Notes: generated from the letters alone by a model not told the origin. A stretch of 64,000 nucleotides of DNA from Phycisphaerales bacterium (GCA_003142595.1 PLMU01000007.1:246925-310924), one strand, 5' to 3'. Shown: positions 1 to 64,000, counted from the first letter of the stretch. Program-made: numbers and translations.

Positions 1-261
1 GACAGTCAAATCCGGGCAAAGCTGAGGCCGATTAATATCGAGGATTTTGACTTTGTAAACCTGGCCTGCGAAGCCGCCGCCGACAAAATTTTCAATTACC
101 AGTTTCACTTTGACTTTTTCGCTGCCGCCGAGAGGCTCGAAATCATAGACAAGCTCTGTGCCGGACTCGTAGCGCCCCTGGTGAGCGGGCCGAAACAGCG
201 ACAACTGCTCTAAGCTTAAATTTAAACTTTTGCAAAATTCTGCGGAATATTCCGATGCCAT
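1..261 (-). CDS. hypothetical protein, N-terminal fragment (ORF runs off the left edge)
   Basis: Absent from the ORF track because it is truncated. The reverse-strand ATG at 261-259 opens MASEYSAEFCKSLNLSLEQ...VGGGFAGQVYKVKILD and stays open to base 1. The GxGxxGxV-type glycine loop only weakly hints at a kinase or nucleotide-binding fold. Confidence 0.45.
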   Translation of the reverse strand, partial: MASEYSAEFCKSLNLSLEQLSLFRPAHQGRYESGTELVYDFEPLGGSEKVKVKLVIENFVGGGFAGQVYKVKILDINRPQLCPDLTV

Positions 262-326
262 AAAGTCCTTTAAAGGCTTACAAAACCTGTGAAATGATAC
301 TTAATAAGAGATGAATTTTCAATCAC

Positions 327-818
327 TTATCGAATAAATTCTAAAAGGAATATAATTATACACAATACGGTTCCGGCCATAATGCCTGCGACCAAATCAT
401 CGATAAGAACACCAAGACCACCTTCGATTTGCTGGATTTCGTGTATTGGAGGAGGTTTGAGAATGTCCAAAATCCTGAAAAGCACAAAAGCGGCGATGGC
501 AGAGGCCGCAACTTTTCCTCTTCCACTAAGTAAAGCTGCAGGCAAAAGCGCAATAGATTGACCGGCAAATTCATCTATTACAATCCAGGACGGATCTTTT
601 TTGCCTTCAAGCTTCTCGGCCTGGCCGGCAAACATCAGGCAAAGAACGCTTGATATAATCATCGCAAGGACAAGGAAGATAAGAGCAATGATATCTATCG
701 GGCAATAATAACGACATAGTAGAAATGCCGCCAATGGCAGCAAACTGGCAAATGTCCCCGGCGCAAATGGGAGAAAACCGACGCCAAAACAGGAAAGTAT
801 AAGTTTTTTTATTTTCAT
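327..818 (-). CDS. pgpA: phosphatidylglycerophosphatase A
   Basis: 163 aa. The N-terminus FGVGFLPFAPGTFASL and the C-terminal GVLIDDLVAGIMAG are typical of the PgpA family, on a polytopic membrane profile. Confidence 0.85.
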   Translation of the reverse strand: MKIKKLILSCFGVGFLPFAPGTFASLLPLAAFLLCRYYCPIDIIALIFLVLAMIISSVLCLMFAGQAEKLEGKKDPSWIVIDEFAGQSIALLPAALLSGRGKVAASAIAAFVLFRILDILKPPPIHEIQQIEGGLGVLIDDLVAGIMAGTVLCIIIFLLEFIR

Positions 819-822
819 AAAA

Positions 823-1914
823 TCAATCCTTTATCATTTCGAGGCAATACCAGTCTGTCATACCTGCGACATAATCGCAAATGGTTCTTTCGAGGCCGAA
901 CTCGCCAATCAGACCCTGATAATATGGCGGCATTAATTTGGAGTTGGTTTTGAATTTGTTAAAGACCTTCGCCAGCCAGTCTGCGGCCTGGGCGGAAACG
1001 GCTTTTACAGACGGATGCTCATACATATTGTCCCAGAGAAAATCCTCAAGCTGAATAAGGCCAGTCTCGGCATCATCACTTAATACTATAAAATTGTCAG
1101 TATGGTTCAAAACCTGCTGCAAATTTTCAATATGTTCACCCGTAATCGCCGTCCTGGCAGCCTCGATGCAGTCGCCGACGAGCATATCGATGATAGTTTT
1201 GGCGATTCGCGTGTTCCTGATGAAGGTATCGCTGATATCATCGGCCTGGCATCTGGCGGCGGCCTGAACGCAAAGCTCGATTTTCATAATCATTTCATAA
1301 TTCAATAATTTTGCCCGCAGGCCGTCTTCGAGGTCGTGGCAGTTATACGCAATTCTGTCTGCCAGGTCGATAATCTGGCCTTCGAGCGAACAGTTCTTTT
1401 CGATAAAACTTTTTTTATGCGGGCTGTCAAAAGCGGTTTTGTGTTTGGCCAGGGCCAGCCTTGTCTCATACATAAGATTAAGCCCTACAAAATCGGGATA
1501 AGGCCTTTCGAGCAGGTCAACGATTCTAAGGGTCTGGTCGTTGTGCTCGAACCCGCCGAAATTTTTCATCAGGTCGTTAAGTGCCGCTTCGCCGCTGTGG
1601 CCGAAGGGACTGTGACCAAGGTCGTGAGCAAGGCCCGCCGCTTCGGTAAGAGCTTCATTCAGGCCGAGCGATTTGGCAATCGTTCTGCCGATTTGCGCGA
1701 CTTCGATGCTGTGAGTAAGGCGAGTGCGGTAATGGTCGTTGGTCTGCGGCATAAAGACCTGAGTTTTGCCTTCGAGCCGCCGAAACGCGGATGTATGAAT
1801 TATCCTGTCCCTGTCGCGCTCGAACGGCATACGATATGCGTGACCAGGCTCGGAGAATCTTCTGCCTTTGCTGTTGGCTTCCGTTACGGCATAGTTTTGC
1901 AGAAAATCGGACAT
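823..1914 (-). CDS. dGTP triphosphohydrolase-like HD-domain phosphohydrolase
   Basis: 363 aa with [18 protein letters not shown] and [13 protein letters not shown] (HD motif), matching the dGTPase (Dgt) family layout. It sits 4 nt from pgpA, and the upstream HIT gene stops only 2 nt before its start. Confidence 0.85.
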
Positions 1915-1916
1915 AA

Positions 1917-2426
1917 TTAAAGCCCGGGCAGATTATTTTGTGCGCTTGCGGTTTTGAACTGGTTATATAAATCCTTCATCCCCTGGCTTATCACATCCGT
2001 GCCTGCACAAACATCCATAAAATTGGTATCGCCGTCCCATCTGGGAACAATATGAAGATGCAAATGGCCCGGCAGTCCTGCTCCGGCACATCTGCCGAAA
2101 TTAAAGCCGACATTAAAGCCGTGCGGCTTAACCGTCAGATTCAAAACCTTCTGCGAGGCAACGATAAGTTTTGTAATCTCCAGCATCTGACTGTCATTTA
2201 ATTCGTCAAGACCGAAAACGTGCTGTATGGGAGCTATAAGCAGATGGCCGTTGTTGTAGGGAAATTTGTTGAGCATAACAAGCGACAAGCCGGTTCGCCA
2301 AAGCACAAGATTATCGCTGTCGGAGACGGGATTTTTTACGTTATCGCAGATAAAGCAATCGCGTTTTTCAGCCAATCCTTTTATATATCCAATCCTCCAC
2401 GGCGCCCAAAGATTAATCCTTTTCAT
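1917..2426 (-). CDS. HIT-family nucleotide hydrolase/transferase
   Basis: 169 aa carrying the histidine triad [11 protein letters not shown]. Confidence 0.85.
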
Positions 2427-2534
2427 CCCGCACCTTCTTTTAATTCAATCTTTTTGAATCTGTTGTATTTTATATTGATCTTTTCGATTCTTAAAAAAAT
2501 ATACATAATTCATTGAATATTTAGAAGGTGCGGG
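2427..2534 (-). promoter_or_regulatory. long-range inverted repeat overlapping the HIT-gene ribosome-binding site
   Basis: cccgcaccttct (2427-2438) and agaaggtgcggg (2523-2534) are exact reverse complements, 84 nt apart. On the mRNA strand the proximal arm reads AGAAGGTGCGGG directly followed by the ATG. Confidence 0.3.
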
Positions 2535-2553
2535 ATTCATTCGTTAATTCATT

Positions 2554-3576
2554 TTATTCAACCAAGATCATAGTAATCGTCTGGTCGATTTTAATGTTCG
2601 GTTCAAGTGTATCGCTTCCCAGACCAAAAATTGAGGCGCTGACTTTCGCGTTATAGTGCTGAGTATCGCTTTTAATCAGACCTTTTTTGATATCAAAAAG
2701 CTGCCTGCCGTCGCCATCAATGGAAAGTACTTTATAGTTCTGCAAAAAGCCAAAGGTGCCTCTCATCTGAAATGACGAGCTGCCGTAAGGCCAAGGGGCA
2801 TCCGTCAGCTGAAGCTTACTGAGACTATAAGTACTTGTAATGTCGGCGCAAGAAACATTGTTTATATCAACGATACCGGCCAATTTATACGCGACGTCTC
2901 TGCCGGTTTTAGAGACAAAAGGCATCGGGGCCAGAAGCTGCGAGTTCCACTTGCTGTCTTTTTTTACTCCCTTGAGCGGTTTTTTTATACTCGCCGTCGA
3001 GTCCCAGATTCGCCACTGGGCAGCGACAAAATCCATAATCATATCCGGGTCTTTAATCTTGCCTCTTTGAGATTGTCCGGCAAAAGCTTTGCCGCCAAGC
3101 TCCTTAACAAGTGAAACAAAGTTCGAATCATCGGCTATTTTGCCTGTCGGGGTAATTTTAAATATAAAACTTCTGCCGGCAAGAGATTCGACCGCATCGG
3201 GCCTCTCGCCGTGTCCCGCAGTGTGTATTACTTTAGCGGAATTGCAGGTTGCCTCGATTGTGGAATAGCCATACGGATCCACCTTCAGGGCCTTATAAGT
3301 AATTTCCATCTCAAGTTTATCAATATATTCCTCATCCTTTTCCGTGTCCGGCCCCTTTGTCTTAGAATATTTTCCGGTCGGGTCAAGATCAAGCTTAGTA
3401 CGTCTGTCGCAGATAAATTTATACTTGAGAGGAGCAACAGTATTAAAATCAACTGTCAAAAGCAGCGGGTATTTAACTTTGGGTGATTGCGATTTCGGCT
3501 GTTTTTTCTCTTTGGCGCTGGCAAAACAAGCCGTGATTACGATTAAAACCAGTCCTGTAAAAATCCATTTTTTCAT
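2554..3576 (-). CDS. hypothetical lipoprotein
   Basis: 340 aa. The signal peptide ends in the lipobox VITAC. No recognisable catalytic motif. Confidence 0.6.
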   Translation of the reverse strand: MKKWIFTGLVLIVITACFASAKEKKQPKSQSPKVKYPLLLTVDFNTVAPLKYKFICDRRTKLDLDPTGKYSKTKGPDTEKDEEYIDKLEMEITYKALKVDPYGYSTIEATCNSAKVIHTAGHGERPDAVESLAGRSFIFKITPTGKIADDSNFVSLVKELGGKAFAGQSQRGKIKDPDMIMDFVAAQWRIWDSTASIKKPLKGVKKDSKWNSQLLAPMPFVSKTGRDVAYKLAGIVDINNVSCADITSTYSLSKLQLTDAPWPYGSSSFQMRGTFGFLQNYKVLSIDGDGRQLFDIKKGLIKSDTQHYNAKVSASIFGLGSDTLEPNIKIDQTITMILVE

Positions 3577-3610
3577 AAAATATTCCTGTTAAATCAATTT
3601 CTAAATAATT

Positions 3611-4675
3611 TTAGTTAACTTTTTTTATACTGTAAAGATACGTAAAGCCCATTGCGACTTGGTCGGAATCTTTATCGCTATCGCTTTTCTGTTCCTCACG
3701 CGGTACGACCGCAACCTTTTCAACCAAAAGCTCCTGATAACTCTGAATTTCACCGGTTGTCAGATTGAAAATCATTTTGCCGGTATAGTTATCCTTATCA
3801 TCGATTAGGAATTTACTTGCAGATGCGCCTATTGTAGACTCCTTTTCCTGCTTGTCAGCACGCTTTGAGCTTGGAACAGCGTTCATATCAATAACGGCTA
3901 TCATCTGGTTGTCCTGTTTCTTCAAATCAGTCAGCGTATAAGCCTTATCAAATGATTTCGGCATAATCATTCCCGTAGGCGAAGCCGCTAAAGAACTCCA
4001 TTGATTTCCTTTTTCGCATAGTCCCTTTTTAACGGCCTTAGAAGTTTTGGAGTCAGATTTTTTTCTGGAAGAATCAGCTTTAATTTTCTTCTGCCTGTCT
4101 TTTTCACTAACGTATTTATCAGCTTTATCAGCGTCAAAGAGAGCCATCACCTGATGCCGCCTTGCAATTTCTTCATCGCTGAAAAGTCCGGTGGCAACTG
4201 CAGCGGCCGAACCTTCTTTCAAAATCGACCTCGCTGCCGATGCGTCGAGAACTTTGACAGTTCCCCTGGGCGAAATTCTGATTTTGTAACTTGCGCCTAT
4301 AAGCTTCATCAGCGGGTCGGACTTATCCTTTTCTCTTAAACTGTTAAAATCGGCTACTACGCCTTTGAGGGTCTCTGAGAAATAACTTAATTGCTTAATG
4401 GTAATATTAACCACAGCATTACCCTGCTGGTCAACCGATTCAACTCTTTGCTTAAAGACCATTCCGAGAGTACCGCTTTTATGACTTTCCTTGGTTTTGT
4501 TTATAGAGGGCTGGATAAAATTGACATTCCCTGAAAAGCCAGTAACAACTTTATATACAGTTTCGCTTTTCGGCGCAAGATTCAGTTTCATCTCAATAGG
4601 CGGCGTTCCCCAGCCGACTAAAACAGACAAAGCGACTCCTAATAATATAACAGTAACAACTTTCTGGTTACTCAT
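3611..4675 (-). CDS. hypothetical secreted or membrane-anchored protein
   Basis: 354 aa with an N-terminal hydrophobic anchor (VVTVILLGVALSVLVGWG) and a Lys/Ser-rich central linker. No known motif. Confidence 0.55.
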   Translation of the reverse strand: MSNQKVVTVILLGVALSVLVGWGTPPIEMKLNLAPKSETVYKVVTGFSGNVNFIQPSINKTKESHKSGTLGMVFKQRVESVDQQGNAVVNITIKQLSYFSETLKGVVADFNSLREKDKSDPLMKLIGASYKIRISPRGTVKVLDASAARSILKEGSAAAVATGLFSDEEIARRHQVMALFDADKADKYVSEKDRQKKIKADSSRKKSDSKTSKAVKKGLCEKGNQWSSLAASPTGMIMPKSFDKAYTLTDLKKQDNQMIAVIDMNAVPSSKRADKQEKESTIGASASKFLIDDKDNYTGKMIFNLTTGEIQSYQELLVEKVAVVPREEQKSDSDKDSDQVAMGFTYLYSIKKVN

Positions 4676-4867
4676 GATTTGCTCCTAAAACCATTAAATC
4701 TCAATATTTAATCTATAATATACAAGTCGGCAATTATAACAACAAAAATTCAATGAGCAAATTTTTTATGGACAAATGCAGCTTTTTGTAATTTTGGATT
4801 TATTTCTGTCCCGGTTATGCTTATAATAGCCCCTTTATTAATCTAACTCACTTAGGAGAAAATAGAT

Positions 4868-6535
4868 ATGAAAAGCGATATGGTCAGGAAAGGTTTTCAA
4901 AGAACTCCGCACAGGGCGCTGTTGCGGGCAACCGGACTTAAAGATGAAGATATGACTAAGCCCCTGATTGGCATAGCCAACAGCTTTTGCGAAATTGTTC
5001 CGGGACATATGCACCTGAACAAAGTAGCCCAAAGAGTCAAAAAAGCCGTTCGCGCGGCCGGCGGTGTGCCGTTCGAGTTCAATACTATCGCCATTTGCGA
5101 CGGTATCGCGATGGGACATACCGGAATGAAATATTCACTGCCCTCCCGCGAGATAATCGCCGACTCGGTCGAGTCGATGGTTCGTGCGCATTGTTTCGAC
5201 GGACTTATCTGTATCCCGAACTGCGATAAGATTATACCGGGAATGTTAATGGGCTCTGTACGAGTAAATATCCCGACAATTTTTGTTTCAGGCGGACCGA
5301 TGGTTGTCGGCAAAGATTCGAAAGGCAATGACGTTGACCTCAGCTCTACCTTCGAAGCTGTCGCGGCTTTCAAGGCCGGCAAAATCGACGAGGCAAGGCT
5401 GCACGAAATTGAATGCGTCGCCTGCCCTTCGCAGGGAAGCTGCTCGGGAATGTATACTGCCAACAGTATGAACTGTCTTTGCGAGGCTATCGGAATGGCG
5501 CTGCCGGGCAACGGAACTATTCCGGCAATCAGTCCAAAAAGAAATAAATTATACACCGCGGCAGGCAAACAGATAATGTCCCTTATCGAAAAAGATATAA
5601 AACCGCTTGATATTATATCCGCCGAATCTATTGATAACGCCTTTATGCTCGATATGGCGATGGGCGGCTCGACAAATACCGTTCTTCACGCATTGGCAAT
5701 CGCCAACGAGGCGGAAATTAAATACGACCTCGAAAGAATAAACGGTATCAGCGACAGATGCCCGAATATCTGCAAGGTTTCACCTTCGAGCAAATGGCAT
5801 GTCCAGGACGTTGACGATGCCGGCGGCGTTAGTGCAATATTAAAGGAGATTAGCAAAATAAAAGGTTTGCTCAATCTCGATTGCATGACCGTAACAGGCA
5901 AAACGCTCGGTAAAAACATCGCAAGGTCAAAAATTAAAAACACCGACTGCATACATACGCTCGAAAACGCGTATTCCAAAACCGGCGGCCTTTCGATTCT
6001 CAAAGGTAATCTCGCCCCCAACGGCAGCGTAGTAAAAACCGCAGGCGTCGCCGAAAAAATGCTGCGACACAGCGGCCCTGCCGTAATTTTTGAAAGCCAG
6101 GAAGATGCCTGCGAAGGCATTCTGGCGGGCAAAGTAAAGGCCGGCGATGTTGTCGTTATCAGAAACGAAGGCCCAAAAGGCGGACCGGGAATGCAGGAAA
6201 TGCTTGTGCCGACAAGTTACATTGTTGGCGCAGGCCTCGGCGAATCGGTCGCTCTGGTTACCGACGGCAGATTCAGCGGCGGAACCCGCGGTGCCTGCAT
6301 CGGCCACGTAAGTCCCGAAGCATTTGTCGGCGGTCCGATTGGCCTCTTGAAAAACGGCGACATAATTGAAATCGATATCCCGGCAAGAAAACTCGGCGTC
6401 AAACTTTCCGACGATGAGCTAGCAAGAAGAAAGGCACAATTCGTACCGCCTAAGCCGAAGATCACCAAAGGCAGTCTTGCTAAATACGCCGCTATGGCGA
6501 CAAGCGCCGATACCGGTGCAGTTTTGAAATGGTAG
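4868..6535 (+). CDS. ilvD: dihydroxy-acid dehydratase
   Basis: 555 aa. [26 protein letters not shown] and GGSTNTVLH are the classic IlvD/Edd family blocks. A GGAG lies upstream of the ATG. Confidence 0.95.
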
Positions 6536-6966
6536 TCGATAAAAAAACAAATAAGCCCTGGTATGTCGCGGGACTGCATTTCCAGTGTGTTGCGTGCGGC
6601 CATTGCTGCTCCGGACCCGACGAAGGTGTTATCTGGATTTCAAAGCCGGAAATAAAACTACTGGCTGAGCATCTCGGATTAAGCGATTCGGACCTGAGAA
6701 AAAAATATCTCAGGAGAATCGGCTTTCGCGTATCAATACTGGAAAATCCGCAGACCAAAGACTGCATCTTTTTGAAAAATGTTAACGGCTCAAAAAAATG
6801 CACGATTTATAACTTCAGGCCGATGCAGTGTCGAACCTGGCCGTTTTGGACGTCTAATATTGACAGTTCGGACGACTGGAACAGGGCCGCAATGAAATGT
6901 CCCGGCATAAACAAAGGTAAATTTTATTCTTTAGATGAAATTGAAAAAATCAAAAATCTGTTCTGA
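6529..6966 (+). CDS. YkgJ-family (UPF0153) cysteine-cluster protein
   Basis: 145 aa with CVACGHCC (CxxCxxCC) plus distal Cys residues (CIFL..CTIY..CRTWPF). Its ATG overlaps the ilvD stop (ATGGTAG). Confidence 0.7.
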
Positions 6967-7375
6967 GGTTGACTCAAAGGTCAAGGAAATTTATGACTGG
7001 CTGGATTCGAATATAAAAAATTTTAATCCCCAATGCACCACCTGCGGCAAGTGTTGCGACTTCGCAGCTTACGGCCATAAATTGTTTGTAACAACGCCGG
7101 AACTGCTCTACTTTTATAAAAATATTAAAAATTTAAAACCGATGCCGGCGCAAACCTGTCCGTATCTTGAAAATAACAAATGCACTGCGCGTGATTTCCG
7201 TTTCGCAGGATGCAGGATTTTCTTCTGCAAGGCCGATAGTGAACAATTAAATCGACTTAGCGAACAGGCGATTAAAAAATTTAAGACGCTGTGCGAAAAA
7301 TATGATTTACCTTACCGTTATGCCGATTTGGCCACGGCGATGAACAGTCCTGAATTATTAGATTTGATTGAATAA
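6935..7375 (+). CDS. second YkgJ-like cysteine-cluster protein
   Basis: 146 aa with CTTCGKCC plus CPYL..C..C..FFC. It overlaps the upstream paralog by 32 nt. Confidence 0.6.
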   Translation: MKLKKSKICSEVDSKVKEIYDWLDSNIKNFNPQCTTCGKCCDFAAYGHKLFVTTPELLYFYKNIKNLKPMPAQTCPYLENNKCTARDFRFAGCRIFFCKADSEQLNRLSEQAIKKFKTLCEKYDLPYRYADLATAMNSPELLDLIE

Positions 7376-7992
7376 TGAGCTTATTTTTATTTTTGATTCA
7401 GGTTTTTGTAATTTCACTTTCCGGCGTTTTAGCGCCCGGGCCTGTTATGGCCGCAACCATCGCTGCCGGAACTAAATCCAAACATGCCGGAATTTTCATC
7501 TCCCTGGGCCATTCCTCCATCGAACTGCCGCTGCTTGCTGCGATTATATTCGGCCTGGGTTTTGTTTTTGAACATCACATCGCTAAAATAGTAATCGGCC
7601 TTGTAGGCGGCGCTTACCTGCTCTGGATGGGCTTTGAAATGTTTAAAGAAATTAAAAATTATCACGAATCGCGACCGCCTTTTAATTCCAAAGGCCCGAT
7701 TATGACCGGCCTGATTCTGTCGGCATCAAATCCCTATTTTTTACTCTGGTGGGCGACGGTTGGGCTTAACCTGGCCAAAGATGCCGCCGGTTTAGGCTAT
7801 ATTGCGATTATTCTTTTTGCGATGGTGCATTCGCTTTGTGATATGGGCTGGCTGGAGATTTTGTCCTTCACAAGCTATAAAGGCACAAAATTTTTGAATG
7901 AAAAAAGTCAGAGGATAGTGCTTGGCGTTTGCGCCGCGGCGATAATATTCTTCGGTATTTACTTTATCCTAAAAAGTCTTTTAAGTCTTTGA
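7375..7992 (+). CDS. LysE/RhtB-family amino-acid exporter
   Basis: 205 aa with about 6 TM segments. The N-terminal SGVLAPGPVMAATIAAG resembles the LysE family signature. Its start overlaps the previous stop (TAATG). Confidence 0.75.
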   Translation: MSLFLFLIQVFVISLSGVLAPGPVMAATIAAGTKSKHAGIFISLGHSSIELPLLAAIIFGLGFVFEHHIAKIVIGLVGGAYLLWMGFEMFKEIKNYHESRPPFNSKGPIMTGLILSASNPYFLLWWATVGLNLAKDAAGLGYIAIILFAMVHSLCDMGWLEILSFTSYKGTKFLNEKSQRIVLGVCAAAIIFFGIYFILKSLLSL

Positions 7993-9099
7993 TTTACTTT
8001 TGCCTTTTACTGTTTCCTTCGGCACATTCGCATCTGCAGGCTTCGACGCCGGGATATTTTCAATAATCTCAGACAGTTTCTTCGTCATAGAGTCGGCCCT
8101 GACGGCAGAAATCTGGTAAATCCAGCCGCTGGTAACATCCTGAAGCTTTCTGACTTTTTCTTTTGCCAGAAGTTTGGCCTCTTTCTTTTTAAGTTCTTCC
8201 TGCGACTCTACGCCTTCTTCTTTTTTCACCTGCGTTTTGTCGGTAAAATCGGCGTTGAATTTTACAAAAGTTTTGGAATCTTTCTGAGCGATTTCGATAA
8301 GAAACAAAGTTGAGTCTTTCAGCAGACAGGCGTATTCACGGTCGAATTTCAAATCCGGCATTTCTGAAGCGGCGTTTACATCATCAAAGGTTACATCGGC
8401 AAGTGCGCTGAAAACCATATCGCATTCGCTTTTTTTCTCTTCTTTACCGGCAGGCAAATCCTTAATCGAAACTTCGGTGCCGTTGGCTTCGGGCAGGAGG
8501 GTATAAGTTCCGGCCGGTGAAGTAACCGTTACCGACGCGATATTGGCTTTGTTTACAATCGCTATAAGCTGTTTATCTATATACTCCAGCGGCGAAGCAC
8601 CGGGCCAGGGCACATTGTCCATAACATAAACTTTATTATCATTGACGAGCCTGCCGTAATACGTCCCGCCGGACGGGCAATTTTTGCCGATGATTACGCC
8701 GGTGATAACATGGCTGTTGGCATCGAGAAATTTTACAACTGCCTGCGAGTCCTGCTCTGTTACGCCAAGGTCTTTGTAATTCGCTTTGTCTTCTGTGTAA
8801 ACCTCAACGGTACGGATATCCATAATACCTGCAAAGAGATTATTTATTGTCTTGCTGCCGGCCGGATAATTACTTTTGTTTTCGACTTCAAAACCGTTTT
8901 GCCCCCTGCTTAGCGTGAACGTGTTTGCATCTTTGCCGATAACAATCTTTGACACCTTTGCGGGATCGAGGCCCTGGATAAGATAACCGGCCCCGGCCGA
9001 TATATGTTTTGTTCTGCTTGCCATCTGCGAAACATAAACGGCAAGAATAATTGACCCTATCGCTAAAATTCCCAAAAACGAAAGTTTTTTATCGCTCAT
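7981..9099 (-). CDS. DUF4340-domain protein (accessory to the GldG-type ABC system)
   Basis: 372 aa with an N-terminal anchor, at the position immediately downstream of the gldG-like gene that is typical for DUF4340. Its 3' end overlaps the convergent LysE gene by 12 nt. Confidence 0.7.
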   Translation of the reverse strand: MSDKKLSFLGILAIGSIILAVYVSQMASRTKHISAGAGYLIQGLDPAKVSKIVIGKDANTFTLSRGQNGFEVENKSNYPAGSKTINNLFAGIMDIRTVEVYTEDKANYKDLGVTEQDSQAVVKFLDANSHVITGVIIGKNCPSGGTYYGRLVNDNKVYVMDNVPWPGASPLEYIDKQLIAIVNKANIASVTVTSPAGTYTLLPEANGTEVSIKDLPAGKEEKKSECDMVFSALADVTFDDVNAASEMPDLKFDREYACLLKDSTLFLIEIAQKDSKTFVKFNADFTDKTQVKKEEGVESQEELKKKEAKLLAKEKVRKLQDVTSGWIYQISAVRADSMTKKLSEIIENIPASKPADANVPKETVKGKSKSKT

Positions 9100-9119
9100 T
9101 GTAAAACTCCGGGCAAAAA

Positions 9120-11096
9120 TTAAGCATCACTTGCGTGACTGATATAACGTCTTTTCCTTACGCTTCTGCGGGCGCCGAGAATAATCGCGATGGCGAGAAT
9201 TACCGCAGGCGCCGCCAGCATATTGAAGCTTCGCAGCGTATTGCCGAGGCTTTCGATTCGCTGTCGCCGCTGCATCTTCACCTGGCGGAGATGTTTCCTT
9301 GCCTCAACAATTTTTAGCTCCAGTTCCTTTTTCTTCTGTATGATTGAAGAGCCGATAATCGCATCCTGCCCTTCTTTGGCAGAGGAGACTATCGTCTGCA
9401 GTTCATTTTCAAAACCGGCTATTTCAGCGTTGATTTTCGCTTCCTCCTCGGCGGTTTGAGCCTCGGCCTGGGCCTCTATTTTATCGACAACCACAAAAGG
9501 CCGCTTGAAGTTTCCGCGAGACCTGATGGAAATCAGCTCGCCTGAACCGCACAAATCATCGACCGTATTAATCAGCAAATTGCTGCTGTCGCCGATAACC
9601 ATTGTGCCGAAGAACGTATTACTGTAAGCGACCATATCGCTGATAAAATCGACATCTGCAAAGACTGCAACCGCGCAATTTTCCTTTGCCTGGGCCAGGC
9701 CATCAATATGCTTTTTGATTTTTTTAGGTTCATTAGCGTCTTTAGCGTCCTTTGGCGCCTCGACTTCGATATCGATGCCCTGCGGAAATGCGCTTTTAAA
9801 TTTTCCAGTAACCAGATAACCCATTACGACCGGCTTGGTGCCGTCGGTAAACTTTGCCATCTGGCTTGCTACATCCGGCGTCAAAACTTCTTCCAGGTTG
9901 CTGACCGACCAGCTGTTGCCGCCAGACGTGGTCGTAACCAGGGGTATTCTTTCGATGTTAGTTTGCTTTTGGTCCTCATCGGAAATTTGTAATAGCTCCA
10001 GAACGCCGCTGTAAAGAAATCTAACCTGATTAAGCTCCGCTGTGATTGGCGAATTTTTATTGAAGCAATCGCGGGTTGTTTCAAGATAACCTATAATCTT
10101 CTGCGGCCGTTCTCCGGCTTTGAGAACTCCTTCCAATGCCAGCGACCTGTCGCCGGCGAAGGTGTTCCTCGGCATTTCCAGTCCCCAGTTGACCGTTAGT
10201 TTATTAAACTCCGAAGTAGGGTCGTGCTCGGTCTTCATCGTCATCGGCGACTGCTTCGGCTGGTCTGCCACGCAGAACGGGTCTTCAAAGACTATCGTTC
10301 TGCCGCCGTTGATTACAAACTGGTCGATTGCGAAAAGCGTCTGCTGCGAAAATCCTTTCGGATGAATAACCAGCAGGATATCGACATCTTCTATTTTATT
10401 AACATTTTTCGGAACGCTTTTTACCTCATACTGCTGGCCGAGCTGCTGCACGATAGTCCAAGCTTTGCCGGGCTGCTGGCCCTGCAGCTGCATCATCCTC
10501 GCCATATATGGCGTAACCTGGTCGCCCATTATATTCATCGAGCTTAATATGCCGACGCGCTTTTTCTGCCGCGTTATAGCGGTATCTATCAGATAGCTGA
10601 TATCGTATTCGATAAAATTCTGACGGTCGGGCGAAAAGAACGGAACAGTCTTTTCAACGCCGAACTGCGTCTGGACGACAAGCCCGAAAAAGAAATTTTC
10701 CTCTTCGTTTATAGGATATTTTTTCAGGCCGTGTTTTATCGCCGTCACTTCATCGTCCGAATACGGTCGGGGGTCGATTACCTCCAGTTTTATCATTCCG
10801 TTCGACGCGGCGACATACTCATCGAGTAGCGACTTGACAAAATCATAATAATTATTGAAGTATCGAATCTGGTCCGGCGCTTTCATCGCGGCCGTCCTGG
10901 AAAAATAAAGTCTCATCTTTATAGGCTGATTAAGTTTGCCGATAATTGCCTTTGTGCCGCCGGATAGAGTAAAAACCTTTTGCGCGGTTATATCGGCCTT
11001 GAGGCCTTTGCCGAGGTTCTGGCAGATACTGATTAAACTGAACATAATCACCAGGATAAACACTACTGCGACAATAGCTCGTATTGTTCGATTCAT
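9120..11096 (-). CDS. GldG-like ABC-transporter auxiliary protein
   Basis: 658 aa with an N-terminal TM, a large periplasmic region, a C-terminal coiled coil and a TM anchor. It sits in the canonical ATPase, ABC-2 permease, GldG order. Confidence 0.8.
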   Translation of the reverse strand: MNRTIRAIVAVVFILVIMFSLISICQNLGKGLKADITAQKVFTLSGGTKAIIGKLNQPIKMRLYFSRTAAMKAPDQIRYFNNYYDFVKSLLDEYVAASNGMIKLEVIDPRPYSDDEVTAIKHGLKKYPINEEENFFFGLVVQTQFGVEKTVPFFSPDRQNFIEYDISYLIDTAITRQKKRVGILSSMNIMGDQVTPYMARMMQLQGQQPGKAWTIVQQLGQQYEVKSVPKNVNKIEDVDILLVIHPKGFSQQTLFAIDQFVINGGRTIVFEDPFCVADQPKQSPMTMKTEHDPTSEFNKLTVNWGLEMPRNTFAGDRSLALEGVLKAGERPQKIIGYLETTRDCFNKNSPITAELNQVRFLYSGVLELLQISDEDQKQTNIERIPLVTTTSGGNSWSVSNLEEVLTPDVASQMAKFTDGTKPVVMGYLVTGKFKSAFPQGIDIEVEAPKDAKDANEPKKIKKHIDGLAQAKENCAVAVFADVDFISDMVAYSNTFFGTMVIGDSSNLLINTVDDLCGSGELISIRSRGNFKRPFVVVDKIEAQAEAQTAEEEAKINAEIAGFENELQTIVSSAKEGQDAIIGSSIIQKKKELELKIVEARKHLRQVKMQRRQRIESLGNTLRSFNMLAAPAVILAIAIILGARRSVRKRRYISHASDA

Positions 11097-11827
11097 CAGC
11101 CGGCCCTCCTTTCATCCAGCACAGCGCCGCAGGCCGCTATCCAGCCGGCGATAAGAATGATAAAATATGATATATCCTTGAATTCGAGCACGCCCCTGAG
11201 AATGGATTCGAAATGTTCCTGAAAACTCATCAGCCCAACAGTATTGACTGCCCCCGCCGGCAGAAATGTCGAAAGATAATTCATCGTCGTCGGCATTCCC
11301 GCAAAGACAAGCACGCTGCAGGCCACAACCGACAGCACAAAACTGATTACCTGATTATTGCTGACAGCCGAGAAAAAGCATCCGACCGCAAGAAAGCCTC
11401 CTGCCATAAGAATTGTCGCAAGATATTCTGCCGCCATAAGTCCCAAATCCGGCTTGCCGAGATAACAAACCGTCAGTGCCATCGGAAAGGTCAGCGATAT
11501 CGCGACAATAAGGAACAGCCATGCGGCAAGAAATTTTCCCAGCACCGCCTGCATAACCGTAATCGGCAGCGTGAACAGCAATTCGATTGAGCCGGTCTTT
11601 TTCTCTTCAGCCCAGAGTCTCATCGCCGCAGCAGGAACAAGAAAAACGAACAGCAGCGGCATATTCACAAAGAATATCATCATATCCGCCTGGCGGGATT
11701 CGAAGAATCCGTCTTTAAAGGCCAGATAGCCTGAAAAGAACAGATACACCACCAGGAACACATACGCAAGCGGAGTCGTAAAATACGATTTGAACTCCCT
11801 TTTGAATACTGCTAAAAAACCCTGCAT
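11096..11827 (-). CDS. ABC-2 type transporter permease (GldF-like)
   Basis: 243 aa with 6 TM segments. Its stop overlaps the gldG-like start. Confidence 0.8.
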   Translation of the reverse strand: MQGFLAVFKREFKSYFTTPLAYVFLVVYLFFSGYLAFKDGFFESRQADMMIFFVNMPLLFVFLVPAAAMRLWAEEKKTGSIELLFTLPITVMQAVLGKFLAAWLFLIVAISLTFPMALTVCYLGKPDLGLMAAEYLATILMAGGFLAVGCFFSAVSNNQVISFVLSVVACSVLVFAGMPTTMNYLSTFLPAGAVNTVGLMSFQEHFESILRGVLEFKDISYFIILIAGWIAACGAVLDERRAG

Positions 11828-11842
11828 CTTAATTTTCCTTTT

Positions 11843-12589
11843 TTATGCAACTTTATGTGCTGTTATTTTTCTAAACACTTCATCCAATGTGCAGTTATAT
11901 TCTGCTTTTAATTTCTCCGGCGTGGAATCCGCCAGGATTTTCCCTTTAGAAATTATTATCGCCCTGTTGCAAACGCCTTCAACTTCTTCGAGGATATGCG
12001 TTGAAATGACTATGCATTTTTCCTTCGCCATATTTTCGATAAGCAGCCTGACCTCGTGTTTTTGATTCGGGTCAAGTCCGTCTGTCGGCTCATCGAGAAT
12101 CAGCACCGGCGGCTCGTGTATGAGAGCCTGCGCAAGGCCGACTCTTCTTTTGTATCCTTTCGAGAGCGTCTCGATTGTCTGATGATAAACGGATTCGATA
12201 TGACACATCGCCACCGTTTTATCGAGCGCGTCTTTGCGTCTTTTGCCTTCGAGTCCCCTTGCATCGCAGACAAAATTCAAAAACGCCCCTGCCGTCATAT
12301 CGCTGTAAGACGGAACATTTTCCGCCAGGTATCCGATATTTTGGCGAACCTGGATTGGATTTTTTATAATATCGTAGCCGCAGATTGAAGCTGTTCCGCC
12401 GTCAGGCCGTAAAAAGCAGGCAAGCATCCGCATTACGGTGCTTTTCCCTGCTCCGTTTGGCCCCAGAAATCCGAGCACCTGACCTTTTTCCACCTCGAAC
12501 GACACGCCGTCAACGGCGACTATCGGTCCGAAACTTTTACGCAATTCTTTTATCTTTATCATCTGTCTGTCCCCATAAATTTTCAACAC
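11843..12589 (-). CDS. ABC transporter ATP-binding protein (GldA-like)
   Basis: Walker A GPNGAGKST, signature LSKGYKRR and Walker B LILDEPT. The more likely start is the ATG at 12562 (MIKIKELRKSF). Confidence 0.9.
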   Translation of the reverse strand: MLKIYGDRQMIKIKELRKSFGPIVAVDGVSFEVEKGQVLGFLGPNGAGKSTVMRMLACFLRPDGGTASICGYDIIKNPIQVRQNIGYLAENVPSYSDMTAGAFLNFVCDARGLEGKRRKDALDKTVAMCHIESVYHQTIETLSKGYKRRVGLAQALIHEPPVLILDEPTDGLDPNQKHEVRLLIENMAKEKCIVISTHILEEVEGVCNRAIIISKGKILADSTPEKLKAEYNCTLDEVFRKITAHKVA

Positions 12590-12618
12590 CGCAGAAAATT
12601 ATATCTGAAATTCTCTTA

Positions 12619-13233
12619 TTAGAACATCTTAAAAATAGTCGGCAGTAGTCCTGCATGCTCAAGTCCATCCTGAATTTCAAGGAAGCCCAGCAGCAATACG
12701 AACCACAACACCTCAAACAGCGTCTTCCTGAAAATCTTCGGCTTTACGGTATATTCTTCCGGCTCTCTTAATAATTTAAACGATGGAAAGAACACGGGCG
12801 TTTTTTTGCAATAATCGCTGAACGCTTCTCCGTGAATCTTAGCCAATTTTTTCTGCTCTGCCTTAATCACCATTGGATAATAAAACGCGAAAGCAAGAAA
12901 GACACAGGCCGGTATCGTTAGCGTTTCTGTCGCAAGGCCAACTCCTACCGCCCCTAAAAAGCTGAAAAAATACAAAGGATTTCGGGACATCGAATATGGT
13001 CCTTCCGTTATAAGCGTTCCGCTTTTATATCCCGAAATATACATCGAGCACCACAACCGGCCTACCACTGCGAATCCTATTAAAACAGTTCCTGCCAGAA
13101 ATAACACCGGCCCTACCAAACTATCTTCCCATCGGCTCTGGGATATCAATATTAATACAACAATACTGATAACAAATAGCCGGCTTATTAGTATTCTTTG
13201 CTTCCTTACAAAACTTCTTTTTGCCACTATCAA
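12619..13233 (-). CDS. isoprenylcysteine carboxyl / phospholipid methyltransferase-family membrane protein
   Basis: 204 aa, polytopic. GPYSMSRNPLYFFSFLG matches the ICMT/PEMT family block. Confidence 0.7.
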   Translation of the reverse strand: MIVAKRSFVRKQRILISRLFVISIVVLILISQSRWEDSLVGPVLFLAGTVLIGFAVVGRLWCSMYISGYKSGTLITEGPYSMSRNPLYFFSFLGAVGVGLATETLTIPACVFLAFAFYYPMVIKAEQKKLAKIHGEAFSDYCKKTPVFFPSFKLLREPEEYTVKPKIFRKTLFEVLWFVLLLGFLEIQDGLEHAGLLPTIFKMF

Positions 13234-13403
13234 TGCTCCTAAAAATAATTAGTACAGAATCATACCTTTGTTTGTTCTTTATGACAATCTTAATTTTCCC
13301 TGCCTAAAACCAGCCCATAATTCCTTATTTTATTAAAATTTTTAAACATAAGTCTTTTATTTGCAATGACTTAAAAAAATCTTAAAAATATCCCCAAAAA
13401 CCC

Positions 13404-13432
13404 TTTACAAAAACTAGGCTTTCTACTATAAT
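13404..13432 (+). promoter_or_regulatory. sigma-70-like promoter, TTTACA-N17-TATAAT
   Basis: The -35 TTTACA is at 13404-13409, followed by an exact 17-nt spacer and a consensus -10 TATAAT at 13427-13432. No protein gene lies downstream on this strand. Confidence 0.5.
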
Positions 13433-13438
13433 AGGTAA

Positions 13439-13574
13439 TGTGTTAATGCTCTTTTTTTCTTATATAAGGTTTTGGTTTCGTTGAAGCGAAATGTTTATTT
13501 TATAACCCAAGTTATATATTTAAAATTCGCATGGGTTTTGCTTCAACAAGGCTCAGGTTTCCTGAGCCTTTTTT
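13439..13574 (+). ncRNA. candidate orphan small RNA (about 135 nt)
   Basis: It lies between the promoter above and a rho-independent terminator: ggctcagg(13550-57)-ttt-cctgagcc(13561-68) followed by TTTTTT. Internal pairings include gttgaagc/gcttcaac, gcgaa/ttcgc and ataac-ccaa-gttat. The only ORF here (13472, TTG start) looks spurious. Confidence 0.45.
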
Positions 13575-14850
13575 ATTGCGCTTTTATCACGGGGCCGCGT
13601 TGCACAAAAGCCGACAAACCCAAATCGTTCTGGTCGGGAGCCCATCTTAAATCTTTAAGGTCTTCGGTTTTTATAAATTCGACAGTTCCATCGTTAAACA
13701 GGATATTGCAGCCCTCTTCTTTGTGATTATTGGTGGACATAATTTCCGCCCCGCCGCACTGGTTCCAGCCGCCTCTTGTCTCAAAAAGCAAAACCATATC
13801 TTCAGGAGCGCTGCTGCCGAGACTTTCAATATTTATATTAATAGCATAACTTGAACGCCATTGGCTGTCGTCGCCTGCGCACTTAAATTTCTTTGAATCA
13901 ACATTTTCTTTTTCTGTAAGCAAATCGCACCACTGCGAAGAGGTTGGATATAATCCTTTGTTATCATTGGCATATGCAATCATTGCAACGCCGAGGCTCT
14001 TCATATTATTTTCGCACATAACCCGGCTGGCCATATCTCTTGCTTTCACCAGCGCGGGCATAAGTATTGCCAGCATAATAATCGGCAGTATAATCATACC
14101 AACTGATGAAACAGCAATTCCTGCCGCCGCAACTCCGTCGCCTTTTAGCTGCCCGCCGCTTCTCTTTATCGAATTTATTCCTACGATGCCGAGAATCAGA
14201 CCCGCCAGTGAGGTAAGACCTGCGGTAAAGAATCCCAAAATACCCAGCACCAGGCTGCTTATAGCAAAGCCGGATGTCTTTACGTTTTCATTTATCAAAC
14301 CGGCTGCAAACTTCTGCGGCTCAACTCCCGCGTCAACCAATGCGTTGACCGCGTCGCATCCTTTGGCAAAAAATATAGTCACGAGTATTAAATTGGCCAG
14401 CCCGAATATTATTCCTAAATACGGAATACCGCCAAGAATCATAAATATCGCAATAATCAGACCCAGACCTTCCGGCACAATGGGCGCATTAATCTGGCGA
14501 TCTCTGACCATTTTATTGTAATCCTGAGTCCAGCCCCAATACGCCTGGAAGAACCAGTAAAAATTAAAGAACGGTATAAACAAAAACCCTACGGCTTTGC
14601 CCGGCGTAGTTCTTGCCCCGATTCCCTCGATAGCCGCCCACATCTTATAGAGCAGTACCATTCCGACAACAGTAGCGAAAATCATCGGGAAAAATGAAAA
14701 TATATATAGTATTAATCCCGCCGTCGCCAGGGGCGGTGCGATTTTCTGGGCTAATAATATTGAAGCAATGCCGATTGGAAATGTAATCCAGAAGATTATA
14801 TTGCCCGCAAGCCAGCCGGTCACATAAAAACTTTTTTTAACTTTTTTCAT
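13573..14850 (-). CDS. polytopic membrane protein with a C-terminal pseudopilin-like (DUF1559 / H-X9-DG type) domain
   Basis: 425 aa. The N-terminal half has multiple TM helices. Next comes a glycine-zipper TM pair (GILGFFTAGLTSLAGLILGIVG). The tail then reads ALVKARDMASRVMCENNMKSLGVAM...NNHKEEGCNILFNDGTVEF, which resembles planctomycete type-II pseudopilin-like proteins but lacks an N-terminal prepilin signal. Confidence 0.65.
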   Translation of the reverse strand: MKKVKKSFYVTGWLAGNIIFWITFPIGIASILLAQKIAPPLATAGLILYIFSFFPMIFATVVGMVLLYKMWAAIEGIGARTTPGKAVGFLFIPFFNFYWFFQAYWGWTQDYNKMVRDRQINAPIVPEGLGLIIAIFMILGGIPYLGIIFGLANLILVTIFFAKGCDAVNALVDAGVEPQKFAAGLINENVKTSGFAISSLVLGILGFFTAGLTSLAGLILGIVGINSIKRSGGQLKGDGVAAAGIAVSSVGMIILPIIMLAILMPALVKARDMASRVMCENNMKSLGVAMIAYANDNKGLYPTSSQWCDLLTEKENVDSKKFKCAGDDSQWRSSYAININIESLGSSAPEDMVLLFETRGGWNQCGGAEIMSTNNHKEEGCNILFNDGTVEFIKTEDLKDLRWAPDQNDLGLSAFVQRGPVIKAQ

Positions 14851-15971
14851 TTTTCGTCTTCTTTCTTTTCTTCTTCGAATTTACCCGCCGGTCCCCCTGC
14901 CGTAAACAGCACAGTAAACCGCGTCACCAATGCGCCGAGCAATACATATCCGAGAATTACCTGAACCATTACCAGCACCTGCCCCTGCCAGAGGCCGGGA
15001 TTTGCTACAATGTCGCCGAGTCCCAGTGTCGTCATCACGACGACGGAAAAATATAAGGCCTGAACAAAGCTTTTAATATTGCCGACTACGCCGCCGACCT
15101 CGAGATAAACCGGCACCATCCAGTAAATAAGCGCAAATAACGCTGCCATGCCCAGGAAACAAATCATAATTTTTCCTGTTGACCTGCCGTAATCGCTTGT
15201 CCACCAAAAAAATCGGGCAGGCCATTTCAAAAGCCAGTGTTCTTTATACCATTCTCCCCAATTCCACCGCCTGACATTATATTCCAGCAGTTGTTTTGTT
15301 GCTGGGTCTATTCTGGCGTTATTAAGACCGACGCCGTTGAAATCCGTGCCATTCTCTCTGCCCTCGCGATGACGATTTACTCTGCACTGCCACAGCACCG
15401 TAGCGCCGTCAATGATAGCTCTGCGGAAATTCGCTTTCTGCAGATATGCATAGCTGAAATCCGCACCTTCCAGATGAGTTTGAAGAAAATTTGCGCTTTT
15501 AAGATTTGCTTCTCTAAGCACTGCGTTTTCCAGATGCGACATTTCAAGGTTGGCGTGTTCCATATCCGCGTAACCAAGATATGCGCCTTTCAAATCGGCA
15601 AAACGCATATTGGCTTCTTTAAGATTGACTACAAAAAGAACCGCCCCTTCCAGATGTGCCCTGCCGAGATATGCGCATTCAAGATTTGCGTGGCTCAGGT
15701 TGGCGTTTTCGAGGAAAATTTCACTTTTAAACTCGCAGCTCCTGCCGTCTTTGTCTTCGAATAAGCCGCTGTTCAGATAAATATCTTTGAGATGCCAGCC
15801 CAGAAAATTTCCCCCTTCGAGCATAATATCCTCGTCGGGATTTTCCAGCCGCCATTTGTTCCATTCTTTCGAATCTTTGGCGTCCGAGCATCGCCTGAGC
15901 ATTTCATACTGTTTTTCGTCAAACCGCAAAGTTTTCTTCGCGCTGCTTTGCCGGCCTTTATCCTCTTTCAT
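14847..15971 (-). CDS. pentapeptide-repeat protein fused to a 2-TM potassium-channel pore
   Basis: 374 aa. It has a long run of A(D/N)LxG-type pentapeptides (ANLSHANLECAYLGRAHLEGAVL...), followed by TM1, a pore helix plus filter (MTTLGLGDIV) and TM2. It overlaps the downstream gene by 4 nt. Confidence 0.8.
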   Translation of the reverse strand: MKEDKGRQSSAKKTLRFDEKQYEMLRRCSDAKDSKEWNKWRLENPDEDIMLEGGNFLGWHLKDIYLNSGLFEDKDGRSCEFKSEIFLENANLSHANLECAYLGRAHLEGAVLFVVNLKEANMRFADLKGAYLGYADMEHANLEMSHLENAVLREANLKSANFLQTHLEGADFSYAYLQKANFRRAIIDGATVLWQCRVNRHREGRENGTDFNGVGLNNARIDPATKQLLEYNVRRWNWGEWYKEHWLLKWPARFFWWTSDYGRSTGKIMICFLGMAALFALIYWMVPVYLEVGGVVGNIKSFVQALYFSVVVMTTLGLGDIVANPGLWQGQVLVMVQVILGYVLLGALVTRFTVLFTAGGPAGKFEEEKKEDEK

Positions 15972-15977
15972 ATAAAT

Positions 15978-16007
15978 TCCTTAGTCTATAGTTTTATAGA
16001 TTAAGGA
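15978..16007 (-). promoter_or_regulatory. 5'-UTR hairpin containing the SD of the channel gene
   Basis: tccttagtctata (15978-90) and tatagattaagga (15995-16007) form a 13-bp stem with one internal mismatch and a 4-nt loop. On the mRNA the 3' arm ends in AAGGA, 6 nt before the ATG at 15971. Confidence 0.4.
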
Positions 16008-16093
16008 TACCCGAAATTATGAAATCTATCAACGCCAAAAAATGGGACTGAATAATAAAATCTTCCTTTGGGGGAGGATGTTTTTGGAAATGA

Positions 16094-16297
16094 TTAGCTA
16101 CACTTTTTTCTCAGATTTGCGGCCATTGCGGCAAAAAGAATGTGCCTGAGTCGGTCAACGGTAAGATTTTTGAGATATTCTTCGGTAAAATCGAGCTTGA
16201 AATTGCCCTGGAAATTTTTGATTTTGTTCTCAACTTCGCCCCTGTCGAGAGATGATATTGAAACCGCAAGCCATTCAAGGTTCTGATTATTGCTCAT
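16094..16297 (-). CDS. small hypothetical protein
   Basis: A 67-aa ORF standing alone in an intergenic gap. No motif recognised. Confidence 0.35.
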   Translation of the reverse strand: MSNNQNLEWLAVSISSLDRGEVENKIKNFQGNFKLDFTEEYLKNLTVDRLRHILFAAMAANLRKKCS

Positions 16298-16453
16298 TTT
16301 CTCTATCCTTATATACTTTGCCGCTGCCTTTATTATCGGATTTAACTGCTTAAGGTTTTATTAAAAAACATCCACAATTAAAATATTTTTGTCCGCAAAC
16401 AAATCAGCCAAATTCTTTTTGTTATTTTCCTTAAGGTCTGATAATTTATTAAT

Positions 16454-17500
16454 ATGGACACAGAAAAACTAAATTATGACCTCCCATCCGAGCTAATCGC
16501 GCAAACGCCCTCTAGCGCTCGCAGCGGCAGCAGAATGCTTGTTCTTAACCGCTCAGCGGATATTTTGTTCGACAGCACGTTTTCACAAATCTGCGCCTTT
16601 CTCCGAAAAGGCGACTGTCTTGCTATAAACAATACGAAAGTCATCCCCGCCAGGTTCCTTGCAAAAAGGAAAACCGGAGCCGAAATCGAGGGTCTTTTCA
16701 TAACCGAGCAGGAGAACAAATGGAAAGTGATGCTCACTAAAAGTTCACGGATAAAAGTCGGCGAAAGTATAGACCTTCTCGACAGAGACAATAAGCAATA
16801 TTGCTCTGCCGCTATTGATACGAAACTTGCCGATGGCCAATGGCTCATCAGGCCGGCCAGTCCGCTCGCCGCGGAAAAAATTTTAGATAATATCGGTTTT
16901 GCTCCCCTGCCGCCTTACATCAAACGGCCGCAGCCCGCATCCGAACACGAACTTGACGTCAATCGCTATCAGACTGTCTATGCGCAGCAAAGCGGCGCCA
17001 TCGCCGCCCCGACCGCAGGCCTGCATTTTACTCCTGGGCTTCTCGAACAAATCAGGGCAAAGGGAATTTCAATCGCTCAGATTACCCTGCACGTCGGTGT
17101 GGGCACTTTTCTGCCGGTGAAATCCGAAACGCTCGAAGGGCACAAGATTCACAGCGAAGAGTATTCTATCGACGAGGAAAATGCCGCGATAATCAACAAC
17201 GCGATTCAGGCAGGCGGCCGGATTATCGCCGTCGGCACAACGACCGTCAGAACTCTCGAAACCGCTGCCCGTGGCCGGAAAATAATTGCCTCAAAGGGAC
17301 AAACCAGCCTTTTTATAACGCCCGGCTTTAAATTTCAGGTTACCGACGCCCTGATAACGAATTTTCATCTGCCGAAATCGACTTTACTGGCTCTTGTGGC
17401 AGCTTTTGCCGGTTTGGACCAAATCCTAACAGCCTATAAACACGCCGTTGAGCATAAATACCGCTTTTATTCCTATGGCGATTGCATGTTTATCATTTAG
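16454..17500 (+). CDS. queA: S-adenosylmethionine:tRNA ribosyltransferase-isomerase
   Basis: 348 aa. YDLPSELIAQTP, AAPTAGLHFT and TNFHLPKSTLL are QueA hallmarks. Confidence 0.95.
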   Translation: MDTEKLNYDLPSELIAQTPSSARSGSRMLVLNRSADILFDSTFSQICAFLRKGDCLAINNTKVIPARFLAKRKTGAEIEGLFITEQENKWKVMLTKSSRIKVGESIDLLDRDNKQYCSAAIDTKLADGQWLIRPASPLAAEKILDNIGFAPLPPYIKRPQPASEHELDVNRYQTVYAQQSGAIAAPTAGLHFTPGLLEQIRAKGISIAQITLHVGVGTFLPVKSETLEGHKIHSEEYSIDEENAAIINNAIQAGGRIIAVGTTTVRTLETAARGRKIIASKGQTSLFITPGFKFQVTDALITNFHLPKSTLLALVAAFAGLDQILTAYKHAVEHKYRFYSYGDCMFII

Positions 17501-17533
17501 CGGTTAAAAATTTAAATTTTTAAAAATAATGTA

Positions 17534-17562
17534 TTGCCTTTTCATTAGATAATTCATAAAAT
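17534..17562 (+). promoter_or_regulatory. possible promoter, TTGCCT-N17-TAAAAT
   Basis: Hexamers at 17534-39 and 17557-62 with a 17-nt spacer, about 30 nt upstream of ptsN. The context is AT-rich, so a chance match is possible. Confidence 0.3.
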
Positions 17563-17593
17563 TTTATTTTTTATATGAAAAACTGGGATTTTT

Positions 17594-18052
17594 ATGATTC
17601 TGACACAAATTCTTCAACTTGAATGTGTAAAGGTTCCGCTCGCAGGCACAGACAAGGACTCTGTAATAAAGGAGCTTGTCGACCTGCTCGACGCCGCCAA
17701 ACTTCTCCTCGACAAAGACGAAGTGCTCCAGGCGGTTCTAAGCAGGGAAAATACCAGGAGTACCGGCATCGGCTCCGGCATCGCGATTCCGCACGGAAAA
17801 TGCAAAGGCGTCCGGGACCTCGTAATGGCAATAGGCGTTTCGCCCCGGGGAATAGATTTCCAGAGCATTGACGGCAAACCCGTTTATATTTTCGTGTTGT
17901 TGGTCTCTCCGATTGACAAGACCGGCCCGCACATCCAGGCACTTGCCCGCATTAGCAGATTAATGCTGGATGAGGATTTCAAAAATAAACTGCAAAGCGC
18001 CGCTTCCGCCGAGCAGCTTTATAATCTCATTAGCGAAAAAGAAGCTGAATAA
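17594..18052 (+). CDS. ptsN: PTS EIIA(Ntr)-type regulatory protein
   Basis: 152 aa with the PTS EIIA type-2 fold motif GIGSGIAIPHGK (phospho-His). Confidence 0.8.
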   Translation: MILTQILQLECVKVPLAGTDKDSVIKELVDLLDAAKLLLDKDEVLQAVLSRENTRSTGIGSGIAIPHGKCKGVRDLVMAIGVSPRGIDFQSIDGKPVYIFVLLVSPIDKTGPHIQALARISRLMLDEDFKNKLQSAASAEQLYNLISEKEAE

Positions 18053-18066
18053 AAAAGGAGGCTGCT

Positions 18067-19314
18067 ATGAACCGCACACTTACAATCGTTGTATTATGCC
18101 TGATTGTATCAACAAATATTTTTGCCTCGACTAAGCCGGCCAAACCATTCAAGCCTGATATCACAGTTGCCAAAGATGGCTCAGGCGACTTCAATAGTCT
18201 CCAGGCTGCCATTAATTCTATCCCAAAGGGCAACACCGAACGCAAGGTCATCTTCATTAAAAATGGAACTTATGTTGAACATATCCTGATTGAGAATTCG
18301 TTTCTGACTCTTCGCGGCCAAGACCGTAAAAAGACCCGCATCCAGTGGGAGATAAATGATGAGCGCCTTGCCCCCCAGCAGCACAAAGACGGCAAAGGCA
18401 TTGCCACCCTCAATCTCAAAGACTCTAACGATATCATTATAGAAAATCTTACTATCGACAATCCCGCCAACCTCGGCAAAAAACCTTTTACAGTTTCCTC
18501 CACGGGAAAAGGCACGCGGATAATAATCCAAAATGCTGATATCCTCGGCTTGGGCGGCGATACATTATCGCTCTGGTCGCGAGGTATGTATTATCACCGT
18601 AATCTCTACGTCACAGGCACATATCATTTCGTCGGCCCGCGAGGCACCTGCTATATTTCCGATTCTACCCTCAAAGTCCTTTCAAAAGTCAGCAATGCTC
18701 TCTTCAATGAGGGTATGGACGACCAGCGGGAGAAGTTCGTCCTCCGCAACTGCACGCTTATTTCTAAAGAACATTTCGGCCTTGGCTCCTTTTTCCGCGA
18801 TACCGCCTGGTATTTCGTAGATTGTAAATTCCCCAAAACTCTCGACCCCAATGGCGCTATTTTCATCAAAGCAGCTAAAGACTACAAGTTCAAGTGGCCG
18901 ACAGACCGCATTTATTTTTCCAACTGCAAAGGCCCCGATTACAAATGGCTTAAGGACAATATCGAAAAGTCTGATGCAAAGACAGCCGCAGCAGTTACAG
19001 CAAAATGGACGTTCTCGGACCAGTGGGACCCTGAAAGCACTGTTGCTCCGGAAATTGCAGGGATTTGGGGCATAGGCGGAGTTATGAATGTAACGTTTTC
19101 CGAATCAGTTACTGTTAAAGGCTCGCCTGTGATAAGACTCGCCGACGGTAATGTCGCCACCTATTTATCTGGTTCCGGCACTAACATACTCGCATTCAAG
19201 GCCCCGGCGTTCGCCGCGCTCGAAACGCTCGATTCAAATGGCGGCCAGATACTTGCGTCCGCCGCTTCCGCCCAGCCCCGCTGCGTCCCCAGTCAAGTCA
19301 GGTTAGACAAGTAA
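18067..19314 (+). CDS. pectinesterase (carbohydrate esterase family 8)
   Basis: 415 aa with a signal peptide. VAKDGSGDFNSLQAAINSIP, GTYVEHI and GGDTLS match the CE8 blocks. A strong SD (AAGGAGG) lies upstream. Confidence 0.75.
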   Translation: MNRTLTIVVLCLIVSTNIFASTKPAKPFKPDITVAKDGSGDFNSLQAAINSIPKGNTERKVIFIKNGTYVEHILIENSFLTLRGQDRKKTRIQWEINDERLAPQQHKDGKGIATLNLKDSNDIIIENLTIDNPANLGKKPFTVSSTGKGTRIIIQNADILGLGGDTLSLWSRGMYYHRNLYVTGTYHFVGPRGTCYISDSTLKVLSKVSNALFNEGMDDQREKFVLRNCTLISKEHFGLGSFFRDTAWYFVDCKFPKTLDPNGAIFIKAAKDYKFKWPTDRIYFSNCKGPDYKWLKDNIEKSDAKTAAAVTAKWTFSDQWDPESTVAPEIAGIWGIGGVMNVTFSESVTVKGSPVIRLADGNVATYLSGSGTNILAFKAPAFAALETLDSNGGQILASAASAQPRCVPSQVRLDK

Positions 19315-19327
19315 TCCACATGTTTAG

Positions 19328-19346
19328 CCCCCACTTTTAGTGGGGG
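19328..19346 (+). terminator. GC-rich hairpin after the pectinesterase gene
   Basis: cccccact-ttt-agtggggg is a perfect 8-bp stem 14 nt after the stop. No U-tract follows, so its terminator function is uncertain. Confidence 0.35.
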
Positions 19347-19374
19347 TCCCGTCGTCCTCGTTGCCTGAATTTCC

Positions 19375-19403
19375 TTGATTTTTAACTGCAAATATGATAT
19401 AAT
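19375..19403 (+). promoter_or_regulatory. sigma-70-like promoter, TTGATT-N17-TATAAT
   Basis: Hexamers at 19375-80 and 19398-403 with a 17-nt spacer, about 40 nt upstream of the cyclophilin ATG. Confidence 0.4.
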
Positions 19404-19444
19404 TATTATTTGTAACTATATATACAAAAGCATTTTAAGGTTTT

Positions 19445-20422
19445 ATGAGAAGATTTTTAAGATTAGCGGTCATATTATCGGCTCTGCTCTGCATACAGAC
19501 GGTTTGCCTGTCAGCAGTACATAATCCCCGCGTCGTTCTGGAAACCAATCTTGGCAATATTGTTATTGAGCTTTTCCCCAGCCAGGCCCCGATAACAGTG
19601 GACAATTTTCTCGGATATGTAAACAGCGGATTCTATGACTACCTGTTGTTTCATCGTTCCATCCCGGGTTTTATGATTCAGGGCGGCGCTTATTATTACT
19701 ATAATGGGAGCATCTATTATTGGCCGCCTGACCAGCCGAATATAATCAATGAAAGCCATAACGGCCTGAGTAACGTTCGCGGCACAATCGCTATGGCTCG
19801 CACTTCCGACCCCAACTCGGCCAACTCACAGTTTTTTATTAATATCGTTAACAACCCTTCTCTCGACCGCGCAAATGCCGCCGACCATTTTGGCTATTGT
19901 GTCTTCGGACAGGTTGTCCAGGGTATGGATGTCGTTGACGCTATTGCCGCTGTGCCAACTCGTTATATTAATGATTCGCTTCAAAATTTCCCTGACCCGA
20001 TGGTGGGAATATATACCGCTCATGTCCTGCCCTGCTCCAGTCCTGATTGCAGTAACTTTAACTCCGATACAAAAGTGAACTTTCAGGATTTTGCGTTTTT
20101 CGCTTCGCAATGGCTCAATAGTGGTTGCAATTCAGCAAATAATTTCTGCCAGCAGCGCGACCTCAATTATGACGGCTTTGTTGACGTTGACGATTTAACC
20201 ATTTTCGTTAACAATTGGCTTTGGGGAACGATACCTGCCGACATTGATATTGATGGAAACGTGGATTTTATTGACTACGCGCACTTCGCTTCGCATTGGA
20301 TGGAGCAGAACTGTAGTTCATCGGACTGGTGCGGCCACGCTGACTTCGATAGAAGCGGACAGGTAGATATGTCCGACCTTGAAATCCTTATCAGCAACTG
20401 GCTTGTTAATACCACGCCCTGA
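19445..20422 (+). CDS. secreted cyclophilin-type peptidyl-prolyl isomerase with C-terminal dockerin-like repeats
   Basis: 325 aa with a signal peptide and the cyclophilin core VVLETNLGNIVIELF..APITVDNF..FHRSIPGFMIQGG. Four EF-hand-like segments follow: NFNSDTKVNFQDF, DLNYDGFVDVDDL, DIDIDGNVDFIDY and DFDRSGQVDMSDL. Confidence 0.9.
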   Translation: MRRFLRLAVILSALLCIQTVCLSAVHNPRVVLETNLGNIVIELFPSQAPITVDNFLGYVNSGFYDYLLFHRSIPGFMIQGGAYYYYNGSIYYWPPDQPNIINESHNGLSNVRGTIAMARTSDPNSANSQFFINIVNNPSLDRANAADHFGYCVFGQVVQGMDVVDAIAAVPTRYINDSLQNFPDPMVGIYTAHVLPCSSPDCSNFNSDTKVNFQDFAFFASQWLNSGCNSANNFCQQRDLNYDGFVDVDDLTIFVNNWLWGTIPADIDIDGNVDFIDYAHFASHWMEQNCSSSDWCGHADFDRSGQVDMSDLEILISNWLVNTTP

Positions 20423-20479
20423 TACTTTTCACACCTGCCTGCCCTGAGCAACCCGTGGTGAGCATGGTCGAACCAAGTC

Positions 20480-20510
20480 GAAGGGTTCACACCCTTCACA
20501 CTTTTCTTAC
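20480..20510 (+). terminator. possible terminator of the PPIase gene
   Basis: gaagggt-tcac-acccttc (7-bp stem) followed by the T-rich acacttttcttactttt. Confidence 0.35.
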
Positions 20511-20971
20511 TTTTCGCACATTTTAAGGCCGTGGCAATCTATTTTCTCAAATTTCAACATTTATCTACTGTACGATTACCGCCCGACTTTTTGTTTCTTT
20601 GCGGTTGTTCTCGTAGCGGTAGTATTAACTTTATATTAGGGAGTACCTTTGAGGAAAGACTTACGCATTTATTATTTTGCTCTGTATGGCTTCTAAGTCT
20701 TTGCCTTTAGGCATTACAAACAAACACTTGCTGCCGCTTCGCTATTGTAGCGGCACAAGCCCGCGTTGCAAGCCGTCTTTTTGCATCTTTTTATGGAGTC
20801 CGAAAATTCCGAAAATTACCGCTTAGCGACGGCGGATGTTAATCTGTGTCTAAAAATTCATGTCTTAGAAGAGCTTATACAGACACAAAAAGTCCGGCGA
20901 TATATTTGCCATTGAGACAGACAGCAAAGGCAAGGTTTTAAATACTTCCGGCACGTTTTTGACAAAAGACC

Positions 20972-21259
20972 TTAGCGGTTCGGATTTGCTGCGTTTTGTG
21001 GAGTCTCATAAAAAGCTTCTAAACATACTGGGCACAGTAGATGGCCTGATTCGATACGGGTCATTTCTTCATTCAGAATACCGCAACAGTCACAGAAATT
21101 ATATATCTGTTTGTTGTCTTCGGGAGTTTGAACAGAAGTATTGTCCGGAGGTGCCGATTCTTGAGATTTCTCTTGAATACTGCCATTAATCTTAATAATC
21201 AATTTGCGACAATCGGAAAGCGTCTGTGCTTGTTTCTTTTTAATAAACTCTGGTATCAT
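20972..21259 (-). CDS. hypothetical small zinc-ribbon protein
   Basis: 95 aa with a C-terminal CDCC...CPVC pair. It is an isolated ORF in a 1.1-kb gene-poor stretch. Confidence 0.35.
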   Translation of the reverse strand: MIPEFIKKKQAQTLSDCRKLIIKINGSIQEKSQESAPPDNTSVQTPEDNKQIYNFCDCCGILNEEMTRIESGHLLCPVCLEAFYETPQNAANPNR

Positions 21260-21414
21260 TCAAGAGTCCCCATAACTAATTCTCATACATTCTCAGAAAT
21301 ACTATCGGCACGTTAAATGTCGACCTTAACAAAAGCTTGGGTGCTTATACGATTAGAAAGCGGAAATAATTCTTATGCCTTTTTGCCGCATAAAAATAAA
21401 TAGGGCATTGGGGC

Positions 21415-21447
21415 TATAAAAAAATCCCGCGGTCAATCGCGGGATTT
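21415..21447 (-). terminator. rho-independent terminator of glgP
   Basis: On the minus strand, aaatcccgcg-attgac-cgcgggattt is followed by a T-run, about 120 nt downstream of the glgP stop. Confidence 0.65.
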
Positions 21448-21565
21448 AGGATTTTATTTTCTCTGAGTTCGGTGCCTGTGAAATGCAAATTAGTTGTGCG
21501 TCAGGATTACGATTAACGTAAGACGATTGCCGAAACGAGCCGCGTCACCGTAACCATATTACAAG

Positions 21566-24220
21566 TTACTTCTTATTTCCGTCGCCGTTGGTTGATTCCC
21601 ATATTATCATGCCCGGCTCATACGGGTCTGCCAGTTCTTTTGCTCCCGGCAGGACGCGCACGGCGAATCCGCACTTACCGCTGCGGGCGCATTTTATTGT
21701 TCCCGTAAATACGCAGGTATTTTGGCTGCTCTTTTCAGTCGAATGGCTCATTTCTTTGACGCTTCCGCGGTTTATATTGCCCCACGAATCAACGGCTCCG
21801 TGATATATTTGCACTGAGACATCGTCGGGTCCCAATCCGCCAAGTCTTACTGAAGCGGTTATTTCCAGTTCGCTTCCGACTTCGAGTCCGTTTGCGTTTC
21901 CATTAAGGGTTACTGCCGTATTGCCGGTTTTAACCTGGACATCGACATCTTCTATTTTTATATTTTTCCATTCTTCTTTCAGCCTATTTTTCAAAGTGGC
22001 CGCCGCTTTAACTTTTTCCATATCTGAGGACGCCAGCGACTCCCATTTTTCCGCTGCTATTTTGTAGAATCTTGCTGTGTATTCAGCTACCATTCTATGG
22101 GTATTGAATCGTGGCACGATAAACTTTATCGAATTTTTCATTCGGCTTATCCACGCTCTTGGCAGGTTATCTGTTGAGTGGGTATAGAACAGCGGGACTA
22201 TTTCATTTTCGAACAGGTTAAATATAGCTTCTGACTCTACTTTATCTTGGTATTCGAAATCATCGTACGTTTCACCTGCTCCGATTACCCATCCGCCGTT
22301 TAGCGTATATCCTTCGCACCACCATCCATCGAGCGTGCTTACATTAAGCGCCCCGTTCAGTGCCGCTTTCATCCCGCTCGTCCCGCTTGCCTCTAATGGG
22401 ACCCGCGGGTTGTTGAGCCAGATGTCGACGCCCTGGACCATGTAACGGGCGATGTCGATATTATAATCCTCAAGGAAAACAAGTCTCCTTCGGACATCGT
22501 TCCTTGTCGCGAAATGGATGAGCTGCCTGATTATCTCCTTGCCCTCCGCATCATTGGGATGAGCCTTGCCGGCAAAAATAAACTGAACCGGCTTGTCAGT
22601 CCTGTTCAATAACTTGACAAACCTTTCAACATCCTTCAATAAAAGATTGCCCCTCTTATATGTCGCAAACCTCCGGGCAAAACCAACTGTCAAAGCCTCC
22701 GGGTCCAAAACCTGCTCGGCCCAGCCTAACTCGGTGTGATACGTGCCGCGACGCTGCATCTGATTCTTAATCTGCTTGCGAACAAAACTAATCAGATTCT
22801 CCTTGTTCCTTCTATGTATCCGCCATAATTCCTCGTCGGGAATCTGGTCGGCATTCTGCCAGGTAGACTCTTCAGCAATTTCCTCGGCCCAGTTGAAACC
22901 CAAATACCTTTCAAAAAGCTGATTCATCTCCGAAGAAATAAAACTCTTGGCGTGTATGCCATTAGTAATCGACTGAATCGGCACTTCATCTACCGGTAAA
23001 TTCGGCCATAACTCGGCCCACATCGCACGCGAAACCCTGCCGTGCAATTTGCTGACACCATTTCGCCAGGTGCTTAATTTCAAAGCCAAAACCGGCATCT
23101 TAAATGTTTCGCTGTCCTTCGACGGGTCAACTCTGCCAAGGGCAAGAAATTGATTCCGGTCAAGACCAAGCTTCGGAAAATAATTGCCGAAATATTTTAA
23201 CATAAGCTCCGGACTAAACTCATCATTGCCGGCCTTTACGGGAGTGTGAACGGTAAAAACATTGCAGGCTTTAGTCGCTTCCAGGGCCTGGTCGAAACTG
23301 AGATTCTTCGTAACGCAAAGATGCCTCATCCGCTCAAGAGCCATAAACGCGGCGTGGCCTTCGTTCATGTGACATACGGACGGCTCAAGACCCATCGCTA
23401 AAAGCGCTTTGAAGCCGCCAATGCCGATAAGTATCTCCTGCTGAATTCTAAATTCAGTATTGCCGGCGTAAAGAGCGGAAGTAATCAGCCTGTCCTGCTC
23501 CGAATTAGCGGGAATATTAGTGTCGAGCAAAAAGAGCTTCACCCTGCCGACAGTAATTTTCCAGATTTGAGCGACGACCTGCCTTGCGGGAAACTCCAGC
23601 TTGATAGTCAGCGGCGTTTCACTTTTCTTGCGGACAAGCTCTGCGGGCATATTGAAAAAATCATTGTCCTCATAACGCTCCTGCTGCCAGCCGTCAGCGT
23701 TAAGATACTGCCTGAAATATCCTTTCTGATACATCAGGCCGACGCCGACAAGAGGCAACCCTAAATCAGATGCGCTTTTTAAATGGTCTCCTGCGAGTAT
23801 GCCAAGACCGCCGGCGTAAACCGGCAGCGATTCGTGAACGCCAAATTCAAGACTGAAATACGCGATGACAGGCTTGTGCTCCTTTGTCCAAATTCTGTCA
23901 AACCAGCCGGGCGAAGTCGTATAGTGATTTAACTTTTCCTCGGCCTGCTTCAACTGATATATGTAACCCTGCATCGAGGCAAGGTCGTTAAGCCTGCTCT
24001 GACTTACGGTGCCGAGAAGCTTTACCGGATTGTGGCCGCACAGCTCCCATTTTTCAGGGTCAATCTGACGGAATAATTCGATAAATTCCGGATTCCACGA
24101 CCAGAACATATTGTGCGCGATAGCCCTAAGACCTTTAAGCTGCTCAGGCAGAGACGGTAAAACCGTAAAATTACGAATTTTTTGCATAATCTTTGATTCC
24201 TTCACCCTAATTATCGTCAT
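21566..24220 (-). CDS. glgP: alpha-glucan (glycogen/maltodextrin) phosphorylase, GT35
   Basis: 884 aa. AYFSLEFG..LPVYAGGLGILAGD, EASGTSGMKAALNG (the PLP-lysine region) and the overall architecture match the alpha-glucan phosphorylase family. The likelier start is the ATG at 24187 (MQKIRNF). Confidence 0.9.
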   Translation of the reverse strand: MTIIRVKESKIMQKIRNFTVLPSLPEQLKGLRAIAHNMFWSWNPEFIELFRQIDPEKWELCGHNPVKLLGTVSQSRLNDLASMQGYIYQLKQAEEKLNHYTTSPGWFDRIWTKEHKPVIAYFSLEFGVHESLPVYAGGLGILAGDHLKSASDLGLPLVGVGLMYQKGYFRQYLNADGWQQERYEDNDFFNMPAELVRKKSETPLTIKLEFPARQVVAQIWKITVGRVKLFLLDTNIPANSEQDRLITSALYAGNTEFRIQQEILIGIGGFKALLAMGLEPSVCHMNEGHAAFMALERMRHLCVTKNLSFDQALEATKACNVFTVHTPVKAGNDEFSPELMLKYFGNYFPKLGLDRNQFLALGRVDPSKDSETFKMPVLALKLSTWRNGVSKLHGRVSRAMWAELWPNLPVDEVPIQSITNGIHAKSFISSEMNQLFERYLGFNWAEEIAEESTWQNADQIPDEELWRIHRRNKENLISFVRKQIKNQMQRRGTYHTELGWAEQVLDPEALTVGFARRFATYKRGNLLLKDVERFVKLLNRTDKPVQFIFAGKAHPNDAEGKEIIRQLIHFATRNDVRRRLVFLEDYNIDIARYMVQGVDIWLNNPRVPLEASGTSGMKAALNGALNVSTLDGWWCEGYTLNGGWVIGAGETYDDFEYQDKVESEAIFNLFENEIVPLFYTHSTDNLPRAWISRMKNSIKFIVPRFNTHRMVAEYTARFYKIAAEKWESLASSDMEKVKAAATLKNRLKEEWKNIKIEDVDVQVKTGNTAVTLNGNANGLEVGSELEITASVRLGGLGPDDVSVQIYHGAVDSWGNINRGSVKEMSHSTEKSSQNTCVFTGTIKCARSGKCGFAVRVLPGAKELADPYEPGMIIWESTNGDGNKK

Positions 24221-24322
24221 TATAAGGTATTTGCTTAATTGACGGTAATAAAAAGGGAATAAGTTATCGGACGCGGAAATGTAAGAATTAACTGCGGATT
24301 TATAGCCACTAAGGCACTAAGA

Positions 24323-24495
24323 CACGAAGATTTTAGACGCTGATCCGCCTCCGTCAAAGACTATGGCGGACAAGTTTCGCTGATTTATTTGATTTAATTA
24401 TTTAACACGAAGAACACGAAGCGACACGAAGAATTATAATATATTGTTTTTTTAATTATATAGATTTTCCCTTCGTGGTTCTTCAATTCTTCGTG
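24323..24495. repeat. CACGAAG heptamer array in inverted arrangement
   Basis: CACGAAG occurs at 24323, 24406, 24415 and 24425. The complement CTTCGTG occurs at 24471 and 24489. cacgaagaatt (24425-35) is the exact complement of aattcttcgtg (24485-95), around an AT-rich spacer. Confidence 0.6.
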
Positions 24496-24543
24496 GTGGA
24501 ATGGTTTTTTCAGGAAACGGCGTCTGACACTTTTAATCCTGTC

Positions 24544-25458
24544 TTATTTCTGTCCCCCTTTTTCTTTTTGTTTATCGATGAACTCACAGATTTCATATAG
24601 AATCTCATCTGTATCTCGATGAGCATACATGAACCTACATCCATTTGTCCAAAGAAGATAGTTAATGCAATGCCCCCATTGTTCATCTAATTTAAAATAC
24701 TTGTTGTCTTCTCTTGGCCCTCCGATTTCCAATACTCGATAAGGTGTTATTGGAAAATAGATTATTGTTCCTTCAGTGCCAATTCCGAATTTGTCTTTAT
24801 TAAAATTAACTGTGATAACAGGATAATCACTTGTTGCAAGAATAGGTTTTTGAAATATTAAAAAACTCCATTTTTTTTCCAACAAGATATTTGCAAATTC
24901 AAAAGTTCCTTCTTTGATGCTCTCTACAAAGGACCGCTTTAAGTCTTCTTCGGAGGCATTTTTAAAAATAAACCAATCAGAGAATACAACTTCTTGTTCT
25001 TTATCGTTGTATATTATTTTTCTTATAGGTAACCCAGATTTGTTTTTTGGAAGACAATCAATTTGCTTCAGCATATTACGATAAATATCTTTTTGCAATT
25101 CGAAAGAATTATTACAACGAAGTATAGTAGTTGCAAGAAAAACACTTATGATTCTCCGAATCAAATTGGAAATATCTATATATTCGTAACACACTTCTTG
25201 CCAGATTCTGGCTACTATTTGTTCCAGTTCGGCCAAACGGTTTTCCATATAAAAATCACGATTACCTTTATCATCAAGAGGAGAATACATAAATCGGCTT
25301 GATGCAGCATCCAAAATAGATATTATTACTGGTTCCGGATCTTGATGTTTTTTTGAATATGCCCAAACTTTTGGAATCTTAGAATTTTTTGTTTCAGGAA
25401 TTGCAAACTGTTTAAGGTAAAAACGAGGTATCCAATGCTGTTTTTTGGGAACATTCAT
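24544..25458 (-). CDS. DUF4238-family protein
   Basis: 304 aa. The N-terminal HWIPRFYLKQF and the later ATSDYPVI match the two conserved DUF4238 blocks. It is the last gene of a tight three-gene operon. Confidence 0.75.
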   Translation of the reverse strand: MNVPKKQHWIPRFYLKQFAIPETKNSKIPKVWAYSKKHQDPEPVIISILDAASSRFMYSPLDDKGNRDFYMENRLAELEQIVARIWQEVCYEYIDISNLIRRIISVFLATTILRCNNSFELQKDIYRNMLKQIDCLPKNKSGLPIRKIIYNDKEQEVVFSDWFIFKNASEEDLKRSFVESIKEGTFEFANILLEKKWSFLIFQKPILATSDYPVITVNFNKDKFGIGTEGTIIYFPITPYRVLEIGGPREDNKYFKLDEQWGHCINYLLWTNGCRFMYAHRDTDEILYEICEFIDKQKEKGGQK

Positions 25459-25463
25459 TTTGT

Positions 25464-26129
25464 TTATATTGTTCTTATGTTTTTATTCGTTTTATACTTA
25501 TCAATCCACCAACAAGATGGATATTCAGAACAGGAATTCGGCAAAATAGCTACATGATATTCTGCCAACTTAATTAAGTAATCAAGATGAAAGCTAATCA
25601 TTCTTTTTATCTCATTATTCATCAATCTTCCTATATAACTAATCCTCGCATCTTTTCTACTTGGCGGAACATGAGTTATATATTTGGCAGCACAATATTC
25701 ATGAGAATATCCGCATCGCAACCTTTCGTAAATTAAAGAAGCGTAGCAATGTTCTTGAAGTAGATCAGGTGAAGTTGGATGGTATTTTTCCATAGCATCC
25801 TCTATACTAAGATCAATTTCATCATCACAGTAAATGTTACAACCATATCCCGGTTTTCCATATGGAGTCTGATTATTGGTGATTAGCCCAGCATTAAGAA
25901 GGGATGGAACGCTAACCCATGATGTTCTAAAATCAGGTGATGAATATATTACCAATAATTCAATAAATTTTTTTCTATCTATACCGATAACTCGATTTGG
26001 CCAACGACGTGACGCACATGCCGATAAGACCGTACATACAATGAGAACCAAATCTGCATAATGAACTTCTATATCGCTACGAAGAAGTTCTTTAATTAAA
26101 TTTATACGGCCTTGTAGAAACTCATTCAT
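25464..26129 (-). CDS. hypothetical protein (middle gene of the MTase/DUF4238 operon)
   Basis: 221 aa and Cys/His/Tyr-rich, with no motif I can recognise. It lies 8 nt after the MTase stop and 5 nt before the DUF4238 start. Confidence 0.6.
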   Translation of the reverse strand: MNEFLQGRINLIKELLRSDIEVHYADLVLIVCTVLSACASRRWPNRVIGIDRKKFIELLVIYSSPDFRTSWVSVPSLLNAGLITNNQTPYGKPGYGCNIYCDDEIDLSIEDAMEKYHPTSPDLLQEHCYASLIYERLRCGYSHEYCAAKYITHVPPSRKDARISYIGRLMNNEIKRMISFHLDYLIKLAEYHVAILPNSCSEYPSCWWIDKYKTNKNIRTI

Positions 26130-26137
26130 AATGTATC

Positions 26138-27700
26138 TTAAGCTAATTTATATGCGATTTGTTCGTCTAAAATATCTTTGACGGTAATGGGGCGAATTAT
26201 CTTGCCGGTCTTTTTGAAAAAGGCCTGAATCTCACTCATCGCATCCTGCGAATAATCAAACGAAACGAAAAAGCCCTGCGTGCGGTCTTCGCGCATCATA
26301 ACCGCTTCAAAGGCATCTATATCAGGTCTGCCAACCTTGTCTTTCTGCTTGACCTGGATTGGATACCATACATCCATAAATTCCAGTTCGCCTTCCTTTT
26401 TCTTAGGCACGGCAGAGACAGGGTAAATCCGGCCGTCAATTCCCATATCGCCGACCTGCGCTTTATTGGGTCTGCCGCCAAGTGCGATAACTGCCCAGTT
26501 CTCAAATTCAAAGTGCGGCAATTCCCGCAGTTTCTTTTCAGACCAAGGCAAATCACGAACAACAAAGCCCCGACCAATTTTCCAGAGTTTATCATCTTCT
26601 TTAATTTTGCATACATCGCGCAGACGTTTTGCCATAACACGGCAGGCAGTCGGCGATACGTCAATGCCAATCCACTGCCGATTTAAATTTTCAGCGGCAA
26701 CAAGAGCCGTGCCGCAACCGCAAAAGGCATCAAGGACGATATCATTGGGATTACTTGAAGCCTTAATTATTCTTTCGAGTAGTGCTAAAGGTTTTTGTGT
26801 CGGATAGCCAAGACGTTCTGCATCTGCACCACGAAGTTGAGGAATATCTGTCCAGACATTGCCAATTATTGCTCCTTTTTGTTCATCAAGATATCTCTTA
26901 CGCATAATTCTGCCAGTTTTGTCTTTAGGGAAAAGCAATAAACCTTTCTTATCTAATTCTTGCATCGTTTCAAGAGAGTACCGCCAACCTTTTGGGGGAA
27001 ATGGATATCCCTTATAATCATACATAAGATTAGGTCTAGGATTAGGACTTGTCATATTATCAGCGTTAAATCTTCTCGCGTCTGGAGGAATTGTTTGAGT
27101 ATCACGTTCATCTTTGGTCATTTTCCGAATAGTACCATCAGGAAGTTCTAAAAATTGATACCAATCGTGTAGCGTCTGATCAGCATATAAACCATGCTGA
27201 GGATTGAAAATTGCTTCTTCTGACTTTGTATAGAAAAAGATATAATCATTAACAACTGGAAATTGCCCTTTAGCATCATTATGTGTATCTGACCTTTTCC
27301 ATATAATTTCATTTTGGAAACTATCTTCGCCAAAAATCTGGTCGAGCATAATTTTGACGTAGTGTGAGGCGTGCCAGTCGCAGTGGAAATAAAACGAGCC
27401 GGTAGTTTTTAGAACTCGGTGCAATTCTTCGCAGCGCGGGCGCATAAATTCGATATAGGCCTGTGTTGAGGCGTGGCGGTCTTCAAATGAGCGTTTTTCT
27501 TTTGTTTCGCCCCAGAAGACTTCATAGTTTCGGTTGGAGTTAAAGGGTGGGTCGATATAAATAAGGTCAACGCAGTTTTCGGGCAGTTTTTTCAGTTGTT
27601 CGAGGTTGTCGCCGCAGTAGATTACCCGCGTATCGACCAAAGCCGACGGTTTACCGGCAGGCGTAGTTTTCTTTGAATCGGATGCAGGTTTCTTTGCCAT
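26138..27700 (-). CDS. beta-class N6A/N4C DNA methyltransferase fused to a C-terminal PD-(D/E)xK (Mrr-like) nuclease-fold domain
   Basis: 520 aa. Motif IV is LIYIDPPFNS near the N-terminus. YPTQKPLALLERII and motif I (LDAFCGCGTALVAA) come later. The last 130 aa or so read GDMGIDGRIY...WYPIQVKQKDKVGRPDIDAF, which looks like a restriction-endonuclease core. Confidence 0.85.
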   Translation of the reverse strand: MAKKPASDSKKTTPAGKPSALVDTRVIYCGDNLEQLKKLPENCVDLIYIDPPFNSNRNYEVFWGETKEKRSFEDRHASTQAYIEFMRPRCEELHRVLKTTGSFYFHCDWHASHYVKIMLDQIFGEDSFQNEIIWKRSDTHNDAKGQFPVVNDYIFFYTKSEEAIFNPQHGLYADQTLHDWYQFLELPDGTIRKMTKDERDTQTIPPDARRFNADNMTSPNPRPNLMYDYKGYPFPPKGWRYSLETMQELDKKGLLLFPKDKTGRIMRKRYLDEQKGAIIGNVWTDIPQLRGADAERLGYPTQKPLALLERIIKASSNPNDIVLDAFCGCGTALVAAENLNRQWIGIDVSPTACRVMAKRLRDVCKIKEDDKLWKIGRGFVVRDLPWSEKKLRELPHFEFENWAVIALGGRPNKAQVGDMGIDGRIYPVSAVPKKKEGELEFMDVWYPIQVKQKDKVGRPDIDAFEAVMMREDRTQGFFVSFDYSQDAMSEIQAFFKKTGKIIRPITVKDILDEQIAYKLA

Positions 27701-27789
27701 AAGTCATTAGTTTAAAGTGAAAAAGGAAAAATGCAAAGGGAATTTTGGATTGATTTAGACGAGATTGCCGCGCTGCGCTCGCAATGACA

Positions 27790-27809
27790 CCCCGCCTCAA
27801 GTGGCGGGG
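27790..27809 (-). terminator. GC-rich hairpin after the HNH-AP2 gene
   Basis: ccccgcc-tcaagt-ggcgggg is a perfect 7-bp stem about 10 nt downstream of the stop at 27820. No clear U-tract follows. Confidence 0.4.
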
Positions 27810-27819
27810 GCTAAATATT

Positions 27820-28383
27820 TTATGGAAAGTTTAAAGAAGCAAAGTCCCCATGATATAATTTAGCAGCGGCGTCATAAGCACGGGCGGCATCAATTTCGGT
27901 GTCGAAATCGCCGAGATATTCGCGCACGCCGTTGCGGCCAATTCTGGCGATCCATTTGCCAGAACGTTTTCGCTGATGAACGCCTTTGTATTTCGAACGG
28001 GCGAAAGAATATTTCCTTCGGTTTGCACTATTCTGGGACAGAGTCGCAAGTCTGAGATTCTGCCTGCTGTTGTCGAGGCCGTTGTGATTTTTGTGGTCAA
28101 CAATAAAACCTTTCGGCGGAGACATAACCTGATTGTGCATATAAACGGCTTTTCCTTTTTCTATTCTAAAGGCATAAAAATTCCGGCCGGCGATTTTTAA
28201 ACTCCATCTTTTCTGATTCAGGTTTTCATAATCTTCCAAAGAAACAATAGCGTATTTCCCGCCAGTAAGCCTGATAGCGCGAAATTGGCTGCGGTATCGG
28301 ATTTTTTTGCAGCGCAGCATCGCTCCTATGCAGAGGCGCATAAGGAAATCGGGAATTGGAATGTGAAAGGAAATATAGGACAA
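27820..28383 (-). CDS. HNH endonuclease with a C-terminal AP2/ERF DNA-binding domain
   Basis: The HNH block is [27 protein letters not shown]. The AP2 block is [39 protein letters not shown]. The ORF-track start is TTG, and the ATG at 28341 is more plausible. Confidence 0.8.
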
Positions 28384-28420
28384 AATAATTTTGAATTCTT
28401 AATTTTAAATTAAGGAGTTC

Positions 28421-28628
28421 ACCCCCCATAGTTTCCTTCGCTACGGCGAGAAAACTAAGCATGGGGGGTTCTTCTTATATATGTGTTTCCATATATAAGA
28501 AGAACTTGCGCGCTTTGTGCGAAAACTCGAACAAAATTCGAGAGGTGAAATTTGTAAGTCTTTTCAGGATAAGGAGATAAATTTTTTTATTTTTTTAAAG
28601 CGCGCACTTTTTATATTGCGCGCTTTGT
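28421..28628. repeat. cluster of perfect palindromes and a thrice-used TGCGCGCTTT motif
   Basis: The cluster holds four palindromes: accccccat(28421-29)/atggggggt(28461-69); gttcttcttatatatg(28468-83)/catatataagaagaac(28490-505); ctcgaa/ttcgag at about 28524-42; and aaagcgcgca(28597-606)/tgcgcgcttt(28617-26). TTGCGCGCTTTGT is also directly repeated at 28506 and 28616. Confidence 0.7.
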
Positions 28629-28826
28629 CTTATGTGGAGGCTGGTTATCGGAAACTCGATTATCCGCTTTTGCAGATAAAACTGATACCTATGGCATGGC
28701 ATAAATAGCCATTGAGTTTAAAAAGAAAAAGAGTACGATTTACCATGACCCCAGGCATATCCGGGGGCTGAATATGTAAGAAATTGATGCGGTTCGATGT
28801 TTTTATAAATAGTAAAGGCGAATGAA

Positions 28827-29093
28827 ATGAAGAAAATACCTCTTATCATATCGTTGATTGTCAATGTTTTGCTTATCGCGGCAGTGTTTAATCTTCGTCT
28901 TCGTTACCACAGGATGATATTTCAAACACTTTATGACACTACCACATCTGAAGTCCGTCTTCAAGAGGGCATCCTGGCTGAACTTCGGTCAGAAGATGAA
29001 TACAAAATCATAGCAGTTAAGACCCTGCTCGAGCATAATATTCGAGAGGAAAAGAAATCCGCGGAAATCTGGAAAGCCGCATCAGAGAGATAA
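28827..29093 (+). CDS. small membrane-anchored hypothetical protein
   Basis: 88 aa with an N-terminal TM (IPLIISLIVNVLLIAAVF) and a charged helical tail. Confidence 0.45.
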   Translation: MKKIPLIISLIVNVLLIAAVFNLRLRYHRMIFQTLYDTTTSEVRLQEGILAELRSEDEYKIIAVKTLLEHNIREEKKSAEIWKAASER

Positions 29094-29121
29094 AAAAGAT
29101 ATACGAACCTCTAAATAACAC

Positions 29122-29170
29122 AAAAAAAACATCGCGGCTTTGTCCCCACTGAGGTCGGACAAAGCCGCGA
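29122..29170 (-). terminator. strong minus-strand intrinsic terminator
   Basis: tcgcggctttgtcc / ggacaaagccgcga forms a 14-bp stem (29132-29170). On the minus strand it is followed by TTTTTTTT (29122-29129). A second 10-bp hairpin, cgctgtgtcg/cgacacagcg, sits at 29176-29201. Confidence 0.55.
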
Positions 29171-29245
29171 CAATCCGCTGTGTCGAACCGGCGACACAGC
29201 GAATCCCCTTTTACTTATACTTTAGCCAGGCGGCAATCGTTTGCT

Positions 29246-29281
29246 AAAAAGAGCCCGCCGGAGAATAAGATCGGCGGGCTC
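29246..29281 (-). terminator. rho-independent terminator of the 175-aa gene
   Basis: gagcccgccg(29251-60)/cggcgggctc(29272-81) is followed by TTTTT on the minus strand, 48 nt after the stop. Confidence 0.7.
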
Positions 29282-29328
29282 TGCGTTCCCGTAATAGGTG
29301 TACGGGGACTGCTGTTGGTTCTTATAAC

Positions 29329-29856
29329 TTATTCTTTAGGAGGCATAACTTCTTTTAATTTAGCGTCTTTTTCCTCATCAGAAAGTTTATCCCATTGAGG
29401 CGGACACATCGGACAGCAGAAACCGACTTTCATACCTTTATACATCCGGGTGTGGTCGGCAGGGGTATTCATTTTGTCAAACTCTTTGCCTGAAATCGGG
29501 CATTTGCCGTTGACACAGGGCATTTTTTCCACGTTTTCTTTCATACACTTATGGGCTTTTGCCAAAAGCTTGTCGGCTTTTTCAAGCTCACTTTTAGCAG
29601 TCGCTTTGTCGTCTTTATCAAGAGCTGCGATAGCAGCCTTTATAGCGGCCTTTGCGGAGGCAATATCGTCCATACTGGCATTGCAGTCCTTGACGCAGGC
29701 CATCATACACTTGTGCATACCTTTCTCTTTTTCATGGTGCATAGGCATTTTGTTCGGGTCGTCCATCGCCTTAACCGGCGATAACGCCACAATACCTATT
29801 ACAACAGCAGCAATAAGAGCCAAAACAAATACTGGAACTATGTTTTTACTGTTCAT
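29329..29856 (-). CDS. secreted Cys/His/Met-rich protein, possibly metal-binding
   Basis: 175 aa with a signal/anchor and MPMHHEKEKGMHKCMMACVKDC. The C-terminal YKGMKVGFCCPMCPPQW resembles YHS/TRASH-type metal-binding modules, but the match is weak. Confidence 0.6.
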   Translation of the reverse strand: MNSKNIVPVFVLALIAAVVIGIVALSPVKAMDDPNKMPMHHEKEKGMHKCMMACVKDCNASMDDIASAKAAIKAAIAALDKDDKATAKSELEKADKLLAKAHKCMKENVEKMPCVNGKCPISGKEFDKMNTPADHTRMYKGMKVGFCCPMCPPQWDKLSDEEKDAKLKEVMPPKE

Positions 29857-29997
29857 TTTTTCCCTTTCAGTTTTTAAAATTTTGTCCCCTGTTTTCTACA
29901 TATATCTTTTATATAATCCGGCGCAAATTGAGAATAGGGAATTTCCTTGTTTTGGATGGGTTATTTGCTTAAGCCGATGTGACAAAAAAATTAGTAT

Positions 29998-30222
29998 AAA
30001 AAAAGGTCTGAATAAACAGACCTTTTTAAAGCTTGGCAGCCTCCACCTGTGCCGATGAAAGGCCATTTTTAGAACCCAAATTTAAAAGCGGTAAGTCAGC
30101 TTCAAGCGTCCGAAAGTCCTGTCGAGCAGGCGTTTTCGAGCCGGCAGGTTCCGACTCCCTAAAAATGGGCATAGGTTCAAAAATAAAACCTTCCTGTCGA
30201 ACACCGCAGGGGCAACCTTGCT
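29998..30222 (-). ncRNA. candidate structured RNA, 6S-like rod (promoter + ~195-nt body + intrinsic terminator)
   Basis: The 5' end (agcaaggttgcccctgcggtg) pairs imperfectly with the 3' end (cacaggtggaggctgccaagct). Internal helices include aagg/cctt, ttttt/aaaaa, gaacc/ggttc and gagtcgg/ctgactt, plus an apical hairpin cgaaa..cctg-ctcga-cagg..tttcg. The RNA ends in aaaaaggtctg-tttatt-cagaccttttt followed by a T-run. Only a TTG-start shadow ORF is present. Confidence 0.45.
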
Positions 30223-30227
30223 AAAGT

Positions 30228-30256
30228 ATTATATCGGAAAAGACATTCAATTACAA
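30228..30256 (-). promoter_or_regulatory. sigma-70-like promoter, TTGTAA-N17-TATAAT (minus strand)
   Basis: The plus-strand ttacaa at 30251-56 and attata at 30228-33 give TTGTAA and TATAAT on the minus strand, with an exact 17-nt spacer. The predicted TSS at about 30221-22 coincides with the start of the closing helix of the RNA. Confidence 0.5.
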
Positions 30257-30387
30257 TGAATTTATGCACCCCTGGCTTTATACTGATAAAACAAATGCGA
30301 TATTCTGGACTTTTACCTGGGAATCTGGTATACTATTGTGGTGTGTATAAATACGAGAGGCTCTTTTACAATTGGCGTGTAATTTTC

Positions 30388-30740
30388 GGGGGCGAAAGGC
30401 TTCGACCGGACGGGTAGAGAAGCAGGTCGCATGTCCAGGACGTCGGTTGGCCTGGCTAATCATCCGACACAAATTTAATTGGCAACTACCAATTAAGTAT
30501 GGCTGCCTAATTTAGGCGCCCGTCCTGCGGAATTGCTCCTGCCAGTTTCGTAAGGGCGTCAAAATGCGGGATAGCTCTGCATGGCTGTTCGTCAATGCAG
30601 TGCGAAAAATATTAACGAACTGGCTGAGTTGAAAGCCTGTTGATCGGCGTTCGGCAAGGCGAGATACAAACGACCAACTAAACATGTAGAAGCCTGTTTT
30701 GAAACGTTTCGGGACGGGGGTTCGAATCCCCCCGCCTCCA
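30388..30740 (+). ncRNA. ssrA: transfer-messenger RNA
   Basis: The 5' GGGGGCG pairs with the 3' CGCCTCC, including the G3:U70 alanine identity pair. The T-arm is GGGGGTTCGAATCCCCC and the discriminator A is at 30740; CCA is not encoded. The tag frame ends at the TAA at 30508-10 and reads ...GNYQLSMAA*. Confidence 0.92.
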
Positions 30741-32132
30741 GTTTTCCGCTGAAAATGCGGGTGTGCATTCTCTTTCTGAAAATGGGGTTTCTTTGCGGTT
30801 TAAAGCCTCAAAACCGCTATTTCGTGAAGTTATAACCCCACTGGAATTGTTAGGATTTGTTAGGCTTTTATAGCCTTCGTGGGCAGTTTTTGGGCAGTAA
30901 ATTTTTGACTTATTTTCTGCAATACAATCATCAGTGCCGGTCTTAATAGCCTCGGTCTGCTTAACGATAAAATCGGGCAGGCTTTCGATAGTTTCCCTCT
31001 GCTGTCCAGCGTATAGGTGCGTATATTTGCTCAGGGTTAAATTTATGTCTGTATGCCTCATCAGGCTTTGAATAACCTTTGGGTTCGCCCCTGTTTGGAT
31101 TAAAAGGCTTGCTGTGCTGTGTCTCAAAGAATGAAAATCGGCAAACTTGCCGTCAACCTCATAGGGTATTGCTTCAGTAAGCACTTTTCCCTCTTTGTCT
31201 CGTATCGCTGTTGCTTCAAGGTCGGTCTTAATCATCAAATAGCCTTTTTTGAGAATAAAGGCCGCTGACTGTGGGGTTTTATTTCGCAGAAAATCTTTAA
31301 TTATTCCAGCGGTCGTTTTTCGCAGCAGCAATACCGCTCCCCGCCGCGCCTTTTCGTTTGCGTCCCTGACTTCGACAGTTCCAGCCTTAAAATCAAAATC
31401 TGACACTTTCAGGGTCTTTATTTCGTTGTATCTTAGGCCGCTTTCAACGGCCAGCCGGTAAATCAAAGCCCGCTCCGCTCCAGATATACCCCTGAACGGC
31501 TTGCCAGTTTCCGCTGCCCTTATAAGCCTTGCGACTTCATCGACGGTTAAAGCTCTGCGCGGGTGTCTTTGGTCGGCCTGTAAAACCTGCGGCAATTTAA
31601 TCAATTTAAAGTTATTCTTTGGCAATAAGCCTGTTTCGCAAAGGTAAGTTGTAAACTGCTTAAAGCAGGCGATATGGTCGCGCTTTGTCTTTGTCGCAAT
31701 AGTCAGGCCGTTTATGTAAGCTGTGAATCTAACAGCGTCAAGGTCTGATATAACATTAAACTTGCATTTTTCGCAGATATGGTTAATCCGGTTTTCGACG
31801 CGCTGTAAATGTTCGCCTGTGATTTGTTTGATTTTCAGACTTTCAATAAAATTCTTTATATGACCTTCTAACTGGTTTTTCCCTGCCGCCCTTGCCGCTG
31901 ATAGTAAACCAATACCATTAAGTTTTCTGACAATTCTTGACGGCATACAATCAATAGCCCGCTGTAAATCCAAAGAGATAACACCGTTTGAGTAGTAAAC
32001 ATCTATAAGTTGTTCGATTGTATGGGCAAGACTCTGGCTTGTCTTTTCAGTTTCAAAGGCTATTAGCCTGAAACGCTCGTCCCGAAAACGAAAATCCAGA
32101 TAAAATTTATTGCCGCTTTTAAATATCTTCAT
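30678..32132 (-). CDS. int: tyrosine recombinase / phage-type integrase
   Basis: 484 aa carrying the catalytic set: R (GLRYNE), HSLRHSTAS and LSKYTHLY. The last ~20 codons (…ENWRRGDSNPRPETFQNRLLHV) are the antisense translation of the tmRNA 3' end. Confidence 0.9.
   Translation of the reverse strand: MKIFKSGNKFYLDFRFRDERFRLIAFETEKTSQSLAHTIEQLIDVYYSNGVISLDLQRAIDCMPSRIVRKLNGIGLLSAARAAGKNQLEGHIKNFIESLKIKQITGEHLQRVENRINHICEKCKFNVISDLDAVRFTAYINGLTIATKTKRDHIACFKQFTTYLCETGLLPKNNFKLIKLPQVLQADQRHPRRALTVDEVARLIRAAETGKPFRGISGAERALIYRLAVESGLRYNEIKTLKVSDFDFKAGTVEVRDANEKARRGAVLLLRKTTAGIIKDFLRNKTPQSAAFILKKGYLMIKTDLEATAIRDKEGKVLTEAIPYEVDGKFADFHSLRHSTASLLIQTGANPKVIQSLMRHTDINLTLSKYTHLYAGQQRETIESLPDFIVKQTEAIKTGTDDCIAENKSKIYCPKTAHEGYKSLTNPNNSSGVITSRNSGFEALNRKETPFSERECTPAFSAENWRRGDSNPRPETFQNRLLHV
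30719..30742. repeat. attL core (within the ssrA 3' end)
   Basis: GGTTCGAATCCCCCCGCCTCCAGT is identical to 39065-39088. Confidence 0.85.
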
Positions 32133-32356
32133 TTTTTAGCCCTCTTTGGTTTTTTAGACATAAGCTCAAGCCCAAAATACTTGCATAGCATATCCGCTGT
32201 TTCACAATATAGGTCTTTGCCTTGCATTATCTTGCAAAGCTGACTTTGTATTTTGCTATGAGAAACACCGGCCTTAGCTAAATCCTTTGCTATCTCATAC
32301 CGGCTTTTACCGCTTTTACTTATCTCTTTTCTTATGGTATCTAAAATCATAATCAT
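32129..32356 (-). CDS. XRE/Cro-like helix-turn-helix protein
   Basis: 75 aa with SRYEIAKDLAKAGVSHSKIQSQL, an HTH-like pattern. It overlaps the int start by 4 nt. Confidence 0.55.
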   Translation of the reverse strand: MIMILDTIRKEISKSGKSRYEIAKDLAKAGVSHSKIQSQLCKIMQGKDLYCETADMLCKYFGLELMSKKPKRAKK

Positions 32357-32534
32357 ATTTTACCTCTCTACTTTATTGCTGTAAAGCAAAAAATAAAATT
32401 TTTTTCTTTTTTATTATAAAATCTTGCTCATTCGTTCGCTTGCTTTCGCTCTCTTAACGGCTTCGCTTCGCTTACTCTTTCGCAGTACCCGATTTTCTAA
32501 TAAAGTGCTGTTAAGGGTGGCTTATTATAAAATA

Positions 32535-32661
32535 CTTTAGTTTCTGAAGTCGTAAACAGTCTTAACGCCTTTAATTTCTGAAGTTATTAAGCGATTTTTT
32601 GTATTTTTTTGCCCTGAACAGCTTTAGTTTCTAAAGTTATACCTGCTTTAGTTTCTGAAGT
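32535..32661. repeat. four iteron-like 16-bp direct repeats, CTTTAGTTTCTGAAGT
   Basis: Copies lie at 32535-50 (exact), 32569-84 (1 mismatch), 32622-37 (1 mismatch) and 32646-61 (exact). An A/T tract at 32388-32425 and a TTCGCT-rich stretch at 32430-32490 lie alongside. Confidence 0.75.
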
Positions 32662-33126
32662 TGTTTCTAAATTTTTCCGTTTTTTAAATCCGCCGTTTAT
32701 AGGCACGTTTGACTTTCCCTTACCGGCTTTGAAATTATCAGTTCCGTATTCCTGCCAGTTAGTTATCAAAGCTATTTTGTGGCTCTGCCGCTTAACTCCG
32801 CAGCCAAGCACGGCTATTTCAATAAAGCCTTTGGCAACAAGCTGGTCTATTGCCTTGCTTATAGTAGCGGTCGAATACCCAAACTGCTTATGTATTGATT
32901 TATAGGTCAATTTAAGTTCGCCGTTATTTTCTGCGAAAAATCGCTGGTTTTTTCCTTTGCCGGTCGAATTGACTTTCAGCCGCATATACAGTTCCAGCAG
33001 TATTTGTTTTGCCGCTCCGGTAAGTTTAATAAATGCCTTATGTCGTATTAACAGCTTGTTAATATAAAACATTTCTATTTGAGAAAGTGTAGTTTCATAT
33101 AGCCAGTTTTCCTTTTTTTCTGCCAT
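32587..33126 (-). CDS. winged-helix protein, possible replication initiator or regulator of the island
   Basis: The ORF track gives 32587..33186. The ATG at 33126 (MAEKKENW) avoids overlapping the upstream gene. YSTATISKAIDQLVAKGFIE is wHTH-like. Its 3' end overlaps iterons 3-4. Confidence 0.5.
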   Translation of the reverse strand: MAEKKENWLYETTLSQIEMFYINKLLIRHKAFIKLTGAAKQILLELYMRLKVNSTGKGKNQRFFAENNGELKLTYKSIHKQFGYSTATISKAIDQLVAKGFIEIAVLGCGVKRQSHKIALITNWQEYGTDNFKAGKGKSNVPINGGFKKRKNLETTSETKAGITLETKAVQGKKIQKIA

Positions 33127-33130
33127 AACC

Positions 33131-33415
33131 CTATCCGATGTACCCCTGCCCTGTATTTTTCGATTCTGCGCCGGAAAAAGCCTCATTATGGCCGTCCTGT
33201 AAGATTTGGTAAGGCCGGACAGCGTATAACGGGCAAGCCAAGTCTGTACATAGACGTACTTCTTCCCTTTGCCAGTAAACGCACATCAAACATTGAGCAT
33301 TTACGCAGGCTCTTAGGCTCTTGCCTTGTACAGCCTTTTTATAAATCCCCCGATATGCCTTTGGTATTCCTGCAAGTCGCTGTTCTATTTTCTGTATCCT
33401 GTCGATATTCTTCAT
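33131..33415 (-). CDS. small cysteine-rich hypothetical protein
   Basis: 94 aa with CVNAQCLMCVYWQREEVRLCTDLACPLY, a 4-6 Cys zinc-finger-like cluster. Confidence 0.5.
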   Translation of the reverse strand: MKNIDRIQKIEQRLAGIPKAYRGIYKKAVQGKSLRACVNAQCLMCVYWQREEVRLCTDLACPLYAVRPYQILQDGHNEAFSGAESKNTGQGYIG

Positions 33416-33648
33416 TTTGAATTATCCTTTAAAAAATCGGCAATCTGCTCCGCTGTCCAGTATCGCCGCTTATTGATTATCTTTGCAGCGGCGGGCAACT
33501 GTTCACTATAAAGCCATTCATAAAGCGTAGTCCGGCTTATACCCAAAAGACGCGCAAGAGATGTAAGGCTGATTAACTGTTTGTCAATCATTGCCGTCCC
33601 CTTTGGCTGCAAGACCGGCAAGTGCCTTTTCGACTGCCTCAAAATCAA
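33412..33648 (-). CDS. excisionase/AlpA-type HTH protein
   Basis: LARLLGISRTTLYEWLYSEQLP..RRYW matches the excisionase-family HTH. The likely start is the ATG at 33591. Confidence 0.6.
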   Translation of the reverse strand: MILRQSKRHLPVLQPKGTAMIDKQLISLTSLARLLGISRTTLYEWLYSEQLPAAAKIINKRRYWTAEQIADFLKDNSK

Positions 33649-33772
33649 AAAACATCTTATTGCCTATGAAAAGGCAGGGAATTTTCCCTTTTTTGGCTTG
33701 TGTTTTCAGCCAACCGGCAGGAATTTTAAATTCAGCGGATAGTCTTAACAGATTGTATAGTTTAGCTTTCAT
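33584..33772 (-). CDS. second excisionase-family HTH protein
   Basis: 62 aa. LLRLSAEFKIPAGWLKTQAKKGKIPCLFIGNKMFF fits the excisionase DNA-binding pattern. Confidence 0.55.
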   Translation of the reverse strand: MKAKLYNLLRLSAEFKIPAGWLKTQAKKGKIPCLFIGNKMFFDFEAVEKALAGLAAKGDGND

Positions 33773-33814
33773 ATACCGCTATTCTATCTTGCGGTATGTG
33801 CGCTAACTGTGTCT

Positions 33815-35845
33815 CTAACTGTGATTTTTCTGTGATTTTATTTTATTTTCAGACAGCTTAAAAATGCCTTTGCCGTCTGACACTATTATTTTATCCCAAG
33901 CGGGGTGTGATTTTGATTTGTTTCTAAAAGTATGTATAAGCCGATAATTTTGATTTACCGAGCCTATACGTTCGCCGATTGTTTTTTCAGACAAACGCCC
34001 ATTTTCCCATAAAAGGCTGACACAAAGAGCCTGTGTTTTGTTGAAGGTGTATTCTTTGCCATACCATACAACAGACAAAAAATCTTCCGAGTGCCAGCAG
34101 TCTTTGCCCTTAATCGCAGTTTGTTTTTCCCTCAAAGGATTTTTATTCCCGCCGTTTTGCTCCGTGTCGGTCAAATTTCCCTTTGCAGGTGTGCCGGTAT
34201 CTGGTTTGTCTTTTAAAAGATTTTCCGCTTTCAAATAGGCTTTAACATAGCTCAAATAATCATTAAGCCGGTTAAATAGAAATCCATTTGTATTTTGTTC
34301 GGGGTCATCGCCATTTTTTAAAAAATCTTTAAACAATGGCGGTTTTGGGGCTAAGGTTAAATTATATATTCCTAAAGCATTATCTTTAATTTGTTTATAT
34401 AGCTGCGGGCTAACAGAATAATCATAAGCAAGAAACAATGCAGCGCAATACTTGCCTATGTCATTATTTGAGAACGATAGTGTTTCATTAGCTAAGCTGT
34501 TAAGGTTATTGACAAAATCCATAACCTTTTCGGTGTTTCCGAAAACCTCTAAATGTTTTAGTTTCTTTTCAAGAATATGTGAATTTATTAAAAATCTTGT
34601 GGCTTTATCTATCAGCGGAAGTCTTATTTTATCCCAATCAGTGTTAAGTATTTTTTCAGTCTCTTTGGCAATTTGATATAGCTTATCGCTGTATTTGCCG
34701 CTGTCTGAAATTTCAGGTTTTTTCAAGTTCTCTTTATTGCGTTCTTTTTCAACAAAACTGCTTAAACTATCGCATATTTCAGGCAGACGATTGATAGAGT
34801 CATTCAACCATACTGAAATATACCCTGAATCATTGCCTCTTAATTTATCGTTCATAGCCGTTTCGGCTCTAATCCATAGATTTTCTATTATTCCTGACGC
34901 TTCGCAAAAAAGGTCAGTTATCGGCAAGTCTATAAATCCTTGCCGGTTCATTATTTCTTCGCTGTCTGTACGAAATATTAAATGCACGTGGGACAGGTCT
35001 GTCAAAGTATCTTCTGTTATTTGAGATTGACCTTGCTGTTTGTAATTTATTTCTTTAAGAATAGTAACTAAGTGCCTTATGCTGCGGGCAAATATTTCGA
35101 TTTTTTTTAGGTTTTCGGCAGGTGGTTTTTCGTCATTCCATTGATTTAATAAATCATAGACTTTAAACAGGTTTCCTTTTGTCTCTTTGATAAGTTTTTC
35201 ATCGTTCAAGTATTTATCAAAGCCGTTTAATTCCGTTAATTCAAGCAGAGTTTTATTAACTGCTTCAATACTGGCAATAATATTTTCGGGTATGTTAGCC
35301 CGTCTTAAAGCGGGCATAAATTGAAATATAATCCAGTCCCATTCTTTTTTGCTTACTGTATCCGGCCATTCAAAATGGGGCAGTTCCTCTTTGGGTGTTT
35401 TTTTCCAAGAGTAGATACAATCTTCTAATCCCTCTGCTGCACTCTTTACAAGACTTTGATATTTTTCGATGTATGATAAAAGGTGTTTATCTTCACGAGT
35501 CAATATCTTACTGCAATCCGCCCGACTTTTTTCTATGCTGCGATTGTTCTGTGGAACATCTACAAGTTTTTTTTCCGCCGGAGTACCTTTTTGATATTTT
35601 TCAATGTCTTTTTTTTCACGCTCAGTACGAGGTATTTCACCATAAACGGCATTGCGAATAATTTCATCGCTCAATTCTTTAATTTTTTCATTACCCTCTC
35701 TTACGGGAGTCCAAAGAGCTTCCAAAGCCCTTTCAATCCTTGTTTTGTTATAATATTTTTTTGCCATTTTTTCACTTGTCTTTTTTCGGGTCGGTCTGAA
35801 CAGCGGCAGGTACAGGTGAAAGACAAAAACCTTACCGCTGTTCAA
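33815..35845 (-). CDS. large orphan protein (about 650 aa), predicted mostly helical, with a possible C-terminal wHTH
   Basis: This is the longest ORF of the island. The likely ATG is at 35767 (MAKKYYNK). No catalytic motif was recognised. The C-terminal 90 aa (WYGKEYTFNKTQALCVSLLWENGRLSEKTIGERIG) look like a DNA-binding module. Confidence 0.7.
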   Translation of the reverse strand: MNSGKVFVFHLYLPLFRPTRKKTSEKMAKKYYNKTRIERALEALWTPVREGNEKIKELSDEIIRNAVYGEIPRTEREKKDIEKYQKGTPAEKKLVDVPQNNRSIEKSRADCSKILTREDKHLLSYIEKYQSLVKSAAEGLEDCIYSWKKTPKEELPHFEWPDTVSKKEWDWIIFQFMPALRRANIPENIIASIEAVNKTLLELTELNGFDKYLNDEKLIKETKGNLFKVYDLLNQWNDEKPPAENLKKIEIFARSIRHLVTILKEINYKQQGQSQITEDTLTDLSHVHLIFRTDSEEIMNRQGFIDLPITDLFCEASGIIENLWIRAETAMNDKLRGNDSGYISVWLNDSINRLPEICDSLSSFVEKERNKENLKKPEISDSGKYSDKLYQIAKETEKILNTDWDKIRLPLIDKATRFLINSHILEKKLKHLEVFGNTEKVMDFVNNLNSLANETLSFSNNDIGKYCAALFLAYDYSVSPQLYKQIKDNALGIYNLTLAPKPPLFKDFLKNGDDPEQNTNGFLFNRLNDYLSYVKAYLKAENLLKDKPDTGTPAKGNLTDTEQNGGNKNPLREKQTAIKGKDCWHSEDFLSVVWYGKEYTFNKTQALCVSLLWENGRLSEKTIGERIGSVNQNYRLIHTFRNKSKSHPAWDKIIVSDGKGIFKLSENKIKSQKNHS

Positions 35846-36074
35846 ACCGCTTAGCGGTTAATTACTCCGCTGTCCCTATTATTCTTAACTTTCACGCTAT
35901 TTTATCACAAAAACCCGTATATTAGAAAACTTTTTTACTTCTGTTTTGCAGTTTGTAAAGAGCTTATATAGTCAGGTAACAATGTCCGGCGGAACGGTGG
36001 GTGGTTCGGTGTGGGCAACTGGTATGAGTTTTGATCACGCCTACAATGCCGTAATGTAAGCCTGCAATGCTTTT

Positions 36075-36929
36075 TTATTTTTTTTGCGTAAACAGGTCAA
36101 ATGTCTGCGTAAGTGTTTCCCTGCCTTTTTTCTGAATAAAATCTAATCTGTATTTGTTTTTTATTTTCCCGTTGTTGTCTAAACGGTCTAAAATCATTTG
36201 ATAATAGTCAGGATGGATTTCGCAACAAATAAAATTTCTTTTTAGATATTTACACAAAACAATCTCAGAGCCACTACCGCCAAAGAGAATAAAAACATCA
36301 TCATTGTCTTGTGTGCAAGATTTAATAAGCATTTCAACGAGAGCCAATGGAATTTGACAAGCGTGAAATGTCTTGTCTTTAGAAACATTTTTTACAAGGT
36401 CAAAATAAAACCAAGAATAAGGCATACGCCCTTTTGAACCATTTGCCAAATTATTAAGAATGCGTTTGTCAGTGGGATTTTTATAGGGAACGGCAACCTG
36501 GTCTTTGTAAAAATGATTGTCTTTGCTTTTTGTTGCGTGAAGAATAGAACGGTGGGCAGTAGTAAATTTTTTCGGACTGTGTCCGACATTCGTATTATAC
36601 GCCCATACATAATCGTGCACACCATAAGCGTTGTCATCCAAATACTTTACTCTTAAATGAGCGTTTTGCTTGGGGTAATTCATCATAAACAAATTGCCAG
36701 TTGGCTTTAACACACGCATACTTTCTTTTGTCAGTTCAATATACCAATCAATATATTCATTCCATTTTGTCGTATAATTTTTCCCAGCATAATTAATTCC
36801 TACATTGTAGTCAGGATCACCATAAACCATATCCAAACTACCGTCAGGCAATTTTTTTAGAACTTGTAAAACGTCTTCATTGAAAACTTGATTTCTGAAA
36901 TTATTTAATATTTTATTACTCATCACCAT
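36075..36929 (-). CDS. beta-class DNA (N4-C or N6-A) methyltransferase
   Basis: 284 aa. Motif IV reads MVYGDPDYNVG (DPDY instead of D/SPPY). HACQIPLALVEMLI and motif I (FILFGGSGSE) follow. Confidence 0.85.
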   Translation of the reverse strand: MVMSNKILNNFRNQVFNEDVLQVLKKLPDGSLDMVYGDPDYNVGINYAGKNYTTKWNEYIDWYIELTKESMRVLKPTGNLFMMNYPKQNAHLRVKYLDDNAYGVHDYVWAYNTNVGHSPKKFTTAHRSILHATKSKDNHFYKDQVAVPYKNPTDKRILNNLANGSKGRMPYSWFYFDLVKNVSKDKTFHACQIPLALVEMLIKSCTQDNDDVFILFGGSGSEIVLCKYLKRNFICCEIHPDYYQMILDRLDNNGKIKNKYRLDFIQKKGRETLTQTFDLFTQKK

Positions 36930-37737
36930 TTTCTAAATAAGGGGTTAATTGTTTCAATAATTCTTTATTTGCAAGAACACAAATGCCTCTTGACTTTGCA
37001 AACATTTGTATGGTAGATGTAATCAACCGTACATCTATAATTCCTTTGTTTTCCGTTTTATGAATTATTTCTAAAATAAAATTACTAATCATTAGCGGTG
37101 CACTAATCACACTTAGTATTGTATTTACTCTGCCAACTTTTTTGTCGTATTCTATGAAATCAGGTTTTCCATTTACAATATGATATTTTACATCTTCATT
37201 CCAACCAAGTAAATCTATAAAATGTAAATACTCTAATAGTCCTATTTCCTTTGACTTAAATTTATCCATAAATCCGTCTTTTAATACAAATGTTTCAATG
37301 TTATTAATGTAATCTGATATATCTTTGGAAGGTAAATATCGCAACTTGCCTTCTTCAATTTCTTGGTGGTCTAATAGAAAACAATTCCGATAAAGCAACA
37401 CTAAAACCTTTTTGAAAGTAGATTGACTGATGATGGAAATTTTAATCAGGTATTCCCAGACTTTTTCAAACGCCCAACTTCCAGTTTCGCTTATTCCATT
37501 CGCACCAACATTCGGCGACATATCATATACATTTGGAACTTTTCTTAATGTTTCTTTTCCAGGTTTAAAAAAATATATTTCTTTTCCATTTAACAAAGAG
37601 GATATTAAATGTTTTTTCGGATTTTCAATAGTGCCGCCTTCAAAAGCAATTGCCTCTCTAATTCTTTTTGCTCTTTTGTCAATAAATTCTCTATTGCTCT
37701 TAAAGATTTTTGTTTTTATTATATCGTGTTCTGTCAT
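36916..37737 (-). CDS. putative type II restriction endonuclease (partner of the MTase)
   Basis: 273 aa, overlapping the MTase start by 14 nt. It carries a possible PD-(D/E)xK element (FIDLLGWNEDVKY). The assignment rests on context only. Confidence 0.45.
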   Translation of the reverse strand: MTEHDIIKTKIFKSNREFIDKRAKRIREAIAFEGGTIENPKKHLISSLLNGKEIYFFKPGKETLRKVPNVYDMSPNVGANGISETGSWAFEKVWEYLIKISIISQSTFKKVLVLLYRNCFLLDHQEIEEGKLRYLPSKDISDYINNIETFVLKDGFMDKFKSKEIGLLEYLHFIDLLGWNEDVKYHIVNGKPDFIEYDKKVGRVNTILSVISAPLMISNFILEIIHKTENKGIIDVRLITSTIQMFAKSRGICVLANKELLKQLTPYLENGDE

Positions 37738-38179
37738 ATTACTTACACCTGTCTTTTATTGTCAAAATTAAAGTTATTGTTTTAAAGATAGTCATTTTAT
37801 TGTTCCGCTTCAAGAGCCGAAACGGCACTTGATTATGATGATTTTCAACAGCTTCTTTCCCTATCCAGTTAAGAGTCGGCATTTCAAAATCCTTTTGGCA
37901 ACTTCATTGATAGTGAAATTATACGATTTTTGGACTTGTTAGCAATACAATTCAGCTCTTGGCAAAACCTTAACTTTTCTTAACACCCTTGACAGTTCTT
38001 GCCCCTTTTTAGGGAGTCAAAAAATAGCGGAAAATGTGCGTTTTTATATACAGTTAAAAACTCTAAAGTGTAAGGTTTTGTAAGGTTCTTTCAGCCGCTA
38101 AAAAGTCAACATTTGTCAATAGGTTCAGAGGTAACAAAAAGATACATTTTGAGCCTTTTTAAGTGGCGACATTCAGCGG

Positions 38180-38800
38180 TTAAAGTATATTTAATCTTTC
38201 CATTGCTATTTTGGCTTGTAAACCCAATATTTCTATTTTTCGCTCAAGAGATTGAAGCTTTCTAACCTTTCTGGTGGGTCTTCCTCTCCAAGTCCAACGT
38301 TTAATTTGGTCTCGAAGTTCTTCTTTCTGTCTTTCAGCTTTTAAGTAATATCCCATCTGGCCAAATCTGCCTGAATGGTTTTCATTGCGGCTTTCATAGG
38401 ACAGGTCGTAACAATGCCGACAGCCAAAGTAATTTCCGCCCGATACAATATAAAGCGTTCCTGTTCTGCGTCCGCAATATGCACCGTTTATAACCAGCGG
38501 ACAAATAAACCAGTAACGAACACCCCCGAAGTGACAAGGGGTTGTTGTAAGTTGGATTTTATAATCATAATCTGTTTTTTTACCAGTGCTTCGGTTTGTA
38601 TTGGTATAATTCACTTTTGCATATAATTCATTGGTATCCACAATTATGCCTATAGAGTTTTGTCTGCCTGAAAGCCTATACGTCCAAGTCAGAGTTGACG
38701 CACCATAGCCCTTTAGAAGGCCAAATTCTTTCAGCTTGACTATATTAAGCTTTGTTGCCTCTTCGACAGTTATTTTAGCCCCTAAACGGTATCCGCCCAT
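38180..38800 (-). CDS. hypothetical zinc-ribbon protein
   Basis: 206 aa with CHFGGVRYWFICP...CGRRTGTLY...FGCRHCYDLSYESRNE (a CxxxxxxxxC...C / CxxC arrangement) and a basic coiled C-terminus. Confidence 0.55.
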   Translation of the reverse strand: MGGYRLGAKITVEEATKLNIVKLKEFGLLKGYGASTLTWTYRLSGRQNSIGIIVDTNELYAKVNYTNTNRSTGKKTDYDYKIQLTTTPCHFGGVRYWFICPLVINGAYCGRRTGTLYIVSGGNYFGCRHCYDLSYESRNENHSGRFGQMGYYLKAERQKEELRDQIKRWTWRGRPTRKVRKLQSLERKIEILGLQAKIAMERLNIL

Positions 38801-38864
38801 ATTTTCCCCCTTTTTTGTGATTTACCGAAATCAATAAGGATTCTATACATTTTTTATTACTCGA

Positions 38865-39065
38865 TTAGCCTTTTGGGGCTGTTATATTAGCTTCAATCAG
38901 GGTTTTAATTGTTTTTCTGATATGCTCTGGCAGGTTAGGCCAAGCGGAAATTACTTGCTTTAAATCAGGACAAGGGTTATCTTTTGGGCAGTTTTTGGCC
39001 AGTGCCGCTTCTTGGTTTTGTTGTAAGTTATGATTTGATAAAGGATTGTGATTTTCTGGCGGTAG
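38865..39065 (-). pseudogene. startless 66-codon ORF tail in phase with int across the att core
   Basis: Reading the minus strand through attR in the int frame (TGG at 39086-84) gives WRRGDSN-LPPENHNPLSNHNLQQNQEAALAKNCPKDNPCPDLKQVISAWPNLPEHIRKTIKTLIEANITAPKG*, with the stop at 38867-65. The tail contains no ATG, GTG or TTG. Confidence 0.5.
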
Positions 39066-39088
39066 GTTCGAATCCCCCCGCCTCCAGT
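39065..39088. repeat. attR core (displaced ssrA 3'-end fragment)
   Basis: Identical 24-mer to 30719-30742. It is followed by the hairpins agtcttc/gaagact and gtccct/agggac plus a T-rich tract, which look like the original ssrA terminator. Confidence 0.85.
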
Positions 39089-39226
39089 CTTCGTTCGGAG
39101 AATGAAGACTGCCACGTCGGAGTCCCTATTAGGGACGAAGACGGGCATTCTGTATTTTATTAGAATTTTTTGCTCCGAACTTCGACTCGGCAGGCCATTC
39201 TACTATTAATTGCAGGAAGGTTAGTA

Positions 39227-40381
39227 ATGAAAACGCGCAAATTACTTTTGAATTTGATTTGTCTAACACTTTTTTCTTTCCTGATGCCAAGCACATCCTC
39301 TGCGCAGGACAATCTTGTTTTCTTCGGAACTCATTCTGTTGGTCCGCAAAAAGGAATTTCGGTCGCTCACTTTAATTCCAAGACAGGAACCTTAACAAAA
39401 CCGAAACTTGCAGCAGAAGCACCGGCACCTGCATATTTTATCATACATCCCAATGGTAAATTTCTTTATACGTGCAACTCAAATGATTTTTCCAAAAAAT
39501 GTACCGGTGAAACAATAACCGCATACTCAATTAATAAAAAGACCGGCAAGCTTACTCTTATTAATAAACAATCAAGCGGCGGTGCGGACCCAAGTTATAT
39601 TTTTATGGACGCAGAATGCAAACATGTTCTTGTTGCAGATTATGCAGGCGGAAGCATCGCAGTGATTGCACTCAATCCCGACGGCAGTCTGGGCGAGATA
39701 ACCGCCAACATTAAACATACCGGAAAAAGCATCGATCCAAAACGACAAACAAAACCATACGCACACTCAATCCAGCTGGATCCAACAAACAGTTTCGCAT
39801 TAGCCGCAGATCTCGGCACAGATAAACTTTTTATTTACAAATATAACAAAGCTACCGGGACACTGACGCCAAATGAGCCGCCATTTGTGCAGGTAACAGG
39901 CGGAGCCGGGCCGCGTCATTTTGCTTTTCATCCTAACGGACATTTTGTTTATCTTCTTACAGAGATGGGTAATACGGTAATAACTTACGCATGGGACGGC
40001 TCAAAAGGGATTCTCACTGAACTTCAAACATCATCTACTCTTCCTGCTGATTTTAAGGGAGACAGCAAATGCGCGGAAATTTTAATTCATCCAAACGGAA
40101 AATTTCTTTACGCTTCAAATCGCGGACATGACAGCATTGCTGTCTTTGCTATCGATTCATCAACCGGAAAGATTTCTTTAGCTGAAAACATTCCAACGCA
40201 AGGTAATTCACCTCGCAATTTTGAATTTGACCCGACATACAAATGGCTGATAGTTACAAACCATAAGAGTAATAACGCTGTAGTCTTTAGTGTGAATGAC
40301 CAGACAGGACATTTAACACCAAACGGGCAAAAACAGGATATTGATTCTCCTTTCTGCGTTCGGTTTCTTCCGGTACAATAA
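39227..40381 (+). CDS. 7-bladed beta-propeller lactonase (6-phosphogluconolactonase/YbhE family)
   Basis: The ORF-track start at 39170 is TTG. The ATG at 39227 has AGGAAGG upstream and opens a signal peptide. GGADPSYI, GPRHFAFHPNG and SPRNFEFDP are repeated blade motifs of this family. Confidence 0.8.
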   Translation: MKTRKLLLNLICLTLFSFLMPSTSSAQDNLVFFGTHSVGPQKGISVAHFNSKTGTLTKPKLAAEAPAPAYFIIHPNGKFLYTCNSNDFSKKCTGETITAYSINKKTGKLTLINKQSSGGADPSYIFMDAECKHVLVADYAGGSIAVIALNPDGSLGEITANIKHTGKSIDPKRQTKPYAHSIQLDPTNSFALAADLGTDKLFIYKYNKATGTLTPNEPPFVQVTGGAGPRHFAFHPNGHFVYLLTEMGNTVITYAWDGSKGILTELQTSSTLPADFKGDSKCAEILIHPNGKFLYASNRGHDSIAVFAIDSSTGKISLAENIPTQGNSPRNFEFDPTYKWLIVTNHKSNNAVVFSVNDQTGHLTPNGQKQDIDSPFCVRFLPVQ

Positions 40382-40414
40382 AAAAAATAATCGATTAATA
40401 AACCTTTTCTGACT

Positions 40415-41068
40415 ATGAGTTTTCGACAAAATAAGATAATGAAGTTTATCTCAAAAACCGCAACATACGGGCTGTTTTGCCTTGCCCTTGCAGTAATAAT
40501 CATAATGTATACGCCTTTAGTCAATAGTCTATCCCGACCGCTCATGGTTAAAGCCGACCTGCAAAAGGCTAACGTAATAGTTGTTCTTGAGGGCGGCATG
40601 TATCCCGGCGGCGAACTGCCGTTGTTTTCACTAATGCGAACGGTAAAAGGTATAGAACTTTACAAAAAGGGATATGCGAATAAAATTCTGTTTAGCGGCC
40701 GCACGGGCAATCCCAACCCTTTGAAAATCCCTGAGGAAAACGGCATGGCCAGGGTCGCGGTTAATCTTGGCGTACCGCGACAGGCAATTCTGCTTGAAGA
40801 TAAATCTACCCGCACATATGAAAGCGCCTTACAAACCGCCAAAATGATGAAAGAAAATAATCTTACAACAGCTCTTCTTGTAACATCCGCTGCACACATG
40901 AAAAGGTCGATGCTCAGTTTTGAACATGCAGGTGTTAAGGTTTTTGCCGCTCCGGTAGAACCGGTCGAAACGTATGTCAATGACTCTATGGAAAGATTGT
41001 TATTCTTCAGAGCGGTTATGAGAGAATATGCGGGTTTGGTACTCTATAAGGTCAAAGGATGGAATTAA
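40415..41068 (+). CDS. YdcF/DUF218 (ElyC/SanA-like) envelope protein
   Basis: 217 aa with an N-terminal TM. VIVVLEGG, ILFSGRTG, STRTYESA and LLVTSAAHMKRS are the DUF218 blocks. Confidence 0.8.
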   Translation: MSFRQNKIMKFISKTATYGLFCLALAVIIIMYTPLVNSLSRPLMVKADLQKANVIVVLEGGMYPGGELPLFSLMRTVKGIELYKKGYANKILFSGRTGNPNPLKIPEENGMARVAVNLGVPRQAILLEDKSTRTYESALQTAKMMKENNLTTALLVTSAAHMKRSMLSFEHAGVKVFAAPVEPVETYVNDSMERLLFFRAVMREYAGLVLYKVKGWN

Positions 41069-41118
41069 ATTCCATTGTCCTAATTGAAAAGTCACAAGTT
41101 TATTTCATACCTAATAAA

Positions 41119-42561
41119 TTATTTCCCCTTTGGCGGCGGAATATTAATGTCAATTTCGCGCACCTGCCCTAATACCGATAACGGTTCATTGAAATCCTGC
41201 GGGCGGCCGATAGCGAGGATTTGCATCTTGTCGGGCCTGAGATGTTTTCTGGCAACCTGCAGAACATCCTTTTTGGATACTTTCTCGATATTCTCTTTGG
41301 TTTTCTGGAGAAAATCAGCGGGATAACCGAAATACTCGAAAGTCATCATTCGATTAACAATCTTGCTCTTGGTATCGAAATTAAAAACATACGAATTGAG
41401 ATAGCTTTCTTTGGCTATGGCCAACTCCTCGTCTGTAACCTCACTTTCGGTCATCAACTTAACCTGTTCCATCATAGCGCGAATAGCCCGCACAGTAGTC
41501 GCCGATTTAGTCTGGCAGCCAACATAAAAAATGCCCGGATGGTCATAGTCGGCTCTATACGCACCGTAAACATCATATGCCAGGCCCTGGCGTGAACGGA
41601 CATTTTTAAACAGCCGGCTCGTGAAACCCTCACCGAGAACCCGGTTCATCACGACCAGCGCATAAAAGTCCGGGTCGCTCCTGAGACCATCGATATGCCC
41701 CAGGTAAACGCCCGTCTGATTGGTGTCCTTCTTGCGAATCAGATTAACGGTCTGGCGATATTCATACTGCACTTTCGGAACATCGGGTAACTGCACTTCC
41801 ATCTTTTGCCAGTCTTTGAAGGCTGCCTGTATTTTTTTAATCATCTGTGCGGCGTTAAAATCTCCGCAAACGCTGAGCATTACATTATTGGGATGATAGA
41901 ATTTTTTATGAAAGGCAATTAAATCGTCCCTGCTGATGCCGTCGATAGTGTCGTATTCGATTTGCCTGGCCCAGACGCTGTTTGGGCCGTAAATAAGTTT
42001 TTTAAACTCGCGGGAACCGATTGAGAATAACTCATCGTTACGCTGGGCGATTTCGGTGCGAAAACCGATTTTGGCCAGTTCGATTTTGTCCTGGCGAAAA
42101 ACAGGATTCATCAGCACATCAGCCAGAACCGGCAGGACGGTATCGAAGTTTTCCTTAATCGACCATAAATCGGCATAGCCGCAATTTTGCTCAACCCTTG
42201 TTTCGACAGTAGCGGCGGCATTTTCGAGCAGGCGGTCAATTTCGTCGCCGGTTTTGGCAGCGGTTCCGCCTGTGCGCATCACCTTTGCAGTAACAGCGGC
42301 CAGACCGATTTTATCAGCGGGGTCATAAATCGAACCTGTCCGAATCATCGCCTGAATTTGAATCACCGGCAACTGGCGGTCTTCGACCACAAACAACTGC
42401 ATTCCATTGTCCAGCGTTACCCGCTGAATTTTAGGAATTTCGATATCGCGCAGTTTCGGACTTTTTAACTGCCCTGCCAGCGATATCTGCCGGGCGGCGA
42501 CAAACAATAGAAAGCTGCCAACGATGAAAAATTTTATTTTACAGAAATATTTAAGTTTCAT
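41119..42561 (-). CDS. M16-family peptidase, non-catalytic-type subunit
   Basis: 480 aa with a signal peptide and an insulinase-like fold, but no HxxEH. It is paired with the upstream catalytic M16 gene. Confidence 0.8.
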   Translation of the reverse strand: MKLKYFCKIKFFIVGSFLLFVAARQISLAGQLKSPKLRDIEIPKIQRVTLDNGMQLFVVEDRQLPVIQIQAMIRTGSIYDPADKIGLAAVTAKVMRTGGTAAKTGDEIDRLLENAAATVETRVEQNCGYADLWSIKENFDTVLPVLADVLMNPVFRQDKIELAKIGFRTEIAQRNDELFSIGSREFKKLIYGPNSVWARQIEYDTIDGISRDDLIAFHKKFYHPNNVMLSVCGDFNAAQMIKKIQAAFKDWQKMEVQLPDVPKVQYEYRQTVNLIRKKDTNQTGVYLGHIDGLRSDPDFYALVVMNRVLGEGFTSRLFKNVRSRQGLAYDVYGAYRADYDHPGIFYVGCQTKSATTVRAIRAMMEQVKLMTESEVTDEELAIAKESYLNSYVFNFDTKSKIVNRMMTFEYFGYPADFLQKTKENIEKVSKKDVLQVARKHLRPDKMQILAIGRPQDFNEPLSVLGQVREIDINIPPPKGK

Positions 42562-42581
42562 TTTTTTCGCTCCTGAAAAAA

Positions 42582-44138
42582 TCAGTTTGAAGCAGTTGTT
42601 TTAATTTCGCCGACCGTTTGATTTTTGGTTACGAAATATTCTTTTGCTACCCGCTGAACATCGGCGGCAGTAACGAGATTAATTTTATCGAGCTGAGCAA
42701 AAAGGTTGTGCCAGTCTCCTGTTACGACTTCATAGAAAGCCAATTCAGCGGCAAGCGGCCCATCGGTATCAAGCTGCTTGAGCAAATCCGCCCTGCTGAG
42801 AGCCTTTGCTTTCTGCAGCTCTTCGGCGGAGACAGGCTGGGTTTTGAATTTCTCAATCTCGTCATTAATCGCTTTTTCGCACTCGTCGGGAGTATGGCCT
42901 TTAGCTGGCTGGGCTCCAAATACAAACAGAGATGGATATTTACTTCTGTCCGAACCTGCCCAAACTTCAACGGCAATTTTCTTTTCCTTGACGAGACTTT
43001 CATATAATCGGCAAGTTCTTCCGGCGCCGGTAATTTGCGAGATTGCGTCAAAGACAGCGTTATCGGGATGATTTACATTAGGTCTGTGATAACCAATCAG
43101 AAGCATCGGCTGGGCGGTATCCTCAATGGTTACGCAGCGGCGGCCTAACTGCGGCGGTTCAACCGTTTCAACCGGCTGGGGTTTGGTGCCGCCCGGAATT
43201 CGACCGAAATATTTTTCCGCAAGTTTTTTAATCTCCTGCGGATTGACATCTCCGACAATTGCGATGGTAAGATTTGCCGGTGAATAATATTTTTTGAAAA
43301 AGGCCTGTGCCTGGGGCCGAGAAATATTCTCGAGGTCGCTCATCCAACCCAGTGTCGGGTTTCCGTAAGGATGCGCTTTGAAGGCGATTGCCCCAAACTC
43401 CTCGAACAAGCGGCCCATAGGCCTGTTCTCCGACATTCGCCGCTCTTCCATCACGACGCTTCTTTCCTTATAAAATTCCCGCAGAACAGGATTTAAAAAT
43501 CTGTCCGATTCCATCGACATCCAAAGTTCCACTTTGTTCGATGGAAGACTGACAATATATTGCGTCGCGTCATCACTTGTATATGCATTGAAGCGTTTGC
43601 CCCCTTCGCGAGTGATTGTTTCTTCATACTGGTCGGGAATTATATATTTTCCAGCTTCCTGCTCTTGCTGCTTGAATTGCTTGTTCAACTGCTCGAGGCG
43701 TTTTTTGTCCGGCTGAATTTTGCTGCGTTCCGTTTTAATGGCTTCAAAGGTTTCATCCACTTTTGCCATTGCGCGAGCCTCTGCCTTATAGTCTTTTGTG
43801 CCGATGGTCGTAGTTCCTTTAAAAGCCATATGTTCGAACAGATGCGCCATACCGGTCTGGCCTTTGGCATCATCGACTGAGCCGACATCGGCGTAAGTAT
43901 GGAATGAAACTACCGGCGCTTCATGCCGCTCGAAGACGAGGAATTTCAGGCCATTGGGCAAAGTAAATTTGGTCATCTGCTTTTCAAGTTCCGACAGGTC
44001 CTGGGCCTTTGCTGACTTCAGAGGAATCGTAACTGCGGCAAAAAACAGCAGTGTCGAAAAAATAACAGCATTACAAAATTTTCGTATTTTATGTCCCATA
44101 GGTTTTTCTCCGTTTACATAATGCGGATATACTATCAC
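42582..44138 (-). CDS. M16-family zinc metallopeptidase (pitrilysin-like)
   Basis: It carries the inverted zinc motif HLFEHMAFKGT. The likely start is the ATG at 44099 (MGHKIRKF), with GGAG upstream. Confidence 0.85.
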   Translation of the reverse strand: MIVYPHYVNGEKPMGHKIRKFCNAVIFSTLLFFAAVTIPLKSAKAQDLSELEKQMTKFTLPNGLKFLVFERHEAPVVSFHTYADVGSVDDAKGQTGMAHLFEHMAFKGTTTIGTKDYKAEARAMAKVDETFEAIKTERSKIQPDKKRLEQLNKQFKQQEQEAGKYIIPDQYEETITREGGKRFNAYTSDDATQYIVSLPSNKVELWMSMESDRFLNPVLREFYKERSVVMEERRMSENRPMGRLFEEFGAIAFKAHPYGNPTLGWMSDLENISRPQAQAFFKKYYSPANLTIAIVGDVNPQEIKKLAEKYFGRIPGGTKPQPVETVEPPQLGRRCVTIEDTAQPMLLIGYHRPNVNHPDNAVFDAISQITGAGRTCRLYESLVKEKKIAVEVWAGSDRSKYPSLFVFGAQPAKGHTPDECEKAINDEIEKFKTQPVSAEELQKAKALSRADLLKQLDTDGPLAAELAFYEVVTGDWHNLFAQLDKINLVTAADVQRVAKEYFVTKNQTVGEIKTTASN

Positions 44139-44371
44139 AATATCTCTTTACAAGTTAGCCGTAAATTATCGAAATTTTTGTCGCCAAATCAAGAAAACTG
44201 CGGCTTTTTTGCTAAAATTCAGGCCTAATTTGCCTGGTAATAAAACTAAAAATACCACTATAAATGAACGTTATTTGTCCAGATTTAACTCTTGTATATT
44301 AAAGATGTTATCACAACAAATTCTCTTTTTTGTCAAAACCGCCTTCAATCTGGGTAAAATTGTTAAAATCG

Positions 44372-44400
44372 TTGCTATCATTATATGCTTCTGATATAAT
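44372..44400 (+). promoter_or_regulatory. possible promoter, TTGCTA-N17-TATAAT
   Basis: Hexamers at 44372-77 and 44395-400 with a 17-nt spacer, 85 nt upstream of the first lyase gene. Confidence 0.4.
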
Positions 44401-44485
44401 AATATAGGTAATTATCATACAAGAATGGGTAAAGGCAAATATTGGTCGTAAAAATTCGGCATTCTTGTGAAGGGACATAAAAATC

Positions 44486-47161
44486 ATGCAAACAAATCTC
44501 CAACGACAATCATTCCTTATCCTCATTCTTGGGATACTTTTCGCGGTCAGTCCTGCATATTGCAGCACTTATTTTGTCGACCCAAACGGAAATGACACTA
44601 CCGGCGACGGTTCCATAGACTCCCCCTGGAAAACGATTCCCAAAGCCGCGGGACTAGTCGTGGCCGGCGATACAATTTATGTTCGCGGCGGGACTCATGT
44701 ATATACAACGACCATTAATCTTACGGCAAGCGGGACATCCGGAGCCAAATATAATCTGCTTGCCTATGGCAGCGAGAAACCAATCCTCGATTTCTCCGGT
44801 ATGGCAGATGCTGATTCGAACAGAGGAATTAAGTTAAGCGGAAGTTACTGGTATCTCAAAGGTATCAACATTAAAGGTGCCGGCGATAATGGAATGAATT
44901 TGACGGGTTCAAATAACATTCTTGAATGTTGCTCCTTTTATGAGAATCGAGATTCAGGTTTACAATTAGATAACGGGGCATCATATAATCAAATGATAAA
45001 TTGCGATTCATATTATAACTATGACGCTCCGAATCAAGGAGGTAATGCTGATGGGTTTGCAACGAAGATGGGTGTAGGAACCGGCAATTCTTATTATGGC
45101 TGCAGGTCATGGCAAAACTCCGATGATGGGTATGATGGATATCTCAGGGGCGCCGATGATGTAAACACAACATTTACAAACTGCTGGGCTTTCAAAAACG
45201 GTTATTTCAAAGATGGAACCGCAGGCATCGGTAATGGCAATGGATTTAAGATGGGCGGGTGCGATGCGGATGCTAATGGTCAAAAACACTTGAGACATAA
45301 TGTGACTTTAAAAAATTGTCTCTCTTTTCAAAATTTGCAAAAAGGATTTGACCAAAATAGCGATAAAGGTTCAATGACTCTCATCAATTGCACGGCATTT
45401 AACAATGGCGGGAATAATTTTAGCATATCTACATCGCCGCTGGAACCCGGTAAGACGGCATCCGTTACCAATAGCATTTATTTTACAGGCGGGAATAGTC
45501 TCGGCAGTTTTGTTGTGCAAACAACAGATAGCTGGCAGAGCCCGTTTTCTGTTTCAAGTGCTGATTTTATCACTATTGACCCAACACAGGCTTATGCACC
45601 GAGAAAAGCTGACGGAAGTTTGCCGGATATCAGTTTTATGCATTTGGCACCGGGCAGCGATTTGATTGACGGAGGAACCAATGCAGGCTTACCATATAAC
45701 GGCCTTGGGCCGGATTTGGGATGCTTCGAATATTATGCAGCAGATACTGGTGAAACAACGCCGCCGACACCGAATCCGGCGATGTGGAATTTAATACCAA
45801 GCATAGTCAATTCAAGTTCAATAACAATGAGCGCAATTCCAGTAGGTGATGCCACAGGACCGGTACAGTATTACTTCGAATGCACCACTGACAACAGCAA
45901 AAGCAGCGGCTGGCAGACAAGCACTACGTATACGGTAACAGGCTTGGTACGGAATACCTCATATTCATTCAGAGTTAAGGCAAAAGATAACGCAACTGTT
46001 CCAAATGAAACAGGCTGGTCCAGTACTAAATCAGCGACGGCAGTTTTAATACCCTGGTTCGTCGCGGCCGGAACTGCTCAATCAGCTGTAGGTGCGATTA
46101 CCGTCCCCTGGCCGACGCATCAGGCAGGTGATGTTGCACTTCTTTTTGTTGAATCATGCGGAGGTCAGGCGGCAACACTTTCGACACCGGCAGGTTTCGT
46201 GAATGTAACCAACAGCCCACAGGCAACCGGAACAGGAACGGCCGGAACGCGACTCACCGTGTTCTGGTGCCGGGCGACATCGTCATCAATGAGTTCGCCG
46301 ACCGTGGCTAATCCGGGAGACCACGTTTATGGAAGGATACTAACATTCCGCAACGTTATCTCAACCGGCGACCCATGGGACGTGACGGCAGGCGGAATAA
46401 AAGCAACGGTGTCATTTAGTACGACATGCGAAGCGGTTACTACAACTGTCGACAACACGTTAATAGTTCTTGCAGCATCAAGAGATAATGACTCAACCGC
46501 AACGGCATGGGCAAATTGGACTAATGCAAATCTCACCATTCTTACAGAGCAAACGGACGGAGGAACTACATCAGGAAACGGCGGAGGCATAGGAGTGGCA
46601 ACAGGCTTCAAATTAACTGCCGGAGATACCGGTCAGACTATAGGAGCGTCAACATTTGCAACCGCTGGCACTGTTGACGGACATATGACTATCGCGCTTA
46701 AGCCAGAACCGGGCAGCAACCCGGCAGCGCCTACCGGCCTGACAGCAACAGCCGGTTATATACCCGTTAAGCTCGACTGGAACAACAATAGCGAAGGCGA
46801 CCTGGCAGGCTATAACGTGTATCGTTCGACAACTTCAGGCAGCGGCTACAGCAAGCTGAACAGCACACTTTTAACTGATTCGAACTATATTGACGATATT
46901 ACCTCTACCAACATAACCTATTATTATGTTGTTACAGCCGTAAATACAACCTCGAATGAGTCCACTTATTCGGGCCAGGTATTTGGCGGCCTTTACGGCG
47001 ATTTTACAGGCAATAAAATAGTAAAATTGGATGACCTTGCCGAATTTGCAACGTACTGGCTATTAGAGAATTGCACTGAAACCGCCGGAGTGGATTTGAA
47101 TGGCGACTGTATCGTCAATTTCGACGAATTTTCAGTGTTAGCGGATAACTGGATGAAATAA
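44486..47161 (+). CDS. multidomain pectate lyase-like enzyme (PL9-type beta-helix) with FN3 x2, an unknown beta domain and a dockerin-like tail
   Basis: 891 aa. The N-terminal YFVDPNGND..PWKTI..GDTIYVRGGTH is a DUF1565-like cap. NADGFATK, NSDDGYDGY and GNGNGFKMGG match the Ca-ligand/Lys pattern I recall for Pel9A. The C-terminal DLNGDCIVNFDEFSVLADNW is dockerin-like. Confidence 0.75.
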   Translation: MQTNLQRQSFLILILGILFAVSPAYCSTYFVDPNGNDTTGDGSIDSPWKTIPKAAGLVVAGDTIYVRGGTHVYTTTINLTASGTSGAKYNLLAYGSEKPILDFSGMADADSNRGIKLSGSYWYLKGINIKGAGDNGMNLTGSNNILECCSFYENRDSGLQLDNGASYNQMINCDSYYNYDAPNQGGNADGFATKMGVGTGNSYYGCRSWQNSDDGYDGYLRGADDVNTTFTNCWAFKNGYFKDGTAGIGNGNGFKMGGCDADANGQKHLRHNVTLKNCLSFQNLQKGFDQNSDKGSMTLINCTAFNNGGNNFSISTSPLEPGKTASVTNSIYFTGGNSLGSFVVQTTDSWQSPFSVSSADFITIDPTQAYAPRKADGSLPDISFMHLAPGSDLIDGGTNAGLPYNGLGPDLGCFEYYAADTGETTPPTPNPAMWNLIPSIVNSSSITMSAIPVGDATGPVQYYFECTTDNSKSSGWQTSTTYTVTGLVRNTSYSFRVKAKDNATVPNETGWSSTKSATAVLIPWFVAAGTAQSAVGAITVPWPTHQAGDVALLFVESCGGQAATLSTPAGFVNVTNSPQATGTGTAGTRLTVFWCRATSSSMSSPTVANPGDHVYGRILTFRNVISTGDPWDVTAGGIKATVSFSTTCEAVTTTVDNTLIVLAASRDNDSTATAWANWTNANLTILTEQTDGGTTSGNGGGIGVATGFKLTAGDTGQTIGASTFATAGTVDGHMTIALKPEPGSNPAAPTGLTATAGYIPVKLDWNNNSEGDLAGYNVYRSTTSGSGYSKLNSTLLTDSNYIDDITSTNITYYYVVTAVNTTSNESTYSGQVFGGLYGDFTGNKIVKLDDLAEFATYWLLENCTETAGVDLNGDCIVNFDEFSVLADNWMK

Positions 47162-47184
47162 ATCAAGTAAGTAGGGAAATAAAA

Positions 47185-50100
47185 ATGCAAAGAAATAAGA
47201 AAGCAAGAAAACACAGTTTTGTCCTGATAATGTTGTGGATGCTTTTGGCGGTCTGTCCTGCATATTGCAATACTTATTATGTCGACCCCAATGGAAGTAA
47301 CGGCAACCCTGGCGATATAGACCATCCATATCAAACGATTAACAAAGGCGTGAGCATGGCTGCGGCAGGCGACACTGTTTACGTGCGAGCCGGAACATAC
47401 ACATACTCAGGCTCAGCGCTCACTCTTTCTACCAAGAGCGGGTCAAGTCCAACCAATAGACCTAAATTGTTCTCTTACCAGAATGAACGGCCGCTTGTGG
47501 ATCTCTCGGCAATGGGGACTGGCAGCACCAATGGTATTAGAATCAACGGCAACTATTGGTATATCAAGGGAATAGATTTCAGAGGAGCCCCGAATAACGG
47601 TATAGCAATTACTGGTGGAAGTTATAATATCATAGAATTCTGCCGCGCATACGAAAACAGGGATAGCGGCGTTCAATTGGGTAATGGTGCATCGTATAAT
47701 CAAATCATAAATTGCGATTCCTATTACAACTATGATCCTGATACTGGCGGCCAAAACGCCGATGGTTTTTCACCGAAGATGGATGTCGGCACAGGCGATT
47801 ATTTTTACGGCTGCAGGTCGTGGCAGAACTCGGATGACGGATATGATGGATATCTCAGGGGCAGCGATAACGTAGATGTTACTTATGAAAACTGCTGGGC
47901 TTTTAAAAATGGTTACCTTAAAGATGCAAACTCAACGGTCCATGGCAACGGCAATGGATTTAAGATGGGTGGAAGCGATGATAAGACTTTGAGACATAAT
48001 GTCACTCTGATAAACTGCCTGTCATTCCTGAATCTGGTCAAAGGATTTGACCAAAACAATAATAGAGGTTCAATGACACTCTACAATTGCACAGCATACA
48101 ATAATGGCGGGAACAATTATTACTTCTCGAACTCGGAACCGCTGGCCGATGGTAAGACGGCAACAGTTGCTAATTGCGTTTATTTTACAGGAACGATAAG
48201 TTTAGCAGATTTTGTTGTGCAAATGACAAATAGCTGGCTGAGCCCGTTTGTTGTTACCAGTGATGATTTTAACAGCATTGATCCTTCCGCGGCTTACGGG
48301 CCACGAAATGCCGACGGCAGTTTGCCTGACATTACTTTTATGCACCCTGTGGTCGGAAGCGACCTCATCGATGGAGGAACTAATGTCTGGCTGCCATACT
48401 GCGGCAGTGCACCAGACCTGGGATACTTTGAGTACTGCACAGGCATTTATCCCGGCGTAGCAAGCAATCCGACGCCGGCTTCCGGCACAACAGGCGTAAG
48501 CAATACTCAAACCCTCAGTTGGACCGCAGGGGCAAACACTACTTCGCACGATGTATATTTCGGACCTTATATTTATCCGCCATTTATAGGCAATCAAACC
48601 GGTACAACTTATGACACCGGAACGATGGTCCAGGGCATAACTTATTACTGGCGTATAACTGAAAAGAACACAGACTGCACAACTCCGGGGGTAGTCTGGA
48701 GCTTTACTACTGCTCCTCCTCCGCCGCCGGGCCCGGCAACTGATCCGACACCGACCAATGGCGCAACAGGCGTAAGCCAGACTCAGGACCTCAGCTGGAC
48801 TGCAGGCAGCGGTATAGTAGACTCATACAATGTATATTTCGGAACAGCGGCTTCTCCGCCGCTGGTACTCAGCCATCAGCTAAGCACATCTTATGGCGAC
48901 ACCGGAACGATGGTCCCGGGCATAACTTATTACTGGCGTATAGACGAAAATAATTTAGGCGGCACAACCACAGGGGCAGTCTGGCACTTTACTATTGCTC
49001 CTCCTCCGCTACCGGGTCCAGCAAGCAACCTGATACCGGCTGACGGCGCAATAAATGTCAGCCAGACTCAGGACCTACTCTGGACAGCGGGCAGCGGTAT
49101 AGTAGACTCACACGATGTTTATTTCGGAACTGCAGCTTCTCCGCCGCTGGTAAGCAGCCATCAGACAGCCACAAGTTATGACACCGGAATAATGACACAG
49201 GGGACAACATATTATTGGCATATAGACGAAAATAATTTAGGCGGCACAACCACAGGGGCAGTCCAGAGCTTTACCACTACAGCCCAGCAGAATGTCATAA
49301 TCATAGGCTCGTGGGTAAAAGGCACAACTCATGCAAAAGAAACAGGCACTAATCGCGGATTAATTTTCATTGCGCACGCCAAGCAGACTTCTTCGCCTGA
49401 TCCAAACCTGACTGCCGTAAAATACGGCGGCCAGAGTATGACCAGGATTATTACGAAACTCCAGGGTTCAGGTACATCCAACACACCATATGTGGCGGCA
49501 TTTTATCTTAATGAAGCCGGTATAGCTGCTGCAACTAATACCACCTTTACGCCCACATGGACTAACTTGCCGACTTATGTCGATTATACAAGTGCTTTTG
49601 TTGAAAATGTTAATCAAACAACCAGTATTGGCGCTACTGACAGCAACGGCACAGGGACAGGGACTGGCGCTACTATAGGAGCCTCTCCGCCGCTGACTAC
49701 CACAGCAGGTGATATAGTTATCGAAGCTTCTGCTACTACCTCTTCAAGTGCAGGCACATATACCGCAAACAATGGTTTTACTAAAGATTTTGACAATTCA
49801 AATTCCAGCTTTGATGCTATGGATGGACACAAAACGGCAACAGGTGTACCTGAAACACCAAGCGTAACGCACTCTATCAATTCCAACGTCAAAGTACTCA
49901 TTGGCTTTGTTGTCAAGGACATGGTAGCTTCACCACCGGATGCAGCAAGCAATCCATCGCCGTCTGCCGGCGCAACAAATGTCAGCTTGACTCAAGACTT
50001 AAGCTGGACACCGGGCTCAGGAGCAACATCACACGATGTATATTTCGGAACTGCAGCTTCTCCGCCGCAGGTAAGCAGCAGTCAGACAGGCACAACCTAC

Positions 50101-50709
50101 GATACCGGCACAATGACGTCGCTGACAACATATTACTGGCGTATAGATGAAGAGAATTCGAGCGGCACAAACACAGGTCCAGTCTGGAGCTTTACAACTG
50201 CGGACACTATACCGCCGACACCGAACCCGATGACATGGGCACACGAGCCTAATACAGTCAATAGCAGTTCCATCACAATGACGGCAACTACAGCGTCGGA
50301 TGATTCCGGAGTCCAATATTACTTTGCCAACATAACAGACTCAAATCATGATTCCGGCTGGGTATCAAATTCAGCGTGGACAGATACGGGCCTTACAAAT
50401 AACACGAAATACTTCTATAAGGTCAAGGCTCGTGATATGAGCGCAAACCATAATGAAACCGGCTTGTCGTTGGCAGATGCAAACGCTACAACTTTGGTGT
50501 GGAACTGCGCTATGTCGATCGCTTCTGATCTTACCGGCAATTGCCAGGTGGACTTCCTTGATTTTGTCCGATTAGCCGACGCCTGGGCAGGCAATCCGCC
50601 GGATGTCGATTTGAACGGCGACAATGTTCTGGACTTAAAAGACCTTGCACAATTCGCAGCAGACTGGCTGACGTGCAACCGCGTCCCTGCCGGAGAATGC
50701 TGGAAATAG
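47185..50709 (+). CDS. multidomain pectate lyase-like enzyme (PL9-type) with 4 copies of a ~95-aa YYWR repeat, an unknown beta domain, FN3 and a double dockerin-like tail
   Basis: 1174 aa. Its catalytic region is paralogous to 44486 (NADGFSPK, NSDDGYDGY, GNGNGFKMGG). The gene starts 24 nt after the previous stop. Confidence 0.75.
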   Translation: MQRNKKARKHSFVLIMLWMLLAVCPAYCNTYYVDPNGSNGNPGDIDHPYQTINKGVSMAAAGDTVYVRAGTYTYSGSALTLSTKSGSSPTNRPKLFSYQNERPLVDLSAMGTGSTNGIRINGNYWYIKGIDFRGAPNNGIAITGGSYNIIEFCRAYENRDSGVQLGNGASYNQIINCDSYYNYDPDTGGQNADGFSPKMDVGTGDYFYGCRSWQNSDDGYDGYLRGSDNVDVTYENCWAFKNGYLKDANSTVHGNGNGFKMGGSDDKTLRHNVTLINCLSFLNLVKGFDQNNNRGSMTLYNCTAYNNGGNNYYFSNSEPLADGKTATVANCVYFTGTISLADFVVQMTNSWLSPFVVTSDDFNSIDPSAAYGPRNADGSLPDITFMHPVVGSDLIDGGTNVWLPYCGSAPDLGYFEYCTGIYPGVASNPTPASGTTGVSNTQTLSWTAGANTTSHDVYFGPYIYPPFIGNQTGTTYDTGTMVQGITYYWRITEKNTDCTTPGVVWSFTTAPPPPPGPATDPTPTNGATGVSQTQDLSWTAGSGIVDSYNVYFGTAASPPLVLSHQLSTSYGDTGTMVPGITYYWRIDENNLGGTTTGAVWHFTIAPPPLPGPASNLIPADGAINVSQTQDLLWTAGSGIVDSHDVYFGTAASPPLVSSHQTATSYDTGIMTQGTTYYWHIDENNLGGTTTGAVQSFTTTAQQNVIIIGSWVKGTTHAKETGTNRGLIFIAHAKQTSSPDPNLTAVKYGGQSMTRIITKLQGSGTSNTPYVAAFYLNEAGIAAATNTTFTPTWTNLPTYVDYTSAFVENVNQTTSIGATDSNGTGTGTGATIGASPPLTTTAGDIVIEASATTSSSAGTYTANNGFTKDFDNSNSSFDAMDGHKTATGVPETPSVTHSINSNVKVLIGFVVKDMVASPPDAASNPSPSAGATNVSLTQDLSWTPGSGATSHDVYFGTAASPPQVSSSQTGTTYDTGTMTSLTTYYWRIDEENSSGTNTGPVWSFTTADTIPPTPNPMTWAHEPNTVNSSSITMTATTASDDSGVQYYFANITDSNHDSGWVSNSAWTDTGLTNNTKYFYKVKARDMSANHNETGLSLADANATTLVWNCAMSIASDLTGNCQVDFLDFVRLADAWAGNPPDVDLNGDNVLDLKDLAQFAADWLTCNRVPAGECWK
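48463..49283 (+). repeat. three tandem ~285-bp coding repeats (a fourth copy lies at ~49945-50200)
   Basis: The units encode P.(A/T)G(A/T)TGVS.TQ.LSWTAG....SHDVYFGT..SPP.......T.YDTGTM..G.TYYWRIDE.N..G.TTG.VW.FTT. Units 2 and 3 share long identical nucleotide runs (e.g. tagacgaaaataatttaggcggcacaaccacaggggcagtc). Confidence 0.8.
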
Positions 50710-50729
50710 AATGACTTAATAGAAATTTT

Positions 50730-50770
50730 GCCGGGCATTAAATTTGCTGTAATTTAATGCCCGGTTTTGT
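50730..50770 (+). terminator. rho-independent terminator of the lyase pair
   Basis: ccgggcattaaatt(50731-44)-tgctgt-aatttaatgcccgg(50751-64) is a perfect 14-bp stem followed by TTTTGT. Confidence 0.8.
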
Positions 50771-50816
50771 ATATTGACATAGAACTGGATGAAATAAACT
50801 AAGCAAGGAAGCAAAT

Positions 50817-52049
50817 ATGAAAAGAAATAATGGGTTAAGGAATTTTTGTTTCATTCTATTTATACTTTTCGCGGTTTGTCCGGCGTTTTGCGGCAGTTAT
50901 TTTGTCGCACCGGACGGAAACGACAGCGGCAACGGCACTATCAAACATCCCTTTAAAACGATTCCCAAGGCAGTGAGCATAGCTGCCCCGGGCGATACTA
51001 TTTTTCTGCGCGGCGGCGTGCACGACTATAATAGCACTATCTCGATTTCAAAAAGCGGAACACCGAAAAAACTCATAACACTGCAGGGGTATCGAAATGA
51101 GAACGTCATCCTGGATTTCGCAAAGCAGGCGGAAGAAAAAGGAAATAATGGGATTTACCTGACGGGAAGTTATTGGCACCTTAAGAGTGTTATTATTCAG
51201 CACGCCGGGTCTTACGGTTTCTGCACAATCGGAACTCATAATATTTTCGAGCAGATTATAACACGAATGAACAGAAACGCCGGTTTCCGTATGTCGGCCG
51301 GCTCTGCTTATAACCTGATTTTAAACTGCGATTCATATCTGAACTACGACCCGAAAAAGCACGGCGAAGACGCTGACGGCTTCGCAACCAAAGGCTCAAC
51401 CGGATGCACGGCCTGTCTTGGACCGGGGAATATAATTCGCGGCTGCCGGGCGTGGAGCAATTCCGATGACGGCTTCGATTTGTGGTGGGCAAACAATGCT
51501 ATCAGGGTTGAGGATTGCTGGGCATTTCGCAACGGCGAAAATATCTGGAATGACCCTAATTTTCAGGGAGATGGCAACGGGTTTAAACTGGGACAAGGCG
51601 GCGGCAATCATATTGTTATCCGGTGTATAGCTTATAATCAGGAACATAACGGATTCGATTTAAACCGAAAAAGAACAGATGCTACGGGAGTTACCGTTTA
51701 TAATTGCACAGGCGTCGGTAACCGGGAGAAAAATTTTAGCTTCAATAATCCCACTACCGCAGGCGCTCATCATATATTACGCAATAACATTTCATATTTA
51801 GGTATAGATACAATCGGCACTGAGATTGATAATTCGCATAATTCATGGAACAAAGGCTTCACTGTCAGCGCTGCGGATTTCACAAGCCTTGACGCTAATG
51901 GAATCGACGGCCCGCGCGGGCCGAAAGGCGAACTGCCTAAACTGAAGTTTCTCCATCTTGCCGAAAAAAGCCCGCTGATAGACGCTGGAACTGATGTGAA
52001 ACTACCCTTTAAAGGCAAATCGCCCGACCTGGGAGCGTTTGAATATTAA
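50817..52049 (+). CDS. single-domain pectate lyase-like enzyme (PL9-type)
   Basis: 410 aa with the same leader style (FAVCPAFCGSYFVAPDGND). It also carries EDADGFATK, NSDDGFDLW and GDGNGFKLGQGG. Confidence 0.75.
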   Translation: MKRNNGLRNFCFILFILFAVCPAFCGSYFVAPDGNDSGNGTIKHPFKTIPKAVSIAAPGDTIFLRGGVHDYNSTISISKSGTPKKLITLQGYRNENVILDFAKQAEEKGNNGIYLTGSYWHLKSVIIQHAGSYGFCTIGTHNIFEQIITRMNRNAGFRMSAGSAYNLILNCDSYLNYDPKKHGEDADGFATKGSTGCTACLGPGNIIRGCRAWSNSDDGFDLWWANNAIRVEDCWAFRNGENIWNDPNFQGDGNGFKLGQGGGNHIVIRCIAYNQEHNGFDLNRKRTDATGVTVYNCTGVGNREKNFSFNNPTTAGAHHILRNNISYLGIDTIGTEIDNSHNSWNKGFTVSAADFTSLDANGIDGPRGPKGELPKLKFLHLAEKSPLIDAGTDVKLPFKGKSPDLGAFEY

Positions 52050-52190
52050 GATACCAACTGCCTGTATTTAAATCAGTTTACCCCCACAGAATTTCGTTAA
52101 TAAAAATCGTGATTTTTTAAGATAGGTTTGATATTCTATTGGAAATGAGGTTCAACGGTATAGTTGAGCAGATTTAAATAGATTAACAGA

Positions 52191-53873
52191 ATGCAAAATT
52201 TAATGGCACCGGAACAAAAAGGGATTTTTAAGAGCAATTGGCTGTCTGCAATTTTTATTGCTGCAGGCGTCCTGTGTCTATATCTTCTGATTGCAAGCCG
52301 AAGTACGCTGTGGGACAGAGATGAGCCGAGGTATGCAAGAGCGACGGTTGAGATGATCGAAAGCGGCAACTACCTTGTGCCCACCTTAAACGGTAATATC
52401 TGGTTCGACAAACCGATTCTGATTTACTGGCTGATGTCTGTGCCGGTGCGGCTGCTGGGGGCAAGTGAAATTTCCTGCCGGTTTTGCGGAGCGGTGGGAA
52501 CCGCGATAACGTGCCTGCTGACATTTTTTATAGGCAAACGACTTTTTAATGCAAAGATCGGGTTATGGGCGGAAATAATTCTGGCAACAACATTATTAAT
52601 GACGGTTGTAGGAAGTGCCGCGCTAGTGGATGGTATACTGCTGCCTCTTATCGTTGGAGTGATGGCAATTTTTATTGGATGGGACCGGAATAGAATTCGA
52701 ATTCCAGATGTTGCTGCAGTCGGGGTGCTGATGGGTTTAGGAATGCTCGCGAAAGGACCGGGAGGATTGCTGCCGGTGCCTGTGATGATTATTTTCCTCT
52801 GGTTTGACCGCAGGAACATCGGCGATTTTATTCGCGGCTTCTCAGGAATCGCATTTTCAGCGGTTATTGCGGCCGTAATTTTTCTCTTATGGGCAATTCC
52901 AGCCAACAATGCTTCAGGCGGCGAGTTTGTACGCACCTTTATCGGCCGGCACGTATTGTCGTGGGCGGTCCATCCTCTGCATAGTCATGGCGGGAACTTT
53001 TTCCTCTACCTGCCATATTATCTGCCTGTTATTCTGGTAGGGTTTTTCCCGTGGATACTGTTCCTGCCCGGAGCCATATCGGTTGTAGTCGGCGGACGAA
53101 CAGGCGATGGAAAATCCCGTATTCTCCTGATAGTCTGGGGCGCGTCGATGTTTATTCTTGTGAGTATACTAAAGACCAAATTACCCCATTATATATTATT
53201 CATCTGGCCGGGGCTGGCTTTATCAGTGGCTGCGACAATTGCTGCCCAACAGAATAACACTCTGACCAACCGTGACCGAAAATGGTTAAGAGGCGGCGTA
53301 TGGTTCTTTGGAACAGCAGCAGTTATGATAGCTGCAGGGCTTATTGCAGGTCCGTGGTTTACGCAGGTAAAAATGCTGCGGCTGTCCGGCGCAGTCAGCG
53401 GTATAGTGCTACTGGCGATGGCTGCGACTGCTATTCGCTTTCAGTTAGCAGAGAAATTCGCACAAAGCGCCAAGACACTGCTGGCCGGATTTCTCATTTT
53501 TCTAATCCTAATTTTGTTCGGCGTATTGCCGGGACTTGAGCAGACAAAAATAACTCCTTCCATTTCACAAGCAATAAATAAAAATACAGCAGCAGATGTG
53601 CCGGTGGCAGCATACAAATTCGCAGAGCCAAGTCTGAATTTTTATATTGGACGAAAACTTGAGAAGCTCAATGACAAAGAAGCCGTTATAAGCTGGGCCA
53701 ACCAGCCGCAGTCTGGAGTTCTGATTATCCCTGCAGATATCCTGGCGGATATTCTACAGGGCAGCGGACCTTTGCCCCTACTTGAAATAGCATCGAAAAA
53801 AGGTTATAATTATTCTAACGGTAAGGAAGTCAAAATTCTGGCAATGATTCGTGGAAAGGATAATCCAAAATGA
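52191..53873 (+). CDS. GT39/GT83 (ArnT/PMT-like) membrane glycosyltransferase
   Basis: 560 aa, polytopic. RDEPRYARATVEMIESGNYLVPTLNGNIWFDKPILIYW matches the ArnT-family first periplasmic loop. Confidence 0.8.
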   Translation: MQNLMAPEQKGIFKSNWLSAIFIAAGVLCLYLLIASRSTLWDRDEPRYARATVEMIESGNYLVPTLNGNIWFDKPILIYWLMSVPVRLLGASEISCRFCGAVGTAITCLLTFFIGKRLFNAKIGLWAEIILATTLLMTVVGSAALVDGILLPLIVGVMAIFIGWDRNRIRIPDVAAVGVLMGLGMLAKGPGGLLPVPVMIIFLWFDRRNIGDFIRGFSGIAFSAVIAAVIFLLWAIPANNASGGEFVRTFIGRHVLSWAVHPLHSHGGNFFLYLPYYLPVILVGFFPWILFLPGAISVVVGGRTGDGKSRILLIVWGASMFILVSILKTKLPHYILFIWPGLALSVAATIAAQQNNTLTNRDRKWLRGGVWFFGTAAVMIAAGLIAGPWFTQVKMLRLSGAVSGIVLLAMAATAIRFQLAEKFAQSAKTLLAGFLIFLILILFGVLPGLEQTKITPSISQAINKNTAADVPVAAYKFAEPSLNFYIGRKLEKLNDKEAVISWANQPQSGVLIIPADILADILQGSGPLPLLEIASKKGYNYSNGKEVKILAMIRGKDNPK

Positions 53874-54745
53874 ATGAAATATCCCCCAGGTCAACATCCA
53901 ATCGATTCGGTTTGACAATCTTTGTGTCTATTATTGTTCTGGGGATTGGGGCATTGCTCGCTTATTACTTTATTGATGAACGTGTTATTTCCTGGATATC
54001 GTCCAGAGATTTGGACAGTTTTACCGGCGCGAAATTAATCAAAATATTGGGTAAAGTCTGTGTGCCGCTCTGGCTGCTGTTTTTGTGGGGTTATCTAAAA
54101 AACAGGTTACAAATAGTTCTGGCAGGTTCGCTGTCCATGCTGCTGGCACTGGCAATTGTAGGGCCGGGTAAAATTCTAACACATAGAGAAAGGCCTCGTG
54201 AGCTTCTTAAACATTCAGAAATAGTGCAGGATTCGCAGGGAAAAACTACGATAAAAAATCTGTTATCTGAGTCGGCATATGGTCGTTTTAATATGCAGCA
54301 TTTTCGCAAGACGCGATATCAGTCATTTCCTTCCGGCGACACTGCCACGGTATTTGCTCCTACTATCACGGTAGTACCATTCGTTTCGGGATTGAGTTTA
54401 TCGATACTGTTCATTCTTTCCACCATGGTCGGTTCTATGACAGTAACAGGACTGTCTCACTATCCATCAGACATTTTTGCCGGGGCGGTTGTCGGTATTT
54501 TTTGCGGCTGGCTCGCATTAAAAATCAGCCGCCAGTGGATATCGCAAAACTCGTTCCGCATAAATGAATGGTGGCGGAAAGTTGTACTCATCGGGCTTAT
54601 TCTCATACCTTTGATAAATTTTTCTTCCGGTAATTTTAGAAGTCCGCTCATTTTTTTTGGCAGCAGCGCGGCATTGGCAGGTTGCGTTTATGCAGCAAAT
54701 AAAATTTCGGCGTTATGGCATAAAAATACAAATGATACTGAATGA
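53870..54745 (+). CDS. PAP2-superfamily membrane phosphatase (divergent)
   Basis: 291 aa. C1 KILTHRERP (Kx6RP) is intact. C2 reads SFPSGD (His->Asp). C3 reads LSHYPSD (HxxxD present, the usual SR not evident). ATGA overlap with the upstream GT. Confidence 0.65.
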   Translation: MNEISPRSTSNRFGLTIFVSIIVLGIGALLAYYFIDERVISWISSRDLDSFTGAKLIKILGKVCVPLWLLFLWGYLKNRLQIVLAGSLSMLLALAIVGPGKILTHRERPRELLKHSEIVQDSQGKTTIKNLLSESAYGRFNMQHFRKTRYQSFPSGDTATVFAPTITVVPFVSGLSLSILFILSTMVGSMTVTGLSHYPSDIFAGAVVGIFCGWLALKISRQWISQNSFRINEWWRKVVLIGLILIPLINFSSGNFRSPLIFFGSSAALAGCVYAANKISALWHKNTNDTE

Positions 54746-54781
54746 AGAACACAATAAAAATTGAAGAATGGAAGCGAAACA

Positions 54782-55420
54782 ATGCCACATCATAAACGAC
54801 TGCGGATAATTGCTATAGCCCTCCTCTGTCTTATCGGAAGCTTTGGCCTATGGGAGGGGCTGCTAAAGAACGATTTCGTTCCAAAAAGATTTGGTATAGT
54901 GGAAGATGGTAAGATTTATCGCAGCGGACAATTATCAAGATGGTTAGTTGAAAGGACTTTGCGTAAGTATAATATAAAAGTAATTGTATGCCTGACTGGT
55001 GATTCAAATCAGACTGCTGACAAAGACGAAGAACAGGAAGCTGCTGAAAAACTTGGCATTGAAAGATACAACTTCTCGTTAAGCGGCAATGGAACAGGAG
55101 ACATTAACGATTATGCCAAAGCAATAGCAGCAATATGCCAGGCAAAGGAAAAAGGTAAACCTGTATTAGTTCACTGCGGAGCAGGAACCCAGCGAGCAGG
55201 CGGCGTAATTGCTACTTATCGCTTGCTTATTGAAAAAAAGGATGTGCCTTTTATTCTTAATGAGATGAGAAGTTATGACTGGAGTCCCAAAAAAAATCCT
55301 TATCTCTTGCCCTATCTTAATGGCAACATGGAAAAACTGGCTTTTCTGCTTAATCAAATGGGAGTAATAGATAAAATTCCTAATCCGGTGCCGCAAATCG
55401 TCATTACAGACCGCAAATAG
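54782..55420 (+). CDS. membrane-anchored Cys-based (PTP/dual-specificity-like) phosphatase
   Basis: The CX5R P-loop is VLVHCGAGTQRAGGV, with an N-terminal TM. The ORF-track start at 54761 is TTG, so the ATG at 54782 is preferred. Confidence 0.7.
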   Translation: MPHHKRLRIIAIALLCLIGSFGLWEGLLKNDFVPKRFGIVEDGKIYRSGQLSRWLVERTLRKYNIKVIVCLTGDSNQTADKDEEQEAAEKLGIERYNFSLSGNGTGDINDYAKAIAAICQAKEKGKPVLVHCGAGTQRAGGVIATYRLLIEKKDVPFILNEMRSYDWSPKKNPYLLPYLNGNMEKLAFLLNQMGVIDKIPNPVPQIVITDRK

Positions 55421-55445
55421 TATTAAAATGATAACAACCTGACCT

Positions 55446-57053
55446 ATGAAAAATAAAAACATAATTCTGATTTCGACATTAGTCCTGTCGGCACTAACCG
55501 CCGTTTGGGATATTTCCGGCAGAGCAATGGAAAATCATGAGTGTCTTGTTTCCATTACTTCGCGTGAAATGCTTGTGAGCAATGATTGGATTTTACCTTC
55601 CTGCAATGGACAGCTTCGACTTGAAAAAACGCCGCTTTCTTACTGGCTCGTAGCCGGCTTAGGAAAAATAACAGGCAATATTGACGAATTTACCGCAAGA
55701 TTTCCAAGCGCTTTATTCGCATTTTTATCTGCTCTGATCATTTTATATTTTGTCAAACAATGGCTGGATATTCGTGTCGCAATAATTTCCGCCCTGGTCT
55801 GGTCAACATCATTTGGATATATCAATTATGCTCATAACGCAAGGCCGGAAATGATTTTTACATTTTTTGTAATTTTATGCTTTCTTTCTTTCTACTCTGC
55901 CGCTATCGAACAAATTCGCAAAAAACAAATAATATATATGCTTGTTTTCTGGATAAGTTTCGGGCTGTCAATGCTCGCTAAAGGTCCTGCGCCGATTCCA
56001 TTAGTTTTAATCCCACTGTTTTTCTACATCGCCATATTCAAACAATGGAAAATTCTGCCTAAACTGCTGCCCGTTGTCGGAGTAATCATCTTTCTCGCTA
56101 TAGTATTACCGTGGCCGCTTGTTATCGGCTACAGAGTAAACTGGAATTTAGTAGTTTGGAAACATAACTTTTTTGACCGTTTGTTCGGTAATTACGCTCC
56201 GGGTAATTATCCATTTTATTTATACATAATTTATACTTTCGCATTCATCGCACCCTGGGTAGCCCTTGTCCCTGTCGCCTTGATATCTCCGTTTTACAAA
56301 ATCTGGGGAAAAAAGCAAAAAGTTATGCTGTTTCTATGGCTTTGTTTTATAACAGACTTGATTTTTTTAACTATCTGCGGCGGCAAACGCAAACATTATA
56401 TGCTGCCGATAATGCCCGTTATCGCCATCCTGGTTGGTATTGTTTTAGAAGATATGATTTACACACGAAAAGCCTTTACGGGCAAATTTACAAAAAGGTT
56501 TCTTGTTTTCCATATGATAATTATTGCCTTGTCTGTTATTACAGGGGTAATTTACTTTGCCGCCGTTCATTCTGAGCTTTTCGTTAAAGTATTAATCCTT
56601 GGCATAACAGCGATTATATTAACAGTGTGGATTCCGGCGTCATTTGCAAAAAACAAAACGACTCTCGGTGGCGGATTAATCTTTGGCGGTTATTGCCTGT
56701 TTGCAATTTGTTTTATCAGCTTTTCGGCTCCGTTTGATAATAACAATTATACCAGAAAATTTGCCGTTGAAATATCTAAAAAAATACCATCAGATAATAA
56801 CCTTGTGGCATATGGCTATGTTTCTCCAAAAATAGTCCATTATTTCGGAAGAGAAATTCCTAAAATAAAAGACGTAAATATGATTTATCAGCTTTACGAT
56901 AAAGGCGATTGGATTCTTGCCACCGATGACGAATTGAAAGAACTCCAATCTAATAATCGGCTCAATATGGTTTACTACGACGAAAAGGCTGAAGTGCAAA
57001 TCGATAGAAATGTAGCCGGCGCTTTGTTTAGAAAATCAGAAAATGCGAAATAA
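55446..57053 (+). CDS. second GT39/GT83-like membrane glycosyltransferase
   Basis: 535 aa, polytopic. NHECLVSITSREMLVSNDWILPSCNGQLRLEKTPLSYW parallels the ArnT-type loop of the first GT. Confidence 0.75.
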   Translation: MKNKNIILISTLVLSALTAVWDISGRAMENHECLVSITSREMLVSNDWILPSCNGQLRLEKTPLSYWLVAGLGKITGNIDEFTARFPSALFAFLSALIILYFVKQWLDIRVAIISALVWSTSFGYINYAHNARPEMIFTFFVILCFLSFYSAAIEQIRKKQIIYMLVFWISFGLSMLAKGPAPIPLVLIPLFFYIAIFKQWKILPKLLPVVGVIIFLAIVLPWPLVIGYRVNWNLVVWKHNFFDRLFGNYAPGNYPFYLYIIYTFAFIAPWVALVPVALISPFYKIWGKKQKVMLFLWLCFITDLIFLTICGGKRKHYMLPIMPVIAILVGIVLEDMIYTRKAFTGKFTKRFLVFHMIIIALSVITGVIYFAAVHSELFVKVLILGITAIILTVWIPASFAKNKTTLGGGLIFGGYCLFAICFISFSAPFDNNNYTRKFAVEISKKIPSDNNLVAYGYVSPKIVHYFGREIPKIKDVNMIYQLYDKGDWILATDDELKELQSNNRLNMVYYDEKAEVQIDRNVAGALFRKSENAK

Positions 57054-57086
57054 AAAAATGGAGCCCGCTTAAAATAAGCGAGCTCC
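57052..57086 (-). terminator. terminator between the convergent GT39 and RCC1 genes
   Basis: ggagcccgctt-aaaat-aagcgagctcc forms an 11-bp stem with 1 mismatch. It is followed by a T-run on the minus strand and preceded by an A-run on the plus strand. Confidence 0.5.
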
Positions 57087-57122
57087 AAATTATATGGTCT
57101 AAAGCCCTAGGCTTTAGTTTAT

Positions 57123-58988
57123 TTATTTAGCTACACAGGCAGGATCGCCCGGAGTTTGCTGACAATCAATTAACCAGTTTTCGGCTAACGCAGCATAATC
57201 CCTGAAATTAACAATGCCGTCGCCCGGCATCGGAACAATATCCGCTGTCGAATCGCTCTTGAGCCAATTCTCAAACATAATACTCAAATCGTCCCAGCCA
57301 ACTTTGCAATTGCTATTTAAATCACCGATAAGTGTGTATGGACAATATAATTTTAACGCGATAGCCATTCCACTGCCTGCTCCGACATCTAAATATGAGT
57401 ATCCCGCAGGAGCAGTTCCTGACCCCCAGGCGATAGCAGAACCATCGGACTTCAAAGCCAAACTGAAGTTATCTCCTGCGCTAATTTTCACAAAATTGTT
57501 CCCAGCCGGCGCCGTTGACTGACTGCCCCAGCAGACGATTGAGCCGTCATTTCTCAATGCAACACCGTGAGACAAACCTGCCGCTACCGCTGTAAAATTA
57601 TTTCCTGCCGGAGTATTTGAAACCTGGCTGGAAGAATTATCGCCCCAGCTAACGATAGAACCGTCTGATTTTAAAGCGACACTGAAATAACCGTTTGTGG
57701 CCGCACTAATGGCAACAAAATTATTTCCTGACGGATTGCCTGATACTTCCCCTTTGGAATTATCACCCCAGGTGACTACAGAGCCGTCTGTTTTAATGCC
57801 GACACTATGGAGACGTCCTGCCGCAACTGCTGTATAAGTTCCCGCAGGAATGGATATTTGTCCGACAGAATTGTAGCCCCAGCCGACGACCGAACCGTCA
57901 AATTTTAAGGCAAGACTATGATAACCGCCTGCGGAAACTGACGCATAATTGTTTCCGGCCGGGACATTCGTCTGACCGGTATTGTTAAGGCCCCAGCCAA
58001 AAAGAGAGTTGTCATTTTTTATCACAATGCCATGGTTTCTGCCCATAGATATTATTTTAAAATCGTAACCGGACGGCGGATTTGCCCCGGCAAAAGTATT
58101 ATAACCCCAGCCGACAAATGTGCCGTCTGTTTTCACCGCAAGACAGTGCATAAAACCTGCGCCGATTGCCTTAAAATTATTTCCTGCCGGAGTATTTGAA
58201 ACCTGGCCTGAAGAATTATCGCCCCAGCAAACAATGGAACCATCTGTTCTCAAAGCAATGCCATGATTTTGACCTGCGGCAATTGCCTTGAAAGTGCCTG
58301 CCGGCGGCGTTAACTGACCGGCGGAATTGCTGCCCCAGCAAATCAGAGAGCCGTCTGCTTTTATCGCGATACTAAAATAATCACCTGCGGCAATTGCGGT
58401 AAAGTCATTTCCTGCCGGCGGTGTTGCCTGACCGTAAGAGTTATCTCCCCAGCAAACGATAGAGCCATCAGCCTTCAACGCAATCTCGTGCGCGTAACCG
58501 ACAGCAATGGCCGTAAAATCATTTCCTGCAGGAGGCGTTAAAGCTGAATAAGGAAAACCACCGCCCCAGGCGACAAGAGAGCCATCCGTTTTTAATGCAA
58601 GAGAATAATCATGTTGTGAAGCAATGGCTTTAAAATCATTTCCAGCCGGTACAGAAGTCTGTCCGTAAGCATTGCTGCCCCAGGCAACAAGTGAGCCGTC
58701 TGTTTTCAAGGCAATGCAGCCTCCGCCGCTTGCTGCTACAGCAGCAAAATCGTTGCCTGACGGACAGCTAACCTGGCTGGCGCCATTATAGCCCCAACCG
58801 CAAAGAGAGCCGTCGGTTTTTAAGGCAACACTGTGTGAGCCGCCGCCGCTGACTGTGGCAAAATCGTGTGCAGCCATTTTTTCGCTGTCAAAAAACGAAT
58901 TGCCCCACCCTACAATTGTGTCGGCTTTAACATTAATTGAAACCAATAGTGTGATTGCAATAACTGAAATGTAAAATAACTTTTTCAT
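57123..58988 (-). CDS. secreted RCC1-like beta-propeller repeat protein with a C-terminal dockerin-like module
   Basis: 621 aa with a signal peptide. About 13 repeats of GNDF.AIAAG..HS.ALK.DGS.V.WG.N..GQ...P are followed by DLNSNCKVGWDDLSIMFENW...GDGIVNFRDYAALAENW. Confidence 0.85.
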   Translation of the reverse strand: MKKLFYISVIAITLLVSINVKADTIVGWGNSFFDSEKMAAHDFATVSGGGSHSVALKTDGSLCGWGYNGASQVSCPSGNDFAAVAASGGGCIALKTDGSLVAWGSNAYGQTSVPAGNDFKAIASQHDYSLALKTDGSLVAWGGGFPYSALTPPAGNDFTAIAVGYAHEIALKADGSIVCWGDNSYGQATPPAGNDFTAIAAGDYFSIAIKADGSLICWGSNSAGQLTPPAGTFKAIAAGQNHGIALRTDGSIVCWGDNSSGQVSNTPAGNNFKAIGAGFMHCLAVKTDGTFVGWGYNTFAGANPPSGYDFKIISMGRNHGIVIKNDNSLFGWGLNNTGQTNVPAGNNYASVSAGGYHSLALKFDGSVVGWGYNSVGQISIPAGTYTAVAAGRLHSVGIKTDGSVVTWGDNSKGEVSGNPSGNNFVAISAATNGYFSVALKSDGSIVSWGDNSSSQVSNTPAGNNFTAVAAGLSHGVALRNDGSIVCWGSQSTAPAGNNFVKISAGDNFSLALKSDGSAIAWGSGTAPAGYSYLDVGAGSGMAIALKLYCPYTLIGDLNSNCKVGWDDLSIMFENWLKSDSTADIVPMPGDGIVNFRDYAALAENWLIDCQQTPGDPACVAK

Positions 58989-59271
58989 ACTTATTTCCTC
59001 CTAATATATAGATAAAATTGATTAATCTCTCAAATAATCAACGCAGTGTACCCAGTTTAACTATTTTAACAGTTATTATTGAAAAATCAAGTTAAAACTA
59101 CTAAAAAAAGCATACCTATATCTATAATTTTGTTTACAAAACCCTGTTTTTTGTAAAAAAATGGCGATTTTCCGATTTAATCTCAAATATTCTGCTCTAA
59201 ACTTTTCCCCTTTACATATTCCCCAATCTATATTAAAAAGATTTATCGCTCATTTTTGAAAGGTAACAATA

Positions 59272-61365
59272 ATGAAATCGACTATTCTTTTCCTGGGGTT
59301 AATCACATTTTTTGCAAATAATGTCTTCGGCGGAGATATCGAATACAAAAACAGCTCATTCATTATTTCCTCTCCACATTTAAAACAGCCGCTGTCGATA
59401 GGCTGTGAAAAGTTTCCTATGTTTTTGAAAACCAAACAAGGAAAACTCCTCCTTAAAGGGACTCCCTCGGACATATCAAAAACCAAAAACGGTCTGACCG
59501 CTGTCTGGTCATTCGACAAAGGGAAAAAAGTAACAGTCAGTTTCACTAAAGATAAAGATTTATTCCGCATTAATTTCAAGGCGGCAGGTATTAAGGATGT
59601 TAATCAATGGGGCTTATCGCTGCCGGCCGAGAAAAACGAATATTTCACCGGCCTGATGGAACGCACAGTTGACGGCAATCAGGTGCTTTCCTGGACACCG
59701 GGCATAAAAGAGACAATGAATATGCGAGGCCAATATGCCACGACGTTAGTCAAGCCGACAGTTGCACTCTATAGCCCGTTTTTTATTTCATCGCGAAATT
59801 ACAGTTATTTTGTCGAAGGAACATGGCCTGGCAGTTTTGATTTCTGCAAGGCCGATGCAAACACAATACAAATAACTAACGAAGGCCCTGCCCTTTCAAT
59901 AATTATTAATACCGCTAAAAATCCCGCCGAATTAGTGAAGGCGCATTCACTCGACGTTGGGCCGACAATAGTGCCGCCGAAATGGATTTTCGGCTCCTGG
60001 CGATGGCGAGATGAACTTACACAAAGAAAAACTTACTACGACGGCACGCCTGTTGCCGCGCCTTATAACAGCGAAGCTGTTGAAGATATACTTATGATGA
60101 AGGCTTTCGATATTCCATTGAGCATTTATTGGGTTGACAGACCATGGGCAATAGGACCGGAAGGTTACAGCGATTTTATCTGGGACCCGAACCGCTTTCC
60201 AAACGCACCGGAAATGATTAAATGGATTAACAAAAAAAATATCCGCTTTGTGCTCTGGATAGCTCCGTGGATTATGGGAAATATGGCAAACGAAGCTGCC
60301 GAAAAAGGCTACATCCTTAAAGGACAGCCCCAAACGCACGAAGGCAACTTCCGCGTTAACCTGGACTTTACGAATCCTGCGGCCGTAAAATGGTGGCAGG
60401 ACAAATATATCGCCAAATTGCTTAAGCAAGGAGTCGTCGGATTTAAGATGGACCGCGCCGAAGAGACAATGTCAAACAGTCCTGATATAAAGGCTTTTGA
60501 CGGCAGGAGCGGAAGAGAATATTACAACGATTATTCGGTTATGTACGCCAAGGCTGCTTACGATATCTGCAAAAAGATTCGCGGCAATGACTTTGTAACA
60601 ATGCCTCGGGCAGGCTATACCAACAGCAGCCGATATGCAGTGTTCTGGGGCGGCGATATCGGCAACGGCGGCGAAAGCAAAGTTACCGTGCCCGAAGCTC
60701 TTCGCGCTGCGATTATAGCATTGCAGAAGTCCGCTGTAATCGGTTATCCGATTTGGGGCTCCGATACGGGCGGATATACAAAAATTAAAGACCACGAAAT
60801 TATGGCAAGATGGCTGGGCTTCAGCTGCTTTTGCCCGATAATGGAAGTCGGACCGACAGAAAACAAAGGTTTGTGGAATCTTGAACTTGAGCCGCATTAC
60901 GATACGCAGCTTATCGCTGCCTGGAGACTCTACGCGAAAGTCCATGAAAAACTTGCCGATTACTCTTATGAGCTTGTGAAGGAAGCCGCTAAAACAGGAA
61001 TGCCTGTGGCAAGGCCGTTGTTTTTGATGTATCCCGACCAGCCGCAAGCATGGAACGATTGGCAGACTTATATGTATGGGCCGGATATTCTTGTCTCGGC
61101 AATCTGGGAAAAAGGAAAAACGCAGCATACTCTTTATCTGCCTGCAGGCGAAAAATGGGTCGATGCGTGGGACACAAAGAAAATCTATGCCGGCGGTAAA
61201 ACTATTACTGTGGACGCTCCTATTTATAAGATGCCGATATTTATCCGTCAGGGTTCAAAAATTAACCTTGGCGATTTGAACGTTCTTTATAATGAGTCGT
61301 TAAAAATCGCCGCTAAAAAACCTGACCTTGACAAACTGCAAAAGCTCGAATTTCCGAAAAAATAG
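59272..61365 (+). CDS. glycoside hydrolase family 31 (alpha-xylosidase/alpha-glucosidase-like)
   Basis: 697 aa with a signal peptide. VVGFKMDRAEE (nucleophile region, cf. the YicI GFKTD block) and VFWGGDI (acid/base region) are present. Confidence 0.85.
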   Translation: MKSTILFLGLITFFANNVFGGDIEYKNSSFIISSPHLKQPLSIGCEKFPMFLKTKQGKLLLKGTPSDISKTKNGLTAVWSFDKGKKVTVSFTKDKDLFRINFKAAGIKDVNQWGLSLPAEKNEYFTGLMERTVDGNQVLSWTPGIKETMNMRGQYATTLVKPTVALYSPFFISSRNYSYFVEGTWPGSFDFCKADANTIQITNEGPALSIIINTAKNPAELVKAHSLDVGPTIVPPKWIFGSWRWRDELTQRKTYYDGTPVAAPYNSEAVEDILMMKAFDIPLSIYWVDRPWAIGPEGYSDFIWDPNRFPNAPEMIKWINKKNIRFVLWIAPWIMGNMANEAAEKGYILKGQPQTHEGNFRVNLDFTNPAAVKWWQDKYIAKLLKQGVVGFKMDRAEETMSNSPDIKAFDGRSGREYYNDYSVMYAKAAYDICKKIRGNDFVTMPRAGYTNSSRYAVFWGGDIGNGGESKVTVPEALRAAIIALQKSAVIGYPIWGSDTGGYTKIKDHEIMARWLGFSCFCPIMEVGPTENKGLWNLELEPHYDTQLIAAWRLYAKVHEKLADYSYELVKEAAKTGMPVARPLFLMYPDQPQAWNDWQTYMYGPDILVSAIWEKGKTQHTLYLPAGEKWVDAWDTKKIYAGGKTITVDAPIYKMPIFIRQGSKINLGDLNVLYNESLKIAAKKPDLDKLQKLEFPKK

Positions 61366-61395
61366 AAGAGAAGGACCTTATAAAGAGGGTGCGAT

Positions 61396-62352
61396 ATGAA
61401 AATTGTGCGATTTTTGACAATTATCGTATTTGCTACTGTGTTTTTATCAATCATTTGGTTTGCAGGCTACAAGGGGAATAAACAGTCACATAATCAAATA
61501 ATAACAGGGGATGACAATATGTATAAAAAACTTACTCCGGAAGAAGAACGGGTAATTGTATATAAAGGCACTGAACCGCCCTTTACAGGAAAGTATAATA
61601 ACTTTTCCGAAAATGGGCTTTATATCTGCAAAAGGTGCGGTTTTCCACTTTTTGAATCAAACGCAAAGTTTAAATCCGAATGTGGCTGGCCGAGTTTTGA
61701 CGAGCAAATTACCGGCGCGGTAATCTCACAGCGCGACGCTGACGGAGTGCGAACGGAAAATTTGTGCGCAAACTGCGGATCGCATCTGGGGCACGTATTT
61801 ACTGGTGAAGGCTATACAAAAAAAAATACGCGGTTCTGCATCAATTCAGTTTCAATGGATTTTGTGTCCAACGGCCAGCGCGCGATTTTCTCCGGCGGGT
61901 GTTTTTGGGGCGTTCAATATTATTTCAAAAATGCCCTGGGCGTTATTTCAACAACGGTCGGCTACACAGGCGGTAAAACAGAAAGGCAGACTTACGAGCA
62001 GGTCTGCAGCGGCAAAACCGGCCACGCTGAGGCGATTGAAGTTGTCTTCGACCCAAACAAAACAAGCTATGAAAATCTGGCAAAGCTGTTCTTCGAGATA
62101 CACGATTTTACTCAGTTAGACAGGCAGGGTCCTGACATCGGAATACAGTATCGCAGCGGAATTTTTTATCTGAATGACGAGCAAAAGGAAACCGCTGAAA
62201 AATTAGTGCAGATACTAAAACAAAAAGGATATGACGTAAAAACCGAAATCAAGCCGGCTGCTGCATTCTGGCCCGCTGAACAATATCATCAGAAATACTA
62301 CGAGAAAAACGGCGAAACACCTTATTGCCACATCTACAAAAAAATCTTTTAG
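61396..62352 (+). CDS. msrAB: membrane-anchored bifunctional methionine sulfoxide reductase MsrB-MsrA
   Basis: The MsrB part has CKRCGFPLF..CGWPSF..RFCINS. The MsrA part has GGCFWGVQYYF. There is an N-terminal TM anchor. Confidence 0.9.
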   Translation: MKIVRFLTIIVFATVFLSIIWFAGYKGNKQSHNQIITGDDNMYKKLTPEEERVIVYKGTEPPFTGKYNNFSENGLYICKRCGFPLFESNAKFKSECGWPSFDEQITGAVISQRDADGVRTENLCANCGSHLGHVFTGEGYTKKNTRFCINSVSMDFVSNGQRAIFSGGCFWGVQYYFKNALGVISTTVGYTGGKTERQTYEQVCSGKTGHAEAIEVVFDPNKTSYENLAKLFFEIHDFTQLDRQGPDIGIQYRSGIFYLNDEQKETAEKLVQILKQKGYDVKTEIKPAAAFWPAEQYHQKYYEKNGETPYCHIYKKIF

Positions 62353-62367
62353 AAAAAGCAATTCCGA

Positions 62368-63174
62368 TTACATACATAAAAGCCGGAAAGTTTTGATTGA
62401 TTGTTCGGCGGCGGTTTGCGAATCGGGCCAAGGCAGTGCCTCAGCGGAAAGATAACCTTCGTAGCCAATATGCTTAAGAGCGTCAACTGCGGATTTCAAA
62501 TCAATATGTCCCATTCCCGCGGGCTTGCGGTCGCTGTCGACAAAATCAACATAACCGATAAATCCGGCGGCCTGTTTTATGCTTTTAGCGATGTCCGACT
62601 CTTCGATATCCATATGATATAAATCGGCAAGAAGTTTTATATTATCCGCGCCTGCTTTTTTTATAATTTCGATGCCGTCCGCGACCGTATTTATCACATC
62701 GGTACTTAAATGGCTTAAAGGTTCGAAAAGAAGTTCGACATTTCTCTGGCCGGCGTATCGGCCTAATTCATTAAGACTTTCAGTTAATTGGACCAAAGCA
62801 TCTTCTCTGTTATTTTTGCCGATATTGCCCTGCATCGAGCCAATTTTGGCAGGAGCATTGAAAAGTGCTCCGAAATCAATCATTCTTTTGATATAGTCAA
62901 TCGCCTTTGCGCAGATAGTTTTGTCAGGACTTGTTAAAGTAAGATTATGCAGTGTTTTTCCAGCGCCTGTCGCCACTGCAGAGAGATTTATCCGATTATC
63001 GTCGAGAAGCCGGCGTAAAAGCTTTGCGTCAACATCGTCTGCGCCACCCATAAAAAGCTCAACGCCGTCAAAACCGATTCTCTTTGCCTTAGGGATACAT
63101 ATCGAAATGTCTTCCTGAAAAATCCAGGCCGCTTTTGAAGACTTCATCAAAGAAATTGTTACACTCGATTTCAT
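62368..63174 (-). CDS. sugar phosphate isomerase/epimerase (xylose-isomerase-like TIM barrel)
   Basis: 268 aa. FDGVELF, the EPL..L..D pattern and HMDIEE fit the AP-endonuclease-2/XI-like TIM family. Confidence 0.7.
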   Translation of the reverse strand: MKSSVTISLMKSSKAAWIFQEDISICIPKAKRIGFDGVELFMGGADDVDAKLLRRLLDDNRINLSAVATGAGKTLHNLTLTSPDKTICAKAIDYIKRMIDFGALFNAPAKIGSMQGNIGKNNREDALVQLTESLNELGRYAGQRNVELLFEPLSHLSTDVINTVADGIEIIKKAGADNIKLLADLYHMDIEESDIAKSIKQAAGFIGYVDFVDSDRKPAGMGHIDLKSAVDALKHIGYEGYLSAEALPWPDSQTAAEQSIKTFRLLCM

Positions 63175-63275
63175 AAAACATTATCATCCTTATGTTACAT
63201 TAAAAAAACAGCTGAAAAGAGTAGCAAAAATCTTTATTTGATTTCCGGCTTTTTAAGCATCCATTGCCATGCATT

Positions 63276-64000
63276 TTACCAATTAAGTTTGTAGATTTCC
63301 ACAGGTCCATACTGCTCATTGTAAAATTCGTATACTTTAGTGCCAAACCTTTTGCACAAAAAACCGCTAAAATCATTATTATTTAAGTCCGGCATCTTGT
63401 TAGGGATTTTTCTGAATCCTTGAGGGGGTCTGCCATAATCCCATGAAGTTCTGATAACATAATCGAAAGATTGAGAATAAGCCCACTGTAATCTATCTTT
63501 AAAAGCAGTGTTAATCCTAAAATATGTTCTATAGTCATACCTGATAAGATATGGACCATAGATATATCTATCATGACCAACCCAAAAAACAGGATCCGCG
63601 TACACCCTTTTTTTTGGGCCAACCACTTTGGCCACTTCATCAATAACACGATTAAAATCGGCACCGTGCTGCTTATACAGTAAAAGCATAATCGGAGGCA
63701 GTGAAGATATTATATATATCAGTATTATGGCACTTTTGATAGTCCAATATAGTTTTTTCGAGTTGTCGAAACAGGTAAATTCATGTAAGCGATAAACAAG
63801 CCTGACAACGAGTATGCCAAAGAAAGGTATTACAGCAACAAGGTAATCCGGAAATTGGTTAACACTGAATAAGGGCAAAATCAATATATAAACGGTCACA
63901 ATAGTCGCTGCGAACTTATCCTCAGCAGTGGATTTCCACCAGGCCGCCAGCCAGCCTGCAAACATAACCAGGGCTATCGGAATACCAAATGGTAACTGAA
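63276..64000 (-). CDS. polytopic membrane protein, C-terminal part (ORF continues past the right edge)
   Basis: The frame stays open upstream of the listed ATG (…QLPFGIPIALVMFAGW). It has several TM helices followed by a soluble tail. The function is unknown; it may be GT39-related given the neighbourhood elsewhere in the window. Confidence 0.5.
   Translation of the reverse strand, partial: QLPFGIPIALVMFAGWLAAWWKSTAEDKFAATIVTVYILILPLFSVNQFPDYLVAVIPFFGILVVRLVYRLHEFTCFDNSKKLYWTIKSAIILIYIISSLPPIMLLLYKQHGADFNRVIDEVAKVVGPKKRVYADPVFWVGHDRYIYGPYLIRYDYRTYFRINTAFKDRLQWAYSQSFDYVIRTSWDYGRPPQGFRKIPNKMPDLNNNDFSGFLCKRFGTKVYEFYNEQYGPVEIYKLNW

Follow-up and report, generated by a model that had tools for sequence, protein, structure and literature searches.

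The integrase gene (int) of an 8.3-kb mobile island in a Phycisphaerales genome very probably spans the attachment site attP of its own element, so that integration into a tmRNA gene detaches the 3′ end of int, excision would rejoin it, and the two resulting integrase isoforms would differ in role. The island lies within the window, that is, the whole 64-kb stretch of DNA analysed, and the evidence comes from the reading frames at both island ends, their comparison with related islands, and unsplit forms of the gene in phage contigs.

Integrase reading frame at both ends of a tmRNA-targeting island

The tmRNA gene that served as integration target was located at 30388-30740 on the plus strand (ARAGORN; Rfam RF00023, 170.5 bits), and its 3′ end is regenerated by DNA of the island. 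The att core, an exact 24-nt direct repeat GGTTCGAATCCCCCCGCCTCCAGT, was found at both island ends: the attL copy, reaching from the tmRNA T-loop to its 3′ end, at 30719-30742, and the attR copy, a displaced tmRNA 3′ fragment, at 39065-39088. Between them, the island (30743-39064) carries int, an HTH gene, a Rep-like gene with iterons, an excisionase-like gene, a 676-aa ORF, an N6/N4 methyltransferase gene, ORFs of 273 and 206 aa and the int tail, with all listed genes on the minus strand. An intact tmRNA gene, a displaced fragment in direct orientation and an int between the two are the features by which Islander recognizes tDNA-targeting islands. In a close relative (L127), which shares 86% Int identity and occupies the same tmRNA site, but whose host flank and cargo are different, the sequence at attR differs from that of the window upstream of the core and is identical to it from the core inward, a pattern that confirms the boundary of the island.

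In the island DNA that immediately adjoins the regenerated tmRNA 3′ end, a small hairpin (CCGC-TGAAAAT-GCGG, 30743-30775) lies within the int coding region; judged from its sequence, it may act as a replacement terminator of tmRNA. Apparent native hairpins, read as inverted repeats, occur beyond attR at 39087-39145, and this hairpin-forming flank may be the native tmRNA terminator. A 6S RNA gene (30036-30215, minus strand; Rfam RF00013, 60.6 bits) precedes the tmRNA gene by about 170 nt, in the opposite orientation.

In the integrated form, int (30678-32132, minus strand) encodes 484 aa with a PF00589 domain at aa 194-374 (6.5e-23). The complete R...K...H-x-x-R...H...Y set of the tyrosine recombinase/phage integrase family is found in this protein, and its catalytic residues R221, K261, H334, R337, H360 and Y370 are invariant in the alignment columns across 77 homologues. 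The int frame crosses the core, which corresponds to codons 464-472 and is preceded by Y370, and reads ...ENWRRGDSN-PRPETFQNRLLHV followed by a stop, the last 13 codons (30719-30681) being tmRNA antisense. At the opposite island end, attR read in the int phase (TGG at 39086-39084) gives EDWRRGDSN-LPPENHNPLSNHNLQQNQEAALAKNCPKDNPCPDLKQVISAWPNLPEHIRKTIKTLIEANITAPKG and a stop, which represents a detached int 3′ end of 66 codons (39065-38868, stop at 38867-38865, minus strand) in int phase across the core. In the reconstructed excised circle, the two parts form one ORF of 537 codons, and near its end lies a conserved C-terminal motif, PDLKQVISAWPNLPEHIRKTIKTLIEA (38889-38969, minus strand), at aa 33-59 of the tail and aa 504-530 of the full-length protein.

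Neither ATG, GTG nor TTG was found in the stop-to-stop frame at attR (39125-38868, 86 codons). A competing frame is open at attR as well, as a 62-aa ORF (38960-39148, minus strand), and based on the stop-codon frequency of the island, an open frame at attR has a chance probability of P~0.02. These results agree with the first-pass annotation, which had described the tmRNA-antisense end of int, the 66-codon in-phase continuation at attR, its lack of start codons and the second frame open for 62 codons, and had cautioned that openness is not proof by itself. As an open frame by itself is only weak evidence, the argument depends on how the window compares with related elements.

The detached tail is conserved in phase across related islands

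In total, 95 protein homologues of the reconstructed 537-aa Int were obtained, those named by organism belonging to Sedimentisphaerales or Phycisphaerae, and the majority end in tDNA-antisense peptides, such as WRRGDSNPRPE, SGRQDLNLRPLDPQS, IGATGLEPATS, GFEP, RTRTCDL and others. Eighty homologous loci were collected from species-representative genomes, nearly all of them Planctomycetota MAGs, and the 78 int ORFs with a complete 3′ end were counted for tDNA overlap. Overlap with a tRNA or tmRNA gene was seen for 58 of these, antisense in 49 cases and sense in 9, with Arg, Ser, Thr, Cys, Leu, Lys, Asp, Tyr, Pro, Phe, Gln, Glu, SeC and tmRNA as targets. The far att copy was locatable in 22 islands, whose cores measure 19-75 nt and which are 3-11 kb in size, and attR was found open in the int phase in 21 of them (binomial P~1.4e-9), which cover about a dozen different tRNA/tmRNA targets; the other two frames at the far att copies are usually closed early, and L068 is the one related island out of phase.

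Most of the in-phase tails (19/21) have D(P)DLxxVVxAWPxLPExI(K/R)xxIxxLV at their end, with only a few residues left before the stop, and those of L021 and L045 lack the W-P-x-L-P motif and have a variant helical end instead. Synonymous codons vary widely at the conserved motif positions, with Leu encoded by TTA, TTG, CTG, CTT and CTC, and the codons of Pro, Val, Asp and Lys varying too. Compared with the window, L127 is identical in DNA over the 150 nt after the core while 28% of its int codons differ, has five synonymous and four conservative changes in the motif, and is unrelated past the motif. Moreover, orphan database ORFs such as P0096, P0097 and P0111 have the same tail joined in the same frame to different att cores; P0097, which lies on the contig of the integrase P0003, reads ...KSGRQDLNL followed by SPKNHNDLSNHNLQENQKAALAKNCPQD...AWPNLPEHIK... 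Collectively, these sequence comparisons indicate that the tail is a conserved coding segment under protein-level selection.

If conservation acted on the DNA only, the tail would be the P arm of attP, containing sites for Int and accessory proteins, and its translation would be incidental. Consistent with this, the first ~150 nt after the core are those identical between the window and L127 despite the divergence of the int codons, and this stretch holds tandem 8-mers of the arm type, which are found again in both arms throughout the family. The last ~27 codons, however, lie beyond the arm repeats and are conserved as amino acids with varied codons across integrases of ~30% identity; the motif differs synonymously from that of L127, and the frame is open in phase in 21/22 islands, although DNA sites alone would need neither an open frame nor a fixed phase. 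Based on the amino-acid conservation with synonymous codons and the retained phase, we rejected the tail as a pure DNA-site artefact and consider conservation at the DNA level only improbable, while a coding tail of int accounts for these features.

A sense-orientation mirror case was observed in 9 of the 78 relatives, in which the int ORF runs through the tRNA gene in sense and the regenerated tRNA lies downstream of int on the same strand. In L083 (255-466, 9262-9339), L048 and L049, the att core comprises the first 40-43 nt of the tRNA, and the far-end tail is still in phase. Islands with a 5′ tDNA fragment constitute a 4% minority in Islander (PMC4383910). Separately, integrases 62-77% identical to the window Int (P0003-P0024; L001, L002) were found with at least four different tDNA-antisense ends, namely the tmRNA-type WRRGDSNPRPE, SGRQDLNLRPLDPQS, IGATGLEPATS and RGDRIRTYG, which indicates that target choice shifts quickly within a narrow clade.

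Unsplit integrase genes in phage contigs

The tail alignment being too variable for a profile search, viral (IMG/VR) contigs were searched for the tail by degenerate DNA patterns. An unsplit gene, whose single ORF comprises int, a tRNA 3′ fragment in antisense and the tail, was found in the phage contigs L087, L107, L101, L111 and L123. L087 encodes a 573-aa protein reading ...KATGTYDG...GARTRNLRFRRP...DLVAIMDAWPSLPDALKAGIVAMVKAS... up to the stop, and L107, from an independent metagenome, has the same junction; L101 encodes a 528-aa protein (...VGLEPT...DLQGIVDAWPDLPADVRKMIVGVVK... and stop), and L111 and L123 each have an open frame of 498 codons (...GGSGIRTS...ELVAVMNAWPKLPDAIRAGSLSMVRAAGG and stop). 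The linker DNA of L087 is an antisense tRNA-Arg(TCT)-like fragment that extends from the anticodon stem-loop to the acceptor end, and ARAGORN detected a complete tRNA gene in none of the five contigs. In L087 and L101, whose integrases are distant from the window Int (~24-25% identity), int is located between phage helicase/primase genes and the large terminase, indicating that these are unintegrated genomes rather than prophage ends.

Tails in cis in phages and in phase in islands together indicate that attP lies inside int and that the Int C-terminus is swapped on integration. Both had been proposed in the first-pass annotation, and the test that it suggested, a search for homologues carrying the tail in cis, succeeded with the single-ORF contigs. 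L101 additionally has a 2.1-kb direct repeat in two copies (~4130-6250 and 11455-13575), 7,325 nt apart and flanking the int region; each copy holds a 444-aa ORF, and from their sequence the repeats could be an insertion sequence or an assembly duplication.

For the window element itself, the predicted attP junction is 5′-CAGCGGAAAACTGGAGGCGGGGGGATTCGAACCTACCGCCAGAAAATCAC-3′, and in the predicted empty attB the tmRNA 3′ end is joined to ...CCTCCAGTCTTCGTTCGGAGAATGAAGAC. The attP-junction pattern had no match in JGI metagenome contigs, a relaxed core-plus-tail pattern retrieved from metagenome contigs only another attR (L124), and neither a circular junction nor an empty site was recovered for this element from the JGI metagenome contigs. 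Such a result would be expected of a fixed, decaying island remnant, in which the tail is a fossil int 3′ end never to be rejoined. We consider this very improbable, because attL and attR are identical over 24 nt, int has all catalytic residues, and the tail is free of stops and frameshifts and keeps every conserved motif residue; in addition, the occurrence of L127 at the same tmRNA site, in a different flank and with different cargo, indicates recent mobility of the lineage. An int gene that is split and can be rejoined thus remains the preferred reading.

attP architecture and predicted structure of the integrase

Putative arm-type sites were identified on both sides of the core. The pair on the int side, ACTGCCCA-AAA-ACTGCCCA (30880-30898, minus strand), lies 137 nt from the core and encodes ...YCPKTAH..., and that on the tail side, ACTGGCCA-AAA-ACTGCCCA (38985-39003, minus strand), lies 61 nt from the core and encodes ...ALAKNCP.... 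In both arms the 8-mers are tandem, in direct orientation and with an 11-nt period, and the arm 8-mer has seven matches in the 64-kb window, of which four belong to these two pairs. Equivalent arm pairs, such as CTTGGCGC-xxx-CTTGGCGC and two copies of CACTCCGCCA, are present in most relatives, where the distance to the core is 78-160 nt for the int-side pair and 51-94 nt for the tail-side pair. The semi-conserved peptides flanking the core (YCPKTAH and LAKNCPK; CLAK and DLARFLA in relatives) are explained by the arm repeats that encode them.

An AF2 model of the reconstructed Int was built with the 77 homologues; as MAFFT misplaced the short tail ORFs beside full integrases, it has no alignment depth in the tail, and the mean pLDDT was 35 when no alignment was used. 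With the alignment, aa 1-390 were modelled at pLDDT >90 and comprise an N-terminal three-strand sheet and helix (strands 2-6, 9-16 and 19-24, then the helix, all at pLDDT >90), followed by the core-binding and catalytic domains. The region aa 405-499 has a pLDDT of 30-50 and is predicted to be disordered, and two tail helices (506-512 and 518-529) were modelled at pLDDT 71-86 with no alignment depth there. By Foldseek, the folded part matches full-length lambda Int 1z1b (388 aligned columns), as well as Tn1549 Int, XerA and IntI. The predicted N-terminal arm-binding domain and the putative arm repeats on both sides of the core are the features of a lambda-type heterobivalent integrase.

The predicted disorder coincides with the attP-encoded part of the protein, that is, the arm sites at aa 412-418, the core at 464-472 and the arm sites at 491-498. 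According to the model, the whole attP is located inside the part of int that encodes a predicted disordered linker of ~100 residues, and the ~260 bp of attP appear to double as code for a linker that tolerates almost any sequence. This tolerance may explain the easy retargeting between tRNA and tmRNA genes.

Comparison with known systems

The closest precedent is the myxophage Mx8, with its intP (phage form) and intX (prophage form). In Mx8, attP is part of int, which acquires a new 3′ end upon integration (PMC6070905); the Islander paper likewise describes the Mx8 and SSV integrases as extending across attP (PMC4383910). In the 533-aa Mx8 Int (L081:5208-6806), we located the antisense tRNA 3′ end (...STGLEPV...) ~110 residues from the C-terminal end. 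Work by Tojo in 1996 and Magrini in 1999 is said to have found that integration replaces 112 C-terminal Int residues by 13, that int includes the arm sequences flanking the core on either side, and that IntX is less active. The likeness to Mx8 consists in an att core inside the int ORF, 3′ of the catalytic domain and composed of an antisense tRNA 3′ end. In the window, too, the core is part of the int ORF and follows the codon for the catalytic tyrosine, and the ORF continues in phase at the opposite prophage end, there with protein-level selection as judged from sequence.

BLASTP of Mx8 Int against the reconstructed Int and the tail gave no significant alignment (E at least 0.25), and no similarity of sequence beyond the general fold was detectable between Mx8 and window Int, so the likeness is one of design, not of demonstrable descent. 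The two also differ in that Mx8 is one 49.5-kb myxobacterial phage, whereas the window type is a large Planctomycetota family of small islands and phages with many targets, sharing a short conserved C-terminal motif that is unlike the Mx8 tail. In the literature searched, Mx8 was the only bacterial integrase found to rewrite its own C-terminus.

The first-pass annotation had pointed instead to the split int of SSV-type elements and to integration-dependent immunity in mycobacteriophages; both are comparable, but they are more distant than Mx8, which it had not named. In SSV1-type fusellovirus and pTN3-like integrases, the gene contains the att site and is partitioned by integration and restored by excision, the split integrase might be inactive, and excision may need an intact outside copy (PMC5861418, PMC8371274); such “suicidal” integrases have been described as exclusive to archaea (PMC8371274). 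The SSV type interrupts the gene, whereas the window Int keeps all catalytic residues in one ORF and loses only a tethered C-terminal module. An SSV-type split was therefore rejected, all domains and catalytic residues remaining in the 484-aa prophage ORF.

In the cluster G/N/P mycobacteriophages (BPs, Brujita), integration cuts the repressor gene, and the lost part is a degradation tag. Broussard et al. reportedly found in 2013 that integration at an attP inside the coding region swaps the C-terminus and thereby changes protein stability or activity. Here, the element cuts the integrase gene itself rather than a repressor gene; integration-dependent immunity was rejected since the att core is in int and the HTH genes (32129-32356 and 33412-33648) are far from the att sites. 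With the lambda type and Islander elements, the window element shares an N-terminal arm-binding domain, core-binding and catalytic domains, arm repeats in both arms, a regenerated tDNA and a displaced fragment that marks the other island end. The lambda attP is separate from the int coding sequence, whereas that of the window element is located wholly inside it.

Proposed mechanism

According to the sequence, the excised int would encode three parts: the arm-binding, core-binding and catalytic domains (aa 1-~400), a linker predicted to be disordered and encoded by attP (an 8-mer pair, the 24-nt tmRNA-like core and a second pair), and, at aa ~504-530, the conserved C-terminal module with its two predicted helices. 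The int ORF is cut inside the core when it recombines with the tmRNA gene, which leaves a prophage int that retains every catalytic residue and ends in the 13 tmRNA-antisense codons, with the 66-codon tail stranded at attR, 8.3 kb away and, lacking a start codon, unable to initiate its own translation; excision would rejoin both pieces. Under the mechanism proposed here, full-length Int would be made only from the free element and could be the version adapted to attP x attB integration. The truncated prophage Int would have altered, probably lower, activity and, together with the HTH_17 excisionase-like protein (33412-33648), would probably drive the excision that restores the gene. In this manner, recombination may rewrite its own enzyme and help to set directionality and prophage stability, as reported for Mx8 IntP/IntX.

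By analogy with Mx8, on which the regulatory role rests, loss of the tail likely changes integrase activity or directionality; the first-pass annotation had suggested that the split could couple Int stability or directionality to the integration state. Candidate partners of the two-helix module are a neighbouring protomer, the excisionase or a host factor, and the convergent antisense overlap of the int 3′ end with tmRNA may damp int expression in the lysogen. A broader proposal, which we put forward tentatively and at somewhat below even chances, is that in thousands of elements, in Planctomycetota and possibly beyond, the two-helix module on its attP-encoded linker functions as an integration-state switch, that is, a cis-encoded directionality or activity factor.

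Breadth and annotation of the tail family

A tail profile was searched against 1.84 billion representative proteins at E<=1e-3 and gave 8,386 matches. The best 150 of the 8,386 are all short orphan ORFs of 41-166 aa, many of which start with a tRNA-antisense peptide (GFEP, DSNP, IRT) just before the tail, and those with a source name are called “hypothetical protein”; from their sequences, these best 150 appear to be displaced integrase C-termini. A second tail-profile search, in a word-indexed protein database, yielded 17 small ORFs and no long protein. The tail motif had no match in Pfam, NCBIfam or PDB sequences, and the N-terminal helices of PvuII were discarded as a relative of the tail, their weak resemblance (E=0.2) not being significant.

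The thousands of ORFs of 41-166 aa ending in the motif that gene callers report could be taken to mean that the tail forms a small gene of its own at the end of the island and matches the int phase only by chance. That many of these ORFs start at unrelated positions, in the host flank or in the tRNA-antisense core, argues against it, as do the 86-codon frame of the window without ATG, GTG or TTG, the int phase kept in 21/22 islands (P~1e-9), and the fusion of the tail to int in phage contigs. An independent gene was therefore rejected as extremely improbable, and the displaced 3′ end of int is retained as the explanation.

Two copies of the tail motif in one frame were observed in the orphan ORFs P0116, P0117, P0124 and P0135, which may have been left behind by integrations that took place in tandem or one after another at a single site. 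In L125 (2238-2540; P0221), a 100-aa fragment has the last recombinase helix, ...AAKHYLQITDDHFRRAAE... (catalytic-tyrosine-like), fused to the tail motif; it adjoins a host glycosyl hydrolase gene, with no tRNA nearby, and is either a deletion remnant or a member of a sister family with att cutting upstream of the catalytic tyrosine.

A literature search found no paper on this Planctomycetota integrase family or the tail motif. On the basis of the sequences compared, the int-spanning attP is a family-wide, unannotated trait in Planctomycetota, whose principle is already known from Mx8. It follows for annotation that int ORFs called from integrated genomes of the family end in meaningless tRNA-antisense peptides, that the far boundary of an island (attR) can be placed precisely by means of the in-phase tail, and that contiguity of int and tail tells unintegrated from integrated elements in metagenomes. 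A design found otherwise only in Mx8 in the literature searched becomes a family trait with a defined motif, and the role of the swapped C-terminus becomes directly testable.

Island cargo and neighbouring genes

The island genes named below are all on the minus strand. An HTH gene lies at 32129-32356, and an HTH_17/excisionase-like gene at 33412-33648 (PF12728, 5e-10; PHROG excisionase) is, from its sequence, a candidate for the island directionality factor. The Rep-like ORF (32587-33186) matches PHROG replication-initiation families, and four 19-nt direct repeats (CTTTAGTTTCTGAAGTCGT and variants) were observed at 32535-32664, at and just beyond its 3′ end. These repeats are probably iterons of an island replication origin, which suggests that the excised circle replicates. 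The N6/N4 DNA methyltransferase gene (36075-36929) is overlapped by a 273-aa ORF with no family match (36916-37737), and the two may form a restriction-modification cargo. Directly after the tail, an unassigned 206-aa zinc-ribbon ORF is located at 38180-38800; in close relatives (L127, 5366-5803; the P0003/P0097 contig), the gene right after the tail encodes a small terminase (Terminase_2), which suggests that these 6-8-kb islands are phage satellites that redirect helper packaging.
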